From a virus: 64,000 bases of DNA. Numbering within the stretch: position 1 is the stretch's first letter; each line of letters begins with the position of its first letter. The stretch is from the UHGV virus genome UHGV-0277313; one strand, written 5' to 3'. This document shows positions 1 through 64,000 of this stretch, one piece after another. The notes beneath the pieces are model-generated. The model did no database searches and was not told the origin of the DNA. It worked only from the letters and a program-made list of their open reading frames with translations. Position numbers and translations under genes: made by a program.

Positions 1-137
1 ATTCTATTTAGTCGAATTAAGTTTCAAAAGGGAAAGTTGAAAAATCTTTTAGAAAGTTTTGATGAAAGTTTATCTGAATCTGAAAATATGTTCAACAATG
101 GTTTTAGAAAGATTTATGATTCAGGTTCATTAACATA

Positions 138-713
138 TTGCTTGAAACTATAGTAAAACTGTGTTCTATATTTAAAACAATAAAGGGTGAAGCGATGCAA
201 ACTTTTCGTGAATGTTTTTTAAATTATATGGAAGAAGCTTTTGAAGCTGATTTAAGTTTATCTGATTTAAAGATTGATAATATAGATAAAGTTGAAAAGT
301 TTTTGAAAGACAAATTAGAGTTAGAAGGTCTTGAAAGATTTGAGGATGTTTTTCAAATATCTAATTCTTTAGACGAAGGTTTGCTTGACTCTTTAAGCAA
401 TTATTTTAAAAATAATAAAAATGCTTTATTACTTGCAGCAGCATTGTCTATTTTAGGTTGGTCAATGTCTGATGTTGTAAAGAATTTTGTTGTTTTGTCT
501 GTTACAAATTCGGCTTGTCGTTCATATGATTATAGTTTTAAATCGTGTCCTTATAGAAATGTAAAAGATTTGGCAAAAGAAGTCGATGAAAATAAAGATG
601 CTGTTTTAAAAACTTTTGAGAAGATTGAAAATAAAGAAGACATTAATAAAGAAGATGTTGAACAATTTTTATCATGGCAGCAATTTATTGAAAAAGATTC
701 AGTTTCTTCATAA
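138..713 (+). CDS. hypothetical protein
   Basis: 191-aa ORF with AT-rich codon usage consistent with neighbours; no recognisable motif. Confidence 0.45.
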   Translation: MLETIVKLCSIFKTIKGEAMQTFRECFLNYMEEAFEADLSLSDLKIDNIDKVEKFLKDKLELEGLERFEDVFQISNSLDEGLLDSLSNYFKNNKNALLLAAALSILGWSMSDVVKNFVVLSVTNSACRSYDYSFKSCPYRNVKDLAKEVDENKDAVLKTFEKIENKEDINKEDVEQFLSWQQFIEKDSVSS

Positions 714-1038
714 AAATATTTAGGAAAATTGAAATCGTAAATAAAATTAACATTGAAGTTGTTGCAAAAAAAGCTTCGTGGCAATACAAAAGGATCCAAA
801 TTGTAGAAGCTAAAAACGAAGTTTCAAACATTCGATCAAAAAAATTGATAGCAAAGTTTTTCTTATCTAGATAAACATTGAAAGCAACTAGTGTAAACAT
901 AGCGATGAATGATTGAAAAGCTTCACGTAAAAAAGTTTTGGAATAAACTAAAGAAAACAATATTGCACCAATAAAGTAAATGAGCAAAATTGTGAAAATG
1001 ACATTAGCTATAAATTGTTCAAATTTGGTTTGTTTCAT
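685..1038 (-). CDS. putative small membrane protein
   Basis: 117-aa ORF with 3-4 strongly hydrophobic segments (FTILLIYFIGAILFSLV, FIAMFTLVAFNVYL, ASTIWILLY, LILFTISIFLNIF); convergent with the previous ORF, 3' ends overlap by 29 nt. Confidence 0.3.
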   Translation of the reverse strand: MKQTKFEQFIANVIFTILLIYFIGAILFSLVYSKTFLREAFQSFIAMFTLVAFNVYLDKKNFAINFFDRMFETSFLASTIWILLYCHEAFFATTSMLILFTISIFLNIFMKKLNLFQ

Positions 1039-1164
1039 TTTATTTTCCTTTGCTTATATATGTATATTATAATATTGCGAAAGATTTGTCAATATAAAAA
1101 TTTTACTTAACTGTTTTATTGTTCTTTGGTTATCAATTTTATTCAAACTATTGGGGTAATCTAA

Positions 1165-1839
1165 ATGGTAGTGTATTTTCCTAAAAATGGTAAATCTGTT
1201 GTTGTTAACGGAATTCAGATTAAACGTCCTGGTTTACCTATGCAGTTTCCTGTAAAAGTTTATGAAAAGTTTGTTGAAAAGGGTCTTTTGGTTCGCCGTC
1301 CTCAAGATATGGATCCTATTTCACCTGAAGATTTACGTCGTCAAGTAGAGATGGCGCAAGAAGCGAAAAAACCTGTTTATATCCCTGAATCAACTGGTGG
1401 TGACGTATCTGGTGCCCCTGTACCAGCAGGAATTGGCGAAGATTATCCGTCTGCTTCATATAAAGATGAAAGTGGTGGTGATTTGGGTACAAATGAATAT
1501 GATTTACAATTGATTAATGAGTTACGTAAATTAGGTGTAGATACAGATAAAGTTTTAGCTGAAGCAAAAGCACAACAGAATGCCGAGACTGTTGTTAAAG
1601 AAGTTGTGGAAGAACCCGTTGTTGAAGAAACACATACAGGTGGTGTTTTTGCATCTTTTGTTGAAAAAGAAAATAAAGAAGAAGATTCAGGTTTGACTTA
1701 TGAAAAAGCATTATCTATGGTTAAATTAAACGAAGATGGTTCTTTTAAGTTAGGTAAAGATAGGACGTATGTATTAACACCTGGTGCAAAACCGTATTCA
1801 AAAGCAGAGATTTGTGCTGTTATTGATAAAGGTAAATAA
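1165..1839 (+). CDS. hypothetical acidic protein
   Basis: 224-aa ORF; no motif recognised. Confidence 0.45.
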   Translation: MVVYFPKNGKSVVVNGIQIKRPGLPMQFPVKVYEKFVEKGLLVRRPQDMDPISPEDLRRQVEMAQEAKKPVYIPESTGGDVSGAPVPAGIGEDYPSASYKDESGGDLGTNEYDLQLINELRKLGVDTDKVLAEAKAQQNAETVVKEVVEEPVVEETHTGGVFASFVEKENKEEDSGLTYEKALSMVKLNEDGSFKLGKDRTYVLTPGAKPYSKAEICAVIDKGK

Positions 1840-1886
1840 TAAAAGTTCATCTAAAGCAATCTAATTGTTTTGAAGAAAGATTTATC

Positions 1887-2660
1887 ATGGCTGACAACGT
1901 GCCGTCAATGTTAGATTTTGTTGAAAGAACAATTAGGTTAGCTTTAGGCAATCCTATAATGCTTCTTTGTGAAAAAGAAAAAGAGATCAAAGAAGATGCT
2001 GAATATGTAGGGTTAATGGACTATTATAGATTATGTCCTTTTATTCAGCGTACGTTTCATACATTGTCAGGAATGGACGGATTAAATCTGTCTATTCCTT
2101 TTTCGCAACCTATTGGAATGTTACCTAAAAGAGTTCAGAAGTATGCCTATTATTTAGGTGTTGTACGTGCTGATGTTTCTATAGGTATGTCATATCAAGG
2201 GTTGTATTCTTTTGATAACTATCTTTTAGGTACACCGTTAGTAAATCCGTTAGCGGCGTATTCTGGCAGTGGTAATCTTTTCTCAAGAACTGATTTCCCG
2301 TTGAAACAGTTGGCATATACAACAACAACGGATTTAACAACAGGTGAGCCTTCATATATAATTAATCGTACAGAAGAATGTGTTGATGTTATAGGGCCTG
2401 TTACGATCGGTCAGTTGATGATGGAACATGGTTTAGGTTTTTATTGTTGGGATATGATTGAGCCTAGTCATGTGGATTTGGTTTCAAAATTTGTTAGTAA
2501 AAGATTATTGGAATCCGTTATTACGTCAAGAACTTCAGTGAAGCTAAAATCAGATTTTGATATTGATGTATCAGCTTTAGAAAGACAATTAGATAAAATA
2601 GATACTTATTTAAAAGAAGAAGCACCAAAATATCAAAGACAGAATCTGATTTGGGGGTAA
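1887..2660 (+). CDS. hypothetical protein
   Basis: 257-aa ORF closely packed in an operon-like array. Confidence 0.45.
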   Translation: MADNVPSMLDFVERTIRLALGNPIMLLCEKEKEIKEDAEYVGLMDYYRLCPFIQRTFHTLSGMDGLNLSIPFSQPIGMLPKRVQKYAYYLGVVRADVSIGMSYQGLYSFDNYLLGTPLVNPLAAYSGSGNLFSRTDFPLKQLAYTTTTDLTTGEPSYIINRTEECVDVIGPVTIGQLMMEHGLGFYCWDMIEPSHVDLVSKFVSKRLLESVITSRTSVKLKSDFDIDVSALERQLDKIDTYLKEEAPKYQRQNLIWG

Positions 2661-2663
2661 ATC

Positions 2664-4634
2664 ATGAATCAACAGAATAAAGATTTTTATAATGTTTTAA
2701 ATGATCATAATGTTTTAGTTGAAGAAGACGAAGGTTATGAAATTCAACAAGCTGAAGCTTTACAGAAATCTTTGGAAAAAGCTAAAACTTTAGAAGATTT
2801 GTTTAAAATTAAGTCATTCGGCAATTATGTTGGTTCATTGCATGTTATGTCTAGTGATGGTACTGATACAGAAGCATCGAGTTCAAATTATAAACCTATC
2901 ATTGATTTTAAGACTTTGACAGGTTTTTCATATGAAGATAAGTTAAGAGTTGTAACATTTTGTTGCGCTGTAATAACTTCTGTTTTTGACGCGTTGAAAC
3001 AAAAGAAGAAGCTGGACGACGAATCACTTGCACAAAAAATACCTGTTGGTAAAAAAATTGCTGTTAGTTTAGGAAAAGATTCTGATTTAAAAAACAATGT
3101 TTTTGGTTATGATATTGTAGCAGATAAATTAAATGAGATTAACGAAAATAAAAGTATGTTGATCAATTTAAATGTAAACAGTGATTATTTATATAAAATG
3201 TTTGCATCTGGTATTTTATCATTGGAAAATATTGGTGAATTCATTGTTAAGTTTAAATCAGATACGTGTGAATTTGTTTGTCAATCTTCAAAACTTTCTG
3301 AAATTTTGAATATCCTTAATTTATTGCAAAGAGAAGCAAGCAATGTAACTTCAATAAATTCTTTAAAAGATTCTTTTGGAGTTTTATTGAATAATATTGT
3401 TTTTACGTTTTGTGGTTTGACTGTTAATGAGATTTTCAGTGATACAAATGAACGTGAATATGAATTATTTTCCAGCTTAAGTGAAGAAGATAGAATTCAG
3501 TTAAAGCGTACTGTTGTAGAGGAATTAGTAGATAGTTTTTCTAAAAAAATACATTTAGATCCGTATAAGATTAATTTTAACAGTAGTTTTAATGTTGATG
3601 GAAAAGTTTCGTTTATAACGGATTTTAATTTCAAATCTGTAAATGTAAAAAAAGCTAGTGAAGATACAGCTTCAAAAAATATTAAAACTAAAGGTAAGTC
3701 AGATAATATTTTATATTATGTGGCGCAGCAATTATCAACAGCAGATTTTTCAAAATTTGATGAAAAATTTGAAATTCAGAATTCAGGTTTTGTTAAAAAG
3801 TTTAATGCTGATTGGAAATTGGTGCTTAAACCTGTATTTGATGAAGAAAATATTAAAAAAACAAAAGATGCACTTGATGATTTGAAGTTTGAAATTGACG
3901 AAAGATTATCAAAGTTAAAATTTTTGTATGATGCCAATATTCCAATGAAAAAGGTCGGTCAGTCAGAAATTGTAGATGATGACAAGATTTCAAATAATTT
4001 AATGGATGTAATGGAAGACTTGACAGAAAAAGATGAAATAAAAAGCACTCTATCTGGTTCTGGTTATTTCTTTAGAGTTACTTTAAAAAAGTTTGTTGTG
4101 TTAAAGAAAAATTTTAATGATAGCAAAAAACAGATACAGGCTTTGTATGATGTGAAACTAAAAAAAGCTAAAGACGATTACCCTGAACTTGGTAAAGATG
4201 GTAAGATTTCACAATCAAAATTGAAGTCCTATCAAAGTAATGTTTCGGAGTTGGAAGATAAAAAAGAAAGTAGTTTATCAGATTTGAAAACGAAATACAT
4301 GGAGTCTAGAGCTAAATTAGTTGCAAATGCAGAAGAGGCTGTCAGAGCAATAAATACTTTAGCATCATCTATTTCATCAAATCAAAATAAGTTGAGAAGA
4401 ACTGAAGATTTTATGAACAGTTTAGGTAAAGATAGTTATTCTAAAGATGTCTGTGAGGCATGGAAAGAAAGCTTTTTATCATTGTTGTCGGAAGAGGATA
4501 ACGTTGTTCAAAAAAGAATTCCTGAACCAAAACGTGAGTCAGATAAATCGTATAGGTTAAATGGAAAACTAAGCTTTAACTTTAATAATAAAGATTATTT
4601 TTATACAATGAATTTGTTGATTGTTGTACGGTGA
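2664..4634 (+). CDS. hypothetical large coiled-coil protein (possible virion or scaffold protein)
   Basis: 656-aa ORF, K/E-rich heptad-like segments; 4-nt overlap with the next ORF (translational coupling). Confidence 0.45.
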   Translation: MNQQNKDFYNVLNDHNVLVEEDEGYEIQQAEALQKSLEKAKTLEDLFKIKSFGNYVGSLHVMSSDGTDTEASSSNYKPIIDFKTLTGFSYEDKLRVVTFCCAVITSVFDALKQKKKLDDESLAQKIPVGKKIAVSLGKDSDLKNNVFGYDIVADKLNEINENKSMLINLNVNSDYLYKMFASGILSLENIGEFIVKFKSDTCEFVCQSSKLSEILNILNLLQREASNVTSINSLKDSFGVLLNNIVFTFCGLTVNEIFSDTNEREYELFSSLSEEDRIQLKRTVVEELVDSFSKKIHLDPYKINFNSSFNVDGKVSFITDFNFKSVNVKKASEDTASKNIKTKGKSDNILYYVAQQLSTADFSKFDEKFEIQNSGFVKKFNADWKLVLKPVFDEENIKKTKDALDDLKFEIDERLSKLKFLYDANIPMKKVGQSEIVDDDKISNNLMDVMEDLTEKDEIKSTLSGSGYFFRVTLKKFVVLKKNFNDSKKQIQALYDVKLKKAKDDYPELGKDGKISQSKLKSYQSNVSELEDKKESSLSDLKTKYMESRAKLVANAEEAVRAINTLASSISSNQNKLRRTEDFMNSLGKDSYSKDVCEAWKESFLSLLSEEDNVVQKRIPEPKRESDKSYRLNGKLSFNFNNKDYFYTMNLLIVVR

Positions 4635-5113
4635 TTGATATGAACGATTTAGAGCAGATTAAAGAACATTTAGAAAAGGTAATGTTGGCAGAAAACGTTC
4701 GTGAGTGGATGGTTATAGTCAATAAAGGTTTGTTAGGAAATCGTCGTGTCGTATATTCAACTGATGATAGAAGTAAAGTAAAAGAAAAGTTTGAATGGTA
4801 CCGTGATACTTATCCTAATATTAAGTTTCGTATTATGACAAAATCATCTTTTAGAGATTCGTATCATCGTTTCCCTGAATACATTGACGATGCAAAAAAG
4901 CAACAGTTGTTTGGTGATAGAGAAAGAAAAGTTTCGTATGGTCAATCTGAAGTTAAAAAACGGTATGTTTTTTCGCCGCGTACAAAAGACGTAGAGGTTG
5001 ATGTAGAGGAACCTGTAGAAAAAGAGATTATTAGAACAACGGTTATTAAAGAGCCACAACAACAACAAAATGGTTATGTTAAAACAAAACCTGTTGATAT
5101 AAAGAAAGTTTAA
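4631..5113 (+). CDS. hypothetical protein
   Basis: 160-aa ORF followed by a strong terminator. Confidence 0.45.
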   Translation: MIDMNDLEQIKEHLEKVMLAENVREWMVIVNKGLLGNRRVVYSTDDRSKVKEKFEWYRDTYPNIKFRIMTKSSFRDSYHRFPEYIDDAKKQQLFGDRERKVSYGQSEVKKRYVFSPRTKDVEVDVEEPVEKEIIRTTVIKEPQQQQNGYVKTKPVDIKKV

Positions 5114-5122
5114 TTTTGTTAG

Positions 5123-5160
5123 ACCCGTCAAATTAACTAAAATTTGACGGGTTCTTTATT
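5123..5160 (+). terminator. rho-independent terminator
   Basis: 12-bp perfect stem acccgtcaaatt/aatttgacgggt (5123-5134/5141-5152), 6-nt loop aactaa, then T-rich tract tctttatt. Confidence 0.7.
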
Positions 5161-5188
5161 TACTATATTTTCTATTCGGAGAATTTCT

Positions 5189-7068
<1,880 letters not shown>

Positions 7069-7139
7069 TAATTTTATTCCGTTTCTTTTTTCACTATTCA
7101 CGTTTTTTGTTCTTTATGCAATGAAGGTTACGGTGAAAA

Positions 7140-7538
7140 ATGGCTGGCGAAGTTCGATATCAATATCGTGATTTTAACTTGAATTACATAACAGGTGGTG
7201 AAAAAGGACCAGCTTGCGTATCAGGTTATGCTGCGATTAGAGAATCTTTATTAAATATTTTATATACAGATATGGGTTCACGTTTTTTTAATCGTGGATT
7301 TGGAAGTTTATTGCAACCGTTATTGTTTGAGCCTATGAATGAGTCAACGGTTTCAAGTATAAGAACAGTGTTATATACAAATATTCCTGAATTAGAGCCT
7401 CGTATTGAGATGGGACCTTATGATGTTGAGGTTGAAGCAGATTATGCCAATCATTGTTACATTGTGACAATGCATATGATAGAAAAAAGCACAAATCAAT
7501 CTTTGAAGTTAAGTGCTGTACTTGAACAGGTGTCGTAA
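7140..7538 (+). CDS. baseplate wedge protein, gp25/GPW-like
   Basis: 132 aa; GPACVSGYAAIRESLLNILYTDMGSRFFNRGFGSLLQPLLFEPMNEST is the typical GPW/gp25 core; sits directly upstream of a baseplate-J-like gene. Confidence 0.6.
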   Translation: MAGEVRYQYRDFNLNYITGGEKGPACVSGYAAIRESLLNILYTDMGSRFFNRGFGSLLQPLLFEPMNESTVSSIRTVLYTNIPELEPRIEMGPYDVEVEADYANHCYIVTMHMIEKSTNQSLKLSAVLEQVS

Positions 7539-10500
7539 TGGAATTAAGAAATAATTTAGTAATTGACTATGATACTTTTAAAGCAGCATTGACTGAAATT
7601 TTATTGGAAGATTCTGATACTTTTAGGTCGTTATACCCTGGCTCAACGGCAAATATTTTCGTTGAGTGTTTATCAGGTTATGCTGCAATGTTAATGTATA
7701 GATTGCAGACAGCGATCACAAATTCATTTTTGAAAACAGCATTTTCGGAATATTCAATTTTTTCAATTGCTGAAATGTTGGGTGTTATCATTCGTGGTAA
7801 TACAGGTTCAAAAGTTGATGTGGTTTTAGAAAGACAGCCGTTTACGTCAACTCCCAATCTTCCTGCATTTACAATTCCACAGCATACAGGTTTTACGATT
7901 AATAATTTACCTTTTTATAATCGTGAAACATTAACATTCCCAAGTAGTTACACTCAAATTGAAACAACATTGTATCAAGGTGAGATTAAACAGAAAGAGT
8001 ATACAACAACAGGGGCTATGAATGAAAAGTTCTTGTTCGGAGACAGTTTTACCGTTGATATTAGTTATGTAACAGTTTTGGTAAATGGTGTTGAGTGGAA
8101 AACTGATTACGAAACAATTATGGATTATACTGTTGGTGAAGAAAATTCGACAGATAGTGTTCAAGTTGTTTTATTAAGAACAAATGTTGATGGTACGTGT
8201 TACATTCAGTTTGGTAACGGTATTTACGGTGCTTTACCACCAGCTGGATCTATTGTTCAAATTTTATATGCAACAACTGTTGGTGCAGCTGGTAACTTTA
8301 CAGGTGCACAAGATTTGTCAATTAATGACAATCTTCTATCTGACAATATTGAAGCTCCAGAAATTTTACAAGTATCTGGAGCAAGAATTGGCGCTGCAAC
8401 TGATGGTTCGAATAGATTGTCGGCCTCTTCTTTAAAATATGTTTCACCTCGATTATTTGCTTCTAATAATCGTGCTGTTAAGCGTTCCGATTATATTGGA
8501 CAGATGATTTACAATTGCAATTATAAGGATTGTAACTTTTGGGGCGAATATGAACAAGCAAAGAAAGAAGGTTATGCCGACAACTCGATGATGAATAGAG
8601 TTTATTATACGGCAATTACAAATGATTTTTCTGTCAATACTGTTGTTTTTACAACAGGTGATGGTGTAACAAAAGAGTTCACAAAAAATGTATCTTCTAT
8701 TGTGATGTTCCCTGGTTCTGTTGAAGTTAAAAGTGATACAGAAACTTTCCGTGATTATAATGGTATGGGTTACATGTTTTCTGAAGCTTCTGATTATACA
8801 ATTCAGAAAAGTTTAGGAAAAATTGTAACAACAGACGAAGATGATTCAGCAACAGGTGAAACTGTTTCAACTGATACAACTTGTGTTGTTCAGTTTAATT
8901 TATTAGGAAGTATTGGTGAAACAAATCTGAATATTGATTTTTCACAGAGCATGAAGTGTGTTATTGATGTTACAGGTGAAAAGCATTGTAAATTGGGTGA
9001 TAGAACATTTACAAAACAGATTGATGGGAAAACGTATACTTTTACTTTTGATTATAATGATAGACGTATTTTAACTGATGTTGAGTTTAAAGGTGTTGGT
9101 CAGGAGTTTGGATATTCAACATCTGAAATGTCAGTAGCCGTGACAGAAAAATCTGGAAGTATTGTAAATACTGTTAATGATGCAAGATTAAAGGTTTTAT
9201 CAATACAGTATATTACAGGCTCAAGTGTTGTTTATGATAAAACAGAAGTTGTGACAACGGAATTTGATGTTAAGACTTCTTCGAGTGGTAACTTCTCAAA
9301 CACGACAATTACAGTAGCATGGGATGATCCGTCATCTGAATCTGTAGATGGTTCATTACAAATAACTAAAACATTTGAAACATTTTTAAGTTGTAAATTT
9401 GATGAATCAGGTGTTCCACATTGTTGGTTAGGTAGCAATAAATTAGAAAAAGAATTTGATGGCAAGAATTATGTTTTTGAATTCTTGAATAAAGATGGAA
9501 CAACATTGTCTGATGTAGAGTTCATTGAAGGTCAACTTTTTAATAAAGATTCAATGATTTATGTGAAAGGTGAAATCCAAACTTTCACAGAAGAGGGTGT
9601 TGAATACGAAACAATTGAAAATGCGAATGTAAAGATTGTTACTGTTAAATTCGTAGAAAGAGACATTGGAAACATCTTAATACAAAAAGAAAGTGTTGAA
9701 GATGAATCGATGTCGAATGCTAATACTTATTATCAATCATCGCAAGCGCCAACTTCAAGTCACCCAATTGTTATTGATTTTTCATTTGATAAACCGATTG
9801 CTCTTGCTGGTATTCGATTCTTTTCATCTTCATTCTCAACAGCTGAAGACAGGTGTTTCCCGTCTAAAATAATTGTTTTAGGTTGGCGCGGCGGTGAAGA
9901 TGGAACAGACCCTGTCAATTTGCCACTTGAAGATTTTGAATCAAGTGATGAAAATAAGGCTTGGAATTTTAAAGAGTTAATGCATGATACTCGTTGGGAA
10001 CATTTAACTGAAGCCGTGAGTTTGTCTGAACCGGGCGTGTCAGCATGGTCAGATTGGGTAGGTTTGGATACTTCAGCAAACGAAAAAACATTTACATATA
10101 TCAAAGACGGTGCACCAGTAACATCGAAAAAACAGAATGTTTTTAAATTGTATCGTTTGATTGTTTTGGATCGTTTTGGTGCTTCAGAAGAACAGTCTAT
10201 TAAGATTGGTAAAGTTGCTTTAATTACAAAAGCAAAATCATCTTTAGTGAATTATGAAGATGGAAATGCTATAGTTAAGTTCAAATCAGCACCTGCAGTT
10301 GATGAAGTGATTTATGCGACAACTATTGGGGAAAAATTGTCTGATTATCAAAAGTTGCGCGATTACGCTTTCTTAAAGAAAATTAATCATTTTACAACTG
10401 AAGTTGAGTACAAAGATTTGAAATTAAAACGTGTTGATATTGATGTTAAAGTTATTTATAGCAATTCAACAGATGTTTCAACATTAAAATCAAATGTTGA

Positions 10501-10714
10501 AGAAGCAATTACTAATTTATTTGCTGTTACGCAGGGACGTATTGGTCAGAGTTTACGTGTTTCAACATTGTATTCAACAATAATGGGTGTTGAAGGTGTT
10601 GTGTATTGTATTAAGAAATTACCTGTTGATGACATTGAAATAAATGTTGACGAAATTTTGTATTTATCAAAATTGAACATCGAGTATGAATCAGCAGCAA
10701 GATTAGGGAACTAA
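7538..10714 (+). CDS. baseplate J-like (gp6-like) protein, extended
   Basis: 1058 aa; N-terminal ~300 aa has Baseplate_J-like character; gene order gp25-like then J-like; ATGA start/stop overlap. Confidence 0.5.
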   Translation: MELRNNLVIDYDTFKAALTEILLEDSDTFRSLYPGSTANIFVECLSGYAAMLMYRLQTAITNSFLKTAFSEYSIFSIAEMLGVIIRGNTGSKVDVVLERQPFTSTPNLPAFTIPQHTGFTINNLPFYNRETLTFPSSYTQIETTLYQGEIKQKEYTTTGAMNEKFLFGDSFTVDISYVTVLVNGVEWKTDYETIMDYTVGEENSTDSVQVVLLRTNVDGTCYIQFGNGIYGALPPAGSIVQILYATTVGAAGNFTGAQDLSINDNLLSDNIEAPEILQVSGARIGAATDGSNRLSASSLKYVSPRLFASNNRAVKRSDYIGQMIYNCNYKDCNFWGEYEQAKKEGYADNSMMNRVYYTAITNDFSVNTVVFTTGDGVTKEFTKNVSSIVMFPGSVEVKSDTETFRDYNGMGYMFSEASDYTIQKSLGKIVTTDEDDSATGETVSTDTTCVVQFNLLGSIGETNLNIDFSQSMKCVIDVTGEKHCKLGDRTFTKQIDGKTYTFTFDYNDRRILTDVEFKGVGQEFGYSTSEMSVAVTEKSGSIVNTVNDARLKVLSIQYITGSSVVYDKTEVVTTEFDVKTSSSGNFSNTTITVAWDDPSSESVDGSLQITKTFETFLSCKFDESGVPHCWLGSNKLEKEFDGKNYVFEFLNKDGTTLSDVEFIEGQLFNKDSMIYVKGEIQTFTEEGVEYETIENANVKIVTVKFVERDIGNILIQKESVEDESMSNANTYYQSSQAPTSSHPIVIDFSFDKPIALAGIRFFSSSFSTAEDRCFPSKIIVLGWRGGEDGTDPVNLPLEDFESSDENKAWNFKELMHDTRWEHLTEAVSLSEPGVSAWSDWVGLDTSANEKTFTYIKDGAPVTSKKQNVFKLYRLIVLDRFGASEEQSIKIGKVALITKAKSSLVNYEDGNAIVKFKSAPAVDEVIYATTIGEKLSDYQKLRDYAFLKKINHFTTEVEYKDLKLKRVDIDVKVIYSNSTDVSTLKSNVEEAITNLFAVTQGRIGQSLRVSTLYSTIMGVEGVVYCIKKLPVDDIEINVDEILYLSKLNIEYESAARLGN

Positions 10715-10715
10715 C

Positions 10716-13700
10716 ATGCATTCATTAAATTGGGACGTTACTTCAGAATATAATCTGAATATCACAGGTCAAACTTTAGATTTTATCTTGTTTAAAGATT
10801 CGGTTTGGCAAGATGATAGTATTTGTGATTTTAGCGATGGTACGTCATTTACTTTAAATGCATTGACAATTGAAGGCCAGTTATTAACTTTATTTGCGCT
10901 TTCAAAATATTATGTTGTTAGAAAATATATTTTAAGAAATGATGGGTATATTGCTGGTAGTGATGTTGACTTAAAACCTTTTAAGATTACGACTGATAAC
11001 GTTGCTGTGTTTCTTAATGGCACTTATGTCAGACCAACATGCTATACAGCAACTGATCATTCAATTAGATTTCATATTAAAGGGGAAAGAGTTTCAGGAA
11101 CATCCGAACTAAAGGATTATATTTCATGGTCCGAAGGTGATGTTGTAAAATTTATTACAAATGATCCTGATTCAAAAAAACAGACGTTCAATAGCTATTT
11201 TATGCAATATACGTCAAACAAAGCGACAACTGTTTTATCACAGAATGGTAAAAACTTTTATTCTGCAATAACACCAAAATTGTCTAAAGGTAAAACAATT
11301 GTTTTAGTGAATGATAAAATAATTCCTTACAGTGAATTATCATTTCCTGGTGGTGAATTTACAACAGGTAATGTAAACACACAGGGTGCTTTGGTCATTA
11401 AAAGAAACTTGTCAGAAGCTGATAAAGTTACAGTCTTTTATTTTGAAGAAGATTTTGAACATTTTGAATATTCCCCTAAAACAGGACAAACTAGGTTTCA
11501 AGGTCCAGATCTGTTAGGTAATTATTTAAGTTATTCAACGACTGAAGGCGCTGGTGTAGCACAACTTTTTGAATATTCTGTAGGTAATACTGGTGAAGTA
11601 GTTACAAATGGTGTTCCTTGGTCAAATATTACAGGTGTAACTAATGGTTGCCGTTTACATGCATCATGTATTTTTAATGGTGTTTCATATTCTGGTGAAG
11701 CTGAAATACAAGATTCAAATATGGAAAAATCTTATGTTTCAGTAAAGATTATTTCAGAATTTGGAAGAAAAGAATTTGATTCGTCAGAGTGGTATATTTC
11801 TCCAGCATATTCGAAAAATATTGTTTCTTATTTAGATGGAAGGACACAAAGTACTGTAGCGTTTCCTGAAATTTTAGGAACATTTCAGATGTTCTTTCTA
11901 GATTATTATCAGGATGGGTTACGTCGTTTAACAAACATTCGCAATGTTAATGAAGTTGAACCTGATTTACTGATCCCGACGTTAGATATGTTAGGCATGC
12001 GTTTGGATATGTCTAATGTTTCAGAGTTAAACAAACGTCGTGCTGTTCGTGAAGTAATTAACTTTTATAAACGTTGTGGTACTAAAAAGTCAATTAACTT
12101 TTTAGGTTATATCAACGACAGAGTTATTAATCTTGATGAAGCTTTATGGACTAATGATTATATTCATTTTGCAACACCTGATGAGTTAGGCGCAACTTAT
12201 GAAAGAAAACAATTAGCTCAATTTATTGATTATCGTTTCATTGCTGCAACTGCAGTAGAAACAGATGATTACGGTGATTGTTTGGATTTAAAAGGACCGT
12301 TTAAGTTAAAGGTAGAAGGTACAAAATTAACTATTCCTTACGGAAGCAGGGCTTTTTATCCTAATCACTATACTGGCACAGAAGGATCAATGAAATGGAA
12401 TTCAATTTCAGATAAATTGGAATTGAATAGTGAAGATTATTCGCCAGGTGATTACTTTTTAATTGTAATTGATGATCATGGATTTCAACATTTAGATTTA
12501 GTTGAAAATATACCTTCAGGAACACAAGAAGATTTTCTTGAAACAAATGTTAGTTATTATTATAATGAAACATATAATTCGATCAATATGGTTGACGATT
12601 TAGAAGTTTCAGTATCTTTACCTGTCGCAAAAGTTAATATCGCGCTAGATGATTATACAATTACTTTGTTGCAAGAATATAAAACATGTTCGTTTGTAGA
12701 TGATTTTGTTTTTGCAATGACATCAGATCCTGTTAGCGATCCAGTGTCTAAAATTAAAACACAAACAGGTTTGTCTTATTCATATCAAATAATTGATAAC
12801 GAAGATTTTGTAAATGATCGAAAAGTTGAGTTACAGAAATCACAGCGTTTAGATATAAAAGATGCAACAGGGGAAAATTACCTTGTATTTCTTAATGATT
12901 CGAATGAATTAAAGGATGTCAATAACGTAACATTAAAGTATATTCCTAAAGGGTATTATACTAATACAGGTATTCAACCTGTAGCAACAAATCATGCTTT
13001 ATGGAAATTTCATAATGAATGGTTTGTATATGATAACTTCGCTGTTGGGTTAGATAAATATGAATTTACTGTAGATGAATCTGGAGAGATTGTAAAAGAT
13101 TCATCAGGTTATTCAGATATTAAATATGTTGTTAAAGATTCTTGGTATAAAAGTGTATTCATTGGTGATTTCGTAGAATTGCCAAAAGCTAGTACATTAG
13201 AAGAAATCAAAAATATAAGTAATACTTTTTATGCATTTTACAATAAAGAACAACAACTTCAAGTTGTTTATACATTAGAACAAGATCCTGAAGTAGGTTC
13301 TGTCGTATACAAAATAGCAGATGCGAGTGTTGTTTTAGGTGTTGTTGATAGCGTAGATAAAACCAAACATACGATAACTATTGGTTCAGCAACTTATTCG
13401 TTTAGCCCTTCTAGAAATGTAACAGGTCGTCCGTTATGTCGTGTCGATGGCGTATATTATTCATTAGTTAAACGCCAAACTTATGAAGTCGATACTTGTC
13501 ATGAGTATTCAAACGGTAATGATTTGATGTTTCTTTTGAGTTCGAATCCTATTGTTGGTGATATTGCACATACTTATAAAGATTACGAACGAAGTGATTA
13601 TGTCGTTACAAGTGTTGATGCATTTCTAGGTGTTGTCAAGGTTTGTCCAAAACAATATTTTGGAACAGAACAGCAAGATGATTTTACTAAACAATATACA

Positions 13701-16265
13701 CGTGTAACAACATATGATCCAGTTGCTGAAGAAAATGTAGATTTAATAGTTTATAATTATTATTATACATACGATGTAGCTTCTGGTTGGTCAAAAATCG
13801 AACGATATTTCACTGATGTTAATGAAGTATATGAAACAGTAGAGACTGTTGAAAATGGTATTGTAAAATATACTGTTCATTTGTTAGGTGTAAATAAAAA
13901 GGATAATTATATTGCATACACAGTATATGGCATGCCTGGTGCAACAGAAAATTTTATTCCTTATTTCAATGGTGAAATTTATTATGATTCAAGCGTTTTA
14001 AAATATTTTCAATTTAAAGATGGTGCTTGGGTTGAGATTAACGCAGCAATCGTTGGCGAATTTTCTAGAGGTGGTAAAGCTTCAGAAAGTGGTAAATCAT
14101 ATAAAGATAATTTTATTGCAACTGAAATTTTAGGCGAAAGATTCTATTTAAAACATCAAGAATTGCTAAATACGTCTTCTGTATCTGTTATTGTAAATGA
14201 TGATACTTTTGATATTATTTTTGACAGTTTTGACAAGTATGACAGTGAGTCGTATGTTGTATTGTTGAAAAAGGATTCAGTAGGTAAATGGTATTTACAG
14301 TTTGGTGACGGTGTACACGGTGTTCGTCCGATAAAAGGTTCAAAAATATTAGTAACTTATGACAGTTTAGATTTCCCGGTAATGAATAAATTCTTACCGT
14401 ATGAGAAATTGTATACAAATTTACATAAAGATGAACATAAAATAGGTTATAAAAAAGTTTATGTTAATACATGGGTTGAAGATCCAACTGTTGAAGATGT
14501 TATACCAGTTACAGGTTATCGATTTGAAAAGTTTACAAATCCAGAGAGTGTTGATACATCTTCGATAGCCGTTTTTGTTAACGGTTCGCAGTGGAATATA
14601 GTAAAAGATAAATCAAAGTATGGACCTTATGATCGTGTTGTTGAAATCAGACGTGCACGAACAAACAGTGGTGTGTTCTTATATGTAATTTTCGGTGATA
14701 ATAAACATTCACAAAACTTAAGAAAAGGTGATTTGATTTCAGTTTATTATAAAACTTTGAATGAAGAAATCATTAATAATAATACATACTTAAAATGTTC
14801 AACATTTAAACATGCATTAACAACACGTGTTGCTTATGATTATGGTTTAATTACACAAACAAAAGAATCTGAATGGGTATATTATAGAAACTTTATCCCG
14901 CCTGAAGGTTATTATCCAACAAACCACGTTAGATTTAATGTTAATTCAAATTCTATGATCGATGCTAAAGATTTTGAAGCTGAAGCAAAATATCAGTTTT
15001 ACGAATTGGCATCAACACCTTGGGTTTTGGAGAACATTTGTAACATCATTGAATTCAATGAATTGTATTTGGGAGTGGCATCAGTTTCAACATCTGTTGG
15101 CAACTTATTCTTTAGAGCAACTGAAGAGTTAGGTATGCTAAAGGTGAGTTTGCCAAATTTAACTTCTAAAATGACATCAATGAATAAAGATCAAACAGAA
15201 AATATTTATTGTGTTAGAAATGGCGATATTGGTCGTTTGGAAGACGTCAATAAATTGAAGTATATAGTTCCAGTTGAAGACGAAAATGGTGTAATTTGGA
15301 ATTACATGGTTTATACAACAAATGCTGGTGGTTTGACAAAGTATGCAACTTTAGTAAATAATTTAGATTTTATTAGACCCGGTGAGATTTTTGATATTAA
15401 ACAAGGTGATATTTTATTTGCTAAAAATGGTATGGTTATTCCTGTAACTATTGAAACTGATGATCGTAATACTGTAACAACAGATTTGACATTTACAGAA
15501 AAAGGCACTTCTGTTGAATTCAAAGATTTTACAAAAGATTGTTTTGTAAAAGTTAATGTTGAAACAGAAAATAAAAGGATTTCAGATAAAGTTTCATTGT
15601 ATATTGGTGGAAAGAAAGTTGATGTAGGTTCGACTTTATCATTTAAAATGATTGATGGTGGTAAAGTTGAATTAGATATTTCTGCGAAACAAAATGGGTG
15701 TACGCCTGTTACAAAACATTTAACTTTAGACATTTCAATGTTTAATAACAAAGATTCTTTATTAGAAGAAACTTTATATTTGAAGTTGTATGAAGTTAAG
15801 ACAACTGTATTCGCACCGTCATTAGATTGTAAAGTTAATGTTAACGGTACTTTGTATGAAAGCGGTTCAGACATTATAACAAAATATGGTGAATCTTTAG
15901 TTATTTTTGCCGTTGGTGATAGATATATTGAGGCAACAGAAAATCAAACTGTTCGTATAGAAACATTACAAGATGCAACATACTATTTAGATTTGACTTT
16001 AAGAAAATATCGTTTAAAAGTAACAACTAGAGTTAATGGTAATGTAGACAACAATCAGCCTGTCTATTTAAATGGTGTACCAAATACTTATAATGATATT
16101 TGGACATTAGGTCAGGTTGTAGAGATTGTTGCTGGTGGCGAGTGGCAAAATACAAAAGTTGTTTCGAAAGTTGTTACAATTTCTAGCAACACTGCTGACA
16201 ATGTTTATGTAATTGACTGCCCTGTTTTAGATGATTCTTATTTAAGTGCAGATTTAATTCCTTAA
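10716..16265 (+). CDS. very large baseplate/tail-fibre structural protein
   Basis: 1849-aa ORF rich in T/S/N/G/Y and beta-prone repeats; located between baseplate and fibre genes. Confidence 0.45.
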   Translation: MHSLNWDVTSEYNLNITGQTLDFILFKDSVWQDDSICDFSDGTSFTLNALTIEGQLLTLFALSKYYVVRKYILRNDGYIAGSDVDLKPFKITTDNVAVFLNGTYVRPTCYTATDHSIRFHIKGERVSGTSELKDYISWSEGDVVKFITNDPDSKKQTFNSYFMQYTSNKATTVLSQNGKNFYSAITPKLSKGKTIVLVNDKIIPYSELSFPGGEFTTGNVNTQGALVIKRNLSEADKVTVFYFEEDFEHFEYSPKTGQTRFQGPDLLGNYLSYSTTEGAGVAQLFEYSVGNTGEVVTNGVPWSNITGVTNGCRLHASCIFNGVSYSGEAEIQDSNMEKSYVSVKIISEFGRKEFDSSEWYISPAYSKNIVSYLDGRTQSTVAFPEILGTFQMFFLDYYQDGLRRLTNIRNVNEVEPDLLIPTLDMLGMRLDMSNVSELNKRRAVREVINFYKRCGTKKSINFLGYINDRVINLDEALWTNDYIHFATPDELGATYERKQLAQFIDYRFIAATAVETDDYGDCLDLKGPFKLKVEGTKLTIPYGSRAFYPNHYTGTEGSMKWNSISDKLELNSEDYSPGDYFLIVIDDHGFQHLDLVENIPSGTQEDFLETNVSYYYNETYNSINMVDDLEVSVSLPVAKVNIALDDYTITLLQEYKTCSFVDDFVFAMTSDPVSDPVSKIKTQTGLSYSYQIIDNEDFVNDRKVELQKSQRLDIKDATGENYLVFLNDSNELKDVNNVTLKYIPKGYYTNTGIQPVATNHALWKFHNEWFVYDNFAVGLDKYEFTVDESGEIVKDSSGYSDIKYVVKDSWYKSVFIGDFVELPKASTLEEIKNISNTFYAFYNKEQQLQVVYTLEQDPEVGSVVYKIADASVVLGVVDSVDKTKHTITIGSATYSFSPSRNVTGRPLCRVDGVYYSLVKRQTYEVDTCHEYSNGNDLMFLLSSNPIVGDIAHTYKDYERSDYVVTSVDAFLGVVKVCPKQYFGTEQQDDFTKQYTRVTTYDPVAEENVDLIVYNYYYTYDVASGWSKIERYFTDVNEVYETVETVENGIVKYTVHLLGVNKKDNYIAYTVYGMPGATENFIPYFNGEIYYDSSVLKYFQFKDGAWVEINAAIVGEFSRGGKASESGKSYKDNFIATEILGERFYLKHQELLNTSSVSVIVNDDTFDIIFDSFDKYDSESYVVLLKKDSVGKWYLQFGDGVHGVRPIKGSKILVTYDSLDFPVMNKFLPYEKLYTNLHKDEHKIGYKKVYVNTWVEDPTVEDVIPVTGYRFEKFTNPESVDTSSIAVFVNGSQWNIVKDKSKYGPYDRVVEIRRARTNSGVFLYVIFGDNKHSQNLRKGDLISVYYKTLNEEIINNNTYLKCSTFKHALTTRVAYDYGLITQTKESEWVYYRNFIPPEGYYPTNHVRFNVNSNSMIDAKDFEAEAKYQFYELASTPWVLENICNIIEFNELYLGVASVSTSVGNLFFRATEELGMLKVSLPNLTSKMTSMNKDQTENIYCVRNGDIGRLEDVNKLKYIVPVEDENGVIWNYMVYTTNAGGLTKYATLVNNLDFIRPGEIFDIKQGDILFAKNGMVIPVTIETDDRNTVTTDLTFTEKGTSVEFKDFTKDCFVKVNVETENKRISDKVSLYIGGKKVDVGSTLSFKMIDGGKVELDISAKQNGCTPVTKHLTLDISMFNNKDSLLEETLYLKLYEVKTTVFAPSLDCKVNVNGTLYESGSDIITKYGESLVIFAVGDRYIEATENQTVRIETLQDATYYLDLTLRKYRLKVTTRVNGNVDNNQPVYLNGVPNTYNDIWTLGQVVEIVAGGEWQNTKVVSKVVTISSNTADNVYVIDCPVLDDSYLSADLIP

Positions 16266-16345
16266 ACATCTGAATTTGGATTCAAACTTAAACCTGCTGA
16301 TGTTGTTCTTAACTAAAGTGGGTTTTTGTTTTTTAGGTTAAAAAA

Positions 16346-18523
16346 ATGGCAGATACATATTCTTCAATTGTAACAAATGATGGTGAATCTACCTTATTAC
16401 AAAATACGGTTAATGCATATATTTTTAAATTAGCACGTATTGAAATTTGTTCTCGTGCAAATTTAGATATGACTGATGCAATGACTTGGAAGAGTATGGA
16501 AGCGGCAAATGTTGTCTATACAATTTCAAAACAAGAAAACATTAATTCAATGGTGCGTAAAGTACAGTTGGATTCAAATACTGTACAGTTTAGGGTTTCT
16601 TTAGATACATCTATTGGTGGCATTTCAAGTTCAGGTATGATTTGTGGAAGTATTGGTTTATACTTGCAAGGTTATAATGAACGTGGAGAAGCTTTAAATA
16701 CACCGTTTTTATTTGCTGTAGGAAGTTTAGGTTCAGAATTTGTTAAATATGCCGACAGTTCAAATACAGTTGGCAATATGGTTTCTTTTTACTTAAACTT
16801 TAGAATTTCTAATACAGCCTTAATTGAAAATGTTTTAGTAGCACCAACTGAAAACTATTCCTTACCGACAGTTGATACAGAAAATTCAGATTATTTGAAT
16901 GATTATTTTAATGCATATATAGTAAACAATTATGATAGAACAGGTTTGTCTGCTATTGCATATAAAACTAATAAAAATTCTGAAGGGTTTGCATATGTAT
17001 TACCGAAAAACGAAAGCACAACGCGTTTAGGTATGGGTGGTGTATATGAAGCCCCTGAATTAGATCCTTCTGTTACAGATGCGTCTTTTAAGCGTTTTGC
17101 ATATTATAAAAGAACAGGTAATACTTATTCAGTATGTTTAGAACCAGGAAGAACATTAGCTTTAACAAATGGGTTGGAATCTGATGGTTTTTATCGAAAT
17201 GAAAGATTTTTATTAGATAAACCTTATGAATCAAATGTAGTTACAAATGCTGGCGAATATGTAACATTAGCAGTTAATGGTGTTCAGTTTGGTAAAGAAG
17301 ATGAAGAAGAACAGTTTTATTTGATTACTGTTCCGTCAGACAGTGTAAAGACAGTTAATGATAAAGATTTAAATAATATCGAACATCCAAAAACAAAATC
17401 TGATGTTTACTTTATTTTTAATACATTAACTGGTTTTGTTCATGAAACAACCGTTTCGCAAGCATATGAAGTTAAAGCAACAAAACTCGCATTCTTCAAG
17501 ATAAACAGCAATGGCGATCTTGATTACTTTATACAAGTTACATCAGCTTCAGGAAGTAATTCTTTTGAAGTAAATTCAGTAAAAGCTGATATGAAGAAGT
17601 TGCGTAGTGAATTTGAAGATGGCGCTTCTAATAAGTTTGTTCATTTTGTTGGAACGGAAACAATTAGTGGTAAAAAAGTTTTCACAGCCGACGGAACTTC
17701 AGCTTTAAAGGAAAGCTTGCAGGTTTTTTCAAAAAATCCGACAATTGGTTTGAAGGTTAATACAACAAATTCTTTCGTTGGTGGTGTTGTTGCAAAGAAT
17801 AGTAATGATCAAAACATTACTAGTTTGTATATGAACAACAAAGCTATCGGTGTAGTTAGCTGGCCTGACAGTGCAATTAACGGAAACAAAAATAATACAT
17901 ATTCAACTGGTGAATATTTATTGATTGATTCGAGTAAAACAGGAAATAGTGTTGTTTCAGAATCAACAAATGTAAAGAATCATTTCATTCAGAATACTCT
18001 AGATAAATTGTCTGTTGTAAAAGTTACAGATAATTCAGGTGTTGCTGGATTTCAGCATGCAAATACTGTTTATTTTAGTAAGAATATTCAAGCTGGTTTG
18101 TTTAGGGGCGCTGCATCATATACCTATTGGGCAGATTTAGCTGAAATGTACGAATCTGATATGAAATTACAACCTGGCACTCTAGTAAAGTTTGGCGGTA
18201 AAAAAGATATTACTATAGCTGAAAATGAAGAATGTGCAGAAGGTGTTATTTCAACAAAACCTGGTGTTGTGTTAAATAGTCTTTCCGAAGGTGAGCATGT
18301 GTATCCGGTTGCTTTAGTCGGACAAGTTCCGGTTAGAGTTATTGGAAGTGTAAAAAAACATGATTATATTTATCATTCTTCAGTAATTGGTAAAGATTTA
18401 AGTGGTGTAGCTATAGCATCTTCTAAAAAGATTCTAAATGCCAAAATTATAGGTAAAGCATTAGAAGATAATCTGAATGAAGATGAAAAGCTTGTTAATT
18501 GTGTTGTTCGTTTAGTTTTCTAA
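16346..18523 (+). CDS. tail-fibre-like structural protein
   Basis: 725 aa; S/T/N/G-rich; structural-module context. Confidence 0.4.
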   Translation: MADTYSSIVTNDGESTLLQNTVNAYIFKLARIEICSRANLDMTDAMTWKSMEAANVVYTISKQENINSMVRKVQLDSNTVQFRVSLDTSIGGISSSGMICGSIGLYLQGYNERGEALNTPFLFAVGSLGSEFVKYADSSNTVGNMVSFYLNFRISNTALIENVLVAPTENYSLPTVDTENSDYLNDYFNAYIVNNYDRTGLSAIAYKTNKNSEGFAYVLPKNESTTRLGMGGVYEAPELDPSVTDASFKRFAYYKRTGNTYSVCLEPGRTLALTNGLESDGFYRNERFLLDKPYESNVVTNAGEYVTLAVNGVQFGKEDEEEQFYLITVPSDSVKTVNDKDLNNIEHPKTKSDVYFIFNTLTGFVHETTVSQAYEVKATKLAFFKINSNGDLDYFIQVTSASGSNSFEVNSVKADMKKLRSEFEDGASNKFVHFVGTETISGKKVFTADGTSALKESLQVFSKNPTIGLKVNTTNSFVGGVVAKNSNDQNITSLYMNNKAIGVVSWPDSAINGNKNNTYSTGEYLLIDSSKTGNSVVSESTNVKNHFIQNTLDKLSVVKVTDNSGVAGFQHANTVYFSKNIQAGLFRGAASYTYWADLAEMYESDMKLQPGTLVKFGGKKDITIAENEECAEGVISTKPGVVLNSLSEGEHVYPVALVGQVPVRVIGSVKKHDYIYHSSVIGKDLSGVAIASSKKILNAKIIGKALEDNLNEDEKLVNCVVRLVF

Positions 18524-18534
18524 TAGGTGTTTAA

Positions 18535-18777
18535 ATGGCGGATCTATATGTGTCTTTTAGGTGTTCAGCTTGTGGAGAGTTTTCAGAACCTATTCGTGTA
18601 ACAGGTTCATGGGTTCCTAAAAGGGATATTTTGGAAGTTATGAAGGCTCGTGGGTGGAAAGTTACTAGATCACACATAGCTTTATGTAAAGAGTGTCATT
18701 TAGATATGGTCGCACATAATCGAACATATATTGAAGAAATTGAAGAAAAGAAAAAAGAAAGCGTTCAAAAGAAATAG
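18535..18777 (+). CDS. small zinc-ribbon protein
   Basis: 80 aa with CxxC...CxxC (CSACGEF ... CKECH); RBS-like AGGTG upstream. Confidence 0.4.
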   Translation: MADLYVSFRCSACGEFSEPIRVTGSWVPKRDILEVMKARGWKVTRSHIALCKECHLDMVAHNRTYIEEIEEKKKESVQKK

Positions 18778-18831
18778 TCTTTTGAATTTATGTTCTTTAA
18801 CTATTAAAGTTTTAGTTGTCAAGGGTTTAAC

Positions 18832-21800
18832 ATGAGTGATACTGACGTAAAAGCAATACAGCGCCGCAGAGGTACAGCAGCTGAATTTGATGGTTTTACA
18901 ACAGGCCTAGAAGGTGAAATTACTGTAAACACGACGAACAATTCTGTTGTCGTTAGTGATGGTAATATGAACAATTACGAGGCGTCACGTGCTGATATGA
19001 CAAATGTCGATCAGTTCGATATTATGAAACGTGGTATCGCAGACAATAGTTTAACAAATACGGTTTTTGAATATAAGTTAGACATGACAGGGTCAGTTCA
19101 GCAAATGAGAAAATCTGCTGATCAAATAAAGGCTCAATTAACAAAGGCTTATATTGCAGACAAAGATTTAACAAACGTTCCTTTACAAATTATGTTGAAT
19201 AAAGGTATTGCAAAGTATACATTTGCTAATGTTCCTTTTTCAGCTGTTTCATGGGATAGTGATGCTTTTAGGGAACATATTGGTAGTGAAGAAGTTGATA
19301 TCACTGGCGGTGGTTTAGCTTTTCGAAACTTGCAAAATCTTAAAGCGGAAACATTTAACAGTATTCCTACAGATGATTTTGAATTGACTGGCGGTGGAGT
19401 TGCTTATAAAACATTAGAAAATGTTGACGCTCTAAAAATGGAAGTTAAGACACAAATTGGTGTAGCTTCTATTGATATGGCAAACGTTTCTGATGATACT
19501 TTGTATGGTAAAGGTGGCAGTAGAAAGTATTTATTACAGCGTGATTTGAATAACATTGATGGGCCAAATGTTGATCCAGAGAATTTGACTTATGCTGGTA
19601 TTGCACAAAAGAATTTGTCAAATATTGACTTCAATGGAGATGCTGTTTTACAACAATCAGTGTTAGATACTTTAGGAGCATGCAACTATAACTTGGATCA
19701 TGTCAGTTTAACAGTGTTTACTGATAAATTTCATTTGATGAAAGATGACGGAAGTAACGCTGTTAAAGAAAAAGTTTTTAAAGGCATTAAAAATCTATTA
19801 TTGAACGGTGACTTTAAAGAAAAACATTCGGCATTCGCTGATGTTTCAATGGCTGAAAACGAGATTGCTAGTAAAGGTGACACATTCTATTCAGAATGGG
19901 TTGCAATGTATGACGGTGCTAAAATTCATTTAGAAGATGGTTTAGCAACAATTTCTGGTTCATGGGGACAATGCATTGGTTGGGATGCTGCTTTCAGCAA
20001 GATTGATGCTTTGTACTTTTCCTGTTCAAAAGATAGCTCAATGGATATTAATGTGTCATTAATGCAGCCGTCAAAAGATGGGTGGATTACTATATCCGCG
20101 AACGTTATCAATGATATTGAAGGAAAAGATTACGACAGAAAAGGTTGTAAATTAATAATTAACAAGGAAAAGTTACTTAAAAAAGTTCCTTTAATGTTAG
20201 TGATTTCTGGCGGTCAATCTAAAATTGGTTATTGTCAGTTGGAACGTGAAGGAATTACAAATTTTTATCAAACTCCTTCAAATTATTCTAGAATGTTTTC
20301 TGGTGAAGCTTCTGGTAAAACATGTTATTTACAAATTCATGATAAATTACCTGCAGCGACTGATGAGTATTATAAACTTGAGCCTTTATTTACATCTGAT
20401 GGTGCAGCTGGCACTAAAGAGATTTATTACTATTCACTGAAGAGTAATGGTTACGTACATTTGTCTGATACAAAAAAATGCGTCAGATATGGTGATGAAG
20501 TTTATCGTTTTGTTGGTGATAGTTTTGAATTATATTGTTTAGCTGCAACAGGTCAGTTTAAGCTGGTTGATAGTGAAGAAGTTGTCACTATATCAAAATT
20601 TAAGAATGGTGATTTGTTCTTTTCTGAAGAAGATGGCAAAATTCATACATTTGCTAATGATGATTTCTATTATATGTATGATACAATTCCTTATCAAGGT
20701 TTGTTGTATATTGATGGGAAGTATAGTGATCATTCAGTGTTTTTGTGGAATGCATTAAAAGAAGATTTCGAAGTAGTGACTTCTGAAGGCACTGGTTTAG
20801 CATCATTACCTTTATTTACACATCTGTTTTCAGATAGAAGATTGGAATCAGCTGGATGGACAGAAGCGGATTCTTTCTCCAAAAAGTCTGCATCAGTTTA
20901 TCAAGGTGCATATGATTATTTGGTTAATCAGTTACACCCTGTTGGTAAATTGATTGCTGGTGGTAGTGTTGGTGATCAGGTAGGTGCTTCTGAACAGACG
21001 ACGTGGATTATTGAGTGGTCTGATAATCAGTTTGAAAATACAATTGTGTCATTGTTGTTAAATCCTATCGAAGCCAAACAGAAAATTATTGAATTTTGTA
21101 ACAAACAAGGGTATTTGATTGACGGTGCAATCTATGATCCAAATACGGATCCTGGTACAACAATTATTACAGATGTTCCTGGAAAAGAGTTACATGATTT
21201 AGTTTTCAGAAAAGTTTTAAAACAAAGTGATGATCACGGAATTGTTCACTATAAAACATATGATGGTTTGAGAATCGTTATTGAAACTCAAGAAGCTTGT
21301 AGATTGATAACAACACAGTTTGAATCAACTGGAAACGGTTGGTTTTACCTTCTAAACGAATCTGATGATATTAAACAAGCATATTTTAGATTACCTAGAA
21401 TGAAAGGGTTTGCTGTAACTGAAGGTGTTGTCGAGGAACCATATGGAGAGTCATATCAAGAAAACATTACTTTCAATACAGATGTAAGCAAAGGGTTTGC
21501 AGCCGTAAAACACAAACTGTATTTTTACATGGGTGTTCCTAGCTTAAAACGTGAAGAAGTAGCTGTTAATAGTGTATTTTCAGCGTTGAGTCAAATTGAT
21601 ACGAAATTAAATAAATCAATTTATGATTTGAATGGTGTTGAAGAATCTACTGTTGATAGTAAAACATATCATTGGATTAAGTTAGGTGCGAATACTCATG
21701 AATTTGTATGGAAACCTAAAAATAACAATTCAGTAATTTTAATTGATTTAACATCAATTTTAGGTGAAATGGATCAGGATCCTATTACTAAAATTTATCC

Positions 21801-22620
21801 TGCATCAGTATATAATGAGTTTACAAAGTTTGCTTTTAAATTGTGTATTGATAAAAGTTTCATTGAAGATTTGAGTGATAAAACTAAAGCACGTTATTAT
21901 ATTAAGTATTATATTAAGAATGATGCTCGTGCAAACGGAAGACCTCAAATTATTACTGGAATTGGGTATGATGAATACTTTAGCAATTCTGGAACTGATA
22001 CATTAACAAATGTCCCTGTTGAATATAACGATGCAACATTAATTACGAATTATGATGTGTTTAGTAATATTCGCGCTGGTTTTGATGCTGAAATTCAAAA
22101 CTATACAAGGGATATGTTTGTTTTTGATACAACATTAACAACGCGTCCTCAAATACCTTTAAACGTGATGCATTTAGATGGTGATGAAGTTGTTAACGGC
22201 CTAAAAATTTTTACAGGAACACCTGCTGTGGCAAATACTGCACCTGCTGTTTTATATAATAACAGGAGTTATGAAGGTGGGGTAGTTAATCCAGGGAGTA
22301 ATACACAAACACCTTTTTCTATTGTAACAGGAACAAATGGAGTGCATCAGAGCTATCTTGAACAGTGGTATTATACAGATGGCAGCGTTAATATGAATCT
22401 TTGTGCATCAACATATAAAGCTGACGGATCTCGTGTTGTAGGGGCTTTGACAGCAAGGGCAGATCGTAACGGTGGCGTTTATACGTATGCAGCAACACCT
22501 GACGTTGAAGCAAATGACACAAGAATTGCAACGACAAATTATGTAAATAATAAGTTTCAGGTTGTATCTGCATTGCCAGCAAATCCTAATGCAAATGTGT
22601 TTTACTTTATTCCAGAATAA
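18832..22620 (+). CDS. long tail-fibre protein (distal, gp37-like by position)
   Basis: 1262 aa; N-terminus MSDTDVKAIQRRRGTAAEFDGFTTGLEGEITVNTTNNSVVVSDG resembles tail-fibre N-terminal repeats; followed by a gly-rich adhesin-like gene. Confidence 0.5.
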   Translation: MSDTDVKAIQRRRGTAAEFDGFTTGLEGEITVNTTNNSVVVSDGNMNNYEASRADMTNVDQFDIMKRGIADNSLTNTVFEYKLDMTGSVQQMRKSADQIKAQLTKAYIADKDLTNVPLQIMLNKGIAKYTFANVPFSAVSWDSDAFREHIGSEEVDITGGGLAFRNLQNLKAETFNSIPTDDFELTGGGVAYKTLENVDALKMEVKTQIGVASIDMANVSDDTLYGKGGSRKYLLQRDLNNIDGPNVDPENLTYAGIAQKNLSNIDFNGDAVLQQSVLDTLGACNYNLDHVSLTVFTDKFHLMKDDGSNAVKEKVFKGIKNLLLNGDFKEKHSAFADVSMAENEIASKGDTFYSEWVAMYDGAKIHLEDGLATISGSWGQCIGWDAAFSKIDALYFSCSKDSSMDINVSLMQPSKDGWITISANVINDIEGKDYDRKGCKLIINKEKLLKKVPLMLVISGGQSKIGYCQLEREGITNFYQTPSNYSRMFSGEASGKTCYLQIHDKLPAATDEYYKLEPLFTSDGAAGTKEIYYYSLKSNGYVHLSDTKKCVRYGDEVYRFVGDSFELYCLAATGQFKLVDSEEVVTISKFKNGDLFFSEEDGKIHTFANDDFYYMYDTIPYQGLLYIDGKYSDHSVFLWNALKEDFEVVTSEGTGLASLPLFTHLFSDRRLESAGWTEADSFSKKSASVYQGAYDYLVNQLHPVGKLIAGGSVGDQVGASEQTTWIIEWSDNQFENTIVSLLLNPIEAKQKIIEFCNKQGYLIDGAIYDPNTDPGTTIITDVPGKELHDLVFRKVLKQSDDHGIVHYKTYDGLRIVIETQEACRLITTQFESTGNGWFYLLNESDDIKQAYFRLPRMKGFAVTEGVVEEPYGESYQENITFNTDVSKGFAAVKHKLYFYMGVPSLKREEVAVNSVFSALSQIDTKLNKSIYDLNGVEESTVDSKTYHWIKLGANTHEFVWKPKNNNSVILIDLTSILGEMDQDPITKIYPASVYNEFTKFAFKLCIDKSFIEDLSDKTKARYYIKYYIKNDARANGRPQIITGIGYDEYFSNSGTDTLTNVPVEYNDATLITNYDVFSNIRAGFDAEIQNYTRDMFVFDTTLTTRPQIPLNVMHLDGDEVVNGLKIFTGTPAVANTAPAVLYNNRSYEGGVVNPGSNTQTPFSIVTGTNGVHQSYLEQWYYTDGSVNMNLCASTYKADGSRVVGALTARADRNGGVYTYAATPDVEANDTRIATTNYVNNKFQVVSALPANPNANVFYFIPE

Positions 22621-22770
22621 AGTAATGTCAAAATAAAATAGCGATTTTAGAAATAGTGTTTATAGAGCGATTTGTAAACCTGATGTAGGTTATTTTAAAA
22701 TAACAACTGCATGATTAGTTTTGTAATTCTGTAGTTGATATTTCATGTGCATTAAAATTAGGAGGTTTTA

Positions 22771-23403
22771 ATGTCGATATATAAAAGTAACCGTAAACAA
22801 TCTAAAATTGTTATAAGTGGTCACAGATCTGTTAAAAAAGTTTTCAATGGAAACAATTTACTTTTTGGTAAAGAATCATTTGAAAAGATATTTACAGCAA
22901 GTGGTTCGATTACATTTCCAGCAACAATGTTTTCATTAACTGTTATTGTTGTTGGAGCTGGTGGTTGCGGTGGTCAGTGGATTTTAGGTAAACATGGAGA
23001 TTGGATAGGTGCTGGCGGTGGTGGTGCTGGTGGTTATTCAAAAAGAATGTTTAATAATATTGAGTGTAAATCAATCGCAGGGAAAACAATATCTTTTGTT
23101 GTAGGTGTTATACATTTGCAAGCTAAAGGTGACGATTCAGTTTTTATGGATGTTACAGCATATGGTGGTCAACCTGGTGGTCCTTATTCTGACGCACACG
23201 GTGGTGTTGGCGGTTCAGCTACAGGTGGTTCAGAAAATAAAACAGGAGCAAGTGGAACAAACGGTGGATATGTAGTTGTAGGAAGAGGTGGTGCAGGTTG
23301 GGTTATAAATGGAATGACTTATGGTTCTGGTGGAGATTCAACACAAATTGCTCATAATGGGGCCGGTACAAATGGTTGCATTTATATCAGATATGAATTT
23401 TGA
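22771..23403 (+). CDS. glycine-rich adhesin-like protein (gp38-like?), paralog A
   Basis: 210 aa; strong AGGAGG RBS; poly-Gly motifs (GAGGCGGQW, GAGGGGAGGY, YGGQPGGPY, HGGVGGSATGGSEN, GRGGAGW, GSGGDS) between variable segments, as in glycine-rich-motif adhesins of T2-type phages; directly downstream of the long fibre gene. Confidence 0.4.
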   Translation: MSIYKSNRKQSKIVISGHRSVKKVFNGNNLLFGKESFEKIFTASGSITFPATMFSLTVIVVGAGGCGGQWILGKHGDWIGAGGGGAGGYSKRMFNNIECKSIAGKTISFVVGVIHLQAKGDDSVFMDVTAYGGQPGGPYSDAHGGVGGSATGGSENKTGASGTNGGYVVVGRGGAGWVINGMTYGSGGDSTQIAHNGAGTNGCIYIRYEF

Positions 23404-23415
23404 TGTTCTTGTTTT

Positions 23416-24078
23416 ATGTTGTTTTTAGAATATAGGTGCTCCATGTTTTATGCTTTATGTATACTTTCAGTAATTGTAAACTCGTTTTGGAGAAGGTGGT
23501 TCGGCGGTGGTTATAAAAATACATGGTTAGGTAATAATCGTGCCGTTCAGTGTACAATCTATTTATTGTATACATCCGCTTTAGCATACTATTTATCAAG
23601 ATTTTCTGAAGTTTGGTATAATGCAAGTTTTGCTGTAATTTTTGCTGTTTTTACATATTGTCAGTTTTGGGCACGTGGTCATGGTGCATGCTTTGATATC
23701 GGCCGTGGTGACTTTGATGAAACAACTATAAACAGATATAATGCACGTTGGTATCATATACCTTGTGATTGGTTGTTAAAGAATCATAAATACGGTTTTG
23801 TGTATGATTTCTTATACATGGGGTTAAGATATACAATGCCGTTAGTGTTATTGTATATTTTAGGTTTAGTCACTGAACCTGTTTTTATTGAGCCTTTGTT
23901 TACAAAATGGATTATTGTTATAGGTGCAAGTATTAGCCCAATTTATGCAATCTGTTGGACTTTGTATGAAAAAGAAAATTGGATTTTCAAGAAATATTGG
24001 TCAGTTGTTGGGCCAACGAATCTGGCTGAATATTTGGCTGGTGCTGTTTGGGGTTTGTGGCCGTTGTGTGTAGTTTGA
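23416..24078 (+). CDS. polytopic membrane protein
   Basis: 220 aa; about 5-6 hydrophobic helices, W/Y-rich; function unknown. Confidence 0.45.
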   Translation: MLFLEYRCSMFYALCILSVIVNSFWRRWFGGGYKNTWLGNNRAVQCTIYLLYTSALAYYLSRFSEVWYNASFAVIFAVFTYCQFWARGHGACFDIGRGDFDETTINRYNARWYHIPCDWLLKNHKYGFVYDFLYMGLRYTMPLVLLYILGLVTEPVFIEPLFTKWIIVIGASISPIYAICWTLYEKENWIFKKYWSVVGPTNLAEYLAGAVWGLWPLCVV

Positions 24079-24086
24079 GGCGTTAA

Positions 24087-25061
24087 ATGAGTGCTTTAAT
24101 TGAATCATTTAGAAATGCAGTTTATGAAAAACTTGTTGAGATGGGATCAATAACAGTCTTTTCATATGATGACATTGATTTTATTTATGATAAAATTTTT
24201 AAATCATCAGATGAGTTTAAAGATTTGTGTGATGAATATAAAGCAAAGTATCTAAAAGTTTATGAACCTTATTATGATCTTGAAACATTTGATTTAACTA
24301 AAGTAACTCGTGTATTAAAAATTGTAAAGAATGATAGAATAGTGGGGTATGTGACTTTTTATGTTTATGAAAAAGTTAATGCTGAAATTGATTTCTTTAC
24401 TAAAGAGTCCCGTTATAACGAAGCGGTAGAAAAGTTAATCAAAAAACTTAATAAAAACATCTGTGAACAGATTGGGTTAGGTGAAATAGAAAACATATTC
24501 GCAACGTCACATAATCAAAAATCTCATACAGAGTTGTTTGAAAAGTGTTTAGATTTTTATTCCGTTGAATTTTATAAACCTGTTGAAAATCTTAAATTTG
24601 ATGTAAAAGATAAATTGGTTATTTCAAAAAAGGTTGAGGGCACTTACTTTGATTTTATCTTTGATCAAAAAGCCTTTAATTCTGAAAGATTAATCAAAAT
24701 GGATCATGATTTCTTTAAAGATGAACAAAAGAATGCTGGTACAGATTTTAAATACAGAGATCCAAACTATGATGTAACTATTAAAATCGTTGACAGAAAT
24801 AAAGATGTTGACGTTGGTTTCATTGGGCTTAGGATGTTCAATAAAGGAATTGTTACAGTTTCTGTTTATATCGAAAATAAATATCGTGGTTTAGGTTTAT
24901 ATTCTTACTTTATTGATCATTTTAATTTATTTACACGTTTATTTAAACAGGAAATCAATTGGTTGTCGATTTATGTTTATGCTAAAAATAAGACTTCGAT
25001 GAGTGTTCACAATAAACTTTTAGGTGAAGCTAAAATCAAGACTTTCTATAAAGGCATTTAA
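24087..25061 (+). CDS. hypothetical protein with putative C-terminal GNAT acetyltransferase fold
   Basis: 324 aa; VTVSVYIENKYRGLGLYSYF resembles GNAT motif A (R-G-x-G-x); weak. Confidence 0.3.
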   Translation: MSALIESFRNAVYEKLVEMGSITVFSYDDIDFIYDKIFKSSDEFKDLCDEYKAKYLKVYEPYYDLETFDLTKVTRVLKIVKNDRIVGYVTFYVYEKVNAEIDFFTKESRYNEAVEKLIKKLNKNICEQIGLGEIENIFATSHNQKSHTELFEKCLDFYSVEFYKPVENLKFDVKDKLVISKKVEGTYFDFIFDQKAFNSERLIKMDHDFFKDEQKNAGTDFKYRDPNYDVTIKIVDRNKDVDVGFIGLRMFNKGIVTVSVYIENKYRGLGLYSYFIDHFNLFTRLFKQEINWLSIYVYAKNKTSMSVHNKLLGEAKIKTFYKGI

Positions 25062-25101
25062 TCAGTTCTATTGGATATAATTTAAACATTTAAGGTGGAA
25101 C

Positions 25102-25626
25102 ATGTCAGAATTTGAATACAATCAGATGATTGAGTATATTGACGGGACTTTTGATGAAAATTTCAACGCTGCACGTCAATGGGCGATGTTACATAATACA
25201 ACATTTGAAGAAAATGTTGAGATGCGAGAAGAGTTTGTCGGGAAACGTATGGAAACATATCAGGATCCTGAAACTGGTGCAGAAGTTGAAAAGGAAGTAA
25301 ATTATCCGACTTTAAAAAGATTTTGGTTTATTGGCGAAGAACCAAAACCATATGTTCCTCCTGAACCGACAGTTGATGAGTTACAATTAAACGCACGACA
25401 GGTTCGTAATACATATATGGAATCTACCCAGAACCGTATTGACAGATACCGAAATCAAAAAGAGATTGGTATAAAGACAACAGATTCGGAAGCAACATAC
25501 AAGTTATTGCTTCAGTATACGCAATATTTGCGCGATTACCCGAATGGTGAAAACTGGTGGGTTAGTACCTGTAAAACATTTGATGAATTCGTGTTTGAAA
25601 ACGAAGCAAGTGAGGAAGAGGTTTAA
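25102..25626 (+). CDS. hypothetical protein (possible fibre assembly/chaperone by size and position)
   Basis: 174 aa; RBS AAGGTGG; function inferred from context only. Confidence 0.4.
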   Translation: MSEFEYNQMIEYIDGTFDENFNAARQWAMLHNTTFEENVEMREEFVGKRMETYQDPETGAEVEKEVNYPTLKRFWFIGEEPKPYVPPEPTVDELQLNARQVRNTYMESTQNRIDRYRNQKEIGIKTTDSEATYKLLLQYTQYLRDYPNGENWWVSTCKTFDEFVFENEASEEEV

Positions 25627-25629
25627 AAA

Positions 25630-26325
25630 ATGCCGATTTATAAAGGTAGCAGTATTCTCTCAAAAATCACCAGTGGGTGGTGGGTAGATGCGGTTTACCG
25701 TGGTGCCAGTTTAATTTATACTGCAAGAACTTTTCCTAAAGATACCATAATTGCGAATAGTGCTATTGGTGATGAAACGGGATATTTTACCTTAAAAAAT
25801 AAACAGAAGTTTTATGTAGAAATGTATGGTGGCGGTGCTGGCGGATCTTCATCTCAACGTGATAGTAAGTGGTTCTATGGCCCAGGAGGAAGCGGGGCTG
25901 GTTTTGTTGGGGTGGTTGAACTTTTACAAGGCGTTTACACTTGGAAAGTTGGAGCAGCTGGCTATGGTTGGAATATAAACAACCAATTAAATATGAGTGG
26001 TTCGGTTGCTGGCGGTGATAGTTCATTAATAAACACTTCAACTGGTGAGACATATATATTAGCTGGAGGCGCACCAGCTAATCATGAAGTTTTGAGTACG
26101 CAAGGCGGTACTTTTACAAAAGCTGGTGGAATCCTTACGGTTAAGGAAGTTTCAGTTATTTCATTTACCAAAAAATCTAATGGGAATCCAAGCCAAGCAA
26201 ACAACACGCCTGGCGTTTCTTTATATGATGGTACTTTACAAGGATATGGAGCTGGGAACAACTCATTTATCAATGGCGACACTCGTTATGCTATTGGTGG
26301 TTTTATCCATATAAAAGCTTTATGA
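25630..26325 (+). CDS. glycine-rich adhesin-like protein, paralog B
   Basis: 231 aa; shares with 22771-23403 the N-terminal (M)xIYK..S...KI element and poly-Gly motifs (YGGGAGGSSS, GPGGSGAGF, GAAGYGW, VAGGDSS, AGGAP). Confidence 0.4.
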   Translation: MPIYKGSSILSKITSGWWVDAVYRGASLIYTARTFPKDTIIANSAIGDETGYFTLKNKQKFYVEMYGGGAGGSSSQRDSKWFYGPGGSGAGFVGVVELLQGVYTWKVGAAGYGWNINNQLNMSGSVAGGDSSLINTSTGETYILAGGAPANHEVLSTQGGTFTKAGGILTVKEVSVISFTKKSNGNPSQANNTPGVSLYDGTLQGYGAGNNSFINGDTRYAIGGFIHIKAL

Positions 26326-26575
26326 TTTATAGAAGAAAATAAATAACTTTATAGCATTGTGATCAAATTTATGAAATTGCTAAAGTTATTTGAATTACAA
26401 CTATGTGTCATCGTTTTCTTTTATATTTTTTAAAAGCTCATTCATTAAAGCACAGTATAATTCTAAAGATATCTTGTGACCGCCGATTAATTTGTGTGCG
26501 TCAACAATTTTATAAAGTCGTGATGCACATAATTTTAAAGCAGGACAGTCTAAACAATTTACTTCATCTAGCATT

Positions 26576-29500
26576 TTATTGTAATTTAAGATATTGATTT
26601 AGAAATTTAGATTCTAGTTTAGCAAGGTAATTTATTTTTCCTGCACGCAAATCTGCTTTTTTAAATATAGTAGCGTTAGAAGAAGGATTACGCTTGAATG
26701 ATTCTAACATATCGTCGAAATCAGATATGTTATCATTATGCAAATCTGATTGAATATTGTCAATTTCTTTAACTAAATCATCAAATAATTTATCAGTATC
26801 TTTTTTGTATTTGTTTAGAAGTTGTGATAAATCCTGTTCAATGTTGACTTCGTTAAGACTTGAGATAGTTTTAATAATTGTGTCTTTTGAATTGTCTTTC
26901 AAAATATTGTCATTAGAATTTATTAAAGCATCCGTTTGATCTTCAAATGTTTTGACATATTGTTTTTTAAGTTCAGGAATATTTTCAACATACTTTTCTA
27001 ATACATTTTCAATATTTTGTAGTGATGTAGAAATCTTGTCTTTTAAAGATTTTTCATCAATCAAATTTGGCATTTGAGGTTTTTCTTTAGATTGCTTAAA
27101 TGCATTGAACGATGTGATATTATTATTGTTTTTTCTGTAGTTAGCAATATCAGCTCTATATTTTGAAATACGTTTTTCATTTAGGTTATTCAAATAATTG
27201 TAGATATTTTCAACAACAGAATTTAGTCTAAACATGTATGTGAGGTATGCAATTCCTGTTTCATTCAACATACCTTTATTTGCAAAATTTAAAAATTTAT
27301 CACAGTTGTCTTTGTATCTGCTGAAATCGATTGCATTTATATTTTCAATAGATGTATTTTTAATTTCATCTCCTAGTGATGAAAAATCAAGGAAAGAAGC
27401 TTCATTTTTGAATTGTAAAAAGAATGTATCATTACTCTTTTTGAATCTATCCAATTTTGTGATAAAATTAGATTCTTTACCAAAGTCTTTTAGAAGTGTT
27501 TGAGTTAATTCAGAGATTTCACTTGAAAGTTCTTCCTTTTTTTCATTTAAATCAGGTAAGTTTCCGTCAGCATTTCTTATCTGATTTTTAATTTTATTTA
27601 ATTCATCAATTTTATTTTGCGTTGTTTCTAAAGTTGTTTTTGCTGAAATGATATTATCTTTAAAATTTTCAATTTCAGCTCTTTGAGATGTATCAACTTT
27701 ACCTTTTGTAAATTTTATCTTTTTTATTTGATGAATTAATGAATTGATTACAAATGTTAAAAGTTCGTTATTATTGGTAATTGTGACTGCGCTCAAAGGT
27801 GTTGCAAGATCAAATGCTTTATCAAATAAGATAATTGAGTCATTATTTATTTGAATAATGTCAGAAGTAAATTTAGGTTCGATTGATTTCAAGTAAGTTA
27901 AATCAAGTTCAATTTTAGGTTCAGTAACGTTTATTTGTTTAGGCTCTTCTGGCTTACTATCGTTTTTGGTGTTAATGGTAGTGTCAATTTTTTCTTTATT
28001 ATCATCAAAGTTAAATTTGATATCTTTTTCATTATCAGCAATAGCTTCATTAATAATGTCATTAACGGTATTAACAAAATTTTTACCGTCTTCTATTTCG
28101 CTAGCAAGATTGCATAAGTATTCTGCATCATCACCTGAACAGTAATTGATGATAAAGACGCGTGCTTTTGGTGTTAAAGCAATCAAGAAAAGGATGCATT
28201 TCTCAAATCTAAAAGCATCAATTTTATTGTTTAGTGTTTCAAAAAACTTTGCTTTTTCGGCATCATTTAATGTTTTAAGAATTTTATTAATCTTTACTGT
28301 ATAATTAGAATGTTTTTGTTTATCTCCGAACAAGTCTTGGAAACGCTGATAAATACCTTTAATCGCTTGTGTTTTTTTAGCAATTTCCAATAATTCCTTA
28401 TATTTATTTTCATCATCTGAATCTAAAGTAGAGTTGTCATCTGAATTAAAGAAGTCAATGTCGTTATTATCAGCGTCATTTACATTTGTATGTATAACAT
28501 TTGGTGAATCATTAAATTGGAAAATTTTTCTTTCTTCTTTGTCAGAGTTTAAGAATCGAGCAATTTCAGATCCGAGTTTTTTTGATTTTGAGTAATCACG
28601 AACAAAAGATTCCAGTTGTAATTTATCGTTTACATTTAAGTCAGCGTATTTTATAGCAAGTTCTGGAGTTTTTGTGTTATATAGTTGAGCAAATCTGTTT
28701 AAAAACAAATTGACATTTGGTGAATCACCTGTTGAGGGGATACCATATTTTTTCTGTTGTTGAATACATGTTAAGACGTTGTCTAAATTGTATATATTTT
28801 TATAAAGGATATCTTGGACTTCTTCCGGAACTTTAGTAATTGTAGTTGGTTGTACTCCTTTTTCAAACAATTTTTCAAACATATCAAAAGTGTTGCGCAA
28901 ATTGTTATGATTAATGTGATAAATATCAACAATTGAATCAACAGACTGTTGAGCGATGTAATCTTGAGTGTTTTTATCTTGTTTATAAAAAGCATTCAAG
29001 AATCCTTCAATGAGTTCATCAACTTTTTGAAGTTTTTGGAATTTTGTTAGATTTTCAGGTTGGTTGTTTTTATTCTCATTAGGGTATTGCTGTTTTGCAT
29101 ATGCATCTGCAGCCAATCGTAGAGTATCACGATTATCTTTATCAATCTTTTTTAATTCATCATCTTTAGCTTTTTTGTCGCTGGCATCAATAGATTGTTT
29201 CGTTTCAGCAGCTTCTTTAGTTTCAACTTTTATAGAGAGACTGTCTAAAAAGTCATTACGAAATTGTTCGTTTGTAGCAAAAAGATAGTAATATTTTTCT
29301 GGCAGTGTAGATAAAACGCTTGCACCAAATTTTTTTTTGCTGACAGCTTCTTCCCAAAATAGCAAACTGTTGAATAGTTTTTTATTTTTTTGTGATAAAC
29401 GAAGAAGATTTCTTGCAATACTAGGTGGTAATTCAGCAAGACATAAACGTGCATTATCAGATAAATTTAAAAATTGTTTGCGACTTATGTCATCTGAAAG

Positions 29501-30247
29501 TTCGTTATAAAACTTTTGAGATTCTTCATCTGTTATTTCTTTGTTGTCGTAATGAAATGTTTTTAGTGCTGTTAATAAAGAATCTATTACTTTTTCATCG
29601 TTTTGCAATTTTTTTGAATTAAAAATATCTGTAAGTGAAAAATAATTTTTATCAAAAAAATCTTTTTTATCTTTATCTGTCAGCAACAGAAAAGCCGTTT
29701 GTAATTCTGGATAAAAGCTTAAATTATTATATACATATAGAAGTTCACTATTTTTTACAAATTCAAATGGTTTGTTAATTTGTGTAATGTGTCTGTTTCC
29801 TGAAGTTGCTAAATAGTACAAATCATACGACAGTTCGTTGGCAACATCTTCAGGGTTGTTTTTATAAACATCTTTTAGTTGATGCACAAACCAATCTGCA
29901 ACATCGTTTGTTAAAAATGGCAGAGCAGCAACAAGTTGTTCATTGCCGTCAGACACTAGTGTATTATAAAATTTTAAAACATTTTCATGTTGAAAAATTT
30001 TTAAAGGGTCTTCAATCTTAATTAACTCATCACGTTTATTTGGATTAACATATTTACAAATATTGTATAAAATGTCTTGAAGCTGATCAAGTGTGTTTTG
30101 ATCAGAATTTTTGTATAGGTTTTCCAAACGTCTGTTCAATAATTTAAATAAAGAGACCTTATCGCCTCTGTAATGTTTAAGGTCATTTATTTCTTCTTGA
30201 GAAATAGATTCTTTGATACCGAAAAGTGTTTCAAAATCATTAGACAT
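26576..30247 (-). CDS. giant N/K/D-rich coiled-coil protein of unknown function
   Basis: 1223-aa uninterrupted minus-strand ORF embedded in a plus-strand structural module; low-complexity heptad segments; no catalytic motif found. Confidence 0.5.
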   Translation of the reverse strand: MSNDFETLFGIKESISQEEINDLKHYRGDKVSLFKLLNRRLENLYKNSDQNTLDQLQDILYNICKYVNPNKRDELIKIEDPLKIFQHENVLKFYNTLVSDGNEQLVAALPFLTNDVADWFVHQLKDVYKNNPEDVANELSYDLYYLATSGNRHITQINKPFEFVKNSELLYVYNNLSFYPELQTAFLLLTDKDKKDFFDKNYFSLTDIFNSKKLQNDEKVIDSLLTALKTFHYDNKEITDEESQKFYNELSDDISRKQFLNLSDNARLCLAELPPSIARNLLRLSQKNKKLFNSLLFWEEAVSKKKFGASVLSTLPEKYYYLFATNEQFRNDFLDSLSIKVETKEAAETKQSIDASDKKAKDDELKKIDKDNRDTLRLAADAYAKQQYPNENKNNQPENLTKFQKLQKVDELIEGFLNAFYKQDKNTQDYIAQQSVDSIVDIYHINHNNLRNTFDMFEKLFEKGVQPTTITKVPEEVQDILYKNIYNLDNVLTCIQQQKKYGIPSTGDSPNVNLFLNRFAQLYNTKTPELAIKYADLNVNDKLQLESFVRDYSKSKKLGSEIARFLNSDKEERKIFQFNDSPNVIHTNVNDADNNDIDFFNSDDNSTLDSDDENKYKELLEIAKKTQAIKGIYQRFQDLFGDKQKHSNYTVKINKILKTLNDAEKAKFFETLNNKIDAFRFEKCILFLIALTPKARVFIINYCSGDDAEYLCNLASEIEDGKNFVNTVNDIINEAIADNEKDIKFNFDDNKEKIDTTINTKNDSKPEEPKQINVTEPKIELDLTYLKSIEPKFTSDIIQINNDSIILFDKAFDLATPLSAVTITNNNELLTFVINSLIHQIKKIKFTKGKVDTSQRAEIENFKDNIISAKTTLETTQNKIDELNKIKNQIRNADGNLPDLNEKKEELSSEISELTQTLLKDFGKESNFITKLDRFKKSNDTFFLQFKNEASFLDFSSLGDEIKNTSIENINAIDFSRYKDNCDKFLNFANKGMLNETGIAYLTYMFRLNSVVENIYNYLNNLNEKRISKYRADIANYRKNNNNITSFNAFKQSKEKPQMPNLIDEKSLKDKISTSLQNIENVLEKYVENIPELKKQYVKTFEDQTDALINSNDNILKDNSKDTIIKTISSLNEVNIEQDLSQLLNKYKKDTDKLFDDLVKEIDNIQSDLHNDNISDFDDMLESFKRNPSSNATIFKKADLRAGKINYLAKLESKFLNQYLKLQ

Positions 30248-30338
30248 TTTACATACCTATAAAATATAAACGCAGATATTTAAAGAACCGTAGTGTGTGA
30301 TTTTAAAGTTCTTTTTGTGTGACAACAGGGTGTTGAAT

Positions 30339-31520
30339 ATGGCTAATAATATTGTTTCTATATCAGTTTATATCAACGGTATTTTATTGAATGAATCAAA
30401 TTCAGTTGTATATAAAATCTTTATCGAAGAGTCTATAAGTAATGAATTTCCAAAGTTGGAGATGCATTTAGGTTTACGTGATGAATTTTTAACAAACCAC
30501 CCTGTTACAGATGGTTCAGCTATTAAGATTGAATTGCGTAAAGGAAGCAATATTAACATTTGTAATTTTAAAGTGTTTCATTATCAGGCAATGTCATCAC
30601 CATTAGGTGGAACTTTAGAATATCAGATAGTTGCGTATCATGAAGCTTTATGGTATTTATCAAAGATTGAAGATGAAGCCTATAATATGACTTCAGAATG
30701 TGCTTTTCATCGTATTGCAAATAAATCTGATTTAGGTTTTGATTCAGATCAAACGAATGATTCAATGGTTTGGTTTACTGTTGAAGGCAATCGCTTGAAT
30801 TTCATGAGAGAGATGTGTTTGCATGCGTGGGCAAACAAGTTTTCTATTTATGCATGGTGGGTTAGCAAAACAGGTGTTTTAAATTTTAAAAACATTGTAG
30901 ATCGTGTACAGCAGAAATCTAGATATGTTTTCGCCGAATCAAATGACATTCTTAACGAGTTAAAGACAGGGGTTCAACCAGTGACAAATGTTTCATATAC
31001 TGTTGAATCAGCTGTTAATAATTTCAGATTTGGTTACGGTAATAATTTATCATTTTTTGATACTGATAAAGTACAAAATAGAATCTTGTATCCTAGAGAA
31101 TTTCAAACAAATGTTCAATCGCTAAATATCGCAAAAGTTGGCCAGAATCAAAGTTGGATTTCCAGTGGTTTATCCTCCGAAAATGTTCATACGAATTATA
31201 AAAGAGCTGAAATTCAAAACAGACGTGGCTTGGCTTTATGGTCAACGGTTGTTACTTGTGTTGATCAATATTGTATTGATGTTGATATTGGTGATTGTAT
31301 TGAGTTTCTATTTAGAATTGATGGCAAAGAAGATTGTCAATTATTTTCAGGAAATTATTTAGTATCAGGAATTAGTTTCTTGATTGATTCGACGGATACG
31401 CCAGTACAGCAGATTACATTAGTTCGTCAAGGAATTTCTGTTCCTGTGTTTGACGCAACAACTGGTGAACAACCTTTTTCAAATTCGCAATTTGATCAGA
31501 ACGTTTTGGGACAACATTGA
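30339..31520 (+). CDS. baseplate hub-like protein (gp27-like by position)
   Basis: ATG at 30339 chosen over the tracked start (30297) because the tracked N-terminus looks like leader; lies immediately upstream of the OB-fold spike gene. Confidence 0.3.
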   Translation: MANNIVSISVYINGILLNESNSVVYKIFIEESISNEFPKLEMHLGLRDEFLTNHPVTDGSAIKIELRKGSNINICNFKVFHYQAMSSPLGGTLEYQIVAYHEALWYLSKIEDEAYNMTSECAFHRIANKSDLGFDSDQTNDSMVWFTVEGNRLNFMREMCLHAWANKFSIYAWWVSKTGVLNFKNIVDRVQQKSRYVFAESNDILNELKTGVQPVTNVSYTVESAVNNFRFGYGNNLSFFDTDKVQNRILYPREFQTNVQSLNIAKVGQNQSWISSGLSSENVHTNYKRAEIQNRRGLALWSTVVTCVDQYCIDVDIGDCIEFLFRIDGKEDCQLFSGNYLVSGISFLIDSTDTPVQQITLVRQGISVPVFDATTGEQPFSNSQFDQNVLGQH

Positions 31521-32260
31521 TGTTATTAAAAGAGCCAATTTTACAAACAGATAAAATCTTTGTTGGTGTGGTTGTAGATAATAAGGATCCCGCGCGTATG
31601 CAACGTGTACGTGTAAAACTTCCTCAACATCCTTCAAATTTGGAAAATAAGGATATTCCGTGGTCTGTACCTGAAAAATCAGGATTGTTTGGTAGTGGTA
31701 ATGGTTTAGGTACTTTAGCTGTTCCTATTGAAGGTTCATTTGTATCGGTTCGTATGTGCCCTGATCAGTATTCAACTGTTTATACTCAAATACAAACAAT
31801 TACTGACGCTGACATTTCTAGTGGTTATCCGAATGCATATGGTTTTAAAGATGCAAATGGAAATCGAATAAGCATGGATCTTGTTAATAAACTTTTAAAA
31901 GTGTTAATGAATAGTGATGTGCAAATTTCACAATCAGGTGATGTTAAGATTAAATTGAATGGCAACTTGCATTTATATTGTAAGGGTTTATTTATGCAGT
32001 CTGGTGACATTAACATTACTTCAGATGATATTACGACAAACGCGCCAGTGCATGCGGCTTCTTTAGATGCATATGCTGTAACAACTATAAATCTGTCAGC
32101 TAGTTCAGCAAAAGTTCGCGGAAGTTTTCAAGGAAGTTTGAATGGGGGTAGTAGTTTTGCTTCTATTGCAACAGGAATTCAAGGCGATTACCCTGAAGTA
32201 ATTTGTCCAAAACCAGCTGTAGATAAACCTGTAGCGCCAGATCTAGATTTTAAAGGTTGA
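31517..32260 (+). CDS. baseplate central spike protein, gp5/gpV-like OB-fold domain
   Basis: FVGVVVDNKDPARMQRVRVKLPQ is the canonical (V)vdn.DP..grvrVr.P motif of gpV/gp5/VgrG N-terminal OB domains. Confidence 0.55.
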   Translation: MMLLKEPILQTDKIFVGVVVDNKDPARMQRVRVKLPQHPSNLENKDIPWSVPEKSGLFGSGNGLGTLAVPIEGSFVSVRMCPDQYSTVYTQIQTITDADISSGYPNAYGFKDANGNRISMDLVNKLLKVLMNSDVQISQSGDVKIKLNGNLHLYCKGLFMQSGDINITSDDITTNAPVHAASLDAYAVTTINLSASSAKVRGSFQGSLNGGSSFASIATGIQGDYPEVICPKPAVDKPVAPDLDFKG

Positions 32261-32263
32261 TAA

Positions 32264-34852
32264 ATGACTGAGATTTCCGAAATAACAAAACTTCCGTATT
32301 ACGAAGAAAAAAGTGATTTAGAGTATACTTCTGTTAATGAAGAAGTGTACGGGGAAATTGTTAAAGATGTTAATGGTACATTAAGTGCAGACTCAACATA
32401 TAAATACCCTATTTATGAAAAAAGTGGTGATTTTGACAAATCAAACTCTGATTTGACAGTTATTGACGGATACTATTATTATTTACGTCCTTTTCCTGTC
32501 GAAGGTGTATATGTTTTAGAAATTTATAGAAGAAACGATGAATATAAAGAATTAGAAGCACAAATATCAAATTATAAAGAGATGTTTGAGCATGATGGTG
32601 AAGTTGAAAAGACATATATAGAAAAAAGAAACAACATTGTAAATAAGAAAGATGTTCGTGGAAAGTCTTTGCTAGATTGGAATAAACAGTTTATTGAATC
32701 AAGAGATTATTTAATCGAACATTTAACAAATAGTTCAGATTATTTAGAGTCAGTTGATAAGTCAAATAATATAGATGCATTTAATGAGAAGCAAAACGTG
32801 TTGAATGATGAAAGCGCAACACAAGAACAAAAAGATGCAGCAATTAAAAAATATAACGATACAATAACTGAATATCATAATAAGTTGTTGAATTTTAAGA
32901 CTAAATTAGATTTGTATTCAACGTATTTGTCTTTGTATAATGTTATGTTTACAGATGTAAACCATGTTGTACCAAATACAGATACGGAAGCTGTTGAAAA
33001 TCAAAAGCAACAATATAAGAAAATTGAATCTGAATTCAAAGACGATTGTTTGTTTTTAACAAAATGTTCCTCACCTTTAATTTGGGTTGCTGAATTAAAA
33101 AAGGTTTCACCTGGTAAATTAACTGATTTTTCCGGAAGTAGGAGTAATGTGCAATCTGGTGTTTCAAATCTTTATGATGTAGATACAAAATTTTATGATC
33201 AGAAGATAAATGCTGAAAAAGAGAGGCCAAAATATGAAGAGGCTAAGAAAAAGATTGAAAAATATGGTGCTTCTAGTAAAGATAAAAAGTTTTTAGCATA
33301 TAAATTTATTAACCGTAAAGAAGATTTAGCTGACTCATATGGTTTGTATCGTGTAGTGTCTATTCAAGGTGATTCATATAGTATAGAAGTTAATTCAAAA
33401 CAGTCTATAGGTAATCAAATAAAGAAAAGTTTAGGTGTTGTAAATAATAAAAAATTCGACACTAGTTGGGTTACACCAAATAGGTATTTTATAGGGTTTG
33501 AGAAATTAGCATCTGGTACACCTGTATTTACAGTATCATCTTGTGATGATGATATTGCAAATGTTATATTAAAATATGAATATCGCGGGAATAATTCAGC
33601 GCCAACTATTGTTGACACAAAAAGTAGTTATGATACAGAAGGTTGTGATTCGACGAAGCGTTTCAGAACAACTTTTCAATTTTTCAGTGAAACGAAATCA
33701 TATAGAACAACAACAACGGATAGTAAAGGTAGTTTACAGGATTCAGTACGTTATAATTTGTTTGATGCTGTTGAACCTTATCCTGTAGTTGATAAAGTAG
33801 AAGTTAAACAGATTACCAAAAAACAATGGCAAGAGTTGCCAGCAAAAGAAAGATTAAAGTATCATAAAATTGGTACACCAACAATGGATGAACGGTTGCA
33901 AGAAATTTTAGGTGCATTAGAAGATGTGAAGCCAATTATTTCATCATTAATGCCTGTTCAGCAAATAATGGGTTCATTGCAGCCTTTCGTTGGTGTTTTA
34001 GAATCAACAAAATCAACTATAGATACTGTAAAAACAACAATAGGTACAGTAAAATCAACAATTGATAAAATTGCTAGTATGCCGATTGTTGGTGTAGTTG
34101 CTTCTCCTTTACAGAGTATTCTTGATATTATAACTAATTTAGCAGGTGTTTTTGCACAATTCTATATGCAGAATTATGAATTGATTAAAAAGATTCGTGA
34201 TATTAAAGAAGCAATAGATCCAGAAAATATAAAAAAGAAATTAAAAGAAGTTAAAGAAGTTATTGATGCAAATATTGATATGATTAAAGCAGAACGAGAA
34301 AAGATGAAAGCTTTAAAGAAGAATGGGTCACTTGAAGATATCGATAAAAAGAAAATGAATGTTGAATCACCGATCAAGGAAAATGATTTAGCAAAAGGTT
34401 CTGGAGCAGGTTTGTTTGCTGACTTTAATGCAAAAGCTTTAATACCAGCAATTCCAGATGAGATTTTAGAACAGATCGAACAAATCAAGACAACAATTGA
34501 TTCTTTTGAAACTTTGGCTGATACTGTTAATACAATGAAGGAATTAGGTGATTCTGTAGATCAGGCAATGACAACTATTTCAACCGTGAAAGCTGTATTA
34601 ACAGGAACGCCACCTCTGGAAATGGTGATGGATAATATTAGAACAGCAGCAAAACCGTCATTGGACGCGGCTTCATTGCAAATTAAAGATTTTGATAAAA
34701 AGCAAATAGCTTTAGCAGAAGCGGCAAAAGCTTCAAGAGAGAACGCATTGAAATATGAGATAAAAGAGAACGTTCCTATTGAAACACCATTTCCTGAAGC
34801 GGTCGATGAGCAAACAATAAAAGCAAGAACGAGTCCAAAAATTGAGGGGTAG
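32264..34852 (+). CDS. large coiled-coil structural protein (tail/baseplate associated)
   Basis: 862 aa; long K/E-rich helices and a TxxTI repeat patch (STIDTVKTTIGTVKSTIDKI). Confidence 0.4.
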   Translation: MTEISEITKLPYYEEKSDLEYTSVNEEVYGEIVKDVNGTLSADSTYKYPIYEKSGDFDKSNSDLTVIDGYYYYLRPFPVEGVYVLEIYRRNDEYKELEAQISNYKEMFEHDGEVEKTYIEKRNNIVNKKDVRGKSLLDWNKQFIESRDYLIEHLTNSSDYLESVDKSNNIDAFNEKQNVLNDESATQEQKDAAIKKYNDTITEYHNKLLNFKTKLDLYSTYLSLYNVMFTDVNHVVPNTDTEAVENQKQQYKKIESEFKDDCLFLTKCSSPLIWVAELKKVSPGKLTDFSGSRSNVQSGVSNLYDVDTKFYDQKINAEKERPKYEEAKKKIEKYGASSKDKKFLAYKFINRKEDLADSYGLYRVVSIQGDSYSIEVNSKQSIGNQIKKSLGVVNNKKFDTSWVTPNRYFIGFEKLASGTPVFTVSSCDDDIANVILKYEYRGNNSAPTIVDTKSSYDTEGCDSTKRFRTTFQFFSETKSYRTTTTDSKGSLQDSVRYNLFDAVEPYPVVDKVEVKQITKKQWQELPAKERLKYHKIGTPTMDERLQEILGALEDVKPIISSLMPVQQIMGSLQPFVGVLESTKSTIDTVKTTIGTVKSTIDKIASMPIVGVVASPLQSILDIITNLAGVFAQFYMQNYELIKKIRDIKEAIDPENIKKKLKEVKEVIDANIDMIKAEREKMKALKKNGSLEDIDKKKMNVESPIKENDLAKGSGAGLFADFNAKALIPAIPDEILEQIEQIKTTIDSFETLADTVNTMKELGDSVDQAMTTISTVKAVLTGTPPLEMVMDNIRTAAKPSLDAASLQIKDFDKKQIALAEAAKASRENALKYEIKENVPIETPFPEAVDEQTIKARTSPKIEG

Positions 34853-34854
34853 TT

Positions 34855-35115
34855 ATGAATACTTTATTTGAAAATGTAAAAAAACAATTTCTTTTAGAAG
34901 TGAAACAAGGAAAGTTAAGGAATCTTTTAGGTGTACCTGAAGATAAGCAAATAGAAGATGTTTATACATCAGGTAAGAAGTTAGCTGAAGATTTATTAAA
35001 GAAGGTTGATTATGAATCTGCAATAAAGATGTTGGTATTTGCAGCAAACATGAATCCTGAAATAAAAGTTTTAAAATCTGCTGTAAATGCTTGCAAACGT
35101 TTAAATGATCAATAA
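34855..35115 (+). CDS. hypothetical small protein
   Basis: 86-aa ORF, ATGA coupling to the upstream gene. Confidence 0.4.
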   Translation: MNTLFENVKKQFLLEVKQGKLRNLLGVPEDKQIEDVYTSGKKLAEDLLKKVDYESAIKMLVFAANMNPEIKVLKSAVNACKRLNDQ

Positions 35116-35173
35116 AAGGTTCTTCATTGATAGTCTATTTGCTTTTGGCTAAAGCAATTAAAGTAGAATTATC

Positions 35174-35485
35174 ATGTCTAGTGAAAAAGATTTTATAGAA
35201 TTTTTAATATTCATGAATAAATTTGTAGTTTTATGGGAACTGCTTAAATATTCACCTGATTCATGGGAAAGTTATTCTATTGTAGAAGATGAAAAAACTT
35301 TATGTTGTTCACTGGTAGATAAAGATGGCAATGAAATTACAGATGATATTTTAGATAATTTTGTTGAAATTTCTTTAAATAGTGTAGGTAAAGTTTTTTA
35401 TGAACGGTATATTTCAGGAGAGTTCTTTAAGAAAGAAGAGATTGCTGAAATCATAAGAGATGGGTTGCATTTCAAATATTTGTGA
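35174..35485 (+). CDS. hypothetical small protein
   Basis: 103-aa ORF. Confidence 0.4.
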   Translation: MSSEKDFIEFLIFMNKFVVLWELLKYSPDSWESYSIVEDEKTLCCSLVDKDGNEITDDILDNFVEISLNSVGKVFYERYISGEFFKKEEIAEIIRDGLHFKYL

Positions 35486-35492
35486 GATTGTC

Positions 35493-36410
35493 ATGACAGA
35501 AAATAAAGAAACATTAATAGATGTTAACGATTTTGTATTATGTCCAAATGGTGAGTTAGGTATAATACAATGTTTTTTGTCAGATGAACTTGCGCAGGTC
35601 AAGAATTCTTTTGGCGTTAAATCGTTTAAAACTGAAAATTTGGTTAAACTAAAAAATATTTTTAAAGAAGATGAACAATCAAATCCTTATTTTCGTGATG
35701 AGTTAAATCCTGATTTGTTTGAAGATATGAGATTGATTCCTGAAGTAAAAGAATCAATTTTAAATATTGTAAACGAGTTTGTTAAAGAGATTGAAGATGA
35801 AGAGTTTAAATTACCAATTGTTGATATTGAGATAGTCGGTTCAAACGCTTCTTACAACTATACAGAGTTGTCAGATGTTGATGTTCATATAGTTGCAGAT
35901 ATTGAGAAAATAGAAACAGCAAAAACAAATGATTTTTTTGTAAAAAGTTATTTTGATGCAAAAAGAAAAATATTCTTTCAGCAACACGACATTCGTATAA
36001 AAGGTCATCCAATTGAACTTTATATCGAAGATTCTAGAACGCCTGGTGTTTATAATGGTGTTTATTCAGTTTTAAATAATAGATGGATTCAAGTTCCGTC
36101 AAAGGAAAAGGTTCAAATTAATACAACAGTTGTTCAGAATAAATTTGATAAATATCACGTAGAGATTTCAAGTTTAATCAATGAGCCTGGTCATATTAAA
36201 GAAGCTTTAAAAGTTTATAAACATTTATTTGATATGCGTAAATCTGGTTTGAAGAATGGCGGAGAGTTTTCGTCAGAAAATATTGTTTTTAAGAAGTTAC
36301 GTGATGCTGATCTGATTGATCGTTTAAGAGATTATATGTATAAAGAAAGAGATAAAGAACTTTCTTTAGAATCAGCAGAACAAGTTATAAAAGAAATATT
36401 TGTTGTTTAA
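35493..36410 (+). CDS. Pol-beta-superfamily nucleotidyltransferase (minimal NTase fold)
   Basis: IVGSNASYNYTELSDVDVHIV fits hG[GS]-x10-DhDh exactly; a downstream acidic beta strand (PIELYIED) is a candidate third carboxylate; ATG at 35493 avoids overlap with the previous ORF (tracked start 35460 also possible). Confidence 0.45.
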   Translation: MTENKETLIDVNDFVLCPNGELGIIQCFLSDELAQVKNSFGVKSFKTENLVKLKNIFKEDEQSNPYFRDELNPDLFEDMRLIPEVKESILNIVNEFVKEIEDEEFKLPIVDIEIVGSNASYNYTELSDVDVHIVADIEKIETAKTNDFFVKSYFDAKRKIFFQQHDIRIKGHPIELYIEDSRTPGVYNGVYSVLNNRWIQVPSKEKVQINTTVVQNKFDKYHVEISSLINEPGHIKEALKVYKHLFDMRKSGLKNGGEFSSENIVFKKLRDADLIDRLRDYMYKERDKELSLESAEQVIKEIFVV

Positions 36411-36421
36411 AGGTTTTCGTC

Positions 36422-37027
36422 ATGGGAAATGAAACATTCAATGGTAAAGTATTACAAGCTTTAGATTTAAAAGCGGATAAAGATTTGTTGAACGTTTCTT
36501 CGGAAACGTTACAAACAAAAGTTGAAGCTACATTGTATATGCTTGAACGTTTACCTAATTCTGAATACAGGTTTGTTCATAGATTAGAAAATCCAAAATT
36601 GTCTTTATACATTGAAGGCAGTGTTATTTATGATTCTGAAACAAAAACAACATATGTTAAAACAATCGACGGTCATGAGAAATTAGTCTATGCATCGCAA
36701 GTTCCAGCAGTTACAGAATATTGGTCAGATGGTGTTGGAAATTGGTATTGTAAATGGAATAATGGTTTGTTAGAACAAGGTGGTGTTGTTGAGGGAAACG
36801 GTAATTTTGGTGCAACAACAATTACAATGAAAAAATCTTTTCTAAATACAAATTATTCTTTAATAGTTACACCAAATTTAGAAAATGAATCAATTTTTAC
36901 TAATACTGATGCAATCGGAACGACAGCTTATCTTGCGGATGTTGCTGGTGTAGTTACAAATAAAACAGTGAATAGTTTTAAAATTTCTTCAAGATCAACG
37001 CATTGTTGGTTCGCTAAAGGATTTTAA
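36422..37027 (+). CDS. hypothetical protein
   Basis: 201-aa ORF. Confidence 0.4.
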   Translation: MGNETFNGKVLQALDLKADKDLLNVSSETLQTKVEATLYMLERLPNSEYRFVHRLENPKLSLYIEGSVIYDSETKTTYVKTIDGHEKLVYASQVPAVTEYWSDGVGNWYCKWNNGLLEQGGVVEGNGNFGATTITMKKSFLNTNYSLIVTPNLENESIFTNTDAIGTTAYLADVAGVVTNKTVNSFKISSRSTHCWFAKGF

Positions 37028-37065
37028 AAACTTCACACAAATCAATGAAATTTTAAGAAAAACAC

Positions 37066-37094
37066 TTGCAAAATTTCATCATTTGAGTTAATAT
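37066..37094 (+). promoter_or_regulatory. sigma70-like promoter upstream of tnpB
   Basis: TTGCAA (37066-37071), 17-nt spacer, TAATAT (37089-37094); about 30 nt upstream of the tnpB ATG. Confidence 0.45.
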
Positions 37095-37123
37095 ATTAAA
37101 TTGAGAAAAGAAGCAAGAGAAAA

Positions 37124-38311
37124 ATGATTCGTAGCTCTGCATTGACGTTAAAATTTGCAACAAGCAAAAAGTTGAACACATTGGATTTGGTGTTCAATGA
37201 ATATGCCCGTGTTGTGAATTTGTATATTGATGCCTTGAATCAAACAAAAGTACTGCCCAAATTTACTAATTTCAAAATGGGTACTTGGCTATCAGCCAGA
37301 TTGCAACAATGCGCTGGCAAACAAGCAACTGAAATTGTGAAATCCACAAGGAAGAAAGACAAAGAGATTCGTTTAAAGAAATACAAGAAAATCTATAAGT
37401 ATTTCTTAAATACACAACGGCAAAAGAAATTTATTGGTAAGAAATTCAGTGAATTAAATCTAAATTACAAAATAAAACCAAGATTTGATGGTAAAACAAT
37501 CAATTTGGATAATAGGTTTTGGTCTTTAAATACATCAACCAACTCATTTGATTATTGGGTTAAACTTGGTTCCATTGGTAATAAAATTGGTTTATTGCTT
37601 CCATTGAAAGAGCATAAACATAACAAGAAATTCAGTAATTGGAAACGAGCTGGTTCTTGCCGTCTGCTGAGAAATAACGGGAAATTTAAGATAGAGTTAA
37701 TTTATGAAAAAGCAACTCCTGTTATTCATAAACCAAATAAAATACTTGCAATAGATGCTGGAATTAATTGCCTGATGTCTTGTTCTGACGGGCGTCAGAT
37801 TGGATTGGAATTAAAGAAACTACTAAATGAACTTAACAAGAAACAACAAAAATCAAAATCATACAATCGCAAATTGAATCAGATACACAACTACGTCCGT
37901 TGGTGTGTCAATCAATTGGATTGGAGTAATCTGTCTGATTTGGTTATTGAAAATCTAAAATATATTCAGATTGGAACAAAACAAAAAGTGAACAAAGCAA
38001 CCCGTAGGTTGCTTTCTAAATGGAATTTGGGTTTATGGCATCGCGCTATAGAACAGAAATGCGAAGCAAACTGTGTTTGTTTGCATTATGTTGAACCTAG
38101 ATACACAAGCCAGACTTGTCCGCGTTGTGGTAACGTGGACAAGGGGAATCGGGATGGTGTGTTGTTTAGATGCACAAGTTGCGGCTATGAAGCCAATGCA
38201 GATTTGAACGCGTCTATCAATATACTGAACCGATTTCGTCAGGAGAGGTTGAATTTATCAGCCGATATAGTCCCTGATATGGCAAAAGCTGATTTCATTG
38301 TTTTTCATTAA
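37124..38311 (+). CDS. tnpB: IS200/IS605-family TnpB (OrfB) RuvC-like nuclease, orphan (no tnpA)
   Basis: RuvC-I (ILAIDAGIN); RuvC-II glutamate (DLVIENLKYIQ); zinc finger (CPRCG...CTSCG); RuvC-III (NADLNASINIL); GC visibly higher than flanking phage DNA. Confidence 0.8.
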   Translation: MIRSSALTLKFATSKKLNTLDLVFNEYARVVNLYIDALNQTKVLPKFTNFKMGTWLSARLQQCAGKQATEIVKSTRKKDKEIRLKKYKKIYKYFLNTQRQKKFIGKKFSELNLNYKIKPRFDGKTINLDNRFWSLNTSTNSFDYWVKLGSIGNKIGLLLPLKEHKHNKKFSNWKRAGSCRLLRNNGKFKIELIYEKATPVIHKPNKILAIDAGINCLMSCSDGRQIGLELKKLLNELNKKQQKSKSYNRKLNQIHNYVRWCVNQLDWSNLSDLVIENLKYIQIGTKQKVNKATRRLLSKWNLGLWHRAIEQKCEANCVCLHYVEPRYTSQTCPRCGNVDKGNRDGVLFRCTSCGYEANADLNASINILNRFRQERLNLSADIVPDMAKADFIVFH

Positions 38312-38330
38312 AATTGGAGACTATAGCGGG

Positions 38331-39284
38331 ATGAATATTTTAGTTACTGGTGCTGCTGGTTTTATTGGTTCACATTTGTTTAATAAGTTGTGCAACAATA
38401 AACATACAGTTGTTGGTATTGATAGTTTTACTGGCGATCTTTCTTTAAAAGATATTAAAGAATCTAGAGTTGATAACTTTTTAAGTAAAAGTGGTTTATT
38501 TAAAAAATGTGATATTTTTGATGAATATCTAAATACATTATTCGAACAATATAAATTTGATGTTGTGATACATTTAGCAGCACATTCAGGAGTTCGTGCT
38601 AGTCTTTTAGCACCTGAAGAGTATTATAGAAATAATGTTTTAGGTACTAATCATTTACTAAATCTGATGGTCAAGCATGATTGTAAAAACATTGTTTTTG
38701 CTTCATCATCATCTGTATATGGAAATTGTAAAGATGTAGAATTTAAAGAAACTGCGGTAGGTTTAAAACCTATATCACCGTATGCAGCAACAAAATTGGC
38801 ATGTGAAGAAATGCTTTTTACATATCATAATTTATATGAAATGAATGTTTCATGTTTACGTTTCTTTACTGTATACGGTCCAGAACAAAGACCAGATTTA
38901 GCAATACATAAATTTACAAATAAAATTCTTAATAAAGAAGTTATCAGTGTATTCGGAGATGGTCATAATGTTCGTGACTATACATATATTGATGACATTG
39001 TGAATGGAATCGTTTCTGCTATAAATTATACAGTCTATAATAAAGACGTTTACGATATATTTAATTTAGGTGGTGGAGAGCCTATTAGCATAACTGAAAT
39101 GATTCGTGTGATTGCTTGTAATTTAGGAGAAATTCCTGAAGTTGTTCATGTGTCAATGCAACCTGGTGATGTTGAAAAAACAGTTAGTAATTGTGATAAA
39201 GCAAAAGAGTTGTTAGGGTATTCCCCTAAAGTATCTTTTAATGATGGTATAAAAGAATTTTTAAAATGGAAGTTAAAACATTGA
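38331..39284 (+). CDS. NAD-dependent nucleotide-sugar epimerase/dehydratase (SDR family)
   Basis: ILVTGAAGFIGSHL Rossmann motif and YAATKLACE (YxxxK catalytic pair); ATG at 38331 with GGAG RBS (tracked start 38298 is a TTG inside the tnpB 3' end). Confidence 0.8.
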   Translation: MNILVTGAAGFIGSHLFNKLCNNKHTVVGIDSFTGDLSLKDIKESRVDNFLSKSGLFKKCDIFDEYLNTLFEQYKFDVVIHLAAHSGVRASLLAPEEYYRNNVLGTNHLLNLMVKHDCKNIVFASSSSVYGNCKDVEFKETAVGLKPISPYAATKLACEEMLFTYHNLYEMNVSCLRFFTVYGPEQRPDLAIHKFTNKILNKEVISVFGDGHNVRDYTYIDDIVNGIVSAINYTVYNKDVYDIFNLGGGEPISITEMIRVIACNLGEIPEVVHVSMQPGDVEKTVSNCDKAKELLGYSPKVSFNDGIKEFLKWKLKH

Positions 39285-40081
39285 ATATTTTGTATTCACT
39301 CGATGATAATTTCATTAATTATACGAAGACATCAATGTTGTCTTTATTAAATAATTCAAAAGAGTTCGTGAATTTTTATTTGTTAACAAATTCAGAAGTT
39401 ATTAGTGAAAAAGATTTTGATGTCTTAAGAAGAGTTCGAGATTGTAACATTAAGTTAGTTTTTGTGCCTGAATCAAAATATAAGTTTTTAGAATCAAGAA
39501 AAATGTTTCAGCATTTAAGTGTGGCAACGTATTTTCGTCATTTTGCATCAGAATTAATAGAAGATGTATCAAAAGCTGTTTATATAGATTCAGATACTTT
39601 AATTGTTAGTGATATAAATAATATACTTAATGAAAATGTTGGAAGTTTTGAGTATGTACGTGGTGTAGAAGATGCCGCATCAGAAAAGAAAATGAAATTG
39701 TGGGATATAAATAGATACATAAATGCAGGTGTTTTGTTAATGAATCTAGATTATGCAAGAAAAGATTTGAATGAGTTTTATGAAAAGATTGCATACTTTT
39801 ATCAAAGATTCGGAAATAAAACAATATCTGGCGATCAGGATATGTTAAATTTTGTATTTAGACCAAAGTATATTCCATTTAGATATAATTTATATCATCC
39901 TTTTTTTAATAAACAGTTTGTACCAGCCAGTTGTTCACAAGATGTTTATTACGAAGAGTGTAAAACACCTGTTGTTATACATTTTGTTGGTAGTAGAAAA
40001 CCGTGGATAAGTGACGTTACTCATCCCTATAAAAGTTTATGGGAAAGTACGTTTAATTTATTGCAACATTTAGATAATTAA
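39266..40081 (+). CDS. glycosyltransferase family 8 (LPS alpha-1,3-galactosyl/glucosyltransferase-like)
   Basis: LNILYSLDDNFINYTKTSMLSLL N-terminal signature, YIDSDTLIV DxD motif, INAGVLLMNL and GDQDMLN motifs typical of GT8 (RfaJ/LgtC type). Confidence 0.75.
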   Translation: MEVKTLNILYSLDDNFINYTKTSMLSLLNNSKEFVNFYLLTNSEVISEKDFDVLRRVRDCNIKLVFVPESKYKFLESRKMFQHLSVATYFRHFASELIEDVSKAVYIDSDTLIVSDINNILNENVGSFEYVRGVEDAASEKKMKLWDINRYINAGVLLMNLDYARKDLNEFYEKIAYFYQRFGNKTISGDQDMLNFVFRPKYIPFRYNLYHPFFNKQFVPASCSQDVYYEECKTPVVIHFVGSRKPWISDVTHPYKSLWESTFNLLQHLDN

Positions 40082-40132
40082 GGGTTTGTTCTTTAATTCA
40101 GTTGTTTTTAATTTCTATTTAGGTGATTTAAT

Positions 40133-40954
40133 ATGTCTGAAGATAAAAAAGATATTGCCGGTGAATGGATTAGATTTAAACTTCAAGAAGCTTTAAAAAA
40201 AGATCCTTTGTATAAAGACAATGAAGAAAAGAAAGCTGTCATGAAAGATGATGAAGTCGATGTGCATGACGGGATTTCTGATTTTTTGTCACGTGTCTTA
40301 TCAAAAGATGACATTAAGAAATTCAATTATCTTAATGGGTTCAATCCAGAAAGAGAAATACATAAAGAAGTTGTTCCAAATCCTGAAAAAGAAAAGATTA
40401 AAGAATCTGTTTCTATTAAAGAAGATGGTGCAGATAATGTGGAAAACACGTCTGTTGCAAACGAGGATGAAGCTTCTGCCGTTTCAAATGTAAGTAATGT
40501 TGAGAGTGATTCAAAAGATGAATCAGGTGATTTAGATGCGACTTTAGATGTTACTGATGTTGATAACAATTCAGATGATGAAAGCGCTGATGAGTCAAGC
40601 GAGCCTGAAGAAGTAAAAAATAAGGGCGTTGGGGCTTTTGACCGCATTCTTGAAAAATGTGAAAAAGATGAAATCTTATCAAAAGCTATTGCAGCTTTGA
40701 ACGAGCCTGATATTGCTGAAGCAAGAAAATCTTTTTATGGTTGGTTCGATTCGTTTGACGATGAACATTCTTCAGAAGAAGTACCAACAGAAGATGAAAC
40801 TGTTTCTGATACTGATGAAGATTCAGAAGAAGATAAAGCTGCTGATGAAAAGCCAGTTGAAAATGCAGAAAACAGTACTGATGCTGGAAATGAAGAAGCT
40901 AAAAATAATTCCGAACAAGAAGATTCATCAGCTTTAGATGATTTGTTTGCATAA
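40133..40954 (+). CDS. highly acidic D/E/S-rich protein
   Basis: 273 aa, very low predicted pI, ends ...SSALDDLFA; followed by a terminator. Confidence 0.45.
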   Translation: MSEDKKDIAGEWIRFKLQEALKKDPLYKDNEEKKAVMKDDEVDVHDGISDFLSRVLSKDDIKKFNYLNGFNPEREIHKEVVPNPEKEKIKESVSIKEDGADNVENTSVANEDEASAVSNVSNVESDSKDESGDLDATLDVTDVDNNSDDESADESSEPEEVKNKGVGAFDRILEKCEKDEILSKAIAALNEPDIAEARKSFYGWFDSFDDEHSSEEVPTEDETVSDTDEDSEEDKAADEKPVENAENSTDAGNEEAKNNSEQEDSSALDDLFA

Positions 40955-40979
40955 ACTTTTAAGAATTAAAAACAACATG

Positions 40980-41010
40980 AAAAGGCTACTGTTAGTAGCC
41001 TTTTTTGTTT
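40980..41010 (+). terminator. rho-independent terminator
   Basis: 10-bp stem aaaggctact/agtagccttt with 3-nt loop, followed by TTTTTTGTTT. Confidence 0.7.
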
Positions 41011-41046
41011 CAAAGCTAAATTTTATTATATTTTTTAAAAAAGTTC

Positions 41047-41075
41047 TTGACATGTTATATGTTTTATGTAATTCT
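41047..41075 (+). promoter_or_regulatory. possible promoter for the HU gene (-35 element only)
   Basis: perfect TTGACA at 41047-41052 but no well-spaced TATAAT (best is TGTAAT at 14-nt spacing); tentative. Confidence 0.25.
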
Positions 41076-41131
41076 TATTTTCGAAAAGGGAGTTTATCTT
41101 CCTTTAGGTTAAACTATATCGGAGACTATTT

Positions 41132-41395
41132 ATGATTAAATCTGAATTTGCTACAAAAGTTGCTGAAAAGACTGAATTGACAAAAGCTAAAGGTGCTGAA
41201 GTCGTTGAAGCTATGTTGAGCACTTTGGTCGAAGCTTTGAAGGCTGGCGAAGAAGTTAACTTCCTAGGTTTTGGTAAGTTTGAAGTACAGACAGTTAAGG
41301 CTCGTCAGTCCCGTAATCCTCGTACAGGTGAAAAGATTATGGTTCCTGAACATAAACGTGTTCGCTTTAAAGTCAGCAAAAAATTAGAAGTTTAA
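41132..41395 (+). CDS. hup: HU/IHF-family histone-like DNA-binding protein
   Basis: 87 aa; MIKSEF...KAKGAEVVEAMLSTLVEALKAGEEVNFLGFGKFEVQTVKARQSRNPRTGEKIMVPEHKRVRFKVSKKL is a textbook HU sequence (arm RNPRTGE); GGAG RBS. Confidence 0.85.
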   Translation: MIKSEFATKVAEKTELTKAKGAEVVEAMLSTLVEALKAGEEVNFLGFGKFEVQTVKARQSRNPRTGEKIMVPEHKRVRFKVSKKLEV

Positions 41396-41414
41396 TAAAT
41401 TAAAGATGTTTGAG

Positions 41415-41455
41415 AGGTACCCGGTATTGTTCTATATGCCGGGTACCTTTTTTTA
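41415..41455 (+). terminator. rho-independent terminator
   Basis: 10-bp stem aggtacccgg/ccgggtacct (41415-41424/41439-41448) followed by a 7-T run. Confidence 0.7.
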
Positions 41456-41467
41456 TAGGCTAATTTA

Positions 41468-42061
41468 ATGGGTTTTTATAGGAAGAAAATAGCTTTTATC
41501 ATTGGAAACGGTGAATCAAGAAAGCCAGTGAAGTTAGATTTTTTACGGGAACAAGGTATTATTTATGGGTGTAATGCACTTTATAGAGATTTTTATCCCG
41601 ATGTGCTGGTGTCATTAGATGAAGCAATGACAAAAGAAATTATTGATGCGAAATATGAAGGTTGTCATATTTACAAAGATAAAAATAAAAGCAAATTAGG
41701 TGTTTTTCTTGTTGATCAAGAAGGAACAAAAGTTACATTAAATAAAGGTTGGTCATCAGGTGCCACTGCAGCCTTTTTAGCTGCTTCATGTGTTGAGTTT
41801 GATGATATTTATTTACTAGGTTTTGATGTTTATAAAACTAGATTTGTGGACAATGTTTATAAAGGTACGGCAAATTATGTTGCTGCAAATGCAAAACCAA
41901 TTAACACAGTACAGTTTCGTGAACAATTAGGTCGTGTTATGAAAAACGCACCTTATAAACATTTTATTTGGGTAACTGATTTCGGTCAAAAAGTGTGGGA
42001 TAACGCAGACAATTGTGACATCATGAAAGTGTCTGATTTTAAACAGAAATTTGGTTGCTAA
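41468..42061 (+). CDS. hypothetical protein, possible DUF115/Maf-like (nucleotide-sugar-binding) fold
   Basis: IAFIIGNGESRK...GIIYGCNALYRDFYPDVLVSLD and GWSSGATAAFLAASCVEFDDIYLLGFD resemble the two conserved blocks of the DUF115/MptE-like family; from memory, weak. Confidence 0.3.
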   Translation: MGFYRKKIAFIIGNGESRKPVKLDFLREQGIIYGCNALYRDFYPDVLVSLDEAMTKEIIDAKYEGCHIYKDKNKSKLGVFLVDQEGTKVTLNKGWSSGATAAFLAASCVEFDDIYLLGFDVYKTRFVDNVYKGTANYVAANAKPINTVQFREQLGRVMKNAPYKHFIWVTDFGQKVWDNADNCDIMKVSDFKQKFGC

Positions 42062-42598
42062 ATGGCTTATCAGTTAGAATTATTTCCTAAAGAACAGACG
42101 TTTTGGCGTATTACGGCTGATGAGTTAAAAGTCGCAATAATGAAGAAGTATGTGTTTGAAAAACATTATGAATTAGCTGCAAGTGAAGTACATTATTGTG
42201 ATATAGTCATTACAAACATAGATGCAAATCCAATTTTAGAAGTTGAAACGAAGATTAGTTATAATGACTTTTTAGCTGATTTTGATAAAGAAAAACATGA
42301 AAAGTATTTAAATCTTGAAGGTATGGTTCCAGATTATTTTTTCTTTGGCATTCCAGATTATTTAGAAAAACAAGTTTTAGAGTTTTTAGCAAATTCAAAA
42401 TATGATTATTACGGCGTAATTGTTGTAAATTCTGTTGGTTTTGTAACAACTGCAAAAAGGGCTAAAAGGTTTCCAACATCGTCAGCAAACAGACGCCAGT
42501 TTAAAGAGTATTTACTGAAAAGGGAAACAAGACAATTGATTAATTTTTATGACGAGAAGAATTTACAGAATTACTCTTCAGGAATTTCTTTGATTTAA
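42062..42598 (+). CDS. hypothetical protein
   Basis: 178-aa ORF; ATG overlaps the upstream stop. Confidence 0.4.
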   Translation: MAYQLELFPKEQTFWRITADELKVAIMKKYVFEKHYELAASEVHYCDIVITNIDANPILEVETKISYNDFLADFDKEKHEKYLNLEGMVPDYFFFGIPDYLEKQVLEFLANSKYDYYGVIVVNSVGFVTTAKRAKRFPTSSANRRQFKEYLLKRETRQLINFYDEKNLQNYSSGISLI

Positions 42599-42601
42599 GT
42601 C

Positions 42602-43117
42602 TTGACATATGAACTGAATCTTGATAATCTTTATGAAAGTTTCAAGGAGTTTGTAATGTCTAAAAAAGAATATAAAGCTTATGTAAATTATTTGCCTCAT
42701 TTTCAAGGTGAGAAGCTAAAGTATGCAACAGCAGGTTCAATTGGTTTTGATTTGAATGCTTCTGTTGAAGATACTGTGACAATTAATAGTGGCAAACGTT
42801 TGCTAATTCCAACAGGAATTAGAATTTATTCACCTGATACTGCATGGTTTATTTATCCACGTTCAGGTTTAGCTGCAAAGTTAGGTGTGAACTTAATGAA
42901 TTGTGTAGCTGTAATTGATAGTGATTATTTAGGTGAAGTCAAGGTTTGTATGTTTAATTCTGGTGATAGTGAATTTTTAGTAGGGCCTGGCATGAGGATT
43001 GCACAAGGTGTTATTAATAATGTAGATACGTTCAAATTTATTGAAGTATCAGACGAAGAATTTGATTCTTTCAATACTGAACGTGGCGCTGGTGGTTTTG
43101 GAAGTACGGGTGTTTAA
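42602..43117 (+). CDS. dut: dUTP diphosphatase (dUTPase)
   Basis: all five dUTPase motifs: AGSIGFDL, (P)RSGLAAKLGV, AVIDSDYLGEVKV, and C-terminal RGAGGFGSTG; true start may be the internal MSKKEY (42656). Confidence 0.8.
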   Translation: MTYELNLDNLYESFKEFVMSKKEYKAYVNYLPHFQGEKLKYATAGSIGFDLNASVEDTVTINSGKRLLIPTGIRIYSPDTAWFIYPRSGLAAKLGVNLMNCVAVIDSDYLGEVKVCMFNSGDSEFLVGPGMRIAQGVINNVDTFKFIEVSDEEFDSFNTERGAGGFGSTGV

Positions 43118-43119
43118 TT

Positions 43120-43476
43120 TTGGCTAAAAATGTTATTAAAAATTCGATAAATAAAAATGATTTAGGACATTCAGTATCGTCTTCTGCTGAAATGTTGTTA
43201 GTTGATCATTCAGATTATGGATTGAAATTTGCTTTAGTTTCAAGTGGTTCGTCAACAATTGCTGGTTTGTATGATGATTTAGCAAAAGCTGATATCGATA
43301 GAAAAGGTTTTACAAACATCGAAAGTGGAGTGAAACCTATAGATATGGTTGATTCTGTAAGTGTGAAGAGAGCTTCAAAAAAATCAGTAAGAATACATTT
43401 TATGGATGAACAAACTATATCAAAATATTTAGTGAAATGTACAAAAGTAATGTATGACGATAAAACATCTATTTGA
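43120..43476 (+). CDS. hypothetical protein
   Basis: 118-aa ORF. Confidence 0.4.
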   Translation: MAKNVIKNSINKNDLGHSVSSSAEMLLVDHSDYGLKFALVSSGSSTIAGLYDDLAKADIDRKGFTNIESGVKPIDMVDSVSVKRASKKSVRIHFMDEQTISKYLVKCTKVMYDDKTSI

Positions 43477-43488
43477 TAGGTTTATTTA

Positions 43489-45876
43489 ATGTCTGATCTA
43501 GTTTTTCAAGATTTAATTTCTAAAGATCCTAGCGTTCTTGTATTGTTCGATAAATTTGATTTTGATGATGTGAAAAAATCCAAAGCATTTACATCATCAG
43601 CAGCACGTGGGATTTTAAAGGATATTTATAGTCGCGGTTTTACGAATAATTCCGTCTGTGCGATGTATGTTAAAAATACAGCAGTGTTTGATTTCGATGG
43701 TAATTTAGAAGTATATCGTTTACCAAATGAAAAAGCAAAATCAAAAGGTCAGATTATTGTTAATGAGAAGGATAAAGCCGATTTTAAAAATAGACTTATT
43801 GCGCTATTAATGAGAAACGACTTCAAGTCTTTAATTATTTTAGGGAGAGAAGTTGCGAATGTACTGCAAGAGTTTGGATTTTATGGAGCTGGAAGTTGTT
43901 TAGATACAGCTAAAGAGATTAATTTTGTAGGCAATAAAGTTTTAACAATTGAAACTGTCAGTCCTTTAGAATATTCTTTAGGTTTGACTGAAAGAAATAA
44001 GTTCATTTCAGCAATAGATCAGATTTATTCGACACAGTATGAAGTCACATCTATTGATAATGCAAGTTACGTTGATATTGATACGTTTGCAGGGTATCTT
44101 CGTAAACTTGAAATATTATACGATAATAAAAAGATTGACTGTATGGGTTTTGACTATGAGACGAATTGTTCAGAGTGGTCAGTTCCGTGGGCGAAATTAG
44201 TTGCAGTTTCTTGTTCTGATCGTATTACAAATCACGCTTTTTCGTGTGCGTTGTATCATCCTGAAAAGATTATGCACCCTCGCAAAAAGACTTTGTTAAA
44301 GTGGTTGTTTGCACACATCTTTACAGAAACATTGACAACAAATGAAGAGTATATCAAGCTTGCAAAGAAGTTAGAGCATTTTTATAAAGATGTTTATCCT
44401 AGAATTGAGGAGTTACCGTATAAAGAAGTTCTGAATGACGATGAGTATTTTGTTCTAGAATCTTTGCCTGATTTGGTAAAAGTGTTTAAGAAAGCTGCAA
44501 AAAAGGCTTTTGAAGAAAAGACAAAAGCACATGAAGAATATAAAAAACTTATTTTTGAAGCGGTTAAACGTCTGACGTTTTTAATAAACGATACAGAGTA
44601 TCCGAAAAAGTTGCATGATTTTTATTATTTGCTAGATAAGGTTTTATCAAAAATTCCTGTTGTAGGACACAATATTAAGTTCGATATTGGTTGGTGTGCA
44701 AACATGTGTATTGGTTTGCGTAATTTACGTGTTAAAGCCGATACATTTGGTCAAGCTGTTGCTGTAATGGGGCAAAATTTAGGGACAAAATTAAATCTAG
44801 AATCGTTATCAGTTGACCTTTTAGGTGTTGAGAATAAATGGAAATCAGCATTTCATGCATCACCTCGTTTAGGTAAAGGATCAAAGTTACGTTTTGATCG
44901 TGTTCCTTTAAAGTTGTTAGGACCTTATTCTGCAGCGGATGCTATTACAACAGATTTATTGGATGAATACTTCCAAAAGAAAATGGAAGGTCAACCTATG
45001 AATCTTGTTGAAAAGGAACAAAACATTGCTATTGTCATGTTTTCTTTAGGTGAAGTTCATGGTTTTTCTATACATCCTGAAACAGAAACAAAATTGTATA
45101 AATGGGTTAACAATGGGTTAAGAGATTTACGTAATCAATTAGTTCAGCTTCCGACAGTAAAACGTTTTGTTGAAGATAGAAAGCAAGAGTTGCCTGAAAA
45201 GGAAGCAAGTTTATTTGAATTTAATACAAACACTTCTGGTGCGCAGTCACATAATGCAGCTGTTTTATTCAGGAAAGAATACTTTGGTCTAAAGTCATTA
45301 ACATCAACAGATTCAGGTTATCCTTCTGCTGATGCAGATACTTTAAAAGAGATAAAGAAACAATTGAGTGTTTCAATTAAACAATTTGAAACTGCTAAAT
45401 TAGGTGAAAAAGTTTATTGTGATAATAATGGTGAATTAATTACAAATAAAAATATTGATCGTTTTAAAGAAGCATGTACTTTTTGCGATAACTTGATTAA
45501 AACATCAGGGTTTAGTCAGTTAAACAATATGTATTATAAAGTTTCGTATGATGAGAAAAATGATCGACCTTTAGATAAATTTATTGCAGTATTTAAATTG
45601 GTAGGTGCAACAAAAACAGGACGATTGTCTTCACGTTTTCATTTAGCACCTAAAACAGGCGGCGTGCGATATGTTTATTGTTCAGCGTGGTCAAAAGATA
45701 ATATTCGTAAATATCAGTTTTCGCATGAACCAGGTGTTCGTTATGAACCTTTGTATGGCTTAATGGATGTAGTTTATGAAGACGGTACAACAGAAAAAGT
45801 GTCATACGGTGATTTATTAAATCGTGGTTATACAAAAGACGAAATAGAATCTATTTATAAAGCTAATCAAGTGTAG
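43489..45876 (+). CDS. family A DNA polymerase, N-terminal piece (3'-5' exonuclease, thumb and part of fingers)
   Basis: Exo I (MGFDYETN), Exo II (VGHNIKFDIGW), Exo III (YSAADAITTDLL), then the Pol I-type KTGRLSS motif near the C-terminus; the ORF stops before palm motif A (no DYSQIELR). Confidence 0.65.
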   Translation: MSDLVFQDLISKDPSVLVLFDKFDFDDVKKSKAFTSSAARGILKDIYSRGFTNNSVCAMYVKNTAVFDFDGNLEVYRLPNEKAKSKGQIIVNEKDKADFKNRLIALLMRNDFKSLIILGREVANVLQEFGFYGAGSCLDTAKEINFVGNKVLTIETVSPLEYSLGLTERNKFISAIDQIYSTQYEVTSIDNASYVDIDTFAGYLRKLEILYDNKKIDCMGFDYETNCSEWSVPWAKLVAVSCSDRITNHAFSCALYHPEKIMHPRKKTLLKWLFAHIFTETLTTNEEYIKLAKKLEHFYKDVYPRIEELPYKEVLNDDEYFVLESLPDLVKVFKKAAKKAFEEKTKAHEEYKKLIFEAVKRLTFLINDTEYPKKLHDFYYLLDKVLSKIPVVGHNIKFDIGWCANMCIGLRNLRVKADTFGQAVAVMGQNLGTKLNLESLSVDLLGVENKWKSAFHASPRLGKGSKLRFDRVPLKLLGPYSAADAITTDLLDEYFQKKMEGQPMNLVEKEQNIAIVMFSLGEVHGFSIHPETETKLYKWVNNGLRDLRNQLVQLPTVKRFVEDRKQELPEKEASLFEFNTNTSGAQSHNAAVLFRKEYFGLKSLTSTDSGYPSADADTLKEIKKQLSVSIKQFETAKLGEKVYCDNNGELITNKNIDRFKEACTFCDNLIKTSGFSQLNNMYYKVSYDEKNDRPLDKFIAVFKLVGATKTGRLSSRFHLAPKTGGVRYVYCSAWSKDNIRKYQFSHEPGVRYEPLYGLMDVVYEDGTTEKVSYGDLLNRGYTKDEIESIYKANQV

Positions 45877-45882
45877 GTCGTA

Positions 45883-46959
45883 ATGAAAATTTTAACTTTT
45901 GGTGATTTACATTTTCATCATTATCATCAATTTAGTCATCCTGTTGAGTTTGGGTATACAGTTCGTTTACAGGAACAAATCAATACTTGTAAGGAAATTG
46001 CAAAAGTTGTTGTAAAAGAAAATCCAGACGTGATTTGTTGTGGCGGTGATGTATTTCATACATGGTCAACAGTAGATACAATTGTTTTAGATGCGGTTGT
46101 AGAAGGTTTGCATGAAATAGATTTAGCTTGTCAATCAATAGGGAAGAAATTTCATATTATCGTCGGAAACCATGATCAGTTGTCTGATAATAATATGTCT
46201 TCGAATTCATTGCGTCCGTTTAAATATTATCCAAATATTGTTTTACATGAACAGATGGAAGAAGATTTGGAAAATAATATTGTGTATATTCCATATGTTA
46301 TGGAAAGTTCTAGAGTTTCTTCTTTCGTATCAAATATTGAGAACAAAGAGAATAAAGTTGCTATTGCACATCTGGATTTTTTAGGTGCAAAGTATAGTGA
46401 TACAATTGTTGATCAATCAGGAAATGATACGAATGTATTCAAAACATTTAAAAAAGTAATTGGTCATCATTATCATTTACCACAAAAGTTGGGAAAGAAT
46501 TTTGTATTTCCAGGTTCACCACAAGTGTTTTCTTTTAATGAACCACGTTCAGCATTAACTAGAGGTGTTTTATTATATGATACAGAAACAGATAAAGTAA
46601 AAAGAATATCTTTAAATGTTCCTGATTGGGTTAAGATCGATGATATGATGCCTATTGGTGAAATTATTAAAGAGCTTAAATCGAATAATTATGTGAAATT
46701 ATCTTTAGCAAGTGATTATTCATTAAGTGAAGAAGGTTTATCTTTAGAAGATATAAAAAGTAAATTTTTAGGTGTTGAAGTAGAGTTTGATGTTGAGAGA
46801 ATAAAAATATCATCTAGACGACGTGATTCAGAAGAAATCACTTTAGAATCAGAAGAAGATGTGTTAAAAGAGTTTATAAAGAGTCAAGATTGTAGTGAAG
46901 AGTTAAAGAAAAAATATCAACAAGTTGGTTTAAGTATTTTAGGAAAGGTGAGACGATAA
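45883..46959 (+). CDS. sbcD: SbcD/Mre11-family nuclease (T4 gp47-like)
   Basis: calcineurin-like phosphoesterase motifs FGDLHF, CGGDVFH, VGNHD, GHHYH. Confidence 0.75.
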   Translation: MKILTFGDLHFHHYHQFSHPVEFGYTVRLQEQINTCKEIAKVVVKENPDVICCGGDVFHTWSTVDTIVLDAVVEGLHEIDLACQSIGKKFHIIVGNHDQLSDNNMSSNSLRPFKYYPNIVLHEQMEEDLENNIVYIPYVMESSRVSSFVSNIENKENKVAIAHLDFLGAKYSDTIVDQSGNDTNVFKTFKKVIGHHYHLPQKLGKNFVFPGSPQVFSFNEPRSALTRGVLLYDTETDKVKRISLNVPDWVKIDDMMPIGEIIKELKSNNYVKLSLASDYSLSEEGLSLEDIKSKFLGVEVEFDVERIKISSRRRDSEEITLESEEDVLKEFIKSQDCSEELKKKYQQVGLSILGKVRR

Positions 46960-47279
46960 TGTTTGGTAGGATCAAAAGATATTTTATAAAAAGAATGTAC
47001 AAAAGTTGTTCCGAAGAGATAATTTTCATTAGGAATTTTTATAGAAAAGGTATCCTATTGGATCCGAGTAGTTTTTCAGATTTACCGTCAGAAAGACGTT
47101 TAAAGATTTATGAAGAAGAGATTTTAGTCCACATTCCTTATGATGCATATAAAATTTATAAGAGTATGTTTGGTGTAGGTTTTCATATTCATTTAATGTT
47201 TGATGCTTTTGGCTATAGCGATTTTAAAAATGAAGTAGTTGAAGATTTATTTATGGATAAATGTCGTGATGCAAAATGA
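46959..47279 (+). CDS. hypothetical protein
   Basis: 106-aa ORF. Confidence 0.4.
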   Translation: MFGRIKRYFIKRMYKSCSEEIIFIRNFYRKGILLDPSSFSDLPSERRLKIYEEEILVHIPYDAYKIYKSMFGVGFHIHLMFDAFGYSDFKNEVVEDLFMDKCRDAK

Positions 47280-48276
47280 AAATAAAAGGGCTTTAGTTGT
47301 TGACTTGTCATATCAAGTACATCGTTATTTATCTGTACCTCAAATGAGTGAATTGAGGAATAAAGATAAAGTAAAAGTTGGTGGTGTATTTGGTGTTTTA
47401 AAAGCTTTAAACAATGCGTTATCAAACGATTGTTTTAGTAAAGTTATTTGTTGCATGGATAGTTACCCTGCATATAGAAAACAATTGTTTCCTTCATATA
47501 AATCATCGAGAAGAAACAATCCTGATAGTCCAGAGTACGCTTCTTATATAGCAACAGATAAATGGGGTTGGTCACAAAAAAGTACGCAAGAATTTACATT
47601 TAGGACGTTAAAGTTTCTTTTACCTAAATTAAAAATCAAGACAATTATTCAGGAAAATGTCGAAGGGGATGATTTAGTTTATCATACTTGCAAACATTTA
47701 ACTGAACAAGGTTGGTCTTGTACAGCAATGTCTGATGATAAAGATTATTTGCAATTGGTTAATTTAATCCCTGGTATTAAAATTTTACGTGCTATGCATG
47801 GTGATGTTGTTACATCTTTAAACTTTTTCGATAAATGTAAAGTTTATCCAGAGTGGTTTATTTTTTATAAAGCGTTGTTAGGAGACCCTTCAGATGAAAT
47901 CCCAAATGTTGTTAAAGGGTTTGGAGAGGCCTCGATCATTAAGTTCGTGAACAAAGCGCATGAATTAGGGATAGATCCAAATGATTTAAACATGTATGAC
48001 AAATTGTTTAGTCTTGCGGAGAATTGGGAAGATTCAAGATCTAAAAGAAGCGTTCAGAAATTTACAAAAGATTGTTTGCATCTTTTAGAAAAAAATTTAA
48101 ATTTAATGGATTTTCGTAGATGCCCGTATGGGTCAAATAAACATGAAGAGTTGCAGTCATTATTAAATGAAAGCGTTGTCGCTGATGAAAGTGGTGCAAT
48201 TGAACTTTTAGAAAAGCTTGAAATGAAGACAATGATGGCTTTACCGTATTCACCAATAATTAAACGCTTGACTTAA
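47269..48276 (+). CDS. 5'-3' exonuclease / flap endonuclease (RNase H-like; T4 rnh / Pol I 5'-nuclease family)
   Basis: RALVVDLSYQVHR, GGVFGVL, CMDSYPAYRKQLFPSYKSSR, SDDKDYLQLV and the H3TH block YKALLGDPSDEIPNVVKGFGEASIIKF; ATG at 47269 (tracked start 47239 is TTG). Confidence 0.7.
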   Translation: MQNENKRALVVDLSYQVHRYLSVPQMSELRNKDKVKVGGVFGVLKALNNALSNDCFSKVICCMDSYPAYRKQLFPSYKSSRRNNPDSPEYASYIATDKWGWSQKSTQEFTFRTLKFLLPKLKIKTIIQENVEGDDLVYHTCKHLTEQGWSCTAMSDDKDYLQLVNLIPGIKILRAMHGDVVTSLNFFDKCKVYPEWFIFYKALLGDPSDEIPNVVKGFGEASIIKFVNKAHELGIDPNDLNMYDKLFSLAENWEDSRSKRSVQKFTKDCLHLLEKNLNLMDFRRCPYGSNKHEELQSLLNESVVADESGAIELLEKLEMKTMMALPYSPIIKRLT

Positions 48277-48315
48277 AGTTCTTTTTATTTTATAGTAATG
48301 TTGTTTTGGTGAATT

Positions 48316-48462
48316 ATGGCTGAAGAAATTAAAAATAAGCAAGTTGAAAATGAAGACAATGACGACAATGACGACAATGAAAACAAAGAAATTGATGAAA
48401 TTGTCAGTGAGATTGCAGAAAAAGTAGATGGTTTCTTTTACAACAAGGAACCTGAAAAATGA
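48316..48462 (+). CDS. small acidic protein (48 aa), not in the ORF track
   Basis: ATG at 48316 with RBS-like GGTGA; MAEEIKNKQVENEDNDDNDDNENKEIDEIVSEIAEKVDGFFYNKEPEK; stop overlaps the next start (ATGA); contains a 3x 9-nt tandem repeat. Confidence 0.35.
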   Translation: MAEEIKNKQVENEDNDDNDDNENKEIDEIVSEIAEKVDGFFYNKEPEK

Positions 48463-48812
48463 AACATGAAGAATCAAAAATACAAAGACAGGTTGTCAAT
48501 TATTTAAGATTAGAACTTCGTCAGTGTGGAGGATTGGTTTTTGCTGTTCCAAATGGTGGAAAGAGAAGTAAGATAGAGGCACGTATTCAAGTTGCAGAAG
48601 GTACGTTGCACGGGGTTTCTGATTTGATTTTGTTGTTGCCTAATTCAAGGACGGTATTCGTAGAAATGAAAACTGACAAGGGAAAACAGAGTGAATATCA
48701 GAAACAATTTGAAGATTCTGTAACAAACTTGGGTTTTGAATATGTCATTTGGCGTTCAATTGACGATTCAATAAATTGGGTAAAAGAAGCTAAACAAAAT
48801 GGGTGGTTTTAA
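48459..48812 (+). CDS. VRR-NUC domain nuclease (PD-(D/E)xK)
   Basis: ESKIQRQVVNYL...GVSDLILLLPNSRTVFVEMKTDKGKQSEYQKQF matches the VRR-NUC consensus (E..iQ..v..yL ... pDLi ... EvK ... Q..f). Confidence 0.6.
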   Translation: MKHEESKIQRQVVNYLRLELRQCGGLVFAVPNGGKRSKIEARIQVAEGTLHGVSDLILLLPNSRTVFVEMKTDKGKQSEYQKQFEDSVTNLGFEYVIWRSIDDSINWVKEAKQNGWF

Positions 48813-49027
48813 TGGTAACTAAAGGTGAAGTTTATCGTCATTTTAAAGGCGGAGTTTATGGTGTTGTAGAAATTGCAACGGATCATAATACAAAGGAGTT
48901 GTGTGTAGTTTATCGTAATTTAGAAACTAGTGAATGTTATGTTCGTCCGATGTGTGATTTCGAATCTAAAGCAATTGGTGGTGTTCAACGTTTTACATTG
49001 ATCGACAAGGTTGACATTAAAAACTAA
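48803..49027 (+). CDS. DUF1653-like small protein
   Basis: YRHFKGGVYGVVEIATDHNTKELCVVYRNLETSECYVRPMCDF is the DUF1653 signature (from memory). Confidence 0.45.
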   Translation: MVLMVTKGEVYRHFKGGVYGVVEIATDHNTKELCVVYRNLETSECYVRPMCDFESKAIGGVQRFTLIDKVDIKN

Positions 49028-49068
49028 AAATTTTTTTGTTCTTATTGTATAAAAAAAGGAAAAGCACG

Positions 49069-49407
49069 ATGACAGAGTATGTAAAAAGTTTAGTTGAAAA
49101 CCTTTATAAAGAGTCAGATTTTTATGAACAGGATTTAGAAATTTATCCATATGTAGAAAAATTGGCAACTTTTTTAGGTTTAGAAGATGCAGCTGATCTT
49201 TACGCATTCTATAATCGTGCTTTATTTTACGATTCTTTAGATGATGTAAAAAGACATGAATCATCAATGGACGATTGGGAATTCGAAATTTATAAACGAT
49301 TTTTTGAGAAGTTTGGAAAACTTGATGAAGATTTTACAGAAGAAGACTTCAAAAAGTTTAATTCAAATCAAAAAGAATATGATGAGTTTCACAGTACGTT
49401 AAATTAA
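49069..49407 (+). CDS. hypothetical protein
   Basis: ATG at 49069 with AAAGGA RBS (tracked start 49036 is less likely). Confidence 0.4.
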   Translation: MTEYVKSLVENLYKESDFYEQDLEIYPYVEKLATFLGLEDAADLYAFYNRALFYDSLDDVKRHESSMDDWEFEIYKRFFEKFGKLDEDFTEEDFKKFNSNQKEYDEFHSTLN

Positions 49408-49434
49408 TTCAACTTTAATCTAAAGATTATCTAA

Positions 49435-51330
49435 ATGTTGCAAATTGTTTCTGTAAAAGGCGAGAATTTTCGTTCCTTTAAAAAGTTTGACTTCCAAATA
49501 AAAGAAGGTTTGTGGGTAGTAAAAGGCGCAAATAAAGATGATAGTGCGTCTGATTCAAACGGAAGTGGTAAGTCAACATTATTTTGTGATAGCATTATTT
49601 GGTGTTTAACTGGCAATACTGTTAATGGTCTTGACAGTGAAGATGATGTTGTTAATTTGAAAGCAAAAAAAGATTGTTTTGTTGAAGTAACAATTAATAA
49701 TGATAATCATGTTGTTAAAGTTATTCGAACAAGAAAACATACACAGTTTAAAAATAATCTTTTATTAGAAGTAGATGGTCAGTCGCTTTCTGCGCATCGT
49801 ATTAAAGACACACAAGACCGTGTGAATCAAATCATTAAGATTAGTCCTGCATTGTTAAAGTCAACGATTATTATGGCAGGTGATATCTCTAATAGATTTT
49901 CTGAATTAACGCCAAAAGATCGTATTGCATTATTGGAATCAGTACGTGATTATAAAGTTTGGTCTGATTTCCGCGAAGAATCAAAGATTTCATTGAATCA
50001 ATATATTTCACAAATTGATGATTTGAAGGCATCTAATTCAAATAGCGAGGGCCAGCTTACAGCTATTTCAGGTTTCATTGAAGGATTGTCAAAAGATTAT
50101 CTAGAGGAAAAAGAAAAAACTTTTTCTGAAGATGAAATTCATGTTCTCGAAAATGAATTAAACGAATTAAATTCTTTAAATGATAATAAGGAAGAAATAA
50201 ATCGTTTATCAGTTGAGTTAAAAGAAAAGAACGAAGAAGTTGCAATTGTTACAAACGAACATAATAAAGCAGTTGGTGCGTTAAATAGTTTGTATGCAGA
50301 AAGCTCAAATTTGAAGTATGAAATACAATCGGCTCAAAATAGTATTAAACAGTATAGTACTTTATTGACAACTGATAATGTTTGTCCGACATGTGGCCAA
50401 AAGGTGATTATGTCGGAAGAAAAAAAGTTGGAATTATTGCGGTCATTATCAACAACAAAAAAATCTTTTTTGGAAGCTGTAGAAAAAGAAAAGTTGGTTG
50501 CTGAAAAGATATCTTCGACTTCTATAAGCGAACCTGACGGTTTAGCAAATTTAAGAAATGCGATCACAAATATTTCTTTAAAAATTCAGGAATTGTCTTT
50601 TAAAGATAATGCTGTGAAAGATAAAATTGTTTCGTTAACTCGTAACATCAAAGCATTAAAAGATAATATTGCATCACATAGTTTACGTTTAGAAAGTTTG
50701 ATTAATCAGATTTCTCAATATAAACAGCAAGCATTGTCTATTAAAACGATTATTGAGGAAAATAATAAATTATTAATTGAACTTGATCAAGAACGTAATG
50801 CATATCAATTTTTTTATGATAGTTTAGGGCCTAGAGGTAATTTACGACCATACCTGTTGCGTAAAGATGTTGCATATCTTAATAATGTATTGCAGTACTA
50901 CGCAGCTAGATTATATTCAGGATGTTCAATTAAATTAACTATTCCAACTATTGATTCAAACAAAATAGACATTATTTTTGAGAATACAAATGGTTTAGTT
51001 AAATCTGTTTCAATGTTATCAAAAGGTGAACGTAAGCGTTTAGATTTGTGTATTCAATTTGCTATTTATGATTTAGTACGCTCAACAGCAATGTTTGATA
51101 CTAATATCCTAATACTTGATGAGATATTTGAAAGTCTTGATGTAGCAGGAATTAATCACGTTGTGACAATGTTGGAAGAAAGATCAGAGGTTATTCCTAG
51201 CATTTATGTCATCACACATAATCCAAATGCATATGGGTTGATTCCAAGACAAATTCTTGTTAGTAAAAATAATGATATTTCAAAAGTAACTTTTAAAAGT
51301 GGTGAGTCTGATGGAAAAACAGAAGCTTAA
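49435..51330 (+). CDS. sbcC: SbcC/Rad50-family ATPase (T4 gp46-like)
   Basis: Walker A SNGSGKST, zinc-hook CPTCGQ mid-protein in a coiled-coil region, signature LSKGERKRL, Walker B ILILDEIFESLD. Confidence 0.75.
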   Translation: MLQIVSVKGENFRSFKKFDFQIKEGLWVVKGANKDDSASDSNGSGKSTLFCDSIIWCLTGNTVNGLDSEDDVVNLKAKKDCFVEVTINNDNHVVKVIRTRKHTQFKNNLLLEVDGQSLSAHRIKDTQDRVNQIIKISPALLKSTIIMAGDISNRFSELTPKDRIALLESVRDYKVWSDFREESKISLNQYISQIDDLKASNSNSEGQLTAISGFIEGLSKDYLEEKEKTFSEDEIHVLENELNELNSLNDNKEEINRLSVELKEKNEEVAIVTNEHNKAVGALNSLYAESSNLKYEIQSAQNSIKQYSTLLTTDNVCPTCGQKVIMSEEKKLELLRSLSTTKKSFLEAVEKEKLVAEKISSTSISEPDGLANLRNAITNISLKIQELSFKDNAVKDKIVSLTRNIKALKDNIASHSLRLESLINQISQYKQQALSIKTIIEENNKLLIELDQERNAYQFFYDSLGPRGNLRPYLLRKDVAYLNNVLQYYAARLYSGCSIKLTIPTIDSNKIDIIFENTNGLVKSVSMLSKGERKRLDLCIQFAIYDLVRSTAMFDTNILILDEIFESLDVAGINHVVTMLEERSEVIPSIYVITHNPNAYGLIPRQILVSKNNDISKVTFKSGESDGKTEA

Positions 51331-51565
51331 AGATGCTTTAATTCGTTTGTCAGTGTTAAAAGATGTTGACATTTCTGATAAATTTGATAAGATAGCAAAT
51401 GCAAAAATAATCTTGAATGTTGGGTTTAGATGTCCATGTTGTCCTAATGATCGAGAGATGGCTTGCATTAGTAGAAAGTGTTACAATGATATTCAGAAAA
51501 ATGGTGTATGTCATTGTGGATTGTTTAAAAAAAAAAGAAAGAAGAAAGTAAGGTTTAAAAGTTAA
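51311..51565 (+). CDS. small Cys-rich protein, ferredoxin:thioredoxin-reductase catalytic-subunit-like (tentative)
   Basis: RCPCCPNDREMACISRKCYNDIQKNGVCHCGLF resembles the CPC...C...CHC cluster/disulfide motif of FTR catalytic chains (ends GxCHCxLF); ATG at 51311 (tracked 51299 is GTG); overlaps the sbcC 3' end by 20 nt. Confidence 0.3.
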   Translation: MEKQKLKDALIRLSVLKDVDISDKFDKIANAKIILNVGFRCPCCPNDREMACISRKCYNDIQKNGVCHCGLFKKKRKKKVRFKS

Positions 51566-52069
51566 ATGAATAAAGACGATATGTTTGATAAACTGTTTGA
51601 AAATAAAGGTTTTTCTGTTTATCATGATGGTGAAAAATTAGCACGTTATGTTTGTGATGATGGTAGTATTGATTATGTTGATGAAGATACAGATGATACT
51701 ATGATCACAATTTCTAATGGCAAAATTTGTTGTACAGAATGTGATTGCAAAATCGGTTATAGTAATTGTGAAGTTGTTAATGATCATTCTATTAATCTAA
51801 TTTGTCCTGATTGTCTTTATGAATATAAAGTCGTATTTTCGAACGTTGACAAGATTCCAATGTCAAAAGATATCAAAGCTTTACTTGATGGAAGTATTTA
51901 TGAAGCGTTGTTAGGGAATCAGATTATTCATGTTAAATATTCTGACGGAAAGTTTTTGTGTATTGAGGAAAATGACAAACCTGTAAAACCCGAAATGTTA
52001 AATAAAGAAGTCTTTTTATCAAATGCACAGTTGGCTGATTTGAGAAAAGAAGAGAAAAGTTGTGAATAA
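51566..52069 (+). CDS. Cys-rich putative zinc-binding protein
   Basis: CTECDC...C..C and CPDC motifs; 167 aa. Confidence 0.4.
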   Translation: MNKDDMFDKLFENKGFSVYHDGEKLARYVCDDGSIDYVDEDTDDTMITISNGKICCTECDCKIGYSNCEVVNDHSINLICPDCLYEYKVVFSNVDKIPMSKDIKALLDGSIYEALLGNQIIHVKYSDGKFLCIEENDKPVKPEMLNKEVFLSNAQLADLRKEEKSCE

Positions 52070-52172
52070 TGGCTTCAAAATCTTTAGTGAATAAGGTGTT
52101 TGGTTTGACGGTTGAAATCATTTTTTAATGAATTCAAAGAATATTTAGTGATAGAATAAGAGTGGGAAAGTT

Positions 52173-52679
52173 ATGATTGTAATTGGTTACCAAGGAATTG
52201 GGAAATCAACATTGGTAAAAGACAGCAATTCTTATATCGATTTTGAAAGCTCCAATTTCAAAATTAATGGGAAACGCCCGGATGGGTGGGAACAGATGTA
52301 TTGCGAAGCGGCGTTGGATTTAAGTCGTCAGGGGCACGTTGTTTTTACGGCATCCCATAAATGCATACGGGATTATTTGAAAGATCGCCAAGGTAGCGAA
52401 GTTGTGCTGATTGTTGCACCGTCCGTAGACTTGAAAGACTTGTGGTTGGAAAAACTTAGAAATCGTTACAAAGAAACTGGTCTTGAAAAAGATAAGTTGG
52501 CTTTGCTCAACGCAGAAGATTGTTTTGGCGAAAACATAAAAGAAATGCAGAATTATGCAAGTGTTTTCCCGTTTTATGAAATCACTGATATGAGCTACAA
52601 ATTGCGTTTTCTGTTTGATAACTTTTTAAAAGACGAAGAAGTCCTTAAAACTTTTGGATTTAAACGTTTACATGTTTAA
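52173..52679 (+). CDS. P-loop NTPase/kinase-like protein
   Basis: N-terminal Walker A IVIGYQGIGKSTLV; 168 aa; noticeably higher GC than neighbours (likely recent acquisition). Confidence 0.5.
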   Translation: MIVIGYQGIGKSTLVKDSNSYIDFESSNFKINGKRPDGWEQMYCEAALDLSRQGHVVFTASHKCIRDYLKDRQGSEVVLIVAPSVDLKDLWLEKLRNRYKETGLEKDKLALLNAEDCFGENIKEMQNYASVFPFYEITDMSYKLRFLFDNFLKDEEVLKTFGFKRLHV

Positions 52680-52789
52680 TCATGATTAATACCGAAGAAA
52701 ATGCAAGTGTAATTATTAATACTTAAAACTCAAAAACAAAATTTCGATTGAGAAAATTTTTAAGTTTCTTTAACAGTTAGGTAAGTAAA

Positions 52790-54784
52790 ATGAAGCAAGT
52801 AATAAAACGCGATGGAAAAGAAGTTAAATTTAATTTGAAAAAGATTGTATCGGCTATTCGTAGGGCTGGAGAGTCTTCTGGTGAATTTGGTTATGACGAA
52901 GCTTTAGATTTAACAAATTCAGTAATTCAAATGTTTGATAATAAAGAAAAAGCAACTGTTGAAGAGATTCAAGATGCTGTTGAAAAAGTGTTGAATGAAA
53001 ATAATTACACAAAGACAGCACGCGCTTTTATTGTGTATCGTGAAAAACATAATGATATGAGAAAAGATAATAATGTAATGATTGATGCTGTTCAGTCAAT
53101 TGATGATTATCTTGATCGTTCAGATTGGCGTGTAAACGCTAACGCAAATCAGGGGTATTCTTTAGGTGGTATGATTCTAAATACTTCTGGTAAAGTAACA
53201 GCAAATTATTGGTTGAGCCATGTGTACCCTAAAGAAGCTGGTGAAGCACATCGTAATGGTGATATACAGATTCACGATTTAGATATGTTAGCAAATTATT
53301 GTACTGGATGGTCATTGCGTGCATTGCTTCAGGAAGGCTTTAACGGTGTTAAAGGTAAAGTTGAAAGTAAACCACCAAAACATTTAGCTTCAGCTTTAGG
53401 ACAAATGGTGAATTTTTGGGGTTGTTTACAGAATGAGAATGCAGGTGCACAGGCATTTAGTAGTTTCGACACATATCTTGCACCTTATGTTCGTAATGAT
53501 AAATTGACATACAAACAGGTTTATGATGCTATTCAGGAATTTGTATTTAATGTGAATGTTCCTTCAAGATGGGGAACACAGACGCCTTTTACGAACATTA
53601 CATTAGATTGGACATGTCCGGAAGATTTGAAGGATTCACAACCTATAATTGCTGGTGAAGAGATGGATTATACATATTCTGAACTTCAACCAGAAATGGA
53701 CATGATTAATAAAGCCTTTATTGAAGTCATGATTAAAGGTGATGCACATGGACGTTTATTTACATTTCCTATTCCGACATATAATATTACACCAGACTTC
53801 CCGTGGGAAAGCGAAAATACAAAGTTGTTGTTCGAAATGACGGCAAAGTATGGGTTGCCGTATTTTCAGAATTTCTTGAATTCAGATTTGAAAGTTGGTG
53901 ATGTTAGAAGTATGTGCTGTCGTCTTCAACTTGACTTGCGTGAAATTAAAAAACGCGGTGGCGGTCTATTTGGTTCAGGGGAACAGACAGGTTCAATTGG
54001 TGTTATAACAATTAACTGTGCGCGTTTAGGGTATCTGTTTAAGAATGATATAACAGGTTTATATAAACGTTTAGATGAATTGATGAATATTGCTAGAAAT
54101 GCATTAGAACAAAAAAGAAAGTCATTAAATAAATGGATGGAGCAAGGTTTGTATCCTTATTCTAAACGTTATTTAGGTGGTTACAACACTTTGTTTTCAA
54201 CGATAGGAATTAATGGTGTAAACGAAATGATTCGTAACTTTACAAACGATGAACATGATATCACAGATGACTATGGACAGAAGTTTGCAATGTCTTTAAT
54301 GGATCATATTAATGAGGTGTTAAAACAATTTCAGGTTGAAACTGGTAATTTATACAACTTGGAGGCTACGCCAGGAGAAGGAACTACTTTTAGGTTTGCG
54401 AAAGAAGATAAAAAACGCTATCCTGAAATTATTCAAGCAGGAAAACCTGAAGCACCTTATTATACAAACTCAACACAGATACCTGTTGGGTATACAAATG
54501 ATCCATTTACTGCATTAAATCTGCAGGAAGGTTTGCAGAGACGCTATAGTGGCGGCACAGTTGTACACCTTTACATGGGAGAAGCAATGTCATCATCAGA
54601 TTCTTGCAAGACTTTAGTGAAGCGTGTTCTGGAGAATTATCACATTCCATATTTAACAATTACACCTACGTTCTCGATTTGTCCTAAGCATGGGTATATC
54701 TCAGGTGAACATAAATATTGTCCTATTTGTGATGAAGAGTTAACTTCACCAAAGCAAGAGCAATGTAAAGCTTGTAAGGGTTAA
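52790..54784 (+). CDS. nrdD: anaerobic ribonucleoside-triphosphate reductase NrdD, catalytic core lacking the glycyl-radical loop
   Basis: N-terminal ATP-cone (VIKRDGKEVKFNLKKIVSAIRRA); NrdD blocks GGG(L)FGSGEQTGSIGVITINCARLGY and CCRLQLD; C-terminal zinc ribbon CPKHG...CPICDEE...CKAC; ORF stops at ...QCKACKG*, where NrdDs normally continue R-x-C-G-Y-L-G. Confidence 0.85.
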   Translation: MKQVIKRDGKEVKFNLKKIVSAIRRAGESSGEFGYDEALDLTNSVIQMFDNKEKATVEEIQDAVEKVLNENNYTKTARAFIVYREKHNDMRKDNNVMIDAVQSIDDYLDRSDWRVNANANQGYSLGGMILNTSGKVTANYWLSHVYPKEAGEAHRNGDIQIHDLDMLANYCTGWSLRALLQEGFNGVKGKVESKPPKHLASALGQMVNFWGCLQNENAGAQAFSSFDTYLAPYVRNDKLTYKQVYDAIQEFVFNVNVPSRWGTQTPFTNITLDWTCPEDLKDSQPIIAGEEMDYTYSELQPEMDMINKAFIEVMIKGDAHGRLFTFPIPTYNITPDFPWESENTKLLFEMTAKYGLPYFQNFLNSDLKVGDVRSMCCRLQLDLREIKKRGGGLFGSGEQTGSIGVITINCARLGYLFKNDITGLYKRLDELMNIARNALEQKRKSLNKWMEQGLYPYSKRYLGGYNTLFSTIGINGVNEMIRNFTNDEHDITDDYGQKFAMSLMDHINEVLKQFQVETGNLYNLEATPGEGTTFRFAKEDKKRYPEIIQAGKPEAPYYTNSTQIPVGYTNDPFTALNLQEGLQRRYSGGTVVHLYMGEAMSSSDSCKTLVKRVLENYHIPYLTITPTFSICPKHGYISGEHKYCPICDEELTSPKQEQCKACKG

Positions 54785-54790
54785 TGCAAA

Positions 54791-54825
54791 AGGGCGGAAG
54801 TTAAACGCTTCCGCCCTTGTTTTAA
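54791..54825 (+). terminator. intrinsic terminator/attenuator between nrdD and nrdG
   Basis: 10-bp GC-rich stem agggcggaag/cttccgccct (54791-54800/54808-54817), 7-nt loop, then TGTTTTA. Confidence 0.6.
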
Positions 54826-54839
54826 AGAAAGGAATTAAA

Positions 54840-55535
54840 ATGATTTTGGGTGGAATACAGCCATTTACAACAATAGATTATCCAAATAAATTAGCAGCGG
54901 TTTTCTTTTCAAAGGGATGTCCTTTAAGGTGTCCTTATTGTCAAAATCCATCATTGCAACAAGTATCTAATAAATCGGATCTTGCATGGTCTATTGCAGA
55001 ACAATTTATGAAGTCTAGAAAAGGGTTGCTTGATGCCGTCGTATTTTCAGGAGGTGAACCATTAATTCAATATGATTTAAAAGAAGCAATGTTATATGCG
55101 AAAGAAAATGGTTTTTTGGTAGGATTACATACATCTGGAGTGTCATTGTCAGCATTTGAAAGAGTTATATCTGTTGTTGATTGGGTTGGTTTAGATGTTA
55201 AGACTTGTTTTGATTTATACAATGAAAGATTAGGGTGTTCTGGAAATATTCAAACAGAACAGTGTTTGGATCTATTGTTAAAGTTAAACAAAGATTTTGA
55301 AGTTCGAACAACATTGGATCCACGTGTCATTAGTGTTGATGAATTAATGTGTTTAGCAAAGTGTTTAAGTAATAAAGGTGTAAAGACATTTGCTATTCAA
55401 GAATATCATGCTTTTCCTGAAGCTAAAGAAATACCTGATGCAATACAAACGAAGGCTTATTTTAAAGATGATGTTCTTAAAAAGATAGAATGTTTATTTG
55501 AGAATTTTATTGTACGTAGAAGTGGTGGTATTTAA
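54840..55535 (+). CDS. nrdG: anaerobic RNR activating enzyme NrdG (radical SAM)
   Basis: GCPLRCPYCQNP (CxxxCxxC radical-SAM cluster motif) near the N-terminus; GGEPL SAM-binding motif; 231 aa, longer than typical NrdG. Confidence 0.8.
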   Translation: MILGGIQPFTTIDYPNKLAAVFFSKGCPLRCPYCQNPSLQQVSNKSDLAWSIAEQFMKSRKGLLDAVVFSGGEPLIQYDLKEAMLYAKENGFLVGLHTSGVSLSAFERVISVVDWVGLDVKTCFDLYNERLGCSGNIQTEQCLDLLLKLNKDFEVRTTLDPRVISVDELMCLAKCLSNKGVKTFAIQEYHAFPEAKEIPDAIQTKAYFKDDVLKKIECLFENFIVRRSGGI

Positions 55536-55936
55536 TGTTTGATATTTTTGCAAAATTAGGTTTACCGATTCCTTCAAAAAAGGATATTATCTTCGTTACT
55601 ATTATTGTTGTTTTAGCGTTAATTTGTTGGAAGCAACATTGTGTAATCAGTGATAAAAATGAAATTATTGATGGAAAGAATACAGAAATTTCTGTACAAA
55701 AAAAGACTATTAGTGAGCTTGATAAAAGTTACAAAGAATCATCTGAAAAAATAAATCAGATGAATGCGAAACTTAATGTAGTTGAAAATACATATCAAGC
55801 TAAATTAAATGAAATTCTTTTGACAGCTGGAAAATGCAAATCTGATTTAAACCCATCGGAAATTGAAAAGAAAGCTAGAGTAGATTTTCAGAAAATTATT
55901 GATGATTTAGCACATTCAACAAAAAAGGAAAGATGA
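55535..55936 (+). CDS. putative i-spanin (Rz-like inner-membrane coiled-coil protein)
   Basis: N-terminal TM helix (IIFVTIIVVLALICW) followed by a coiled-coil periplasmic domain; immediately followed by a lipoprotein gene. Confidence 0.4.
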   Translation: MFDIFAKLGLPIPSKKDIIFVTIIVVLALICWKQHCVISDKNEIIDGKNTEISVQKKTISELDKSYKESSEKINQMNAKLNVVENTYQAKLNEILLTAGKCKSDLNPSEIEKKARVDFQKIIDDLAHSTKKER

Positions 55937-55937
55937 C

Positions 55938-56252
55938 ATGTTTAAAAAGTTTTGTACAAGTATTTTAGTAACATTTGTATTATCAGGTTGTTCACATAAA
56001 GAAGTAGCAATTGTAGTTGATAAACCAACTGTTCCTGTGTATGTTCCAGCTGAAGTAACATCACCTGAAATTATATTATTTGTAACTAAAGATAGTGAAG
56101 GTAATACATTGTATTCTTTTGATGAAAACAACTTTATTAAGTTAAAAAAGTTCCTGTTAGATATCACAAGAAACAATGAATTTACAAGAGAAGTTGTATG
56201 CTACTATAATAAAGACATTTGTGAATTAAAAATAGTTGAAAAGAAAAAATGA
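55938..56252 (+). CDS. putative o-spanin (Rz1-like outer-membrane lipoprotein)
   Basis: signal peptide with lipobox LSGC (MFKKFCTSILVTFVLSGCSH); 104 aa; genetic linkage to a TM coiled-coil protein. Confidence 0.4.
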   Translation: MFKKFCTSILVTFVLSGCSHKEVAIVVDKPTVPVYVPAEVTSPEIILFVTKDSEGNTLYSFDENNFIKLKKFLLDITRNNEFTREVVCYYNKDICELKIVEKKK

Positions 56253-57250
56253 TTAATTGTTTTGATGTAGAATCTTTATCCGTGTTACAAAAGTATTGTT
56301 TTAAACAAACTTTTCTAATTGGTGAAAATGTTGAAGAGTTTATTTTTGATAAACCTTTTGTAGATGAAAGACTAAGAGCATCAGAATACTTTTTAAAAGA
56401 TGTGCAACAAGGAATTCTATCTTTAGAAAATTTTATTAAAATAAATAAAATTAAAACGTTTAACGAATTAACAAAGAAAAGATCAATGTTTGCTTTTGAG
56501 TGTTTTGAGACGGAAAATTATGAAAAGAAAGTTTCAAAAGAATGTTTACCTATTTTTTGTCGTTTTATTTTAGATAGAAGATTAGCAAAAGATGGCTATT
56601 TTGGCGACACTCAAAAGTTTACACAAAACAATAGAGAAGCTATTTTAGTTACAGTTTATGAATGTAATTTTGTGTACGAAACTGGATTACAAAATAATTA
56701 TACAACTGAAAATTTTATACAATCATTAAAATATAGATTCCAACCAAGTTTTGTTTATCGTTCGAATTGTGTTTATGAATTTCAGCATGTCATTCAAATT
56801 GTTCATAATTTATGTAATGAAAATCAATATGATTTAGATGGCGATTTAGATAAGATTTTAGGTTCAGATGATTTTAATGTGTACTATTCAGTTGCAACAG
56901 AAAAAGAAGCTTTCTTTATTCAAATTTTAAATCTAGTAAGTGAAAAGAATGGTTTAAATAATTTTAATAGTTTTGACGATTTAAAAATGAATTTCATAGA
57001 TGCAATGAAACAAATAGGACTATTCAAGTCTGAACAGACATTTGCTATTTTTGAAGATCCTTTAAAAAAATATTTTAATAGTGTTTCAATTAATGAATCA
57101 TTGTCAGAAAGTGACGTAAAACATGTGCTGAAAACAATTCATTCAAAAAATGTAGAAGGTGTCTTAAAAGTTAGCGATATCTTAAAGAAAATGACAAATG
57201 ATGAATTGAGGGATGAGTTTAAACGTTTTTTAAGAAATGGCGTGAAATAA
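56249..57250 (+). CDS. hypothetical protein
   Basis: 333-aa ORF. Confidence 0.4.
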   Translation: MINCFDVESLSVLQKYCFKQTFLIGENVEEFIFDKPFVDERLRASEYFLKDVQQGILSLENFIKINKIKTFNELTKKRSMFAFECFETENYEKKVSKECLPIFCRFILDRRLAKDGYFGDTQKFTQNNREAILVTVYECNFVYETGLQNNYTTENFIQSLKYRFQPSFVYRSNCVYEFQHVIQIVHNLCNENQYDLDGDLDKILGSDDFNVYYSVATEKEAFFIQILNLVSEKNGLNNFNSFDDLKMNFIDAMKQIGLFKSEQTFAIFEDPLKKYFNSVSINESLSESDVKHVLKTIHSKNVEGVLKVSDILKKMTNDELRDEFKRFLRNGVK

Positions 57251-57283
57251 AAATAATAGATGTTTTTAATTTGAGAGTGAACA

Positions 57284-58036
57284 ATGCCAAAAGCTGATAC
57301 ATATAGAAGAGATTTATTTAAAAGTAAAAATGATTTCTTTGCATCTCATAAAAGAGAACAAGATTTTATTGGCAATTTGACTCAATTTGGAGATGTTTCA
57401 ATTTTTGGCGGGATATTACGGGATTTTGCATTCAGGAATTTTTCTAGCCCTAAGTCAGATATAGATATTGTTATCAATTCTGCAAAAAAAGAAGGCATAT
57501 TTAATATATTAAATAATTTTTGTTATACAAAAAATAAGTTTGGCGGATATAGAATTAAAGACGAAGGAATAAAGGATTTTGATGTTTGGTTTTTAGAAGA
57601 TACTTGGGCTTTTAAAAATAAAATTATAAAGAAAAAACCAAGTTTTGAAGCGTTATTGGATACCACATTTTTCAATGTAGATTCTATTTTGTATTTATAT
57701 TCTTTTAATAGATTTCTTACATATGAGAATTACTTTTCTGATTTAGAAAATAAGCTTTTAGATATTCGTCTTGAGGAAAATCCAAATCCGTTATCATCTT
57801 TTGTTAGGGCGATATATTTATCAAATACGTTAAACTTAAAAGTTGGAAGAAAGTTATTTCATTTCTTAAAAAAAGAAATTAGAAATTTTGATGCTAACCT
57901 TATAGAAAATTATGCAAGAGAAAAATATGGGGCATCAGATATTTTTTTAAAAAGCAACATAGAAAACCTGCTTAATAAAATTGATATGTCTTCTGAAAAT
58001 GTCTTTTTAAGTGAAGAGGCATTTTCTATTTTTTAA
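57284..58036 (+). CDS. nucleotidyltransferase with CCA-adding/poly(A)-polymerase-type head domain
   Basis: FGGILRDFAFRNFSSPKSDIDIVI matches the class-II CCA/PAP head motif GGxVRD...DhDh; only 250 aa (head domain without a full body/tail). Confidence 0.5.
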   Translation: MPKADTYRRDLFKSKNDFFASHKREQDFIGNLTQFGDVSIFGGILRDFAFRNFSSPKSDIDIVINSAKKEGIFNILNNFCYTKNKFGGYRIKDEGIKDFDVWFLEDTWAFKNKIIKKKPSFEALLDTTFFNVDSILYLYSFNRFLTYENYFSDLENKLLDIRLEENPNPLSSFVRAIYLSNTLNLKVGRKLFHFLKKEIRNFDANLIENYAREKYGASDIFLKSNIENLLNKIDMSSENVFLSEEAFSIF

Positions 58037-58271
58037 AAATTTTTTAAGAATAAGTCTTGATTTCTAATTCAATATAAGTTAATCTAACTAAAGACAAAAG
58101 TTTGATAAGGTTTTAACTTTGAAGACAATTAGCTTACAATATGCCTGTTCAGAAGACGACCGAATCTTTATCAAAGACGAAATTCGGAAGTCATCTAAAT
58201 CTATTGTAAATTTATATAAAATTTATAATAGATTTAGATAAGTGAGTTATTTTAAATAATTGGAGGTTTTT

Positions 58272-58859
58272 ATGATTTCATTAAATAATTTTACAGTTGA
58301 TTATCTGAATGAAGATGAAGAAAATTACATGCACATTATTCAGAGTCATGATCCACGAACAGGAAAAATCTTTTCATCATGGGAAGAAGTGTGTGATTAT
58401 TTGGCAACATTTGATTTAGATAAAAAATCAAAGCATATTGTTGATGAAGCTATTGTATGGTTTGAAGAAAATGAAATTAAACCTACAGATAATTTGTTTG
58501 CAAATAGATTATCTGAATTAAAAGAAAAAAAGAGAGAAGAAATAAAAGCAGAAAAGATTGCTACCTTATCAAAAGGTTTACTTTATAAGGAAAAACATTT
58601 TCAATACGATGCAGATGGTAAATCAACAATTCTTTCAATTCGTTTAGGAATTATTGACGGCTCAATTAAAGAGTTTCCGATCGCATTTAAAACTTATGAA
58701 AATGTGTATGTTGAATTAACAGAAGAAGAATTTATTGATATGTCAAATAAAGCAGTTCAGTTTGAAACTCATTGTTTGCTTGTTAAAGATAATTGTTTAA
58801 AGCAAATTGACAATGCGAAAACTTTAACTGAATTGAGTACTGTAAAGTTCGACATTTAA
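58272..58859 (+). CDS. hypothetical protein
   Basis: ATG at 58272 with GGAGG RBS (tracked 58260 is TTG). Confidence 0.4.
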   Translation: MISLNNFTVDYLNEDEENYMHIIQSHDPRTGKIFSSWEEVCDYLATFDLDKKSKHIVDEAIVWFEENEIKPTDNLFANRLSELKEKKREEIKAEKIATLSKGLLYKEKHFQYDADGKSTILSIRLGIIDGSIKEFPIAFKTYENVYVELTEEEFIDMSNKAVQFETHCLLVKDNCLKQIDNAKTLTELSTVKFDI

Positions 58860-58936
58860 AAAGATTCAAACAAGATTTAACACGTTCTTGTTTATAACTG
58901 TTTTAAAACACTAATTTCGTCATTAAAGAGAATAAC

Positions 58937-59539
58937 ATGGCGCGCAACTCCATTAAATATGTTGTTGATATTGATTTAAATAAAAATTATCTTAAAAAAG
59001 CACGTTTTGAAAATCTTGCTGAAGCCCCTGCAGATCCAGCAGAGGGTCAAGTATACTATAATACAACAGATAAATGTTTTTATTTTTTCCATGAAAGCAG
59101 TTGGGAAAAGTTTGTTAAAACTTCTGAATTATTAACACTATTAAACGAGATGCTTCTTCCTGGTGACGGTGTTGATATTAAATTATACCCAGCTGAAAAT
59201 CCGACAAAATTACAAGTTTCTGTAAAAAATAAAAGCGCACTGTATGTAAAAGAATTTGGCGTTTCTGATTGGACTAATGGTGTCATGACTATTACTAAAG
59301 CAGTGCATCAATGCGGTGCAAAACCTGTACTTCAGGAAGTTATGGAATACGTTACTGTTGGTGATAAAACCATATCTCGTGATGTTGAAGTTGGTTTTGA
59401 ATATAATGCTGATGGTGATGTAACACTATACTCATCAGAAGGGTTTGTAGGGTATCTTCAGATAGGTTCACCTTATTCTGACCCAGTTCCTGTTGAAAGC
59501 AGTTTGAATGATATTCTATATGGCCCTGTTGTAGAGTAA
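58937..59539 (+). CDS. hypothetical protein
   Basis: 200-aa ORF; last plus-strand gene before the inverted block. Confidence 0.4.
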   Translation: MARNSIKYVVDIDLNKNYLKKARFENLAEAPADPAEGQVYYNTTDKCFYFFHESSWEKFVKTSELLTLLNEMLLPGDGVDIKLYPAENPTKLQVSVKNKSALYVKEFGVSDWTNGVMTITKAVHQCGAKPVLQEVMEYVTVGDKTISRDVEVGFEYNADGDVTLYSSEGFVGYLQIGSPYSDPVPVESSLNDILYGPVVE

Positions 59540-59554
59540 ATAGATGACAATAAA

Positions 59555-59597
59555 AATAACGGGTTTCTTAATTGAAACCCGTTATTTTATTTTTTAT
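59555..59597. terminator. bidirectional rho-independent terminator between convergent genes
   Basis: 13-bp stem aataacgggtttc/gaaacccgttatt (59555-59567/59574-59586), loop ttaatt, T-runs on both flanks. Confidence 0.7.
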
Positions 59598-59926
59598 TGT
59601 TTAATTTTAATCGTTAAAGAATATTTACCATTATCTTTTTTGATATTTGTTAAAGTGGCTGTCAGATATTCTTTTGACGTGTGTGAATTATTGAAGCATT
59701 GCAATTCAATCGTTTTAAAGTCAATAAATTTGCTTGCTATTTGCTGTATTTTACTTGAATGTGCTCTTGTGATAGTAATTTCCTCAAGTTGCTGTAGCCC
59801 TTTAAAAAGGGGTTTAGGAAGTACTATTTTAAAAGATGCAATTTCGTTTTTAATCACTGCATGGGCTTTCTTCTTTAAGAATTTAGAAATTAAATTTTTC
59901 AAGAATTCAACAATTTTCTTAAACAT
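59594..59926 (-). CDS. hypothetical protein
   Basis: ATG at 59926 with GAGG RBS (tracked 59938 is TTG); 110 aa. Confidence 0.4.
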   Translation of the reverse strand: MFKKIVEFLKNLISKFLKKKAHAVIKNEIASFKIVLPKPLFKGLQQLEEITITRAHSSKIQQIASKFIDFKTIELQCFNNSHTSKEYLTATLTNIKKDNGKYSLTIKIKQ

Positions 59927-59963
59927 GGCAAACCTCAAATTTATTATTTGATATAAAAAATAG

Positions 59964-60020
59964 AACCCGTGTCAATAACAAATCACTATAATTAATTCGT
60001 TATCAACACGGGTTTCTTTT
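59964..60020 (-). terminator. terminator downstream of the minus-strand glycyl-radical gene
   Basis: imperfect 17-bp hairpin gaacccgtgtcaataac/gttatcaacacgggttt (59964-59980/59999-60015) with U-runs on both strands. Confidence 0.5.
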
Positions 60021-60025
60021 GTTTT

Positions 60026-61097
60026 TTATTCAGCAGCAATTGCTGAAACTTCCGTATGTTTGAAAGCAATATTTTCTTTGAAGTATTTGCGTTCTTCAAA
60101 TTCTGATTTCTTTCCAACATTGAAGTTTTCGTATGGACGGAAATACTTAATCGACTATTACTTCAGATTTATCTGTTGTTTCGTTTAGTCTGTCAAGGTA
60201 GCTTCTAGCAATACCATAATTTCTTTGTAATAGGTATCGAGGTTTGCCGTCGTACATAAAGTTAATAAGTTTCAGGCATTCAGATTGATTAAAACGTAAT
60301 CTAAACAGTTTACCGTTTGTAACAATCTTTTTTGTTTCATTTATTACTTTATGTCTTACTAAAATACTTTTTACATTTTTTAGTACAGGCATGTAACCAA
60401 TAATTTCTGCAAACAGATGGTTGTTATGTAAACCGTCATAATAAAAAGAACCGTCGGCATCAAAAAGACCTCTGATAAAATCTTTTGAGATTTCATCTTG
60501 TAACAGGTCTATATGAATATCTCCACGGTCTTTTTTAAGTTTTGTTAATTCATAGCGTTTTAAAGCTTTATGCAACTTCCAGCTTCGAATTTCAAAACCA
60601 CATGATGGGTATTTATTTTTAGCAAGGAAACGTTTAATCGGTTTATCACTACCAATAAAATTTCTAAAATTGGTTAATAAATTTATATCCTTTTCAGCAC
60701 AACATATTCTGATTTTATTTTCTGTTGTACAGTTTCCTTCACCGTATAAATAACCAATCCAATATGCAGATTCATGATTTATACAATCAAACACTTGTTC
60801 ATTAAGTGTATATTTTCGTTTGTTCATTTTTACATCCTTTCGGATAAGTCTTCCGACTTGAGCTTTCCTCATCGTTACTTTAATGTTTAATTAAAGCTTT
60901 CGATTATTATTAGAAACAATTTTATTTGGGCTATTTCACTTATGCGCACCCATGACGCGGGTCCATACTTCTGTTAACTGATGTTTATTGCCATCTTTCA
61001 TAGTGACAATTTGTTCAGTTTCATCGTAGTCTTCAATTTCATTGAAATCTTTGACTCCCTTTAGGCGCAACAACGCCATCTTTTTTTCATTTAACAT
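60026..61097 (-). CDS. small glycyl-radical subunit completing NrdD (GrcA-like), split by a group I intron
   Basis: exon 1 (61097-60948, RBS GGAG) encodes MLNEKKMALLRLKGVKDFNEIEDYDETEQIVTMKDGNKHQLTEVWTRVMG; exon 2 (60145-60029, stop 60028-60026) encodes YFRPYENFNVGKKSEFEERKYFKENIAFKHTEVSAIAAE; the junction recreates RVMG-YF, the glycyl-radical signature, and the tail parallels E. coli NrdD ...RTCGYLGNPNERGFNLGKNKE...; unspliced exon 1 would read ...RVMGAHK*. Confidence 0.6.
60146..60947 (-). mobile_element. putative group I intron (802 nt) carrying a LAGLIDADG homing-endonuclease ORF
   Basis: 5' exon ends ...AUGGGU; intron begins GCGCAUAAGUGAAAUAGCCCA; GCCCA (60931-60927) pairs with exon UGGGU (P1, U.G at the splice site); adjacent AAUA (60935-60932) pairs with the first 3'-exon bases UAUU (P10); last intron nucleotide is G (60146); core P3-P9 not verified. 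Confidence 0.5.
60147..60872 (-). CDS. LAGLIDADG-family homing endonuclease (intron-encoded)
   Basis: two LAGLIDADG motifs (YWIGYLYGEGNC and IRGLFDADGSF); alternative start MNKRKY at 60827 with AAGGA RBS; its stop abuts the intron 3' end. Confidence 0.75.
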   Translation of the reverse strand: MRKAQVGRLIRKDVKMNKRKYTLNEQVFDCINHESAYWIGYLYGEGNCTTENKIRICCAEKDINLLTNFRNFIGSDKPIKRFLAKNKYPSCGFEIRSWKLHKALKRYELTKLKKDRGDIHIDLLQDEISKDFIRGLFDADGSFYYDGLHNNHLFAEIIGYMPVLKNVKSILVRHKVINETKKIVTNGKLFRLRFNQSECLKLINFMYDGKPRYLLQRNYGIARSYLDRLNETTDKSEVIVD

Positions 61098-61449
61098 TTT
61101 AATTCTCCATTAAGTTAAGTGGAAATAAAAATCCGAAATGGAGTTCCAGATTCTTATTTGTGTGTTTTCCTATTTACTGTGTGTAAAAGCACATTCTTTA
61201 AGAAACATACTGTTTCCTAAAGGTAGATTGAAGAACTAAAGCTTTTATCTATCATACTGATAATAGCTTTAAAAATTCTTCTTTATTTTCAATAAGTTAA
61301 GGTTGTTGACAAACATTTTTATTTAGTTTAAAACGTTGAAAAACAACAAACATTTCAAGAACAAAAAGTTAATTTTAGAAGAAATGTTCCTAACCTATTG
61401 AAATCGTTAAGTTGCAAAAGATGTTTTTGTCTAATGCAATTTAATTGTG

Positions 61450-61644
61450 TTAAAATGGCAATTCTGGCTCATCACTTGTATCAACAAACACCTGTTTCTT
61501 TATCAAGTTTGATTTACCTTTAAACTCAAGCTTATTTGATTTCAGAAAAGAAAACCAAATTGAATAAAATTCAGATTCTGTTAAATTATCAGGTAACTCG
61601 ATTGAACCTGATACAGTGAAAGATTTAATCGTCTTCGTACTCAA
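61450..61644 (-). CDS. small hypothetical protein (paralog of 61625-61828)
   Basis: 64 aa; shares VSGSIELP / ISGSIETP with the upstream small ORF. Confidence 0.35.
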   Translation of the reverse strand: MSTKTIKSFTVSGSIELPDNLTESEFYSIWFSFLKSNKLEFKGKSNLIKKQVFVDTSDEPELPF

Positions 61645-61828
61645 AATCTATCTCTTCTTCCATATCTTCTAGTTCACGATCTGTATCCTCTGTTGGTTCA
61701 ACGGTTCCTGCAAAAGTCCATCCGTTTTCTTCCATCAATTCAATAATAGCATCAATTACAGTATCAGCATCCTCTGTTCTTGGAGTTTCAATTGAACCGC
61801 TAATATCAAACCAAATACGTTTACTCAT
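61625..61828 (-). CDS. small acidic protein
   Basis: 67 aa, C-terminal acidic tail DMEEEIDFEYEDD; preceded by a near-consensus sigma70 promoter and AAAGGA RBS. Confidence 0.45.
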   Translation of the reverse strand: MSKRIWFDISGSIETPRTEDADTVIDAIIELMEENGWTFAGTVEPTEDTDRELEDMEEEIDFEYEDD

Positions 61829-61856
61829 TAATTAAATCCTTTTATTAAGTAAAATT

Positions 61857-61885
61857 ATGATAGCAAAAGACCGCATAAATGTCAA
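61857..61885 (-). promoter_or_regulatory. sigma70-type promoter (minus strand)
   Basis: on the minus strand: TTGACA (61885-61880), 17-nt spacer, TATCAT (61862-61857); about 25 nt upstream of the ATG at 61828. Confidence 0.55.
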
Positions 61886-61905
61886 GTAAAATAGAAAAAT
61901 TTTAT

Positions 61906-64000
61906 CTATTCTTCACGTTTACCATAAAAACCGTTGCCGACAAAATACTTGCTTTTGAAATCCATATTTGGGCAAGGATCTTCAAATTCAAGCTTCAGTG
62001 AAATAAGTTGTGTCGGGACTTCAATAGGTAACTCTTCACGTTCTTCTGGAGGGATAGGGTCACCTTCTTTCATCTCAAGTATTTTGTAGTCGTATGCTTC
62101 ATCAAGTTCACGTTTTAAATAATCCCAATTGCAGTTGCCTCCCTTGATATTTAAAATGAATTTACCATCCTTCTCTTCAAAAGATTTAATATCCATTTCA
62201 CGTCCCCATGATTGACCTAAACCAAAATCAATGAACATTTTGTTTCCGTTCATCCAATCATAAATAACATTTGGTACCGTACCTGCATGAAATTGACAAA
62301 TCTTAAAAACTGGAATTAATTCACCTGGGTATATGTCAAGATATGTTGAATCATGAACACCACCAATCATTACTGATTGTAAATCGTGCATCAACATCTC
62401 TTCTGCAATATGTGTACCTGCAATCCATGCCATACGGCTAGCGGATGAATTGTGTACAAAAACACCAGCTTCTAATGCGAAATTGTGTGTATTTTCATTG
62501 TTTTCAACTTCAATATCATATACTGAAATTTTGTTTGGTAGTTTAATTACTTCAACAGATGTAACTTTATGGTTGTTGAATAATTCTGCTACTAAACGTT
62601 CATAATTTTCTTTTGAAAAGTGCGGAACACTTGAAGCTCTAGCTCCTTCATTAATATAAGACAATCTGTATTCTTCAAAAATATTTTCGAAAGAAGAATC
62701 TAGTAATATATTTTTACCAAGTTTTTCAATAATTTTTAAAGAAAGTTTTTTGAACTTATAAAAAGTTGTATTCTTTCCACATTTTCTGATATTATTTTTC
62801 ATATGCTGTATCTTTTCTAGATCATTACCTTTCCAAATTTTATTTATTGTTTTTCTGGCAGATTCAGACAATTGTTCTTTAGACATACAGAATGCATTTC
62901 CATATGTTTCAATGCGTTTTTTTACCAAAGCTTTAACTGCTTCTCTTTGGTTAAAATCCCAATCTTTATAAAGTTCTTTTCTTTTTTTATTTTTTTCAGC
63001 CATTAATTTAGATTGTTTTTCAGAATGTTCTTGTGTTAAAAAATGTTTCCAAATATTGTTTTCACGTTTGCCTTCTCGTATTTCACGTACACGTTTTTGA
63101 GTGTCAATACTACGTTGTTTTGAAGTATATTTCAAACCCATTTGACGTAAATATTCGTGAACAGATACACCTGTCAGGTCAGCATGTCTTTTAATAGTAG
63201 ACATTACAAGAGATGAATGATATTTTATATGTTCTGCCTTATCCATAATAAGTAAATTATCAGGGTTGTTGTTTAATTTGTTGAAATCTTTGTGATGTAC
63301 TGCTTCATTTTTTTCAATAGTACGATCATAATATTTACTTACTATACGATGTACAGAGGCCCAAGGTTTTGTAGTTAAATCATTTCTTTTAACATATTTA
63401 TACCCTAACTTGTCATATTTTGTATAACAAGGCATTAAGCTTTCATTATTTTTTAAATCGATAGCATGTTTATATGTTCCATCCCTTAACATAAACTGGT
63501 GTTCAGGTGTGCATGTAATAATTTCGCCAGAATCTAATGTAACTTTACAAATTGTGTCAGTTTCTCCAGATTTAAAAGCGTTAATAATTTTGCCAGGTAT
63601 AATTTTACCATCATTACAACAAGATAAAACATACTTATTTTCAAAATTATTCACAAGGTTTTGAATTTCAACAACACTGCCATCTAATAAAGGTATTTTA
63701 GTATCACCAACAAAACATTGGATCCCACTATTCTGGCTTGCATTCATAGCATGATTCAACAACTTCCTGTTGCTTTTAGTGTCAGGCAACATTGCATCTG
63801 GTAACGGTCTAGTACAACCAAATACGTCAACAATATATCCATGCTCACGGGCGAACTTGTGTTGATATTCAACGTATGTTTTAATACCAGGGTATGCCCC
63901 CATCATTTTATCAATAGTTTCTTGAGCTTCTTCGACAGTGCATCCCCACTCTTTTGAAAAGTTGTAGGCTGATTTTCCATAGAGTAGACCAAACATTGTT
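61906..64000 (-). CDS. family A DNA polymerase, C-terminal piece (O-helix/motif B and motif C), intein-containing; 5' end beyond the window
   Basis: MFGLLYGKSAYNFSKEWG = Pol I motif B (NFGxxYG); then ...NASQNSGIQ [intein] SSASRMAWIAGTHIAEEM...GGVHDSTY (motif C, VHDE-like); the reading frame stays open to the window edge. Confidence 0.7.
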   Translation of the reverse strand, partial: TMFGLLYGKSAYNFSKEWGCTVEEAQETIDKMMGAYPGIKTYVEYQHKFAREHGYIVDVFGCTRPLPDAMLPDTKSNRKLLNHAMNASQNSGIQCFVGDTKIPLLDGSVVEIQNLVNNFENKYVLSCCNDGKIIPGKIINAFKSGETDTICKVTLDSGEIITCTPEHQFMLRDGTYKHAIDLKNNESLMPCYTKYDKLGYKYVKRNDLTTKPWASVHRIVSKYYDRTIEKNEAVHHKDFNKLNNNPDNLLIMDKAEHIKYHSSLVMSTIKRHADLTGVSVHEYLRQMGLKYTSKQRSIDTQKRVREIREGKRENNIWKHFLTQEHSEKQSKLMAEKNKKRKELYKDWDFNQREAVKALVKKRIETYGNAFCMSKEQLSESARKTINKIWKGNDLEKIQHMKNNIRKCGKNTTFYKFKKLSLKIIEKLGKNILLDSSFENIFEEYRLSYINEGARASSVPHFSKENYERLVAELFNNHKVTSVEVIKLPNKISVYDIEVENNENTHNFALEAGVFVHNSSASRMAWIAGTHIAEEMLMHDLQSVMIGGVHDSTYLDIYPGELIPVFKICQFHAGTVPNVIYDWMNGNKMFIDFGLGQSWGREMDIKSFEEKDGKFILNIKGGNCNWDYLKRELDEAYDYKILEMKEGDPIPPEEREELPIEVPTQLISLKLEFEDPCPNMDFKSKYFVGNGFYGKREE
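62449..63717 (-). mobile_element. intein (423 aa) with HNH homing-endonuclease domain inside the DNA polymerase
   Basis: starts CFVGDTKIPLLDG (block A, Cys1), TCTPEHQFML (block B TxxH), HNH domain AVHHKDFNKLNNNPDNLLIMDKAEHIKYH, ends ...VYDIEVENNENTHNFALEAGVFVHN followed by +1 Ser; precisely in-frame between conserved pol motifs. Confidence 0.7.

Follow-up and report, generated by a model that had tools for sequence, protein, structure and literature searches.

The locus analysed here raises the question of how a tnpB gene came to lie between a tail-fibre-like gene and two glycan genes of a jumbo phage (genome ~300 kb), and what it does there. In the window, i.e. the whole 64-kb stretch of DNA, the tnpB stop codon (38309–38311) is found 19 nt ahead of the ATG of an epimerase gene, which overlaps a GT8 glycosyltransferase gene by 19 nt (Table 1). 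This bears out the gene order given in the initial annotation, which went on to describe tnpB as travelling with the two other genes, possibly in an IS-borne moron cassette. In such a cassette, TnpB, the epimerase and GT8 would form one mobile unit that imports glycosylation functions. The three genes are indeed adjacent and co-oriented, and the epimerase and GT8 genes (29% and 27% GC) are AT-richer than tnpB.

Table 1. Features of the tnpB locus (all on the + strand; positions are those of the window)
Feature	Position	Basis and remarks
Tail-fibre-like phage gene, 201 aa	36422–37027	Weak Pfam match Gp53-like_C; outside the element
Target-motif (TAM) remnant left of the element	37019–37022	Alignment of occupied and empty sites
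Mobile element, 1302 bp	37023–38324	Left end, tnpB, omega-RNA and right end
Left end, 101 nt	37023–37123	Similar between copies; holds promoter-like boxes
Promoter-like TTGCAA (37066–71)-17-TAATAT (37089–94)	37066–37094	Read from the sequence; putative function
tnpB, RNA-guided nuclease, 395 aa	37124–38311	Pfam, PHROG, residue conservation; nuclease activity predicted
Predicted omega-RNA scaffold, ~210 nt	38115–38324	Nearly all within the 3' end of the tnpB ORF
Omega-RNA helices	38115–38143	Predicted fold
Omega-RNA long stem	38145–38164 with 38218–38237	Predicted fold
Two shorter predicted helices inside the long stem	38172–38174 with 38209–38211; 38184–38185 with 38198–38199	
Omega-RNA stem	38238–38278	Encloses a variable hairpin (38247–38263) and conserved UAUAGUCC
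Omega-RNA terminal hairpin	38288–38318	Followed by 3' tail GACUAU
Terminal 33 nt of the right end, ATTTCATTGTTTTTCATTAAAATTGGAGACTAT	38292–38324	Most conserved part of the family
Predicted 16-nt guide, AGCGGGATGAATATTT	38325–38340	Directly 3' of the scaffold boundary, in flanking phage DNA
NAD-dependent sugar epimerase/dehydratase, 317 aa	38331–39284	PF01370/PF16363 and PHROG; resident phage gene
GT8 glycosyltransferase	39266–40081	PF01501, 105 bits; resident phage gene

Comparison with near-identical phage contigs leaves this cassette with almost no probability. Seven of them (L004, L007 and L009–L013) lack tnpB at this site, and alignment with these empty alleles sets the boundaries of the element exactly. 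The window, L001/L005, L006 and L008 are occupied at the same site and encode the same epimerase protein. The empty junction is seamless, with AAAGGTAT running directly into AGCGGTATG in all seven contigs, where the identical 317-aa epimerase gene and the GT8 gene come immediately after the tail-fibre-like gene; GT8 follows the epimerase in both occupied and empty genomes. The right boundary of the element is 6 nt upstream of the epimerase ATG, and homology between element copies stops there. Furthermore, a 277-kb contig with the window's own tnpB contains a 76%-identical paralogous copy of the element 124 kb away, whose homology to the window is confined to 37021–38325; since only this segment is common to both, the glycan genes lie outside the mobile unit. 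The genes downstream of eleven other copies are entirely different from those in the window. A composite or passenger-carrying IS was rejected because the element ends at 38324 and both genes are present without it. Epimerase–GT8 relatives without tnpB at the identical junction refute the cassette, while the IS ends, whose absence the initial annotation had coupled to such a finding, are real. The epimerase and GT8 genes are ordinary phage genes, bystanders and not cargo of the element.

The element is inserted precisely at a GGTAT|A site between the tail-fibre-like and epimerase genes. The target motif reads GGAT in the occupied allele versus GGTAT in the empty one, one T having been lost, and GGAT is found in every occupied copy at this site. 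The final two codons of the tail-fibre-like gene and its stop codon TAA (37025–37027) span the left junction and the left end of the element; in empty-site genomes the protein is 203 residues long and its stop codon overlaps the epimerase ATG as ATGA. Each end of the element occurs once in the window. The tips have no terminal inverted repeats, the target is not duplicated apart from the shared TAT, and complementarity between the two ends is limited to 13–17-nt subterminal stretches.

Of eleven further copies that were read, ten have a left flank ending in RTAT, each time at a separate site (the left end of L145 is ambiguous and that of L140 was not recovered). Of the 12 left junctions read, with the window counted by its empty allele GGTAT, 11 have RTAT, L145 being the ambiguous one, and the element occupies at least 11 different sites. 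The right ends of all eleven further copies read ACTAT followed by unrelated sequence, so that similarity between the 12 copies ends abruptly after this motif. The ends and the target motif, which the initial annotation had left undefined, can now be given as 37023, 38324 and RTAT, respectively.

The orphan tnpB is apparently functional, to judge from its sequence. As first described, it has no accompanying tnpA and its RuvC motifs and zinc finger are complete: D211 (AIDAG) of RuvC-I, E276 (VIENLK) of RuvC-II, D360 (NADLN) of RuvC-III, and C332/C335/C350/C353 of the CxxC...CxxC finger. All seven residues are invariant in an alignment of 11 family members (71–100% identity), i.e. the catalytic residues are unmutated. 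D211 and D360 align with catalytic residues of Cas12f and ISDra2; automatic alignments of the catalytic Glu are ambiguous, and an E[ND]LK motif is kept in relatives that are 32% and 42% identical. The protein matches Pfam Cas12f1-like_TNB (PF07282; 68.7 bits, cut-off 26.3) and, across residues 23–370, phrog_506 'transposase'. It scores 99.3 bits with NCBIfam guided_TnpB (NF040570; cut-off 100), a model passed by its relatives L141 (113 bits) and L146 (108 bits), with Cas12f2 as the next-best match, 37 bits with IS607_TnpB and 21.2 with OrfB_IS605 (PF01385; cut-off 30.5). The AlphaFold model is too poor for use (pLDDT 41.5). The dN/dS ratio among tnpB copies is 0.07–0.14, and TnpB is under strong purifying selection. 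A domesticated TnpB is unlikely, as the element is found in only part of the genomes, occupies at least 11 sites and retains its ends and catalytic residues. TldR-like nuclease-dead TnpBs are not matched either: the triad is intact, the locus polymorphic and the element multi-copy.

The 3' part of the element is predicted to be an omega-RNA. The initial annotation derived such an RNA from the tnpB 3' end with about 16 nt of guide running into the epimerase start, and this agrees with a predicted scaffold that ends at 38324 and a guide that spans the epimerase start codon (38331–38333). The region folds with a z-score of −4.3, and 95% of all cells in the structure are paired. Double-sided changes occur in 14 pairs compared to 8.2 ± 1.4 in shuffled alignments, none of the 500 shuffles reaching 14, and compensatory changes are found in five of the six pairs of the variable hairpin. 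In most copy pairs, dS is reduced to about half over the last 62 tnpB codons. Searches for a match in Rfam and to RAGATH-18 were negative. A degenerate pattern of the terminal 33 nt also matches two IMG/VR contigs, the TnpBs of which are the 32% and 42% identical relatives; in L141, the one with 32% identity, this stretch is almost wholly non-coding, the stop codon of TnpB being its first three bases. The two bases that precede ACTAT are AG in the window copy but TA or CA in each of the 11 others that were read, and this change might compromise the omega-RNA.

The 16-nt guide length is borrowed from ISDra2 TnpB (PMC13565253). With this length, the empty alleles, which read GGTAT followed by AGCGGTATGAATATTT, correspond to TAM and target with a single guide mismatch. 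It affects guide position 6 (T instead of G) in all seven sampled empty alleles, and the window copy may therefore fail to cut the empty alleles of today.

The left end contains an inverted repeat, ATGAAATTTT...AAAATTTCAT (37045–37079), that is not preserved in other copies. In L146, a relative that bears a transposase, the left end aligns starting at the same TAT junction. The near-consensus sigma70 promoter of the initial annotation holds in part: its position is conserved in other copies, with the diverged L015, L143 and L144 carrying TTTACA-17-TATAAT/TAAAAT there, but the boxes of the window match the consensus at only 8 of 12 positions. They are consequently omitted by a promoter scan with a threshold of 9/12, in which promoter-like sites in the region were not above chance. 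Similarly, tnpB is GC-richer than the window mean (34.7% for the ORF and 33.6% for the element versus 31.4 ± 2.5%), but within the normal spread; about 20% of windows of the same size equal or exceed the GC content of the element, which is no outlier.

There is no room for tnpA in the element, which has 101 nt upstream of the tnpB ATG and 13 nt after the stop codon, and a tblastn search with the L146 transposase found no serine-transposase homologue in the 64-kb window (out of the ~300-kb genome) or at the other loci. The TnpB of L146 is 73% identical to that of the window and its element has the same right end. Directly upstream of L146 tnpB, and overlapping it as ATGA, is the gene of an IS607-family serine transposase (NF033518; 186.5 bits, cut-off 110) with a helix-turn-helix-like N-terminus. 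Because this relative sits directly behind such a transposase, the window copy appears to derive from an IS607-type element through loss of the transposase, its TAT target being unusual. The TnpB clade would be a divergent one in which autonomous members encode a serine transposase of the IS607 family, presumably lost by the window copy; this link between clade and transposase comes from a single relative, L146. Like IS607, the window element has neither inverted terminal repeats nor a real duplication, and a short identical core (AT/TAT) is present at both junctions, as expected from the 2-bp crossover of a serine recombinase. Unlike IS607, it has no tnpA. Most IS607 elements have GG ends, insert at GG and use an AGGAG/GAGGG TAM (PMC13565253), a rule from which the window element departs with its ends TTTAAAAAC... 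and ...ACTAT and its RTAT target.

The element could alternatively be of the IS200/IS605 type (IS1341 group), moved by a Y1 HUH transposase via single-stranded DNA, with RTAT serving as the left cleavage or target site and CTAT as the right cleavage site. Insertion 3' of an AT-rich motif without duplication is described for IS200/IS605 (PMC13565253), a hairpin lies 6 nt upstream of the right-end ACTAT, and the tnpB-only architecture fits the IS1341 group (PMC10691335). This hairpin is conserved (with another one in its position in L145), but that of the left end is not. Moreover, no Y1 transposase was called beside any of the 13 copies read, the genes annotated near the 11 copies that were retrieved through their proteins include no Y1_Tnp domain, and in the IMG/VR copy L141 there is no space for such a gene. 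With a serine recombinase as the sole transposase found with the clade and an NCBIfam IS200_TnpB score of only 30.9 bits, an IS200/IS605 origin is improbable.

In its organization, the element nevertheless resembles non-autonomous OMEGA ISs of the IS1341 type: a single tnpB between short asymmetric ends, an omega-RNA that overlaps the 3' end of the ORF, a guide taken from the flank, a TAM 5' of the left end, insertion without target duplication, and multiple copies per genome. Unlike these, it resides in a virulent-looking jumbo phage and not in a bacterial chromosome, its TnpB is divergent (just under the guided_TnpB cut-off), and its transposase-bearing relative has a serine and not a Y1 transposase. 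With ISDra2 TnpB (IS200/IS605) it shares the domain order and the RuvC-I and RuvC-III aspartates (D211 and D360 corresponding to D191 and D361 in a profile alignment), although at very low similarity (hhalign probability 95% over 177 aligned columns; this alignment is no more than a lead). A 3'-derived guide RNA with a guide of ~16 nt and the proposed role in cutting the empty site are also common to both. ISDra2 differs in its TAM (TTGAT versus RTAT here) and in having a Y1 transposase. Among solved structures, those of Cas12f (type V-F) best match the C-terminal part of TnpB with RuvC and zinc finger (E ~1e-16 to 1e-20). Unlike Cas12f, the window tnpB lies inside a 1.3-kb mobile unit, with no CRISPR repeat array and no adaptation gene near it, and it scores 88.5 bits with the Cas12f2 model NF049972 (cut-off 450).

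Taken together, we consider it about 75% probable that the element is a non-autonomous IS of an IS607-linked clade, consisting of a promoter-bearing left end, an intact tnpB and an omega-RNA, that spreads by homing and has the epimerase and GT8 genes as bystanders. Its most likely function is to cut empty sites under RNA guidance; new insertions would depend on a transposase in trans. We infer transcription, cleavage, homing and trans-mobilization to proceed as follows. The left-end promoter would yield a tnpB transcript, whose structured 3' part would be bound by TnpB and would terminate in the 16-nt guide, a copy of the DNA just past the right end of the element. The complex would recognize the uninterrupted junction (RTAT plus guide match) in element-free phage genomes and cut it. 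In a co-infection, recombinational repair against the occupied genome would then copy the element into the cut site; alternatively, the competitor phage would simply be disabled. Insertion at new RTAT sites would require a serine transposase in trans. Most OMEGA transposons are non-autonomous (PMC10691335), and spread that depends on TnpB but not on TnpA has been demonstrated within a plasmid population and suggested for phages in co-infections (PMC13565253).

The pattern of variation resembles that of free-standing phage homing endonucleases (T4 Seg, Mob), which are also intergenic, present or absent among closely related phages, and expected to cut the element-lacking allele in co-infection, with sequence differences clustering beside the insertion. 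Unlike in Seg and Mob, target recognition would involve an RNA guide and a short motif and not protein alone, and the insertion itself separates self from non-self. Occupied and empty alleles are separated by 14 fixed differences, four of which lie no more than 27 bp from the junction (−9, +6, +24 and +27), the remaining ten being scattered over ~7 kb. Another TnpB site lies 4.3 kb downstream; there, both flanking haplotypes are shared by occupied and empty alleles, which fits repeated conversion or precise loss; presence or absence at the two sites assorts independently across nearly identical genomes. The guide position-6 mismatch in every surviving empty allele fits either co-conversion over short tracts or selection of targets that resist cleavage. 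That the locus has captured RNA-guided, transposase-independent homing between co-infecting jumbo phages (a natural gene drive) together with the counter-move is a tentative reading, with the odds against it.

Two other explanations bear on this reading of the element as a homing IS. TnpB could serve the phage, recruited or tolerated, its selected role being the destruction of co-infecting relatives without the insertion and not the spread of the element. Competitor killing is a recognized side-effect of phage homing endonucleases (PMC13565253), TnpB is under strong purifying selection, a guide-matching site is found only in element-free competitors, and genomes carry several such elements (three tnpB genes on the 277-kb contig of this lineage, including the window's own). 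Sequence data alone cannot separate such a mechanism from homing, the sampled competitors mismatch the guide, and independent assortment of the two sites is as for a selfish element and not a fixed beneficial gene; a phage-serving role is on balance unlikely. The element could also be a decaying relic, an immobile insertion without remaining activity. The missing transposase, the deleted target-motif base, two substitutions in the last 11 nt of the right end and the guide mismatch to the known empty alleles would be in line with decay. Decay is improbable, however, given an intact ORF with invariant catalytic residues, a dN/dS of about 0.1 and compensatory changes maintained in the RNA stems. 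In addition, occupied copies at the window's site differ from one another in patches, as if exchanging sequence with paralogues.

There is already ample documentation of TnpB in phage genomes, and the absence of a transposase from most OMEGA transposons is also known, so in this respect the finding is ordinary. The reading of the locus is corrected in that the glycan genes are not cargo. What is added is a well-resolved natural case, with precisely defined ends, empty counterparts of the site in near-identical genomes, RTAT established as the target motif, a guide RNA supported by covariation, and a connection to a serine transposase that follows a target rule other than the published GG rule of IS607. 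The activity of a compact, Cas12f-like nuclease of 395 residues with an AT-rich TAM of 3–4 nt can now be tested, as can the question of whether TnpB alone is able to drive the element through a population of co-infecting phages, so far shown only for plasmids.

The element containing tnpB is set off at both ends by comparison with related DNA. A 277-kb contig with the window's own tnpB also carries, at a distance of 124 kb and with unrelated surroundings, a paralogue of 76% identity, and DNA similarity between paralogue and window runs from ~37021 to ~38325. Contigs retrieved by the exact epimerase protein comprise some with tnpB (L005, L006 and L008) and seven without (L004, L007 and L009–L013). 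In the latter, a tail-fibre-like gene (203 aa) directly overlaps the epimerase ATG, and the GT8, HU and dUTPase genes come after the epimerase in the order of the window. Alignment of the empty junction, ...GCTAAAGGTAT|AGCGGTATGAAT..., with the occupied one, ...GCTAAAGG-AT[TTTAAAAACTTC...TTGGAGACTAT]AGCGGGATGAAT... (element in the outer bracket), therefore defines the insertion listed in the table. Nothing is duplicated at this site except a shared TAT, and the left junction is short of one T.

The initial annotation had proposed that tnpB, the epimerase and the GT8 gene form one mobile cassette. Synteny with related phages lacking the insertion contradicts this, as seven genomes have the epimerase and GT8 genes without tnpB; these two are resident phage genes. 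The reported overlap between them is real (19 nt), as is the absence of tnpA, the 1.3-kb unit having no transposase gene. The epimerase does follow closely behind tnpB, with a gap of 19 nt after the stop codon instead of the 20 claimed.

Features of the window
Feature	Coordinates	Strand	Description
Chaperonin gene	5470-7068		GroEL/Cpn60 type, 210 bits
Upstream gene	36422-37027		gp53-like tail-fibre C-terminus, weak resemblance
Element	37023-38324		1302 bp
tnpB	37124-38311	+	395 aa; Pfam Cas12f1-like_TNB 68.7 bits, OrfB_IS605 weakly
Predicted omega-RNA scaffold	~38115-38324
Predicted guide	38325-38340		16 nt, AGCGGGATGAATATTT
Epimerase gene	ATG at 38331 (gene callers)		317 aa; PF01370 and PF16363
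GT8 gene	39266-40081		PF01501
nrdD	52790-54784		Anaerobic ribonucleotide reductase with ATP-cone
Change of sign of strand and GC skew	~59500-64000		Genes nearly all on + strand up to ~60 kb

The window is part of a large phage. A TnpB identical to its own is found on contigs of 277–313 kb, and its other products include a GroEL-like chaperonin, a baseplate protein, NrdD, dUTPase, HU and an SMC-like ATPase.

With one base lost at the left junction (37019-37027), a TAA within the element closes the tail-fibre-like ORF at 201 aa; otherwise 10 more codons would be read. At the right end, AG precedes ACTAT only at this site (38316-38319), whereas the other 11 copies examined have TA or CA, and the change creates a GGAG 11 nt ahead of the epimerase ATG, the original AAGG being displaced. 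The new GGAG may be a compensating ribosome-binding site for the epimerase, possibly at a cost to the RNA. Together with the base loss, the AG change looks like an adjustment limiting harm to flanking genes.

The ends were read in 11 further copies at different sites (L002, L014, L015, L019, L142–L146 and the IMG/VR contigs L140 and L141, the last two retrieved with a degenerate 33-nt right-end pattern). Their left flanks terminate in GATAT, AGTAT, TGTAT, CGTAT, CGTAT, GATAT, GGTAT, AGTAT and AGTAT (L145 is ambiguous and L140 lacks a recovered left end), and that of the empty allele at the window site in GGTAT. Every right end closes with (T/C)AACTAT (GACTAT in the window), beyond which the sequences are unrelated. 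The element thus inserts beside RTAT, and TAT (or AT) is present at both of its junctions. A DDE transposon with a 3-bp duplication was considered and rejected, since the tips are not inverted repeats and the TAT is constant, not site-specific; so was an IStron, as the element lacks a group I intron and its left end measures just 101 nt.

For 12 of the 13 copies read, no Y1 or serine transposase is called nearby. The element in L146, a contig from an NCBI metagenome assembly (2320-4198), is an autonomous relative: it encodes a 190-aa IS607-family serine transposase (NF033518, 186.5 bits, cut-off 110) with a helix-turn-helix-like N-terminus and a YARVSS motif, whose gene overlaps tnpB as ATGA. 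Its TnpB is 73% identical to that of the window, its right end is as in the window, and the alignment of the two left ends begins at the same GTAT| junction. Because this transposase is paired with so similar a tnpB and the same ends, we assign the clade to the IS607 type and, by this comparison, regard the window copy as a transposase-less derivative. The element has a short identical core at its two junctions, as expected after crossover by a serine recombinase. Published IS607 elements have GG ends, insert at GG and show AGGAG/GAGGG motifs (PMC13565253), whereas this element uses RTAT and is not a typical IS607. Against the NCBIfam models the window TnpB scores only 37 bits for IS607_TnpB and 31 bits for IS200_TnpB, falls 0.7 bit under the generic TnpB cut-off and has Cas12f2 as runner-up. 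Movement of the element by a Y1/IS605 mechanism is a minor alternative. OMEGA transposons are mostly non-autonomous (PMC10691335).

The left (37039-37064) and right (38292-38315) ends of the element share stretches of 13–17 nt that are 82–92% complementary (AAATCAATGAAAT with ATTTCATTGTTTT and AAATTTTAAGAAAAACA with TGTTTTTCATTAAAATT), and the L146 left end contains a similar GAAAATTTTATAAAAA. These stretches may be transposase-binding sites overlapping the terminal hairpin of the omega-RNA. The L146 insertion lies directly behind the apparent 5' two-thirds of a tRNA-Leu(UAA) gene (...GACTTAAAATC...GCGGAGTAT|); ARAGORN calls no tRNA at this site. With further genes for a primase, a helicase and an excisionase-like HTH protein, the contig may be another mobile element or phage.

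The RuvC-I/II/III motifs and zinc finger ascribed to TnpB are borne out by 11 family members (71–100% identity), in which D211 (AIDAG), E276 (VIENLK), D360 (NADLN) and the zinc-finger residues C332, C335, C350 and C353 are all invariant. The catalytic aspartates of Cas12f structures align with D211 and D360; those of ISDra2 TnpB do so too, in an alignment to be taken as a lead only. Automatic alignments place the RuvC-II glutamate ambiguously; E276 is taken as the catalytic residue because the E[ND]LK motif is retained in relatives at just 32% and 42% identity. With dN/dS of 0.07–0.14 across element copies, the protein is under selection. A match to PHROG 506 ("transposase") spans residues 23-370. 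The AlphaFold2 model from the 11-sequence alignment is too poor for use (pLDDT 41.5, pTM 0.25).

Protein-based searches of IMG/VR with TnpB, the tail-fibre-like protein and the epimerase returned no relatives. Among INPHARED phages, megablast with 5 kb gave no match, and all tblastn matches were at 34% identity or less. No bacterial host copy was found, since GTDB genomes contained neither a relative by peptide pattern nor a match to the 33-nt right-end pattern. The 120 JGI metagenome matches to a left-end 16-mer are due to chance, none of the 120 encoding a TnpB relative.

The initial annotation had also predicted an omega-RNA from the 3' end of tnpB with a guide reaching into the epimerase start, and this prediction was right. 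The 205 nt preceding 38324 fold far above shuffles (z = −4.3), and the consensus structure of 11 copies is 95% paired by cells. Double-sided changes occur in 14 pairs (8.2 ± 1.4 in shuffles, with 0 of 500 reaching 14, and 4–5 in slid controls). The hairpin at 38247-38263, within codons of the variable C-terminal tail, has compensatory changes in five of six pairs, and in most copy pairs the last 62 codons show about half the synonymous divergence of the remaining gene. The terminal 33 nt are the best-conserved part, almost unchanged behind TnpBs of just 32% and 42% identity; in L141 they start at the TnpB stop codon, the rest being non-coding. This recurrence, together with the non-coding position in L141, therefore indicates constraint on nucleic acid, not protein. 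The predicted guide, which spans the epimerase ATG, follows the putative scaffold by analogy with ISDra2, from which its length is taken (PMC13565253). Rfam gave no family at gathering score, RAGATH-18 included, and only chance-level matches (E up to 5). An antisense omega-RNA at the left end, considered when TAT seemed confined to the right flank, was dropped, as TAT is at both junctions. The L141 element (36-kb IMG/VR contig, 1-8532), whose 363-aa TnpB is only 32% identical, shares the 33-nt right end and the GTAT| left junction; it lies inside a phage tRNA array (eight tRNAs called), 5.7 kb upstream of a tmRNA gene.

The promoter proposed for tnpB (TTGCAA-17-TAATAT) has its boxes kept in close copies, but agrees with the consensus at only 8 of 12 positions and is absent from scan output. 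Diverged left ends have TTTACA-17-TATAAT or TAAAAT at the same place; given this conservation and these equivalents, a left-end promoter is plausible. The claimed GC-richness amounts to a small excess (33.6% versus 31.4 ± 2.5%), and one fifth of equal-sized windows are as high.

Other TnpB genes occur in the lineage. The 277-kb contig has at least two further ones (L002 10001-11194 and 2840-3922): the 76%-identical paralogue, upstream of an HD-domain gene, and a different 360-aa TnpB 7 kb from it. L145 has two TnpB genes ~1 kb apart. A second, unrelated element (1264 bp, 394 aa; HTH_OrfB_IS605, OrfB_IS605 and TNB domains) is inserted between the dUTPase gene and a 178-aa gene in some genomes that otherwise barely differ; its site is empty in the window (42649|42650) and occupied in L007 (10319-11582), L008, L010 and L012. 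Its junction, CAAGGAG|element|TTTGTAATG, separates the dUTPase ribosome-binding site from its ATG. Its AAGGAG flank would suggest the IS607 type, but the NCBIfam score is higher for IS200_TnpB (380 bits) than for IS607_TnpB (261 bits), and neither class is assigned. Each of the two flanking haplotypes, GATAATCTTTATG and GATAGTCTTGATG, is found with the element and without it, and occupancy here and at 37023 assorts independently.

Between L006 (4693-5994) and the window (37023-38324) the flanks are virtually identical and the element differs in patches: four 100-bp blocks contain 5, 16, 7 and 8 differences, respectively, and the rest of it none. In one patch the 38247-38263 hairpin is present as a fully re-paired variant. 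The patches look like gene conversion between paralogous copies.

In a sample biased by retrieval through the exact epimerase protein, occupied and empty genomes differ by ~1% overall, with 14 fixed differences over ~7 kb, four of them within 27 bp of the junction (−9, +6, +24 and +27). That at +6 is a guide mismatch in all seven empty alleles. Read cautiously, the near-junction differences are compatible with co-conversion over short tracts or with resistant targets, but they could also have arisen by tight linkage to an old insertion.

This jumbo phage carries a well-delimited, non-autonomous TnpB element that belongs to an IS607-type clade and has an unusual target, TAT; the kind itself is already known. 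This TnpB-plus-RNA unit, present in some genomes and not in others, is recently mobile and selected. Its predicted guide matches the uninterrupted junction of element-free genomes, with GGTAT in front, the natural targets being GGTAT-AGCGGGATGAATATTT and GGTAT-AGCGGTATGAATATTT. TnpA-independent, TnpB-dependent spread has been reported in a plasmid population and proposed for phages (PMC13565253). Here the TnpB–RNA complex would cut the uninterrupted junction in co-infecting element-free phages, after which recombinational repair would copy the element in, or the competitor would merely be damaged; new RTAT sites would be reached only with a serine transposase supplied in trans.

Follow-up and report, generated by a model that had tools for sequence, protein, structure and literature searches.

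Family A DNA polymerases (PolA) usually, though not always, carry a 3'-5' exonuclease and a polymerase on one polypeptide. This is not so in the 277-kb genome of a metagenomic jumbo phage, of which we analysed a stretch of 64,000 nucleotides (UHGV-0277313, henceforth referred to as 'the window') together with ~8 kb of flanking sequence. Here, a gene with the exonuclease motifs on the plus strand and a gene with catalytic polymerase motifs on the minus strand converge across a gap of 16,030 nt, as had been noticed (with a distance of about 16 kb) in an earlier annotation made from the sequence alone (henceforth referred to as the 'first-pass annotation'). The locus thus raises the question of whether these genes encode two halves of one polymerase and, if so, how the halves came to be apart. 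The first-pass annotation offered two readings, an inversion through the polymerase gene or a genuinely two-subunit polymerase.

The plus-strand gene (43489-45876; the N-subunit gene) encodes a protein of 795 aa that consists of a UDG-fold domain (aa 1-184; 43489-44040), a 3'-5' exonuclease domain (aa 215-500; 44131-44988), a thumb followed by motif 2 (KTGRLSS) and HLAPKTGGVRYVYCSAW (44989-45693), as delimited by alignments and the predicted structure, and a C-terminal tail (aa 736-795; 45694-45876) that closes with a TAG stop codon. As read in the first-pass annotation, this protein carries the PolA exonuclease motifs Exo I (DxE; FDYETN, D222/E224), Exo II (NxxxD; HNIKFD, N395/D399) and Exo III (YxxxD; YSAADA, Y480/D484), runs through KTGRLSS (aa 709-715, nt 45613-45633) and ends, at ...KANQV*, with motif A absent from the gene. 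In an alignment with ~50 contiguous homologues the Exo and KTGRLSS residues occupy invariant or nearly invariant columns, R712 of TGRLSS being invariant, and HLAPKTGGVRYVYCSAW aligns with the strand that precedes the motif A strand in contiguous polymerases, that is, the first palm strand. The tail is modelled (pLDDT 70-85) as a beta-hairpin, LMDVV / TEKVS (strands 758-762 and 768-772), and two short helices (773-778 and 783-794). The UDG-fold domain gives no Pfam UDG match and is probably an inactive glycosylase as judged from its motifs, since the conserved UDG catalytic motifs A and B are absent (FDKFD replaces GEAPG and VS replaces HP).

The minus-strand frame (the C-subunit gene) is open from 61906 to the end of the window (61906-64000, covering aa 90-787 of 787), reads TMFGLLYGKSAY... 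GGVHDS and contains motifs B and C, in agreement with the first-pass annotation. Its start lies at the equivalent of 64269, 269 nt beyond the window, and the 5' end was read from the source contig. Between this contig and the window, 12,376 bp align with 0 mismatches. The complete gene (L001:7560-9923) encodes a precursor of 787 aa that begins 28 residues ahead of motif A (DYSTLEIR, aa 29-36), at the 5' end where this motif had been presumed to lie. Since the C-subunit gene has no exonuclease domain, the minus strand does not hold a complete exonuclease-polymerase gene next to which the plus-strand gene could be an independent paralogue. No clear Shine-Dalgarno sequence was found at the start and the ATG overlaps the upstream gene as ATGGAAATAA; the start was therefore taken from gene calls and conservation. 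Homologues down to 37% identity start within ~8 residues of the same position, with the exceptions of P0015 (~56% identical), which has ~90 residues upstream of the common start, and P0020, which starts ~18 residues later.

Of the 696 in-window residues of the minus-strand frame, 423 are not polymerase but belong to an intein that the first-pass annotation had missed. This HNH intein (62449-63717, minus strand; 423 aa) has every sequence hallmark of a class 1 intein that contains an HNH-type homing endonuclease: Cys1 within CFVGDTKI, TPEH as block B (TxxH), and VHN as the last residues, followed by Ser+1 (...VFVHN|S junction), with the HNH motif at ~63229-63354 and Pfam matches to Intein_splicing (E 7e-18) and HNH_3 (E 3.8e-7). 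It separates a first extein segment (63718-64000 in the window; aa 90-184), which holds motif B (K89 S T M F G L L Y G) and reaches, through the fingers, as far as NSGIQ, from a second (61906-62448), which holds motif C (VHDS, nt 62347-62358), a ~120-aa C-terminal domain typical of SP15-like polymerases and the stop codon. Among sister contigs, intein-less alleles in L003 and L004 have the precise junction NSGIQSSASR, mini-inteins of 140-153 aa occupy the same site in L005, L006 and L012, and the C-subunit genes of relatives contain up to three inteins. The intein is thus predicted to excise itself from the 787-aa precursor, leaving a C-protein of 364 aa.

The spliced C-protein is a core of palm, fingers and C-terminal domain with motifs A, B and C, its catalytic carboxylates being Asp29 of motif A and Asp217 of motif C. 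An intein-free allele matches Pfam DNA_pol_A (PF00476; E 1.8e-37), Foldseek matches the protein to the palm and fingers of Bst, Klenow and Taq (E ~1e-17), R85, K89, F93, Y97 and G98 fall in conserved columns, and H216 and D217 of motif C (spliced numbering) are invariant. All polymerase motifs of PolA, with the consensus sequences TGR (motif 2), DYSQxE (motif A), RxxxKxxxFGxxYG (motif B) and HDE/S (motif C), are accordingly present over two proteins, TGRLSS in the N-protein and DYSTLEIR, RSKAKSTMFGLLYG and VHDS in the C-protein. Modelled separately, each half reaches a pLDDT of 90.5, with aa 1-22 of the C-protein (the C-head) below 50.

Together, the two proteins have the make-up of the SP15-like PolA subfamily (phiLo, YerA41, SP-15 and RP13; PDB 9QHS, 9QLH), namely a UDG-fold domain, an exonuclease with Insert 1, a thumb with Insert 2, palm and fingers, and a C-terminal domain of ~80-120 aa. 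Insert 1 and the C-terminal domain (~80 aa; a beta-beta-alpha unit and then two strands linked by a long loop, by which the palm sheet is extended) were defined by Missoury et al. (bioRxiv 10.1101/2025.03.26.645540). In the predicted N-protein structure, Insert 1 (aa ~264-388) consists of helices 264-277, 285-307, 317-333, 340-367 and 370-388, and the thumb carries a helical Insert 2. The C-terminal domain of the C-protein model (aa ~257-340) comprises strands 257-262, 268-277 and 280-288, one helix (289-302) and a strand-loop-strand (305-315 and 331-340), and the best PDB sequence match of this protein, 9qhs_A (phiLo DNAP), covers residues 828-1107 of 1142 (E 8.6e-24) with the C-terminal domain included. 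However, the members described consist of one chain of 1,100-1,300 aa, and split members go unmentioned in bioRxiv 10.1101/2025.03.26.645540, whereas the phage of the window uses two unlinked genes. It also differs in having an intein in its C-subunit gene and in its degenerate UDG motifs, which are conserved and active in phiLo and YerA41.

The first-pass annotation had placed the split between the TGRLSS region and motifs B/C, and the break can now be narrowed to between TGRLSS and motif A, ~80 residues past TGRLSS and ~295 aa past Exo III. Contiguous homologues exist, and both halves are collinear with that of Pseudomonas phage QdP_Psa3: aa 211-754 of the N-protein align to its residues 164-711 and aa 8-299 of the C-protein to its residues 747-1024, with no part of the polymerase lost or doubled. 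By sequence comparison, the split appears to be a clean fission, the two products being collinear with contiguous SP15-like polymerases of ~1000-1100 aa, and the break maps to a variable surface loop between neighbouring palm strands in which contiguous relatives carry an insert. Judged from this collinearity, the N-tail is the counterpart of the subfamily-specific insert (QdP_Psa3 residues ~690-746), with the fission point at its end, and the same tail element closes the N-subunit genes of L010 and L017. We had also considered that the C-head (KKIKSLTRHNGGG) might represent the canonical 'IRxAF' palm strand, in which case that strand would be present twice. This was dropped, since alignment with the insert-bearing contiguous QdP_Psa3, P0022 and P0030 equates the 'IRxAF' strand with VRYVYCSAW of the N-protein and the C-head with part of the insert.

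Halves encoded apart can be rejoined covalently, as in the split-intein polymerases (cyanobacterial DnaE and PolB of Nanoarchaeum equitans), whose genes lie far apart, in Synechocystis dnaE even on opposite strands, and in which the first half ends, and the second begins, with an intein fragment, ligation yielding a single chain. We considered whether split-intein trans-splicing likewise ligates the two halves here into a single polymerase chain, given that this phage group is rich in inteins, that the N-subunit gene of a relative (L018/L019) holds a split intein at TGR|SS, and that the C-head contains 'RHN' followed by GGG. However, the termini of the N- and C-proteins lack intein fragments, unlike those of DnaE and PolB, and the window has no intein other than the conventional cis-splicing element that interrupts the C-subunit gene. 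The N-tail and C-head are collinear with the ordinary insert of contiguous homologues and leave no surplus of intein size, and Pfam Intein/Hint models match neither the N-protein nor the intein-free C-protein. With just 19 residues ahead of its HN, the C-head has no room for a C-terminal intein fragment; HN is followed by Gly instead of the required Cys, Ser or Thr; relatives do not keep the HN (KPVKGGG, VAHKGGG); and the split intein of L018 lies at another site and does not span the N/C break. Trans-splicing thus appears to be largely refuted by the sequence already, and we consider it extremely unlikely. Rejoining at the RNA level, by trans-splicing or introns, was rejected, as Rfam gave no match at gathering thresholds in the window and L001 and neither gene end has spare sequence. 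No tRNAs were found in the window.

We next turn to the layout of the genes. The two convergent gene blocks that hold the polymerase halves meet at a terminator-like palindromic hairpin (59553-59588; 15-bp stem with 5 GC pairs, preceded by an A-run and followed by a T-run and T-rich tail), at the place where a bidirectional terminator (59555-59597) had been proposed. A second terminator-like hairpin is present on the minus strand at 60012-59966. Since the assembly is metagenomic and the blocks meet at a palindrome, the arrangement could have arisen in assembly, for example by a wrong join near 59.6 kb, or by an inversion peculiar to this strain that ran through a contiguous polymerase gene. 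Against this, the same gene order is kept across that point in independent assemblies whose contigs measure 277, 297 and 309 kb and differ in sample and submitter, among them GenBank LR756497.1 (a literature search on accession LR756497 found nothing), and the exact N-protein is present on 15 contigs. Furthermore, the N-subunit gene ends at a stop codon followed 6 nt on by sbcD, the C-subunit gene begins with its own overlapping ATG, and the breakpoint is the same where the two genes are adjacent. The probability that the arrangement is an artefact or a strain-specific inversion is accordingly close to negligible.

Adjacent halves are found in a distant relative (L010/L011, two independent contigs), in which both lie on one strand and the stop codon of N is followed by 64 nt of AT-rich spacer and then by the AAGGAG ribosome-binding site and ATG of C. 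Since the breakpoint is the same, the split came first and the separation later, which means that the inversion proposed in the first-pass annotation is not the origin of the split, its two-subunit reading being supported. In two further relatives, the order is N, a small ORF and C; the 67-aa ORFs between the halves in L017 and L018, which look alike by eye, were rejected as homologues on the basis of a null BLASTP comparison, and neither matched PHROGs. The main split clade has 96% bootstrap support in a simple neighbour-joining tree of 286 columns and is nested in a wider group in which contiguous enzymes also occur. For cultured phages, tblastn against 50,697 records returned only contiguous distant relatives, QdP_Psa3 being the best, and a scan of IMG/VR added one close relative and L023 (same contig as L018). 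In QdP_Psa3 and Maribacter phage Molly the contiguous polymerase gene adjoins sbcCD, as the N-subunit gene does here. We also considered the DUF7487 gene and the C-subunit gene as a mobile cassette, as L012 looked different, and rejected this; by tblastx, L012 is syntenic with the window except for insertions.

From these comparisons, the history of the locus may have begun with a contiguous gene beside sbcCD, like those of QdP_Psa3 and the Maribacter phages. This gene would then have been split in place, possibly through insertion of mobile DNA, a stage at which L010 would retain the adjacent halves, and the C-half would later have been relocated while the N-half kept the ancestral site beside sbcD, FEN and sbcC. 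In the clade of the window, the C-half is translationally coupled to an upstream homing-endonuclease-like gene, and homing endonucleases are tied to the fission on circumstantial grounds.

If the split had inactivated the enzyme, the two genes could be dead relics, with replication carried out by another polymerase encoded elsewhere in the 277-kb genome or by the host. The sequence seen is a minor part of this genome, the UDG-like domain lacks its catalytic motifs and mobile elements have invaded the C-subunit gene, all of which would fit decay. However, both halves are under strong purifying selection: dN/dS of the N-subunit gene is 0.068 and uniform over its domains (0.085 in the tail), and in the C-subunit gene pN is 0.13 compared to a pS of 0.77. 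In alignments, all catalytic and motif residues of exonuclease and polymerase are intact in both halves, both reading frames are full-length in lineages from 37-46% to 99% identity (N-homologues at 46-99% identity are all 785-803 aa long), and the intein retains every splicing motif. We thus regard it as very unlikely that the genes are relics. The large ORFs scanned in the window showed no other replicative polymerase, although one may be encoded elsewhere in the 277-kb genome, of which 64 kb and ~8 kb of flank were read.

Alternatively, the two proteins could work independently, the N-protein as a self-sufficient exonuclease for proofreading or repair and a scaffold that binds DNA, and the C-protein as a minimal polymerase with some other partner, as their placement in different, convergent transcription blocks might suggest. 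This is difficult to reconcile with an N-protein that retains the whole thumb and TGRLSS, which have no role without a palm, and with a C-protein that lacks the thumb and one palm strand and whose first 22 residues are disordered when it is modelled alone. Furthermore, both genes co-occur in every lineage of which enough sequence was seen. Independent functions are therefore improbable, and we consider it likely that the phage builds an SP15-like family A polymerase from two separately encoded polypeptides that assemble non-covalently. Their physical association and activity, like the role of mobile elements, are inferred from the comparisons above. In such an enzyme, the N-subunit would contribute the UDG-fold domain, the proofreading exonuclease, the thumb, the primer-binding TGRLSS motif and the palm strand that is the usual partner of the motif A strand, and the C-subunit, after intein excision, would contribute the catalytic carboxylates, the O-helix/motif B fingers and the subfamily C-terminal domain. 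The halves would dock most likely by completion of the palm beta-sheet, with the N-tail (hairpin and acidic helices) and the lysine-rich C-head (with a conserved KKIKxI) as probable docking aids.

Other phages also encode replication enzymes in pieces. The only published PolA splits that we found are cut between exonuclease and polymerase at the domain boundary and encoded by adjacent genes, namely those of T7-like cyanophages (S-SBP1 / S-TIP37, clade B; Czernecki et al. 2023, PMC10201439; PMC12695635). The S-SBP1 pair was modelled as a complex and described by its authors as the first split in PolAs (PMC10201439). As here, a phage PolA has undergone fission into two polypeptides that are thought to reassemble, but the cut in the window lies inside the palm, past the thumb and TGRLSS, and the genes are 16 kb apart and convergent instead of adjacent on one strand. 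Among other 'genes in pieces' (Aeromonas 44RR gp43A/gp43B, Aeh1 nrdA/mobE and T4 gene 39/60; PMC2988022), gp43A and gp43B of Aeromonas phage 25 co-purify and polymerise (PMC2988022). These share with the window an essential phage replication enzyme in two polypeptides and homing endonuclease genes at or beside the cut; however, the polymerase there belongs to family B, and the pieces are adjacent, with only an endonuclease gene or a short untranslated spacer between them, whereas those of the window are 16 kb apart. Finally, group 2.2 jumbo phages have a minimal DNA polymerase III alpha that is split (Iyer et al. 2021, PMC7824862), in which the catalytic module is likewise carried on two distant genes predicted to reconstitute one enzyme. 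Unlike the polymerase of the window, it has the C-family Pol-beta-like nucleotidyltransferase fold and accompanies a family B replicase.

Split replicative polymerases occur rarely and serve as natural experiments on how far an enzyme can be cut with its function kept. If the two-subunit polymerase proposed here is correct, it would be the first natural family A polymerase in which two polypeptides, the products of unlinked genes in separate transcription units, build the catalytic palm, and the SP15-like polymerases, a recently defined subfamily associated with thymidine-hypermodifying phages, would gain a split member. It also exposes a trap in annotation, as Pfam scores the 795-aa N-protein only as an 'exonuclease' and the 364-aa C-protein as a truncated polymerase. 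The break may mark a natural permissive site for engineered split PolA enzymes, and the load of intein and homing endonuclease around the C-subunit gene makes this locus a good system for studying the fragmentation of essential genes by mobile elements. We offer only tentatively, and doubt more than we favour, the idea that the split is adaptive and more than a tolerated cut. On this view, natural fission would recur in the palm loop that lies between TGRLSS and motif A, with two or more independent cuts, probably through the entry of mobile DNA, and active replicase would need three separately controllable steps, namely expression of each half, intein splicing and docking. Overall, the sequences indicate that a cut within the catalytic palm can be tolerated and kept by strong purifying selection over a deep clade of metagenomic jumbo phages, and that the halves of a polymerase can drift to different places and strands of the genome.

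The N-gene (43489-45876, plus strand), carrying the amino-terminal half of a family A DNA polymerase (PolA), encodes 795 amino acids with the exonuclease motifs FDYETN, HNIKFD and YSAADA followed by KTGRLSS, and terminates (...KANQV*) without motif A. The C-gene occupies the minus strand from 61906 to the window edge as an open frame containing the motif B region TMFGLLYGKSAY... and, further on, GGVHDS; the first-pass annotation had described both frames accurately. The two genes are convergent and 16,030 nt apart, and at the junction of both gene blocks, where a bidirectional terminator had been proposed, we found a palindromic terminator-like hairpin (59553-59588). The TAG of the N-gene is followed 6 nt on by the ATG of sbcD, and the C-gene ATG overlaps the stop codon of the preceding gene. 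About 1 kb 3' of the C-gene, a 241-aa ORF (60147-60872, minus strand) contains two LAGLIDADG-like motifs (YWIGYLYGEGN and IRGLFDADGSF) and, judging from these, is probably a free-standing homing endonuclease.

Exact-protein matches placed the window on the 276,920-bp metagenomic contig ERZ28615576 scaffold_19 (0 mismatches across 12,376 shared bases), which has sister contigs of 225-309 kb, GenBank LR756497.1 among them. On this source contig the full C-gene encodes 787 aa from a start equivalent to window position 64269 (beginning MEIKNKNFAKKKIKSLTRHNGGGIIVSYDYSTLEIR), and motif A, predicted to lie at the then unseen 5' end, is present at residues 29-36. The complete 787-aa product has no exonuclease domain; past 64000 the C-gene does not grow into a full exonuclease-plus-polymerase gene, and the split therefore stands. 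An assembly error near 59.6 kb was excluded, since gene order across that point recurs in independent assemblies and both genes have ordinary ends. What had been overlooked in the minus-strand ORF is an intein of 423 aa that contains an HNH endonuclease domain (62449-63717, minus strand; Pfam Intein_splicing E 7e-18, HNH_3 E 3.8e-7), bracketed as NSGIQ/CFVGDTKI...VFVHN/SSASR. Sister contigs carry an intein-free allele of 362-364 aa with the junction NSGIQSSASR (L003 and L004 have no intein), and among the alleles compared (L001-L006, L012, P0002-P0021) C-gene inteins are polymorphic at three sites: after residue 90 within motif B (135-142 aa), after residue ~179 (149-194 aa) and after residue 184 (140-423 aa, with mini-inteins of 140-153 aa in sister contigs). 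One homologue, P0018, has inteins at all three.

The nearest cultured relative is a contiguous 1066-aa polymerase from Pseudomonas phage QdP_Psa3, in which residues 164-711 align with N residues 211-754 and residues 747-1024 with C residues 8-299; the intervening 35 residues are covered by the leftover 41 N residues and 7 C residues. By alignment, the halves together are thus one polymerase, cleanly cut, with no part lost or doubled. The Exo I-III residues, the Arg of TGR, motif A Asp/Glu, motif B Arg/Lys and motif C His-Asp do not vary among ~50 contiguous homologues, and the two window proteins keep all of them. Canonical and insert-free PolAs read ...TGRxSSxxHTxPxxxDIKRxFxSRF-(3 aa)-GGLIxxxDYSQLE, whereas this lineage has a variable 20-70-aa insert instead of the three-residue turn. 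The cut falls at the end of this insert, and N therefore keeps the strand VRYVYCSAW and a hairpin-and-helix tail, while C opens with a head rich in lysine, in which KKIKxI is conserved, and continues into the motif A strand.

The breakpoint is conserved: inteins ignored, C-homologues down to 37% identity start within ~8 residues of one position, the exceptions being P0020 (~18 residues later) and P0015 (~56% identical; ~90 extra upstream residues), and the length of N-homologues, at 46-99% identity, always falls within 785-803 aa. Relatives with 46-48% N-identity have the same N-gene context (HU, dUTPase, N, sbcD, FEN, sbcC) and no C-gene was found within 10 kb of the N-gene. In L010/L011 (C 37% identical), an 800-aa N-gene and a 368-aa C-gene are neighbours on the same strand; in two independent contigs a stop codon, 64 nt of AT-rich spacer and the sequence AAGGAG-N8-ATG lie between them. 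Two further lineages have the order N, 67-aa ORF, C, the small ORF (L017:5801-6004, L018:5805-6008) lying exactly between the two and overlapping the C start; BLASTP detected no similarity between these ORFs, and neither has a PHROGs match. Neighbour-joining analysis of the C-region unites the window clade, the L010 clade and P0020 as the main split clade (96% bootstrap), nested in a wider group (also 96%) that has contiguous enzymes as well. The split L017 enzyme, seen on a single contig, clusters with contiguous QdP_Psa3, P0030 and P0038 at 91%, which suggests that this loop was cut a second time, independently. In L018 (5300-5810) and L019, 145-148-kb contigs of the relative with P0020, the N-gene has a split intein at TGR/SS: a 900-aa ORF terminates in an N-intein fragment (CLLGETLID...), and an uncalled ORF overlapping its stop (ATGAGAATTAA) encodes a C-intein fragment (...GIFVHN) and then ~40 aa of extein (SNFHLVPRHGGIKCMYTSQW...). 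This polymerase would be assembled from three or four pieces.

Both window genes are under purifying selection (N-gene dN/dS 0.068 against an 88%-identical orthologue, tail 0.085; C-gene pN 0.13 versus pS 0.77, saturated), which, with the intact motifs, contradicts decay into pseudogenes. Independent functions for N and C are unlikely because a thumb and TGR motif have no use without a palm. Joining by protein trans-splicing is excluded on the predicted sequences, as the N and C termini lack intein fragments and the split intein of L018/L019 sits away from the N/C break; RNA trans-splicing or introns are opposed by the absence of an Rfam match and by gene ends without spare sequence. Another replicase may be encoded elsewhere in the 277-kb genome, although the large window ORFs scanned were a chaperonin and structural proteins, four having no Pfam match. 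Given the C-gene without exonuclease, the collinearity, the conserved breakpoint and selection, the "genuinely two-subunit polymerase" raised at first pass is the best-supported reading, with the halves joined non-covalently. Proofreading, thumb, TGR motif and a single palm strand would come from N; C would cis-splice its intein and then give the catalytic carboxylates, fingers and C-terminal domain. In a model of C alone its head (aa 1-22) is disordered, and the N-tail is modelled, at moderate confidence, as a hairpin and helices; C-head and N-tail are the likely docking elements. As precedents, Gp43A and Gp43B of Aeromonas phage 25 purify together and have polymerase activity (PMC2988022), and reassembly was predicted for the S-SBP1-like cyanophage exo/pol pair (PMC10201439).

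Since sbcCD adjoins the contiguous polymerase genes of QdP_Psa3 and Maribacter phage Molly as well as the N-gene in the window phage, the N-gene probably stayed at the ancestral locus and the C-gene relocated. A 375-aa DUF7487 (Pfam) gene (L001:6442-7569, window-equivalent ~64260-65387, minus strand) overlaps the C-gene start by 10 nt, matches PHROG homing-endonuclease families (phrog_3339, E 3e-14; phrog_12131, E 2e-7) and lies upstream of the C-gene at all window-clade loci seen (L001-L006, L012). By analogy with "genes in pieces", the fission or the C-gene move may have been the work of mobile endonucleases, a suggestive link only. TnpB/OrfB_IS605 (Cas12f-like) genes are dispersed in the phage group (L002:8713-9918, L002:12188-12730, L007:3636-4823, equivalent to window ~37124-38311, and L015:6002-7237), one L002 insertion lying immediately 3' of the C-gene. 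The anaerobic ribonucleotide reductase NrdD has 664 aa in the window (52790-54784, plus strand) and 808 aa in LR756497.1 (orthologue L003:17046-19472); in L020:18817-22385 it is fragmented, with ORFs of 649 aa and >1186 aa that have Intein_splicing and LAGLIDADG matches, and nrdD is thus a further intein-invaded and possibly split essential gene of the phage group.

The window polymerase belongs to the SP15-like subfamily of PolAs, whose defining features are a UDG domain at the N-terminus, helical Inserts 1 (exonuclease) and 2 (thumb) and a ~80-aa C-terminal domain; the preprint describing the subfamily does not mention split members (bioRxiv 10.1101/2025.03.26.645540). Its UDG-fold domain (43489-44040, plus strand) has FDKFD instead of GEAPG and VS instead of HP, and also lacks the Cys cluster present in relatives. 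Degenerate motifs under strong purifying selection (dN/dS 0.064) point to a non-catalytic role, and we infer that the domain probably serves as a structural or DNA-guiding element and not as an active glycosylase. Given the link between SP15-like polymerases and hypermodified thymidine, this phage merits a check for DNA modification. Among other genes, a sugar epimerase and glycosyltransferase 8 pair lies close to dUTPase (window 38298-40100 region, from L007:4843-6593), a dCMP deaminase gene lies outside the window, and a GroEL-type chaperonin is encoded at 5470-7068 (plus strand; Cpn60_TCP1 E 1e-61).

In the literature found, split polymerases are known for family B gp43 in T4-like phages (PMC2988022) and for a minimal Pol III alpha from distant genes in jumbo phages (PMC7824862). 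Within family A, T7-like cyanophages have an exo/pol split in adjacent genes (PMC10201439; also PMC12695635, PMC10580990), called the first in PolAs by its authors in 2023 (PMC10201439), whereas the window PolA is cut within the palm and its genes are dispersed. Our literature search found no description of a palm-internal PolA cut, dispersed PolA halves or a split SP15-like enzyme. A palm-split PolA introduces no new principle; it would surprise polymerase or phage specialists and is directly testable.

Follow-up and report, generated by a model that had tools for sequence, protein, structure and literature searches.

In the literature examined, the radical glycine of glycyl-radical enzymes always lies on the catalytic polypeptide, and the sole autonomous glycyl-radical domain is GrcA/YfiD, for pyruvate formate-lyase (PFL). 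A review of June 2026 describes spare-part proteins as known only for formate lyases/pyruvate formate-lyase and lists spare parts for other glycyl-radical enzymes as an open question (PMC13450708). A split ribonucleotide reductase has been described in class II, where NrdJa+NrdJb of Pseudomonas aeruginosa has its C-terminal module on a separate gene (PMC5704485, PMC9669993). Among class III enzymes, solved structures include those of T. maritima (4COI), P. copri (8P23), S. thermophilus (9D3X), and phage T4 (1H78). The fused NF006126/PRK08270-type NrdDs of Schaalia, Actinomyces, and Mobiluncus are 56–68% identical to the phage large subunit described below and share with it an ATP-cone, barrel, finger loop, and C-x2-H/C…C-x2-C ribbon; the EVWTRVMGYFRP loop is likewise common to both systems. 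Phage reductase genes can be interrupted by homing-endonuclease-associated elements, which insert at the most conserved codons; NrdA of Aeromonas phage Aeh1 is encoded as genes-in-pieces and is functional despite such an element, and nrdD (sunY) of phage T4 is still functional with a group I intron.

The window analysed here is a 64,000-nt stretch of virus genome UHGV-0277313. The phage genome is 314 kb long, and the window holds both pieces of its class III ribonucleotide reductase. The catalytic component of this anaerobic enzyme most likely consists of two polypeptides. The larger gene, nrdD-large (52790..54784, plus strand), encodes a catalytic body of 664 aa without a glycyl-radical loop. 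The NrdD hallmarks that a sequence-only reading of the DNA had recognised in this ORF are borne out by profile searches and alignments. An ATP-cone (52796-53053, residues 3-88) matches PF03477 with 71 bits and the ten-stranded barrel (53141-54736) matches the PF13597 profile with 580 bits (cut-off 26.2), while NF006126 and TIGR02487 score 1108 bits (cut-off 548) and 476 bits (cut-off 326), respectively. Finger-loop Cys376/Cys377 (53915-53920) lie in the motif SMCCRL (residues 374-379), which aligns with CCRL of T. maritima NrdD, the finger-loop cysteines that form the future thiyl radical. GGGLFG occurs at residues 390-395 and TINCARLGY at 407-415. A zinc ribbon predicted from the sequence, CPKH...CPIC (54680-54730; C631-x2-H634...C644-x2-C647), aligns with the P. 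copri and T. maritima ribbons; its second Cys is replaced by His, as in the whole subfamily.

Profile coverage of nrdD-large is 2-529 of 562 positions for PF13597, 2-549 of 581 for TIGR02487, and 2-655 of 684 for NF006126, so that the matches end about 30–33 positions before the profile end. Because every match stops before its profile's end, the glycyl-radical loop is absent from nrdD-large, as had been claimed. The further claim that the gene terminates exactly at the glycyl-radical glycine, with the profile alignment ending there, does not stand. NrdD-profile homology ends just past the zinc ribbon, at residue 649-653, and the last 11–17 residues are a tail specific to the split type. The ORF closes with ...CPICDEELTSPKQEQCKACKG and a stop codon, and the clade-specific tail on the C-terminal side of the ribbon is the 17-residue DEELTSPKQEQCKACKG (54731-54781). 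Its final residue is G or C depending on the strain, and relatives end in ...ND, ...CK, ...CS, ...GD, or ...CAC. The terminal Gly664 is ruled out as a radical site, being polymorphic and lacking an RVxG context. No frame downstream of nrdD-large brings the radical-loop motif back, in agreement with the earlier reading: over the whole window the pattern R[VIT]xG[YFW] occurs only at 24336 and 24683, neither within NrdD-like sequence. The same C-terminus is found in 13 further protein clusters with 99–100% identity to nrdD-large, and the truncation is not a sequencing error because these come from separate assemblies; the frameshift raised beforehand as an alternative is thereby ruled out. The dN/dS ratio of nrdD-large is 0.095 (vs a 74%-identical phage homolog), a value that, like 0.083 for the small gene described below, indicates purifying selection.

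The predicted GC hairpin and nrdG gene were both found after nrdD-large. The G+C-rich hairpin (54790..54823, plus strand), read from the sequence, has an 11-bp stem (AAGGGCGGAAG / CTTCCGCCCTT, 54790-54818), a TTAAACG loop, and a T-rich tail; it is likely a terminator, an attenuator, or an mRNA-stabilising hairpin. A terminator consensus scan omitted it, probably because the extended stem takes up part of the T run. The gene for the radical-SAM activase, nrdG (54840..55535, plus strand; 231 aa), starts 55 nt 3' of nrdD-large and matches TIGR02495 (NrdG2) with 163 bits (cut-off 131), as well as PF04055 and PF13353.

The missing piece had been placed on the opposite strand about 6 kb away, and a gene at that location (61097-60026, minus strand; about 5–6 kb from nrdD-large) indeed covers the profile positions that nrdD-large lacks. 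Its spliced product has 89 aa. Exon 1 (60948..61097) holds codons 1-50, MLNEKK...LTEVWTRVMG, and exon-1-only products are present in other assemblies (P0004, P0008). Exon 2 (60026..60145), delimited by alignment to an intron-less homolog, encodes YFRPYENFNVGKKSEFEERKYFKENIAFKHTEVSAIAAE and the stop codon. An intrinsic-terminator-like hairpin with a T run, from a terminator scan, closes the gene (59966..60012, minus strand). The spliced protein matches PF13597 at positions 528-562 of 562 with 31.1 bits (cut-off 26.2), TIGR02487 at 550-579 of 581, and NF006126 at 649-683. The three profiles are thus tiled complementarily by the two proteins, with the small-protein matches beginning where those of nrdD-large end. 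Both the beta-hairpin that bears the radical glycine (…EVWTRVMG50YFRP…) and a C-terminal GKKSEFxxR segment come from the small protein. Radical glycine G50 is encoded by GGT (60950-60948), the last codon of exon 1. The loop is thus provided by a separate gene, which upholds the view that nrdD-large is unable to carry the radical itself.

In alignments with fused NrdDs, the break falls 3–5 residues upstream of the EV[YW][ST]RVxGY strand. The ribbon of a fused enzyme continues straight to the radical loop (…CEKCAAAHPHAEPQACEVWTRVMGY…), whereas in the phage a stop codon, a large-piece tail, and a small-piece leader intervene and the pieces lie on opposite strands. The break lies just past the zinc ribbon, and each piece has acquired its own extension. 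The small protein was placed by Pfam and NCBIfam, and sequence and profile searches of the PDB gave no match to it. A Pfam scan at E ≤ 1 returned PF13597 only and no PFL-type glycyl-radical domain. NCBIfam has no dedicated family for this protein, and PHROGs files its gene under 'unknown function'.

The small gene alone is interrupted by an intron. This group I-like element of 802 nt (60146..60947, minus strand) is inserted immediately 3' of the radical-glycine codon; its 5' splice site follows U60948, its terminal base is G60146, and it ends …UUAAG. The exons meet as …AUGGGU| and |UAUUUC…. When spliced they are collinear with the intron-less gene of another locus (L007), and the splice junction is confirmed because the joined exons align to that gene without a gap. 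The protein encoded there (P0001, 89 aa) is uninterrupted and 82% identical to the spliced product over its full length. An 11-nt internal guide, 5'-GAAAUA|GCCCA-3' (60937-60927; intron nt 11-21), forms P10 with the initial 6 nt of exon 2 and P1 with the final 5 nt of exon 1; P1 includes a pair between G and the U that precedes the 5' splice site. Rfam scans gave no group I match at E ≤ 10, and weak Rfam matches to miRNA, snoRNA, and HrrF families were set aside as chance matches on hairpins. A candidate core drawn by hand consists of P3 GUUUC/GAAAC, P4 AUCG/CGAU, P5 GCUUUAAU/AUUAAAGU, P7 GACUA/UAGUC, and P8 CAGA-UAAA-UCUG, with P7/P8 at 60190-60153. P4, P5, P7, and P8 recur in the minimum-energy fold of the intron without its ORF, which has a free energy of -29.2 kcal/mol compared to -18.3 +/- 3.4 for shuffles. 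The intron ORF (60147..60827, minus strand) encodes a putative LAGLIDADG-type homing endonuclease of 226 aa that matches phrog_4645 'endonuclease' with 103 bits. It starts at ATG 60827, an alternative upstream ATG at 60872 would give 241 aa, and its stop codon abuts the terminal G of the intron. YLYGEGNC and LFDADGSF motifs are present, and PF14528 (LAGLIDADG_3) scores 21.6 bits, slightly below its cut-off of 22.5. The mobile element did not create the split, since bacterial versions and those lacking the intron are in two pieces as well.

Loop-less large subunits are widespread. Homologs were checked for the same architecture as the earlier reading had advised, and the radical loop is absent from all 120 of the best 120 homologs of nrdD-large. 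The best 150 cluster representatives at 50% identity include 79 loop-less proteins, which end 0–44 aa after the zinc ribbon, and 58 fused ones. Among 80 related species loci in GTDB, 47 are split operons, mostly of Proteobacteria, in the order nrdD-large, ~60-aa radical-loop ORF, nrdG; 22 are fused (mostly Actinomycetota), 10 are orphan small genes, and 1 is a copy of the phage. Gut alphaproteobacterial contigs of 380–670 kb have nrdD (688 aa), a 50-nt spacer, a 63-aa radical-loop ORF, and nrdG, and split nrdD also occurs in the cultured genera Castellaniella, Janthinobacterium, Massilia, Duganella, and Acidithiobacillus. In Cupriavidus metallidurans, Rmet_5138 stands between nrdD (Rmet_5137) and nrdG (Rmet_5139) and is a candidate for the small ORF; the C. 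necator pHG1 locus is another candidate. Joining of the pieces by frameshift or readthrough is ruled out in the phage by their opposite strands, and in bacteria by a spacer with stops in all frames and a separate ribosome-binding site and ATG. The split is not specific to this phage but native to a large clade of class III reductases, both viral and cellular. Cultured phages of the GenBank collection yielded no split NrdD. These phages gave zero matches in nucleotide searches that used nrdD-nrdG or the small-gene region as query and in tblastn with the phage small protein; the bacterial-type small protein matched only fused NrdDs. In a closer phage relative (L090), the small gene is absent within 10 kb either side of nrdD. 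Phage small proteins are a long form (81–89 aa) with an N-terminal extension that is missing from the bacterial ~60-aa forms, which have only about 18 residues N-terminal of the conserved motif.

The small protein is most likely a trans-acting radical subunit activated by NrdG, as judged from its conservation, the gene content of the loci, and lone copies in phages. That the small gene also travels alone makes sense only if its protein works in trans. The intron would leave the mRNA by group I self-splicing, and NrdG, encoded beside the large gene, would take an H atom from the glycine of the small subunit. This subunit would dock in the barrel like the fused C-terminus of an ordinary NrdD, which would put Gly50 beside Cys376/377 and allow thiyl-radical formation. 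We also propose that O2 would cleave the glycyl-radical protein at its glycine, in which case the damaged 10-kDa radical carrier could be swapped without remaking the 76-kDa body. AlphaFold2 modelling of the two pieces joined end to end gave a mean pLDDT of 79.8 and a pTM of 0.76, and the resulting fold is closest to solved class III reductase structures. Gly714 (= G50) lies at a beta-hairpin tip in this model, where concatenation forces the pieces close; pLDDT is moderate for the small part (57–73) and low for the finger loop (52–63). We considered and rejected a tether in which zinc would be shared by cysteines of the large tail (CxC or CxxC) and of the small subunit. Bacterial small proteins have a CE[VI]W cysteine and a C-terminal CxC, but the small subunit of this phage is cysteine-free and such a tether is therefore not general. 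Should a shared metal site hold the bacterial pieces together, those of the phage must be joined in another way.

The proposed subunit resembles GrcA/YfiD of E. coli and Y06I of phage T4 in being a small stand-alone glycyl-radical-loop protein that also has a phage version, with presumed activation by a cognate radical-SAM activase and action in trans with a large barrel. GrcA/YfiD belongs to another sequence family, whereas the phage small protein matches the NrdD C-terminus (PF13597), so the resemblance appears to be functional and not one of homology. The PFL that GrcA rescues normally carries a fused radical domain, while the large subunit here never has one; the split enzyme, unlike PFL with GrcA, would therefore always need its small protein. 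NrdJa+NrdJb differs in class and in its separate module, a cysteine-rich zinc-finger domain that shuttles reductant and is not a radical carrier.

Several other readings of the locus were weighed. The main role of the phage small subunit could be that of a spare part which re-arms or hijacks the split NrdD of the host, instead of being reserved for the phage large subunit. In IMG/VR, 58 of 80 loci with the small gene have neither nrdD nor nrdG in the flanks examined (up to 10 kb), so these genes are not nearby in most viral contigs that carry it, and in prophages it occurs as lone cargo between lysozyme and integrase genes. Within the window, the small gene is also not transcribed in one unit with nrdD and nrdG. 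These observations fit service to the host, yet the loop-less phage large subunit is under strong purifying selection and needs some partner, and the 81-89-aa long form suggests adaptation to a phage partner. Serving the host enzyme and the phage enzyme are, moreover, mutually compatible roles, and a mainly host-directed function is considered improbable. It is much less likely still that the truncated NrdD is active without a glycyl radical, with NrdG making a cysteine radical, or is non-catalytic or regulatory, and that the small ORF is an unrelated relic. A 2024 paper does describe glycyl-radical-enzyme relatives without the canonical glycine (PMC11528403). A relic is, however, hard to reconcile with a small gene dN/dS of 0.083, with 47 species loci in which the small ORF, truncated nrdD, and nrdG occur together, and with TRVMGY and GKK motifs that, along with a few other positions, are invariant in 38 aligned small proteins. 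Post-translational rejoining into a full-length NrdD, by a split intein or other protein ligation, is very unlikely. The phage lineage is intein-rich, with strain variants that have an intein in NrdD and one in the PolA of the window, but a profile scan gave no Hint/intein match in the 17-residue tail or the small protein, both pieces are too short and lack Cys/Ser…HN boundary residues, and the residues that precede the conserved motif in bacterial small proteins are too few. A frameshift, assembly error, or decaying gene, for which no supporting evidence was found, is negligible given the same C-terminus across many independent assemblies and cellular orthologs, the absence of the motif from downstream frames, and low dN/dS.

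A catalytic component made of two polypeptides, with the small protein as its trans-acting radical subunit, is thus the preferred reading. No prior description of a split NrdD was found in the full-text literature, a search that had most subscription journals outside its scope. We suggest more tentatively that this large proteobacterial and phage clade uses an exchangeable 'radical cartridge', an autonomous and obligatory glycyl-radical subunit of 6–10 kDa that could be replaced after oxygen damage, and that the lone copies in many temperate phages would let them re-arm the host reductase. If so, no native glycyl-radical enzyme of two polypeptides would have been known before it, and spare parts would extend beyond pyruvate formate-lyase for the first time. 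Annotation either misses the ~60-aa ORF or labels it a hypothetical protein, and gives the large gene a name that implies completeness. For phages, the small gene is probably an auxiliary gene. If class III reductases do occur naturally in two pieces, the spare-part question becomes directly testable, and the split bears on the upkeep of an oxygen-labile enzyme in facultative or micro-oxic organisms.

NrdD-large, the 664-aa class III ribonucleotide reductase body (52790-54784, + strand, C-terminus …CPICDEELTSPKQEQCKACKG), is a true NrdD, as the sequence-only reading had held. It lies on a stretch that is part of IMGVR_UViG_3300013426_000013 (313,762 bp; G+C 31%). Profiles are matched over cut-off (NRDD domain PF13597 580 bits, NF006126 1108 bits, TIGR02487 476 bits), a Pfam profile search places an ATP-cone at residues 3-88 (PF03477, 71 bits), and the motifs SMCCRL (374-379), GGGLFG (390-395) and TINCARLGY (407-415) are present with a zinc ribbon (C631-x2-H634…C644-x2-C647). 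Profile coverage is incomplete C-terminally (PF13597 2-529/562, TIGR02487 2-549/581, NF006126 2-655/684). The earlier reading had this gene end exactly at the radical glycine, where the profile alignment was also expected to end. The loop is indeed absent from NrdD-large, but that observation, otherwise real, fails in this detail: NrdD homology stops at residue 649-653, and the rest is a tail (DEEL…Q-C-x(1-2)-C) common to other split-type NrdDs, in which the last residue varies between G and C among 99-100% identical strains; in more distant homologs the terminal residues are ND, CK, CS, GD or CAC. In the window (54731-54781) and in homolog C-termini the conserved form is DEEL-x3-K-x2-Q-C-x(1-2)-C. 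Candidate roles for this tail are small-subunit docking, metal binding or shuttling of reducing equivalents. The gene is followed, as had been noted, by a G+C-rich hairpin of 11 bp (54790-54818) with a T-rich tail and then by nrdG (54840-55535; TIGR02495 163 bits, cut-off 131). No downstream frame encodes a radical loop, which agrees with the earlier reading, and the pattern R[VIT]xG[YFW] occurs in the entire window solely at 24336 and 24683, both in unrelated sequence. Near-identical strain variants of NrdD-large (P0126-P0140; 808-1149 aa) each carry one or more inteins with Intein_splicing, LAGLIDADG_3, HNH_3 or Hint-like domains; the window copy has none.

The missing piece lies on the opposite strand, where the sequence-only reading had placed it. 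An exon-1 frame (61097-60936, - strand), readable as a 53-aa ORF, runs …LTEVWTRVMG to the exon end and then AHK and a stop; 802 nt past exon 1 the frame reopens as exon 2 (60145-60026, - strand; …YFRPYENFNVGKKSEFEERKYF…AAE before the stop). The joined frames give an 89-aa protein with full-length 82% identity to P0001, an uninterrupted 89-aa protein, and the joined exon DNA aligns without gaps to the P0001 gene in the intron-less locus L007. The predicted spliced product fills PF13597 528-562/562 (31.1 bits, cut-off 26.2), TIGR02487 550-579/581 and NF006126 649-683/684; because this coverage is complementary, the two products together span the NrdD profiles. Exon 1 closes with the codon of the radical glycine, G50 (60950-60948, - strand). 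Both proteins are under purifying selection: dN/dS is 0.083 when the radical-loop gene is compared with L007, and 0.095 when the NrdD-large gene is compared with its homolog in phage contig L090. Fused NrdDs aligned with NrdD-large pass from the ribbon to E-V-[YW]-[ST]-R-V-x-G-Y within 3-5 residues, and the radical domain of solved NrdDs is described as a mobile rigid body that combines the zinc site with a buried glycine loop and a tail at the surface (PMC11226230). The break here is inside the radical domain: NrdD-large keeps the ribbon, and loop and tail make the small subunit.

The intron (60947-60146, - strand; 802 nt) is preceded by U and ends in G. Its nucleotides 11-21, 5'-GAAAUA-GCCCA-3', form a guide complementary to both exon ends: six bases at the start of exon 2 (UAUUUC; P10) and five at the end of exon 1 (UGGGU; P1, with a U·G wobble). 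Candidate P3 (GUUUC/GAAAC), P4, P5, P7 (GACUA/UAGUC) and P8 (CAGA-UAAA-UCUG) can be drawn, and P4, P5, P7 and P8 recur when the intron is folded without its ORF to minimum energy (-29.2 kcal/mol; shuffles -18.3 ± 3.4). An Rfam scan of the intron detected no group I intron, and assignment of P3-P8 to a group I core is therefore provisional. Within the intron lies an endonuclease ORF of 226 aa (phrog_4645, 103 bits; PF14528 slightly under cut-off). Strain variants L092-L094 (e.g., L092:3001-4950) have a second intron, with an HNH_3/NUMOD4 ORF, 9 nt upstream; it follows …ACT CGT, and the LAGLIDADG intron follows GGT, leaving a 9-nt micro-exon (GTT ATG GGT) that encodes V-M-G including the radical glycine. 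The most conserved codons of the radical-loop gene are evidently targets of homing elements. Elsewhere in the window, an intein (Intein_splicing, 65.8 bits, residues 102-516) with an HNH endonuclease (HNH_3, 215-256) interrupts a family-A DNA polymerase in its C-terminal part (61906-63996, - strand; DNA_pol_A at residues 2-87). The ORF is called from ATG 63996, which is 5 bases short of the window end, but its first residues match mid-profile (215-300/381), so the polymerase gene probably starts outside the window.

The intron is not the cause of the split, and the split is not peculiar to this phage. Homologs, which the earlier reading had proposed to check for the same architecture, lack the loop in 120 of the 120 best cases, including gut Alphaproteobacteria proteins (684-689 aa, 68-70% identity), the nearest cellular NrdD homologs. 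Bacterial contigs of 380-670 kb carry a 688-aa nrdD, a 50-nt spacer with stops in all frames, a 63-aa ORF (…ERQPCEVWTRVMGYFRPVSEFNIGKKSEY…) with its own ribosome-binding site and ATG, and nrdG. A GTDB survey of one genome per species gave 80 loci, 47 with a split operon (spacer -4 to 219 nt; small ORF mostly 57-79 aa) from gut Alphaproteobacteria, Sutterella, Castellaniella, Pusillimonas, Massilia, Duganella, Janthinobacterium, Herminiimonas, Undibacterium, Aquabacterium, Polaromonas, Acidithiobacillus ferrianus, Stenotrophomonas, Martelella and Pleomorphomonas. Fused NrdDs account for 22/80, mostly in Actinomycetota (Schaalia, Actinomyces and Mobiluncus among them) and including L046, which appears split by an in-frame stop; the remainder are orphan small genes (10/80) and a copy of this phage (1/80). 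The 150 best 50%-identity cluster representatives comprise 79 that lack the loop and end 0-44 aa past the ribbon, 58 fused proteins and 13 that were unscorable; contig truncation may explain some of the very short endings. Eight fused NrdDs (P0251, P0259, P0280, P0282, P0288, P0316, P0341, P0351) have a C-terminal extension of ~90-125 aa after the loop, whose sequence (…APTLVV…) looks thioredoxin- or glutaredoxin-like. Bacterial small subunits have a Cys ahead of EVW and a C-terminal CxC, whereas the phage small subunit has no cysteines.

The small gene also occurs by itself. Of 80 motif-bearing IMG/VR loci, 15 are fused, and in 58 the ORF stands alone, with neither nrdD-large nor nrdG in the fetched flanks (<=10 kb). 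Stand-alone radical-loop genes of 55-90 aa are common in viral contigs (L097-L174) and prophages (L001-L003); the corresponding PHROGs family, phrog_4132, is annotated as 'unknown function'. In the prophages, lysis genes and an integrase gene flank the radical-loop gene; that of the 62-aa P0056 lies between lysozyme and integrase genes. Phage contig L090 (10001-13861), with a 74% identical NrdD-large, has 224-aa and 79-aa ORFs between nrdD-large and nrdG and no radical-loop gene within the fetched 10 kb on either side; related phages therefore do not share a conserved position for the small gene. A public 'Erysipelotrichaceae' MAG includes a 175-kb contig (L010) of this phage, probably as a binning artefact.

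The two pieces were concatenated and modelled with AlphaFold2 from an alignment in which fused, large-only and small-only rows were combined; the model reaches a mean pLDDT of 79.8 and a pTM of 0.76. In it the small part folds into a helix and a beta-hairpin, followed by strands 707-712 and 715-718; Gly714 (= G50) sits at the turn between them, where pLDDT is 57-73. The model's top PDB matches are class III reductases of S. thermophilus, P. copri, T. maritima and T4. The small subunit would be activated by NrdG, would dock as the fused C-terminus does and, as a separate polypeptide, could be replaced after oxygen cleavage. In function it comes closest to GrcA/YfiD (and T4 Y06I), which serve pyruvate formate-lyase; unlike GrcA, to which it is not homologous, it has no fused radical domain to replace. 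A split is also known from the class II reductase NrdJa+b, although the module detached there is a cysteine-rich tail. No account of a split NrdD was found in a literature search that covered few subscription journals, and an earlier description may exist. In the Cupriavidus metallidurans CH34 genome paper, NrdDG are Rmet_5137 and Rmet_5139, and the gene between them goes unmentioned (PMC2864759); Rmet_5138 may be a small radical-loop ORF, and this silence hints that it may have been overlooked. The interpretation of the sequence-only reading is supported, and the phenomenon, a class III reductase in which a second polypeptide carries the radical loop, is far broader than it supposed and is readily testable.

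Follow-up and report, generated by a model that had tools for sequence, protein, structure and literature searches.

The segment 60947..60146 on the minus strand of UHGV virus genome UHGV-0277313 is very probably a mobile group I intron, which interrupts a small phage gene for an NrdD-type glycyl-radical protein. Throughout, the window denotes the whole 64,000-nucleotide stretch of this genome that was analyzed. The insertion is exact, its RNA structure is conserved and covaries among relatives, the protein encoded within it matches a known fold, and the element is present in some loci and absent from others at the same site. We infer that it splices catalytically, that it homes, and that its translation and folding are coupled. 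The interrupted gene is laid out as follows.

60948..61097, minus strand: exon 1 of the small NrdD-type glycyl-radical gene (MLNEK...WTRVMG, 50 codons), from the list of open reading frames and the sequence
60146..60947, minus strand: putative group I intron with a LAGLIDADG homing-endonuclease gene, 802 nt, with covarying helices and absent from intron-less loci
60026..60145, minus strand: exon 2 (YFRPYENFNVGKKSEFEERKYF...AAE, stop codon included)
59966..60012, minus strand: intrinsic-terminator-like hairpin of 20 pairs with a T run, just 3' of the exon-2 stop codon

Read through without splicing, exon 1 ends in WTRVMG followed by AHK and a stop codon, which is what the original prediction had stated and what the minus-strand sequence contains. 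The insert (60947..60146) is 802 nt long, or 1 modulo 3, and exon 2 (minus strand, 60145..60026), which opens with YFRPYENFNVGKK..., is therefore in another frame than exon 1; it follows an in-frame TAG four codons upstream, again as predicted, and has no start codon of its own. Joining the end of exon 1 (...CGCGTCATGGGT) to the start of exon 2 (TATTTCCGTCC), the predicted ligated junction, yields an 89-aa protein (...TRVMG-YFRP...) that matches only the C-terminal glycyl-radical loop of NrdD (Pfam NRDD positions 528-562 of 562, 31.1 bits against a cut-off of 26.2). A homolog of 89 aa that is 82% identical, P0001, is encoded without interruption in loci L001-L004, from which the insert is absent, and exon 1 aligns with the first 50 residues of this contiguous protein. 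Because these sister contigs carry the gene uninterrupted, the position of the junction is fixed: it reads GGT|TAT (Gly50|Tyr51) in the window and GGC|TAT in the intron-less homologs. Thus, the two segments belong to one gene rather than to unrelated genes, and the insertion lies at the radical-glycine boundary that had been proposed. The residues T46-R47-V48-M49-G50-Y51 are invariant in the small-protein family (TRVMGY, 19 members), and we take the glycine to be the radical site, as in glycyl-radical enzymes generally. In locus L024 the same radical-loop motif closes a full-length nrdD, after the Zn-ribbon cysteines. The exact spliced 89-aa protein has no entry in the protein collection searched; PDB sequence searches with the short glycyl-radical protein (phmmer and profile) returned no match, and deposited phages contained nothing that blastn or tblastn could match to the region or to the spliced protein. 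A scan of genome contigs found only two metagenome-assembled-genome contigs with the same phage-like locus.

The reading frames already exclude an intein, a group II intron or a translational bypass element, and we give such readings practically no weight. A DNA polymerase A gene nearby (61906-63996) does carry an intein, but the length of the present insert is not a multiple of three. In 21 of 22 relatives a stop in the exon-1 frame comes within 0-4 codons of the insert, upstream of the guide; in the remaining one, L024, it comes after six codons. All three residues modulo 3 are represented among the intron lengths of the relatives. No group II domains and no reverse transcriptase were found, and 802 nt far exceeds known bypass gaps. 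It is also exceedingly improbable that nothing is spliced and that the host gene was instead broken up by a free-standing endonuclease gene, with each piece translated independently, as happened with mobE in nrdA of phage Aeh1. Genes in pieces that were made by endonucleases are known in phage ribonucleotide reductase genes (PMC3653736), and the large and small NrdD pieces described below constitute such a protein-level split. However, exon 2 could not be translated separately from a start of its own, having none and being preceded closely by an in-frame stop; the break falls between Gly50 and Tyr51, inside the radical loop; and the flanks of the endonuclease ORF form a covarying group I core whose guide pairs with both exons. 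The pairings that would define the two splice sites of such a group I intron are these.

60927..60953, minus strand: P1, formed by exon AUGGGU (60953-60948) and guide GCCCA (60931-60927), with U.G at the splice site
60140..60145, minus strand: 3' strand of P10, the first six exon-2 bases UAUUUC, pairing with GAAAUA at 60937-60932
60146, minus strand: terminal G of the intron (omega-G), separated from P7' by only five bases

P1, which had been proposed from the window alone as GCCCA with UGGGU and a U.G pair, is real: it covaries with the exon sequence across 22 relatives and is 96% paired in these sequences, the splice-site pair being U.G in 20 and the isosteric C.A in 2. Of 22 sequences, 20 have U immediately before the 5' splice site; the other two, L037 and L048, have C there and A for G in the guide. 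A splice site one base leftward (GG|U...A|G) is ruled out by this change of U.G to C.A in concert with the guide. The loop of P1 contains an in-frame UGA (60938-60936) as well as the 5' strand of P10 (60937-60932). A pairing of the intron with exon 2 had likewise been anticipated and covaries across the 22 relatives, but its length is 6 bp rather than the 4 bp first suggested; each of the six pairs has substitutions in both strands that track exon 2, and pairing is kept in 86% of cells. The final G of the intron, also predicted, is found at 60146 and in 18 of 18 relatives with a 3' end.

The original prediction left the ribozyme core to be folded. We located P3 to P8 with support from covariation, and all core helices are present in the window copy.

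60913..60919, minus strand: 5' strand of P3 (UUGUUUC), partner GAAACAA at 60182-60176
60871..60904, minus strand: P4 (AUCG 60904-60901 with CGAU 60874-60871), enclosing J4/5, the P5 hairpin (60897-60877) and J5/4
60834..60870, minus strand: 5' strand of P6 (GAGG, 60870-60867) with P6a and P6b
60858-60847, minus strand: P6a hairpin AGUC-GGAA-GACU
60845-60834, minus strand: P6b hairpin AUCC-GAAA-GGAU, containing the Shine-Dalgarno-like AAAGGA of the endonuclease gene
60152..60198, minus strand: 3' half of the core, with P6' CCUU (60198-60195), J6/7 GA, P7, J7/3 AAC, P3', P8, J8/7 and P7'
60192-60186, minus strand: P7 strand CAGACUA with a bulged A, partner P7' UAGUCG at 60157-60152
60182-60176, minus strand: P3' strand GAAACAA
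60175-60164, minus strand: P8 hairpin CAGA-UAAA-UCUG, followed by J8/7 AAGUAA

P3, P4, P5, P6 and P6a/b lie within the first 114 nt of the intron and P6', P7, P3', P8 and P7' within the last 53 nt, and P3 and P7 cross to form a pseudoknot. Compensatory changes among the 22 relatives affect every pair of P3 (7/7, with 98.5% of cells paired), P4 (4/4, 100% paired), P5 (5/5) and P8 (4/4) and three of the four pairs of P6 (100% paired), while P6a occurs as AGUC/GACU, AGCC/GGCU and AGGC/GCCU; the alignment used (A3) was anchored by hand and its hairpin arms were justified to the helix ends, which biases P5, P6a and P8 toward the structure. In P7, two of six pairs are compensatory and the other four are invariant: the outer pair is C-G, G-C, A-U or U-A across relatives, the inner pair G-C or A-U, and the G-C after the bulge is invariant in 19 of 19. 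By its sequence, P7 is the likely G-binding site. Across these 22 relatives, which are related sequences and not independent events, 95.8% of 886 pair cells hold standard pairs, a share that falls to 33-43% once partners are displaced by 1-3 columns; both sides have changed in 34 of the 46 pairs, and the covariation score of 0.411 (~0.05 for slid partners) was reached by none of 500 shuffles. RNAalifold applied to a plain, unfitted MAFFT alignment returned P3, P4, P5, P6, P6a and P8, with 21 of 26 pairs compensatory. The pattern of the 3' half occurs once in the window and in every locus with this part of the intron except L031 (J8/7 AUGCAA), and it was not found in intron-less loci. Similarity to the R and S elements, and to the consensus of RF00028, is seen in CUUGACAGACUAAAC and GAAGUAAUAGUCG.

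This would be a very lean ribozyme. The window copy has no P2, no P7.1/7.2 and no P9 hairpin, its P4 and P6 comprise 4 bp each, and its autonomous folding is not guaranteed. P9 hairpins are present in relatives L037 (AAUC-GAAA-GAUU) and L032, and P8 is missing altogether from L021 and L048; not every member of the intron family need be active. The match to the Rfam group I model that had been looked for did not appear: no group I family (RF00028, Intron_gpI) was matched in the whole window at gathering thresholds or in 59900-61200 at E<=10, and RF00028 did not detect this intron in relatives L010, L017, L024 and L037 at E<=1. This negative is weak because RF00028 also misses a compact IA2-like neighboring intron of 243 nt in L017; it finds another intron in L037 at 38 bits. 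In the window, the core is split by a 680-nt ORF, and a search of viral contigs for a natural ORF-less copy of the intron found none. The only Rfam matches were spurious ones of microRNA families to the terminator hairpin.

The missing Rfam match and P9, the P8-less relatives and the lack of a spliced product in the protein collection would also fit a decayed intron that has lost splicing, with the small gene a pseudogene in this phage. We consider this very unlikely, given that the 226-aa ORF is intact, that every core helix is intact and agrees with the family consensus, and that neither exon is disrupted, their identity to the uninterrupted homolog being 82%. The small gene furthermore has its own terminator, and the NrdD of this phage would be useless without the small gene because that 664-aa protein lacks the radical loop. 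A functional group I intron is the reading we favor, and it carries the following gene.

60147..60827, minus strand: homing-endonuclease ORF with a double LAGLIDADG motif, 226 aa and stop, lying in L6 and running through the 3' half of the core

A start at 60872 had been assumed for this ORF, but the frame opened by the upstream ATG 60872 is closed by a stop in relative L005, and the start is most likely ATG 60827, giving 226 aa. The two motifs, YWIGYLYGEGN and FIRGLFDADGSF, occupy residues ~22-32 and 117-127. The protein matches PHROG 4645 'endonuclease' at 3.4e-29 and has 76 homologs, many with precomputed PF14528 assignments; the window copy itself scores 21.6 bits against PF14528 (LAGLIDADG_3), just below the cut-off of 22.5. 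A profile of the endonuclease family aligns both motifs to an intein endonuclease domain (E 0.012, marginal), and phmmer and profile searches of PDB sequences gave nothing beyond this match, so a fold search was needed. Against deposited phages, tblastn found nothing above ~30% identity. The AlphaFold model (pLDDT 90.4, pTM 0.87) was matched best by Foldseek to I-AniI (1.8e-8), the bI3 maturase, I-Tsp061I and I-SceI (E 1.8e-8 to 6.5e-6; TM-score 0.58-0.66 on the query; sequence identity only 10-18%), and the top 50 PDB fold matches are all LAGLIDADG proteins (homing endonucleases, maturases, derived meganucleases, intein domains and WhiA). The predicted fold confirms that the product is, by this model, a double-motif, monomeric LAGLIDADG protein, with two LAGLIDADG helices bearing acidic residues in a pseudo-symmetric alpha-beta-beta-alpha-beta-beta-alpha arrangement and the same fold as I-AniI, the bI3 maturase and I-SceI, although sequence identity to these is low. 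This fold match, together with a P3-P8 core that shows compensatory changes in each helix, bears out the original call of a group I intron with a LAGLIDADG gene.

The last 18 codons of the ORF contain P6', P7, P3', P8 and P7'. An overlap of the core with coding sequence had been foreseen and exists for these helices but not for P9, which this intron lacks. In many relatives the endonuclease ORF continues into exon 2. Third codon positions in the overlap region are conserved at 0.80 versus 0.68-0.70, a modest difference and a weak result. With the ORF spanning the whole 3' half of the core, translation should oppose folding, a point that weighs against the main reading.

A refinement of the group I reading, not an exclusion of it, is that the intron is non-autonomous and needs a protein to fold. 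This helper would most likely be the LAGLIDADG protein that the intron encodes, serving as a maturase, or else an RNA chaperone of the host. Helices at the periphery, by which a core is normally held together, are missing from the window copy; the nearest folds to the ORF product, I-AniI and the bI3 maturase, both bind intron RNA; and in bacteria a LAGLIDADG maturase has been described for the 23S intron of Thermotoga (PMC3984707). However, the likeness to I-AniI and bI3 comes from the LAGLIDADG fold that all of them share and is uninformative on RNA binding, and tertiary contacts could be made by the GNRA loops of P6a and P6b and, among relatives, by those of P8 and P9. We regard dependence on a protein as possible but doubtful.

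For a group I intron with these features we envisage the following pathway. P1 would arise from the last six bases of exon 1 and the internal guide, which places U.G at the splice site. The P3-P8 core would fold around the G-binding P7, and an external guanosine would attack after the U. P10 (6 bp) would then align exon 2, the terminal G would dock, and ligation of the exons would create GGU|UAU and an open frame of 89 aa. Ribosomes translating exon 1 would be halted by the UGA 12 nt into the intron, ahead of the guide, and the 226-aa endonuclease would be translated from its own start, with its ribosome-binding site in P6b. Since the last 18 codons double as P6'-P7-P3'-P8-P7' and the ribosome-binding site lies in P6b, translation of the endonuclease and folding of the ribozyme would be mutually exclusive on any one RNA. 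When phages co-infect, the endonuclease would presumably cleave the Gly|Tyr junction of alleles that lack the intron, and repair would copy the intron in.

Several comparisons are consistent with such mobility. Between the window and L010, exon 1 and the sequence upstream of it show 99.3-99.7% identity and the intron only 90%; between the window and L005, the intron is 85% identical and the flanks 63-83%. One and the same pair of intron and endonuclease is inserted at this position both in separate small genes (those of the window and L022) and in an nrdD of full length (L024). The polymorphism between loci, and the higher conservation of the intron than of its flanks, would be in keeping, though only indirectly, with site-specific cleavage of the intron-less allele.

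The element has familiar counterparts. The td, nrdB and nrdD introns of phage T4 are self-splicing group I introns with an endonuclease gene, that of nrdD (sunY) encoding I-TevII. The T4 introns have an early in-frame stop after the 5' splice site, belong to subgroup IA2 and are extended by P7.1/P7.2 and P9; the enzymes that they encode are of the GIY-YIG or HNH type. The window intron, for which splicing is predicted, is likewise a group I intron with an endonuclease gene and an early in-frame stop in a phage gene of ribonucleotide reduction or nucleotide metabolism; unlike the T4 introns, it lacks P2, P7.1/7.2 and P9, encodes a LAGLIDADG protein, and sits at the radical-glycine codon of a separate small gene. 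A passage in PMC1865063 lists the group I introns of T4 in td, nrdB and nrdD. Endonuclease ORFs that overlap a group I core have been reviewed (Hausner, Hafez and Edgell 2014; PMC3984707, Fig. 2b); as in those introns, the ORF here begins in a peripheral loop (L6) and enters the core, which places bases under both protein and RNA constraint, whereas the overlap in the present case is the entire 3' half of the core (P6', P7, P3', P8, P7'). In the gut 'Jug' jumbo phages, nrdD is broken by group I introns and endonuclease genes (Sci Adv 2026, PMC12880540), a situation similar to that of the present gut-metagenome phage. Splicing of some Jug introns is confirmed by metatranscriptome reads, the break before a 91-aa last fragment is without splicing evidence, and the introns, on average ~206 nt long, were found with subtype covariance models (PMC12880540). 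Phage introns in ribonucleotide reductase genes, the targeting of conserved codons and core-overlapping ORFs are thus all known already. What the window adds is a clean natural case of a very lean group I core whose entire 3' half is protein-coding, with some twenty diverged relatives and helix-by-helix covariation. The intron family escapes the Rfam model for group I, and deposited phages contain no close relative of it, which is why gene callers give a 53-aa stub or a fusion of the endonuclease with exon 2. Recognition of the intron restores an essential part of the anaerobic ribonucleotide reductase of this phage, the other genes of which are encoded on the opposite strand.

52790..54784, plus strand: large piece of NrdD, 664 aa, with ATP-cone, barrel and Zn-ribbon cysteines and without the glycyl-radical loop
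54840..55535, plus strand: NrdG-like radical-SAM activase gene, beside the large nrdD piece

The 664-aa protein matches an ATP-cone and Pfam NRDD at positions 2-529 of 562 (580 bits), aligns to residues 101-610 of the 651 of T. maritima NrdD, and ends after the Zn ribbon with the C-terminus ...CPICDEELTSPKQEQCKACKG. The radical loop is encoded 5 kb away on the other strand and is not part of the same polypeptide as the barrel. The activase matches PHROG 626 'anaerobic ribonucleotide reductase small subunit' (8.6e-7) and a QueE-like radical-SAM family (5.9e-10). On this gene content, the small gene would supply, as a separate protein, the radical loop missing from the 664-aa NrdD, and because the cognate large protein is without a loop from the start, the small protein looks like an obligate subunit rather than a repair part. 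We tentatively propose, with somewhat less than even confidence, that the interrupted gene is no mere relic fragment but encodes the subunit that carries the radical in a two-piece class III ribonucleotide reductase or, more broadly, a GrcA-like exchangeable glycyl-radical cofactor of NrdD. Spare-part proteins are known only for formate lyases according to a 2026 review (PMC13450708). The PFL cofactor YfiD/GrcA is likewise a small stand-alone protein that is essentially just a glycyl-radical loop; GrcA is of the PFL type, whereas the exon product is of the NrdD type (RVMGYFRP...NxGKK). If the two-piece or cofactor reading is correct, production of the radical subunit in this phage depends on RNA splicing, and the family of introns and endonucleases parasitizes one codon common to the small proteins and full-length NrdD. 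The installation of a radical in trans is directly testable with a class III reductase whose loop is separate. The two-piece reductase is the less ordinary part of this locus, the intron being a well-supported and familiar mobile element. Stand-alone loops of the NrdD type form a large family, in which the best 150 representatives at 50% identity are all 51-152 aa long; the genes for some of these loops have no nrdD anywhere near and lie in temperate-phage or bacterial chromosomal surroundings.

It is well supported that the insert is a real mobile group I intron, of a kind already known from phages. A minus-strand ORF from 61097 reads MLNEK...TEVWTRVMG and then, as the original prediction claimed, AHK-stop inside the insert, and a second minus-strand stretch from 60145 reads YFRPYENFNVGKKSEFEERKYF...AAE-stop; the predicted coordinates and description of exons and insert are correct when read directly in the minus-strand sequence. 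Exon 2 has no start codon, an in-frame TAG lies four codons upstream of it, and the insert separating both exons (60947..60146, 802 nt) is 1 mod 3, so that exon 2 lies out of the exon-1 frame and behind a stop, as proposed. The insert ORF stops one base short of exon 2. The joined exons encode an 89-aa protein that matches Pfam NRDD at 31.1 bits (cut-off 26.2), the match being confined to the last 35 positions (528-562/562). Independent proof of the junction position comes from the comparison with intron-less homologues that had been suggested: among database proteins, P0001 (89 aa, 82% identity to the spliced product across its full length) has a gene that is uninterrupted on four contigs. 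The intron-less DNA reads ...GTGATGGGC|TATTTCAGACCG..., and its window counterpart ...GTCATGGGT[802 nt]TATTTCCGTCCA... Other protein matches are stubs of 50-55 aa with an RVMG end followed by junk, which are the same interruption as gene callers see it.

Reading both ends of the insert located a complete group I core, with the following helices.

Helices of the intron core
P1, minus strand: AUGGGU/GCCCA
P10, minus strand: six pairs, GAAAUA/UAUUUC
P3, minus strand: UUGUUUC/GAAACAA
P4, minus strand: AUCG/CGAU, with P5 within
P6, minus strand: GAGG/CCUU, its loop carrying hairpins P6a and P6b and the ORF
P7, minus strand: C-A-GACUA/UAGUCG, with a bulged A
P8, minus strand: CAGA-UAAA-UCUG

The joiners CUUGACAGACUAAAC and GAAGUAAUAGUCG are similar to the classical R and S elements. 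P2 and P7.1/7.2 are absent from the core as read in the window copy, as is P9, the terminal G lying only AUUAA beyond P7'. The predicted guide stands for P1, and its P10 has six pairs rather than four; the anticipated overlap of core and coding sequence holds for P7, which lies inside the ORF end, and not for P9. The manual fold that had been called for yields P3-P8, supported by covariation.

We gathered relatives of the intron via the endonuclease protein in viral, genome and metagenome collections and by exact-protein look-ups, obtaining 76 endonuclease homologues of 32-99% identity (all except two at least 44%) and introns of 773-821 nt. Twenty-two ORF-deleted introns were aligned, each column being placed at a fixed offset from a conserved unpaired motif. 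Standard pairs fill 95.8% of 886 pair cells, and 33-43% after a shift of the 3' partners by one to three columns, in an alignment that leans towards structure, as hairpin arms were justified to helix ends. Both sides change in 34 of 46 pairs (P3 7/7, P4 4/4, P5 5/5, P8 4/4, P10 6/6, P6 3/4), and the outer pair of P7 varies among C-G, G-C, A-U and U-A. The covariation score is 0.411 versus about 0.05, and none of 500 shuffles reached the observed values. Given this leaning, RNAalifold was also run on a plain MAFFT alignment, from which P3, P4, P5, P6, P6a and P8 were recovered, 21 of the 26 pairs being compensatory; P7 crosses P3 and for that reason lies outside what such a run can return. The P8 hairpin is missing in relatives L021 (~2127-2165) and L048 (~1866-1905) through a 12-nt, four-codon deletion that retains the ORF and all other helices.

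The base 5' of the 5' splice site is U, partnered by a guide G, in 20/22 relatives, the other two (L037, L048) having C and a guide A, an isosteric C.A. All 18 relatives having a 3' end close the intron with G; the U.G pair and the terminal G had been predicted for the window intron. P10 tracks exon 2, as in GUGAUA/UAUCAC (L018), GAUGUA/UACAUC (L051) and GUAGUA/UACUGC (L047). An intein reading of the insert is ruled out, since the exon-1 frame hits a stop within 12 bases of the intron start, upstream of the guide, in 21 of the 22 relatives, and intron lengths cover all three residue classes mod 3. The early stop fits the usual phage layout, where translation is halted ahead of the ribozyme.

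The Rfam check failed to bear out the prediction: RF00028, a match to which is a feature of group I membership, gave none for the window at a threshold as loose as E<=10. Across four related loci the same model missed the relatives of the window intron, as well as the compact 243-nt IA2-like intron of L017 nine bases upstream of such a relative, and we therefore treat the negative as a limit of the model. The sole intron that it detected is a different, ORF-less one (L037:120-340), which scores 38.3 bits (E 8.7e-7) and falls short of the gathering score of 50. It lies some 1 kb 5' of the L037 small gene, probably inside the large-piece nrdD gene, whose end is at ~1290-1390.

The ORF likely starts at ATG 60827 and encodes 226 aa; an upstream ATG was rejected as start, its frame being closed in the related locus L005. 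Its product matches PHROG 4645 'endonuclease' (3.4e-29) and scores slightly below the Pfam LAGLIDADG_3 threshold. For an AlphaFold model (24 homologues, pLDDT 90.4), the top PDB matches are without exception LAGLIDADG folds, I-AniI first (1.8e-8), then bI3 maturase, I-Tsp061I and I-SceI, in agreement with the predicted family. The last 18 codons (SYLDRLNETTDKSEVIVD) share bases with P6', P7, P3', P8 and P7', an arrangement already described (PMC3984707). The SYLDRLNE stretch has invariant R and L and nearly invariant Y, L and N in a 16-sequence endonuclease alignment, and in many homologues the ORF extends into exon 2 (...EATV..|YxRP..NxGK). An AAAGGA lies 5' of the ORF start, within hairpin P6b. 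Translation and ribozyme folding would therefore be in conflict: translating the endonuclease would leave the ribozyme unfolded, and the folded ribozyme would hide the ribosome-binding site.

The window, L005 and L010 carry the intron, and loci L001-L004 lack it. Identity between window and L010 is 99.3-99.7% across exon 1 and 400 nt upstream, 90% within the intron and 80% downstream of it; between window and L005 it is 85% within the intron but 63-83% for exons and flanking DNA. L020, L022 and L051 carry the same intron/endonuclease pair at the same site, with the small gene directly 3' of a truncated nrdD. L024 (~1460-2245) and L050 have a full-length nrdD holding a more distant intron relative (endonuclease 45-48% identical), whose insertion point is shifted 3' by one base with respect to the Gly codon (GGG U|UU, GGG U|AU); the guide there pairs with the same ...GGGU| sequence. 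Residues T46-Y51 at the target are invariant across the small-protein family, which accords with the tendency, known for homing endonucleases, to favour conserved codons (PMC3984707) and with the predicted targeting. Two group I introns lie nine bases apart in the small gene of the sister phages L010 (3142-4730), L017 and L025. The first, IA2-like and after codon R47, measures 776 nt in L010, where it holds an HNH/NUMOD4 ORF, and is 243 nt and ORF-less in L017; the 9-nt micro-exon GTTATGGGT (VMG) separates it from the window-intron homologue, and the window lacks it despite 99.7% upstream identity to L010. In L028 (~1395-1420), 8 nt (TGAATAGT) are inserted between the R and V codons of exon 1, exactly where the L010 HNH intron sits, and would shift the frame; this may be an intron-loss footprint, a misassembly or a very small element that went unrecognised. 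A second mobile element lies less than 1 kb from the window intron, an intein that includes an HNH endonuclease domain (Intein_splicing 4.9e-18, HNH_3 3.1e-7) in a DNA polymerase A gene that runs past the window end (61906-63996, minus strand).

Group I introns with endonuclease genes are classical in phage ribonucleotide reductase genes, namely T4 td, nrdB and nrdD (PMC1865063, PMC2988022), and have been surveyed there (PMC3653736). In gut jumbo phages, a 2026 study found nrdD broken by group I introns and endonucleases in 95/104 genomes, with splicing of some introns visible in metatranscriptomes (PMC12880540). Sequence searches found no close relative of the window intron or its endonuclease among deposited phages. 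Unusual in it are the lean core, the ORF over the entire 3' half of that core, the insertion at the radical-glycine codon and the invisibility to Rfam. The G+C content (26-35% across 2-kb stretches), a Cpn60/GroEL-type chaperonin gene (5470-7068, plus strand; 9.9e-62), several ORFs of >1000 aa without Pfam matches and the closest intron-bearing viral contig (IMGVR_UViG_3300013426_000013, 313.8 kb) suggest that the window is gut jumbo phage DNA.

The stand-alone NrdD-type radical loop is a more surprising matter than the intron. The remainder of the reductase is encoded 5 kb away on the opposite strand.

Reductase genes of the window
52790-54784, plus strand: 664-aa NrdD, with ATP-cone, covering NRDD profile positions 2-529
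54840-55535, plus strand: NrdG-like radical-SAM gene, next after it

The 664-aa protein has the barrel and ends beyond the Zn-ribbon cysteines, and therefore lacks the glycyl-radical loop; the small interrupted gene (61097-60026, minus strand) provides just the missing positions 528-562. The phage class III reductase thus comes in two pieces, and from the reading frames the radical-bearing one could be produced only after splicing. Directly 3' of the small gene is a strong terminator-like hairpin (59966-60012, minus strand; 20 pairs and a T run), which gave spurious microRNA-family matches in a permissive Rfam scan. According to a 2026 review, spare-part proteins are known for formate lyases only (PMC13450708). 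Stand-alone NrdD-type loops form a large family (P0011-P0343; loci L052-L056): a profile search returned 4427 representatives at E<=1e-3, the best 150 of which are all 51-152 aa. Some of their genes are far from any nrdD: one sits between the lysozyme and integrase genes of a contig resembling temperate phage, another has bacterial chromosomal genes around it.
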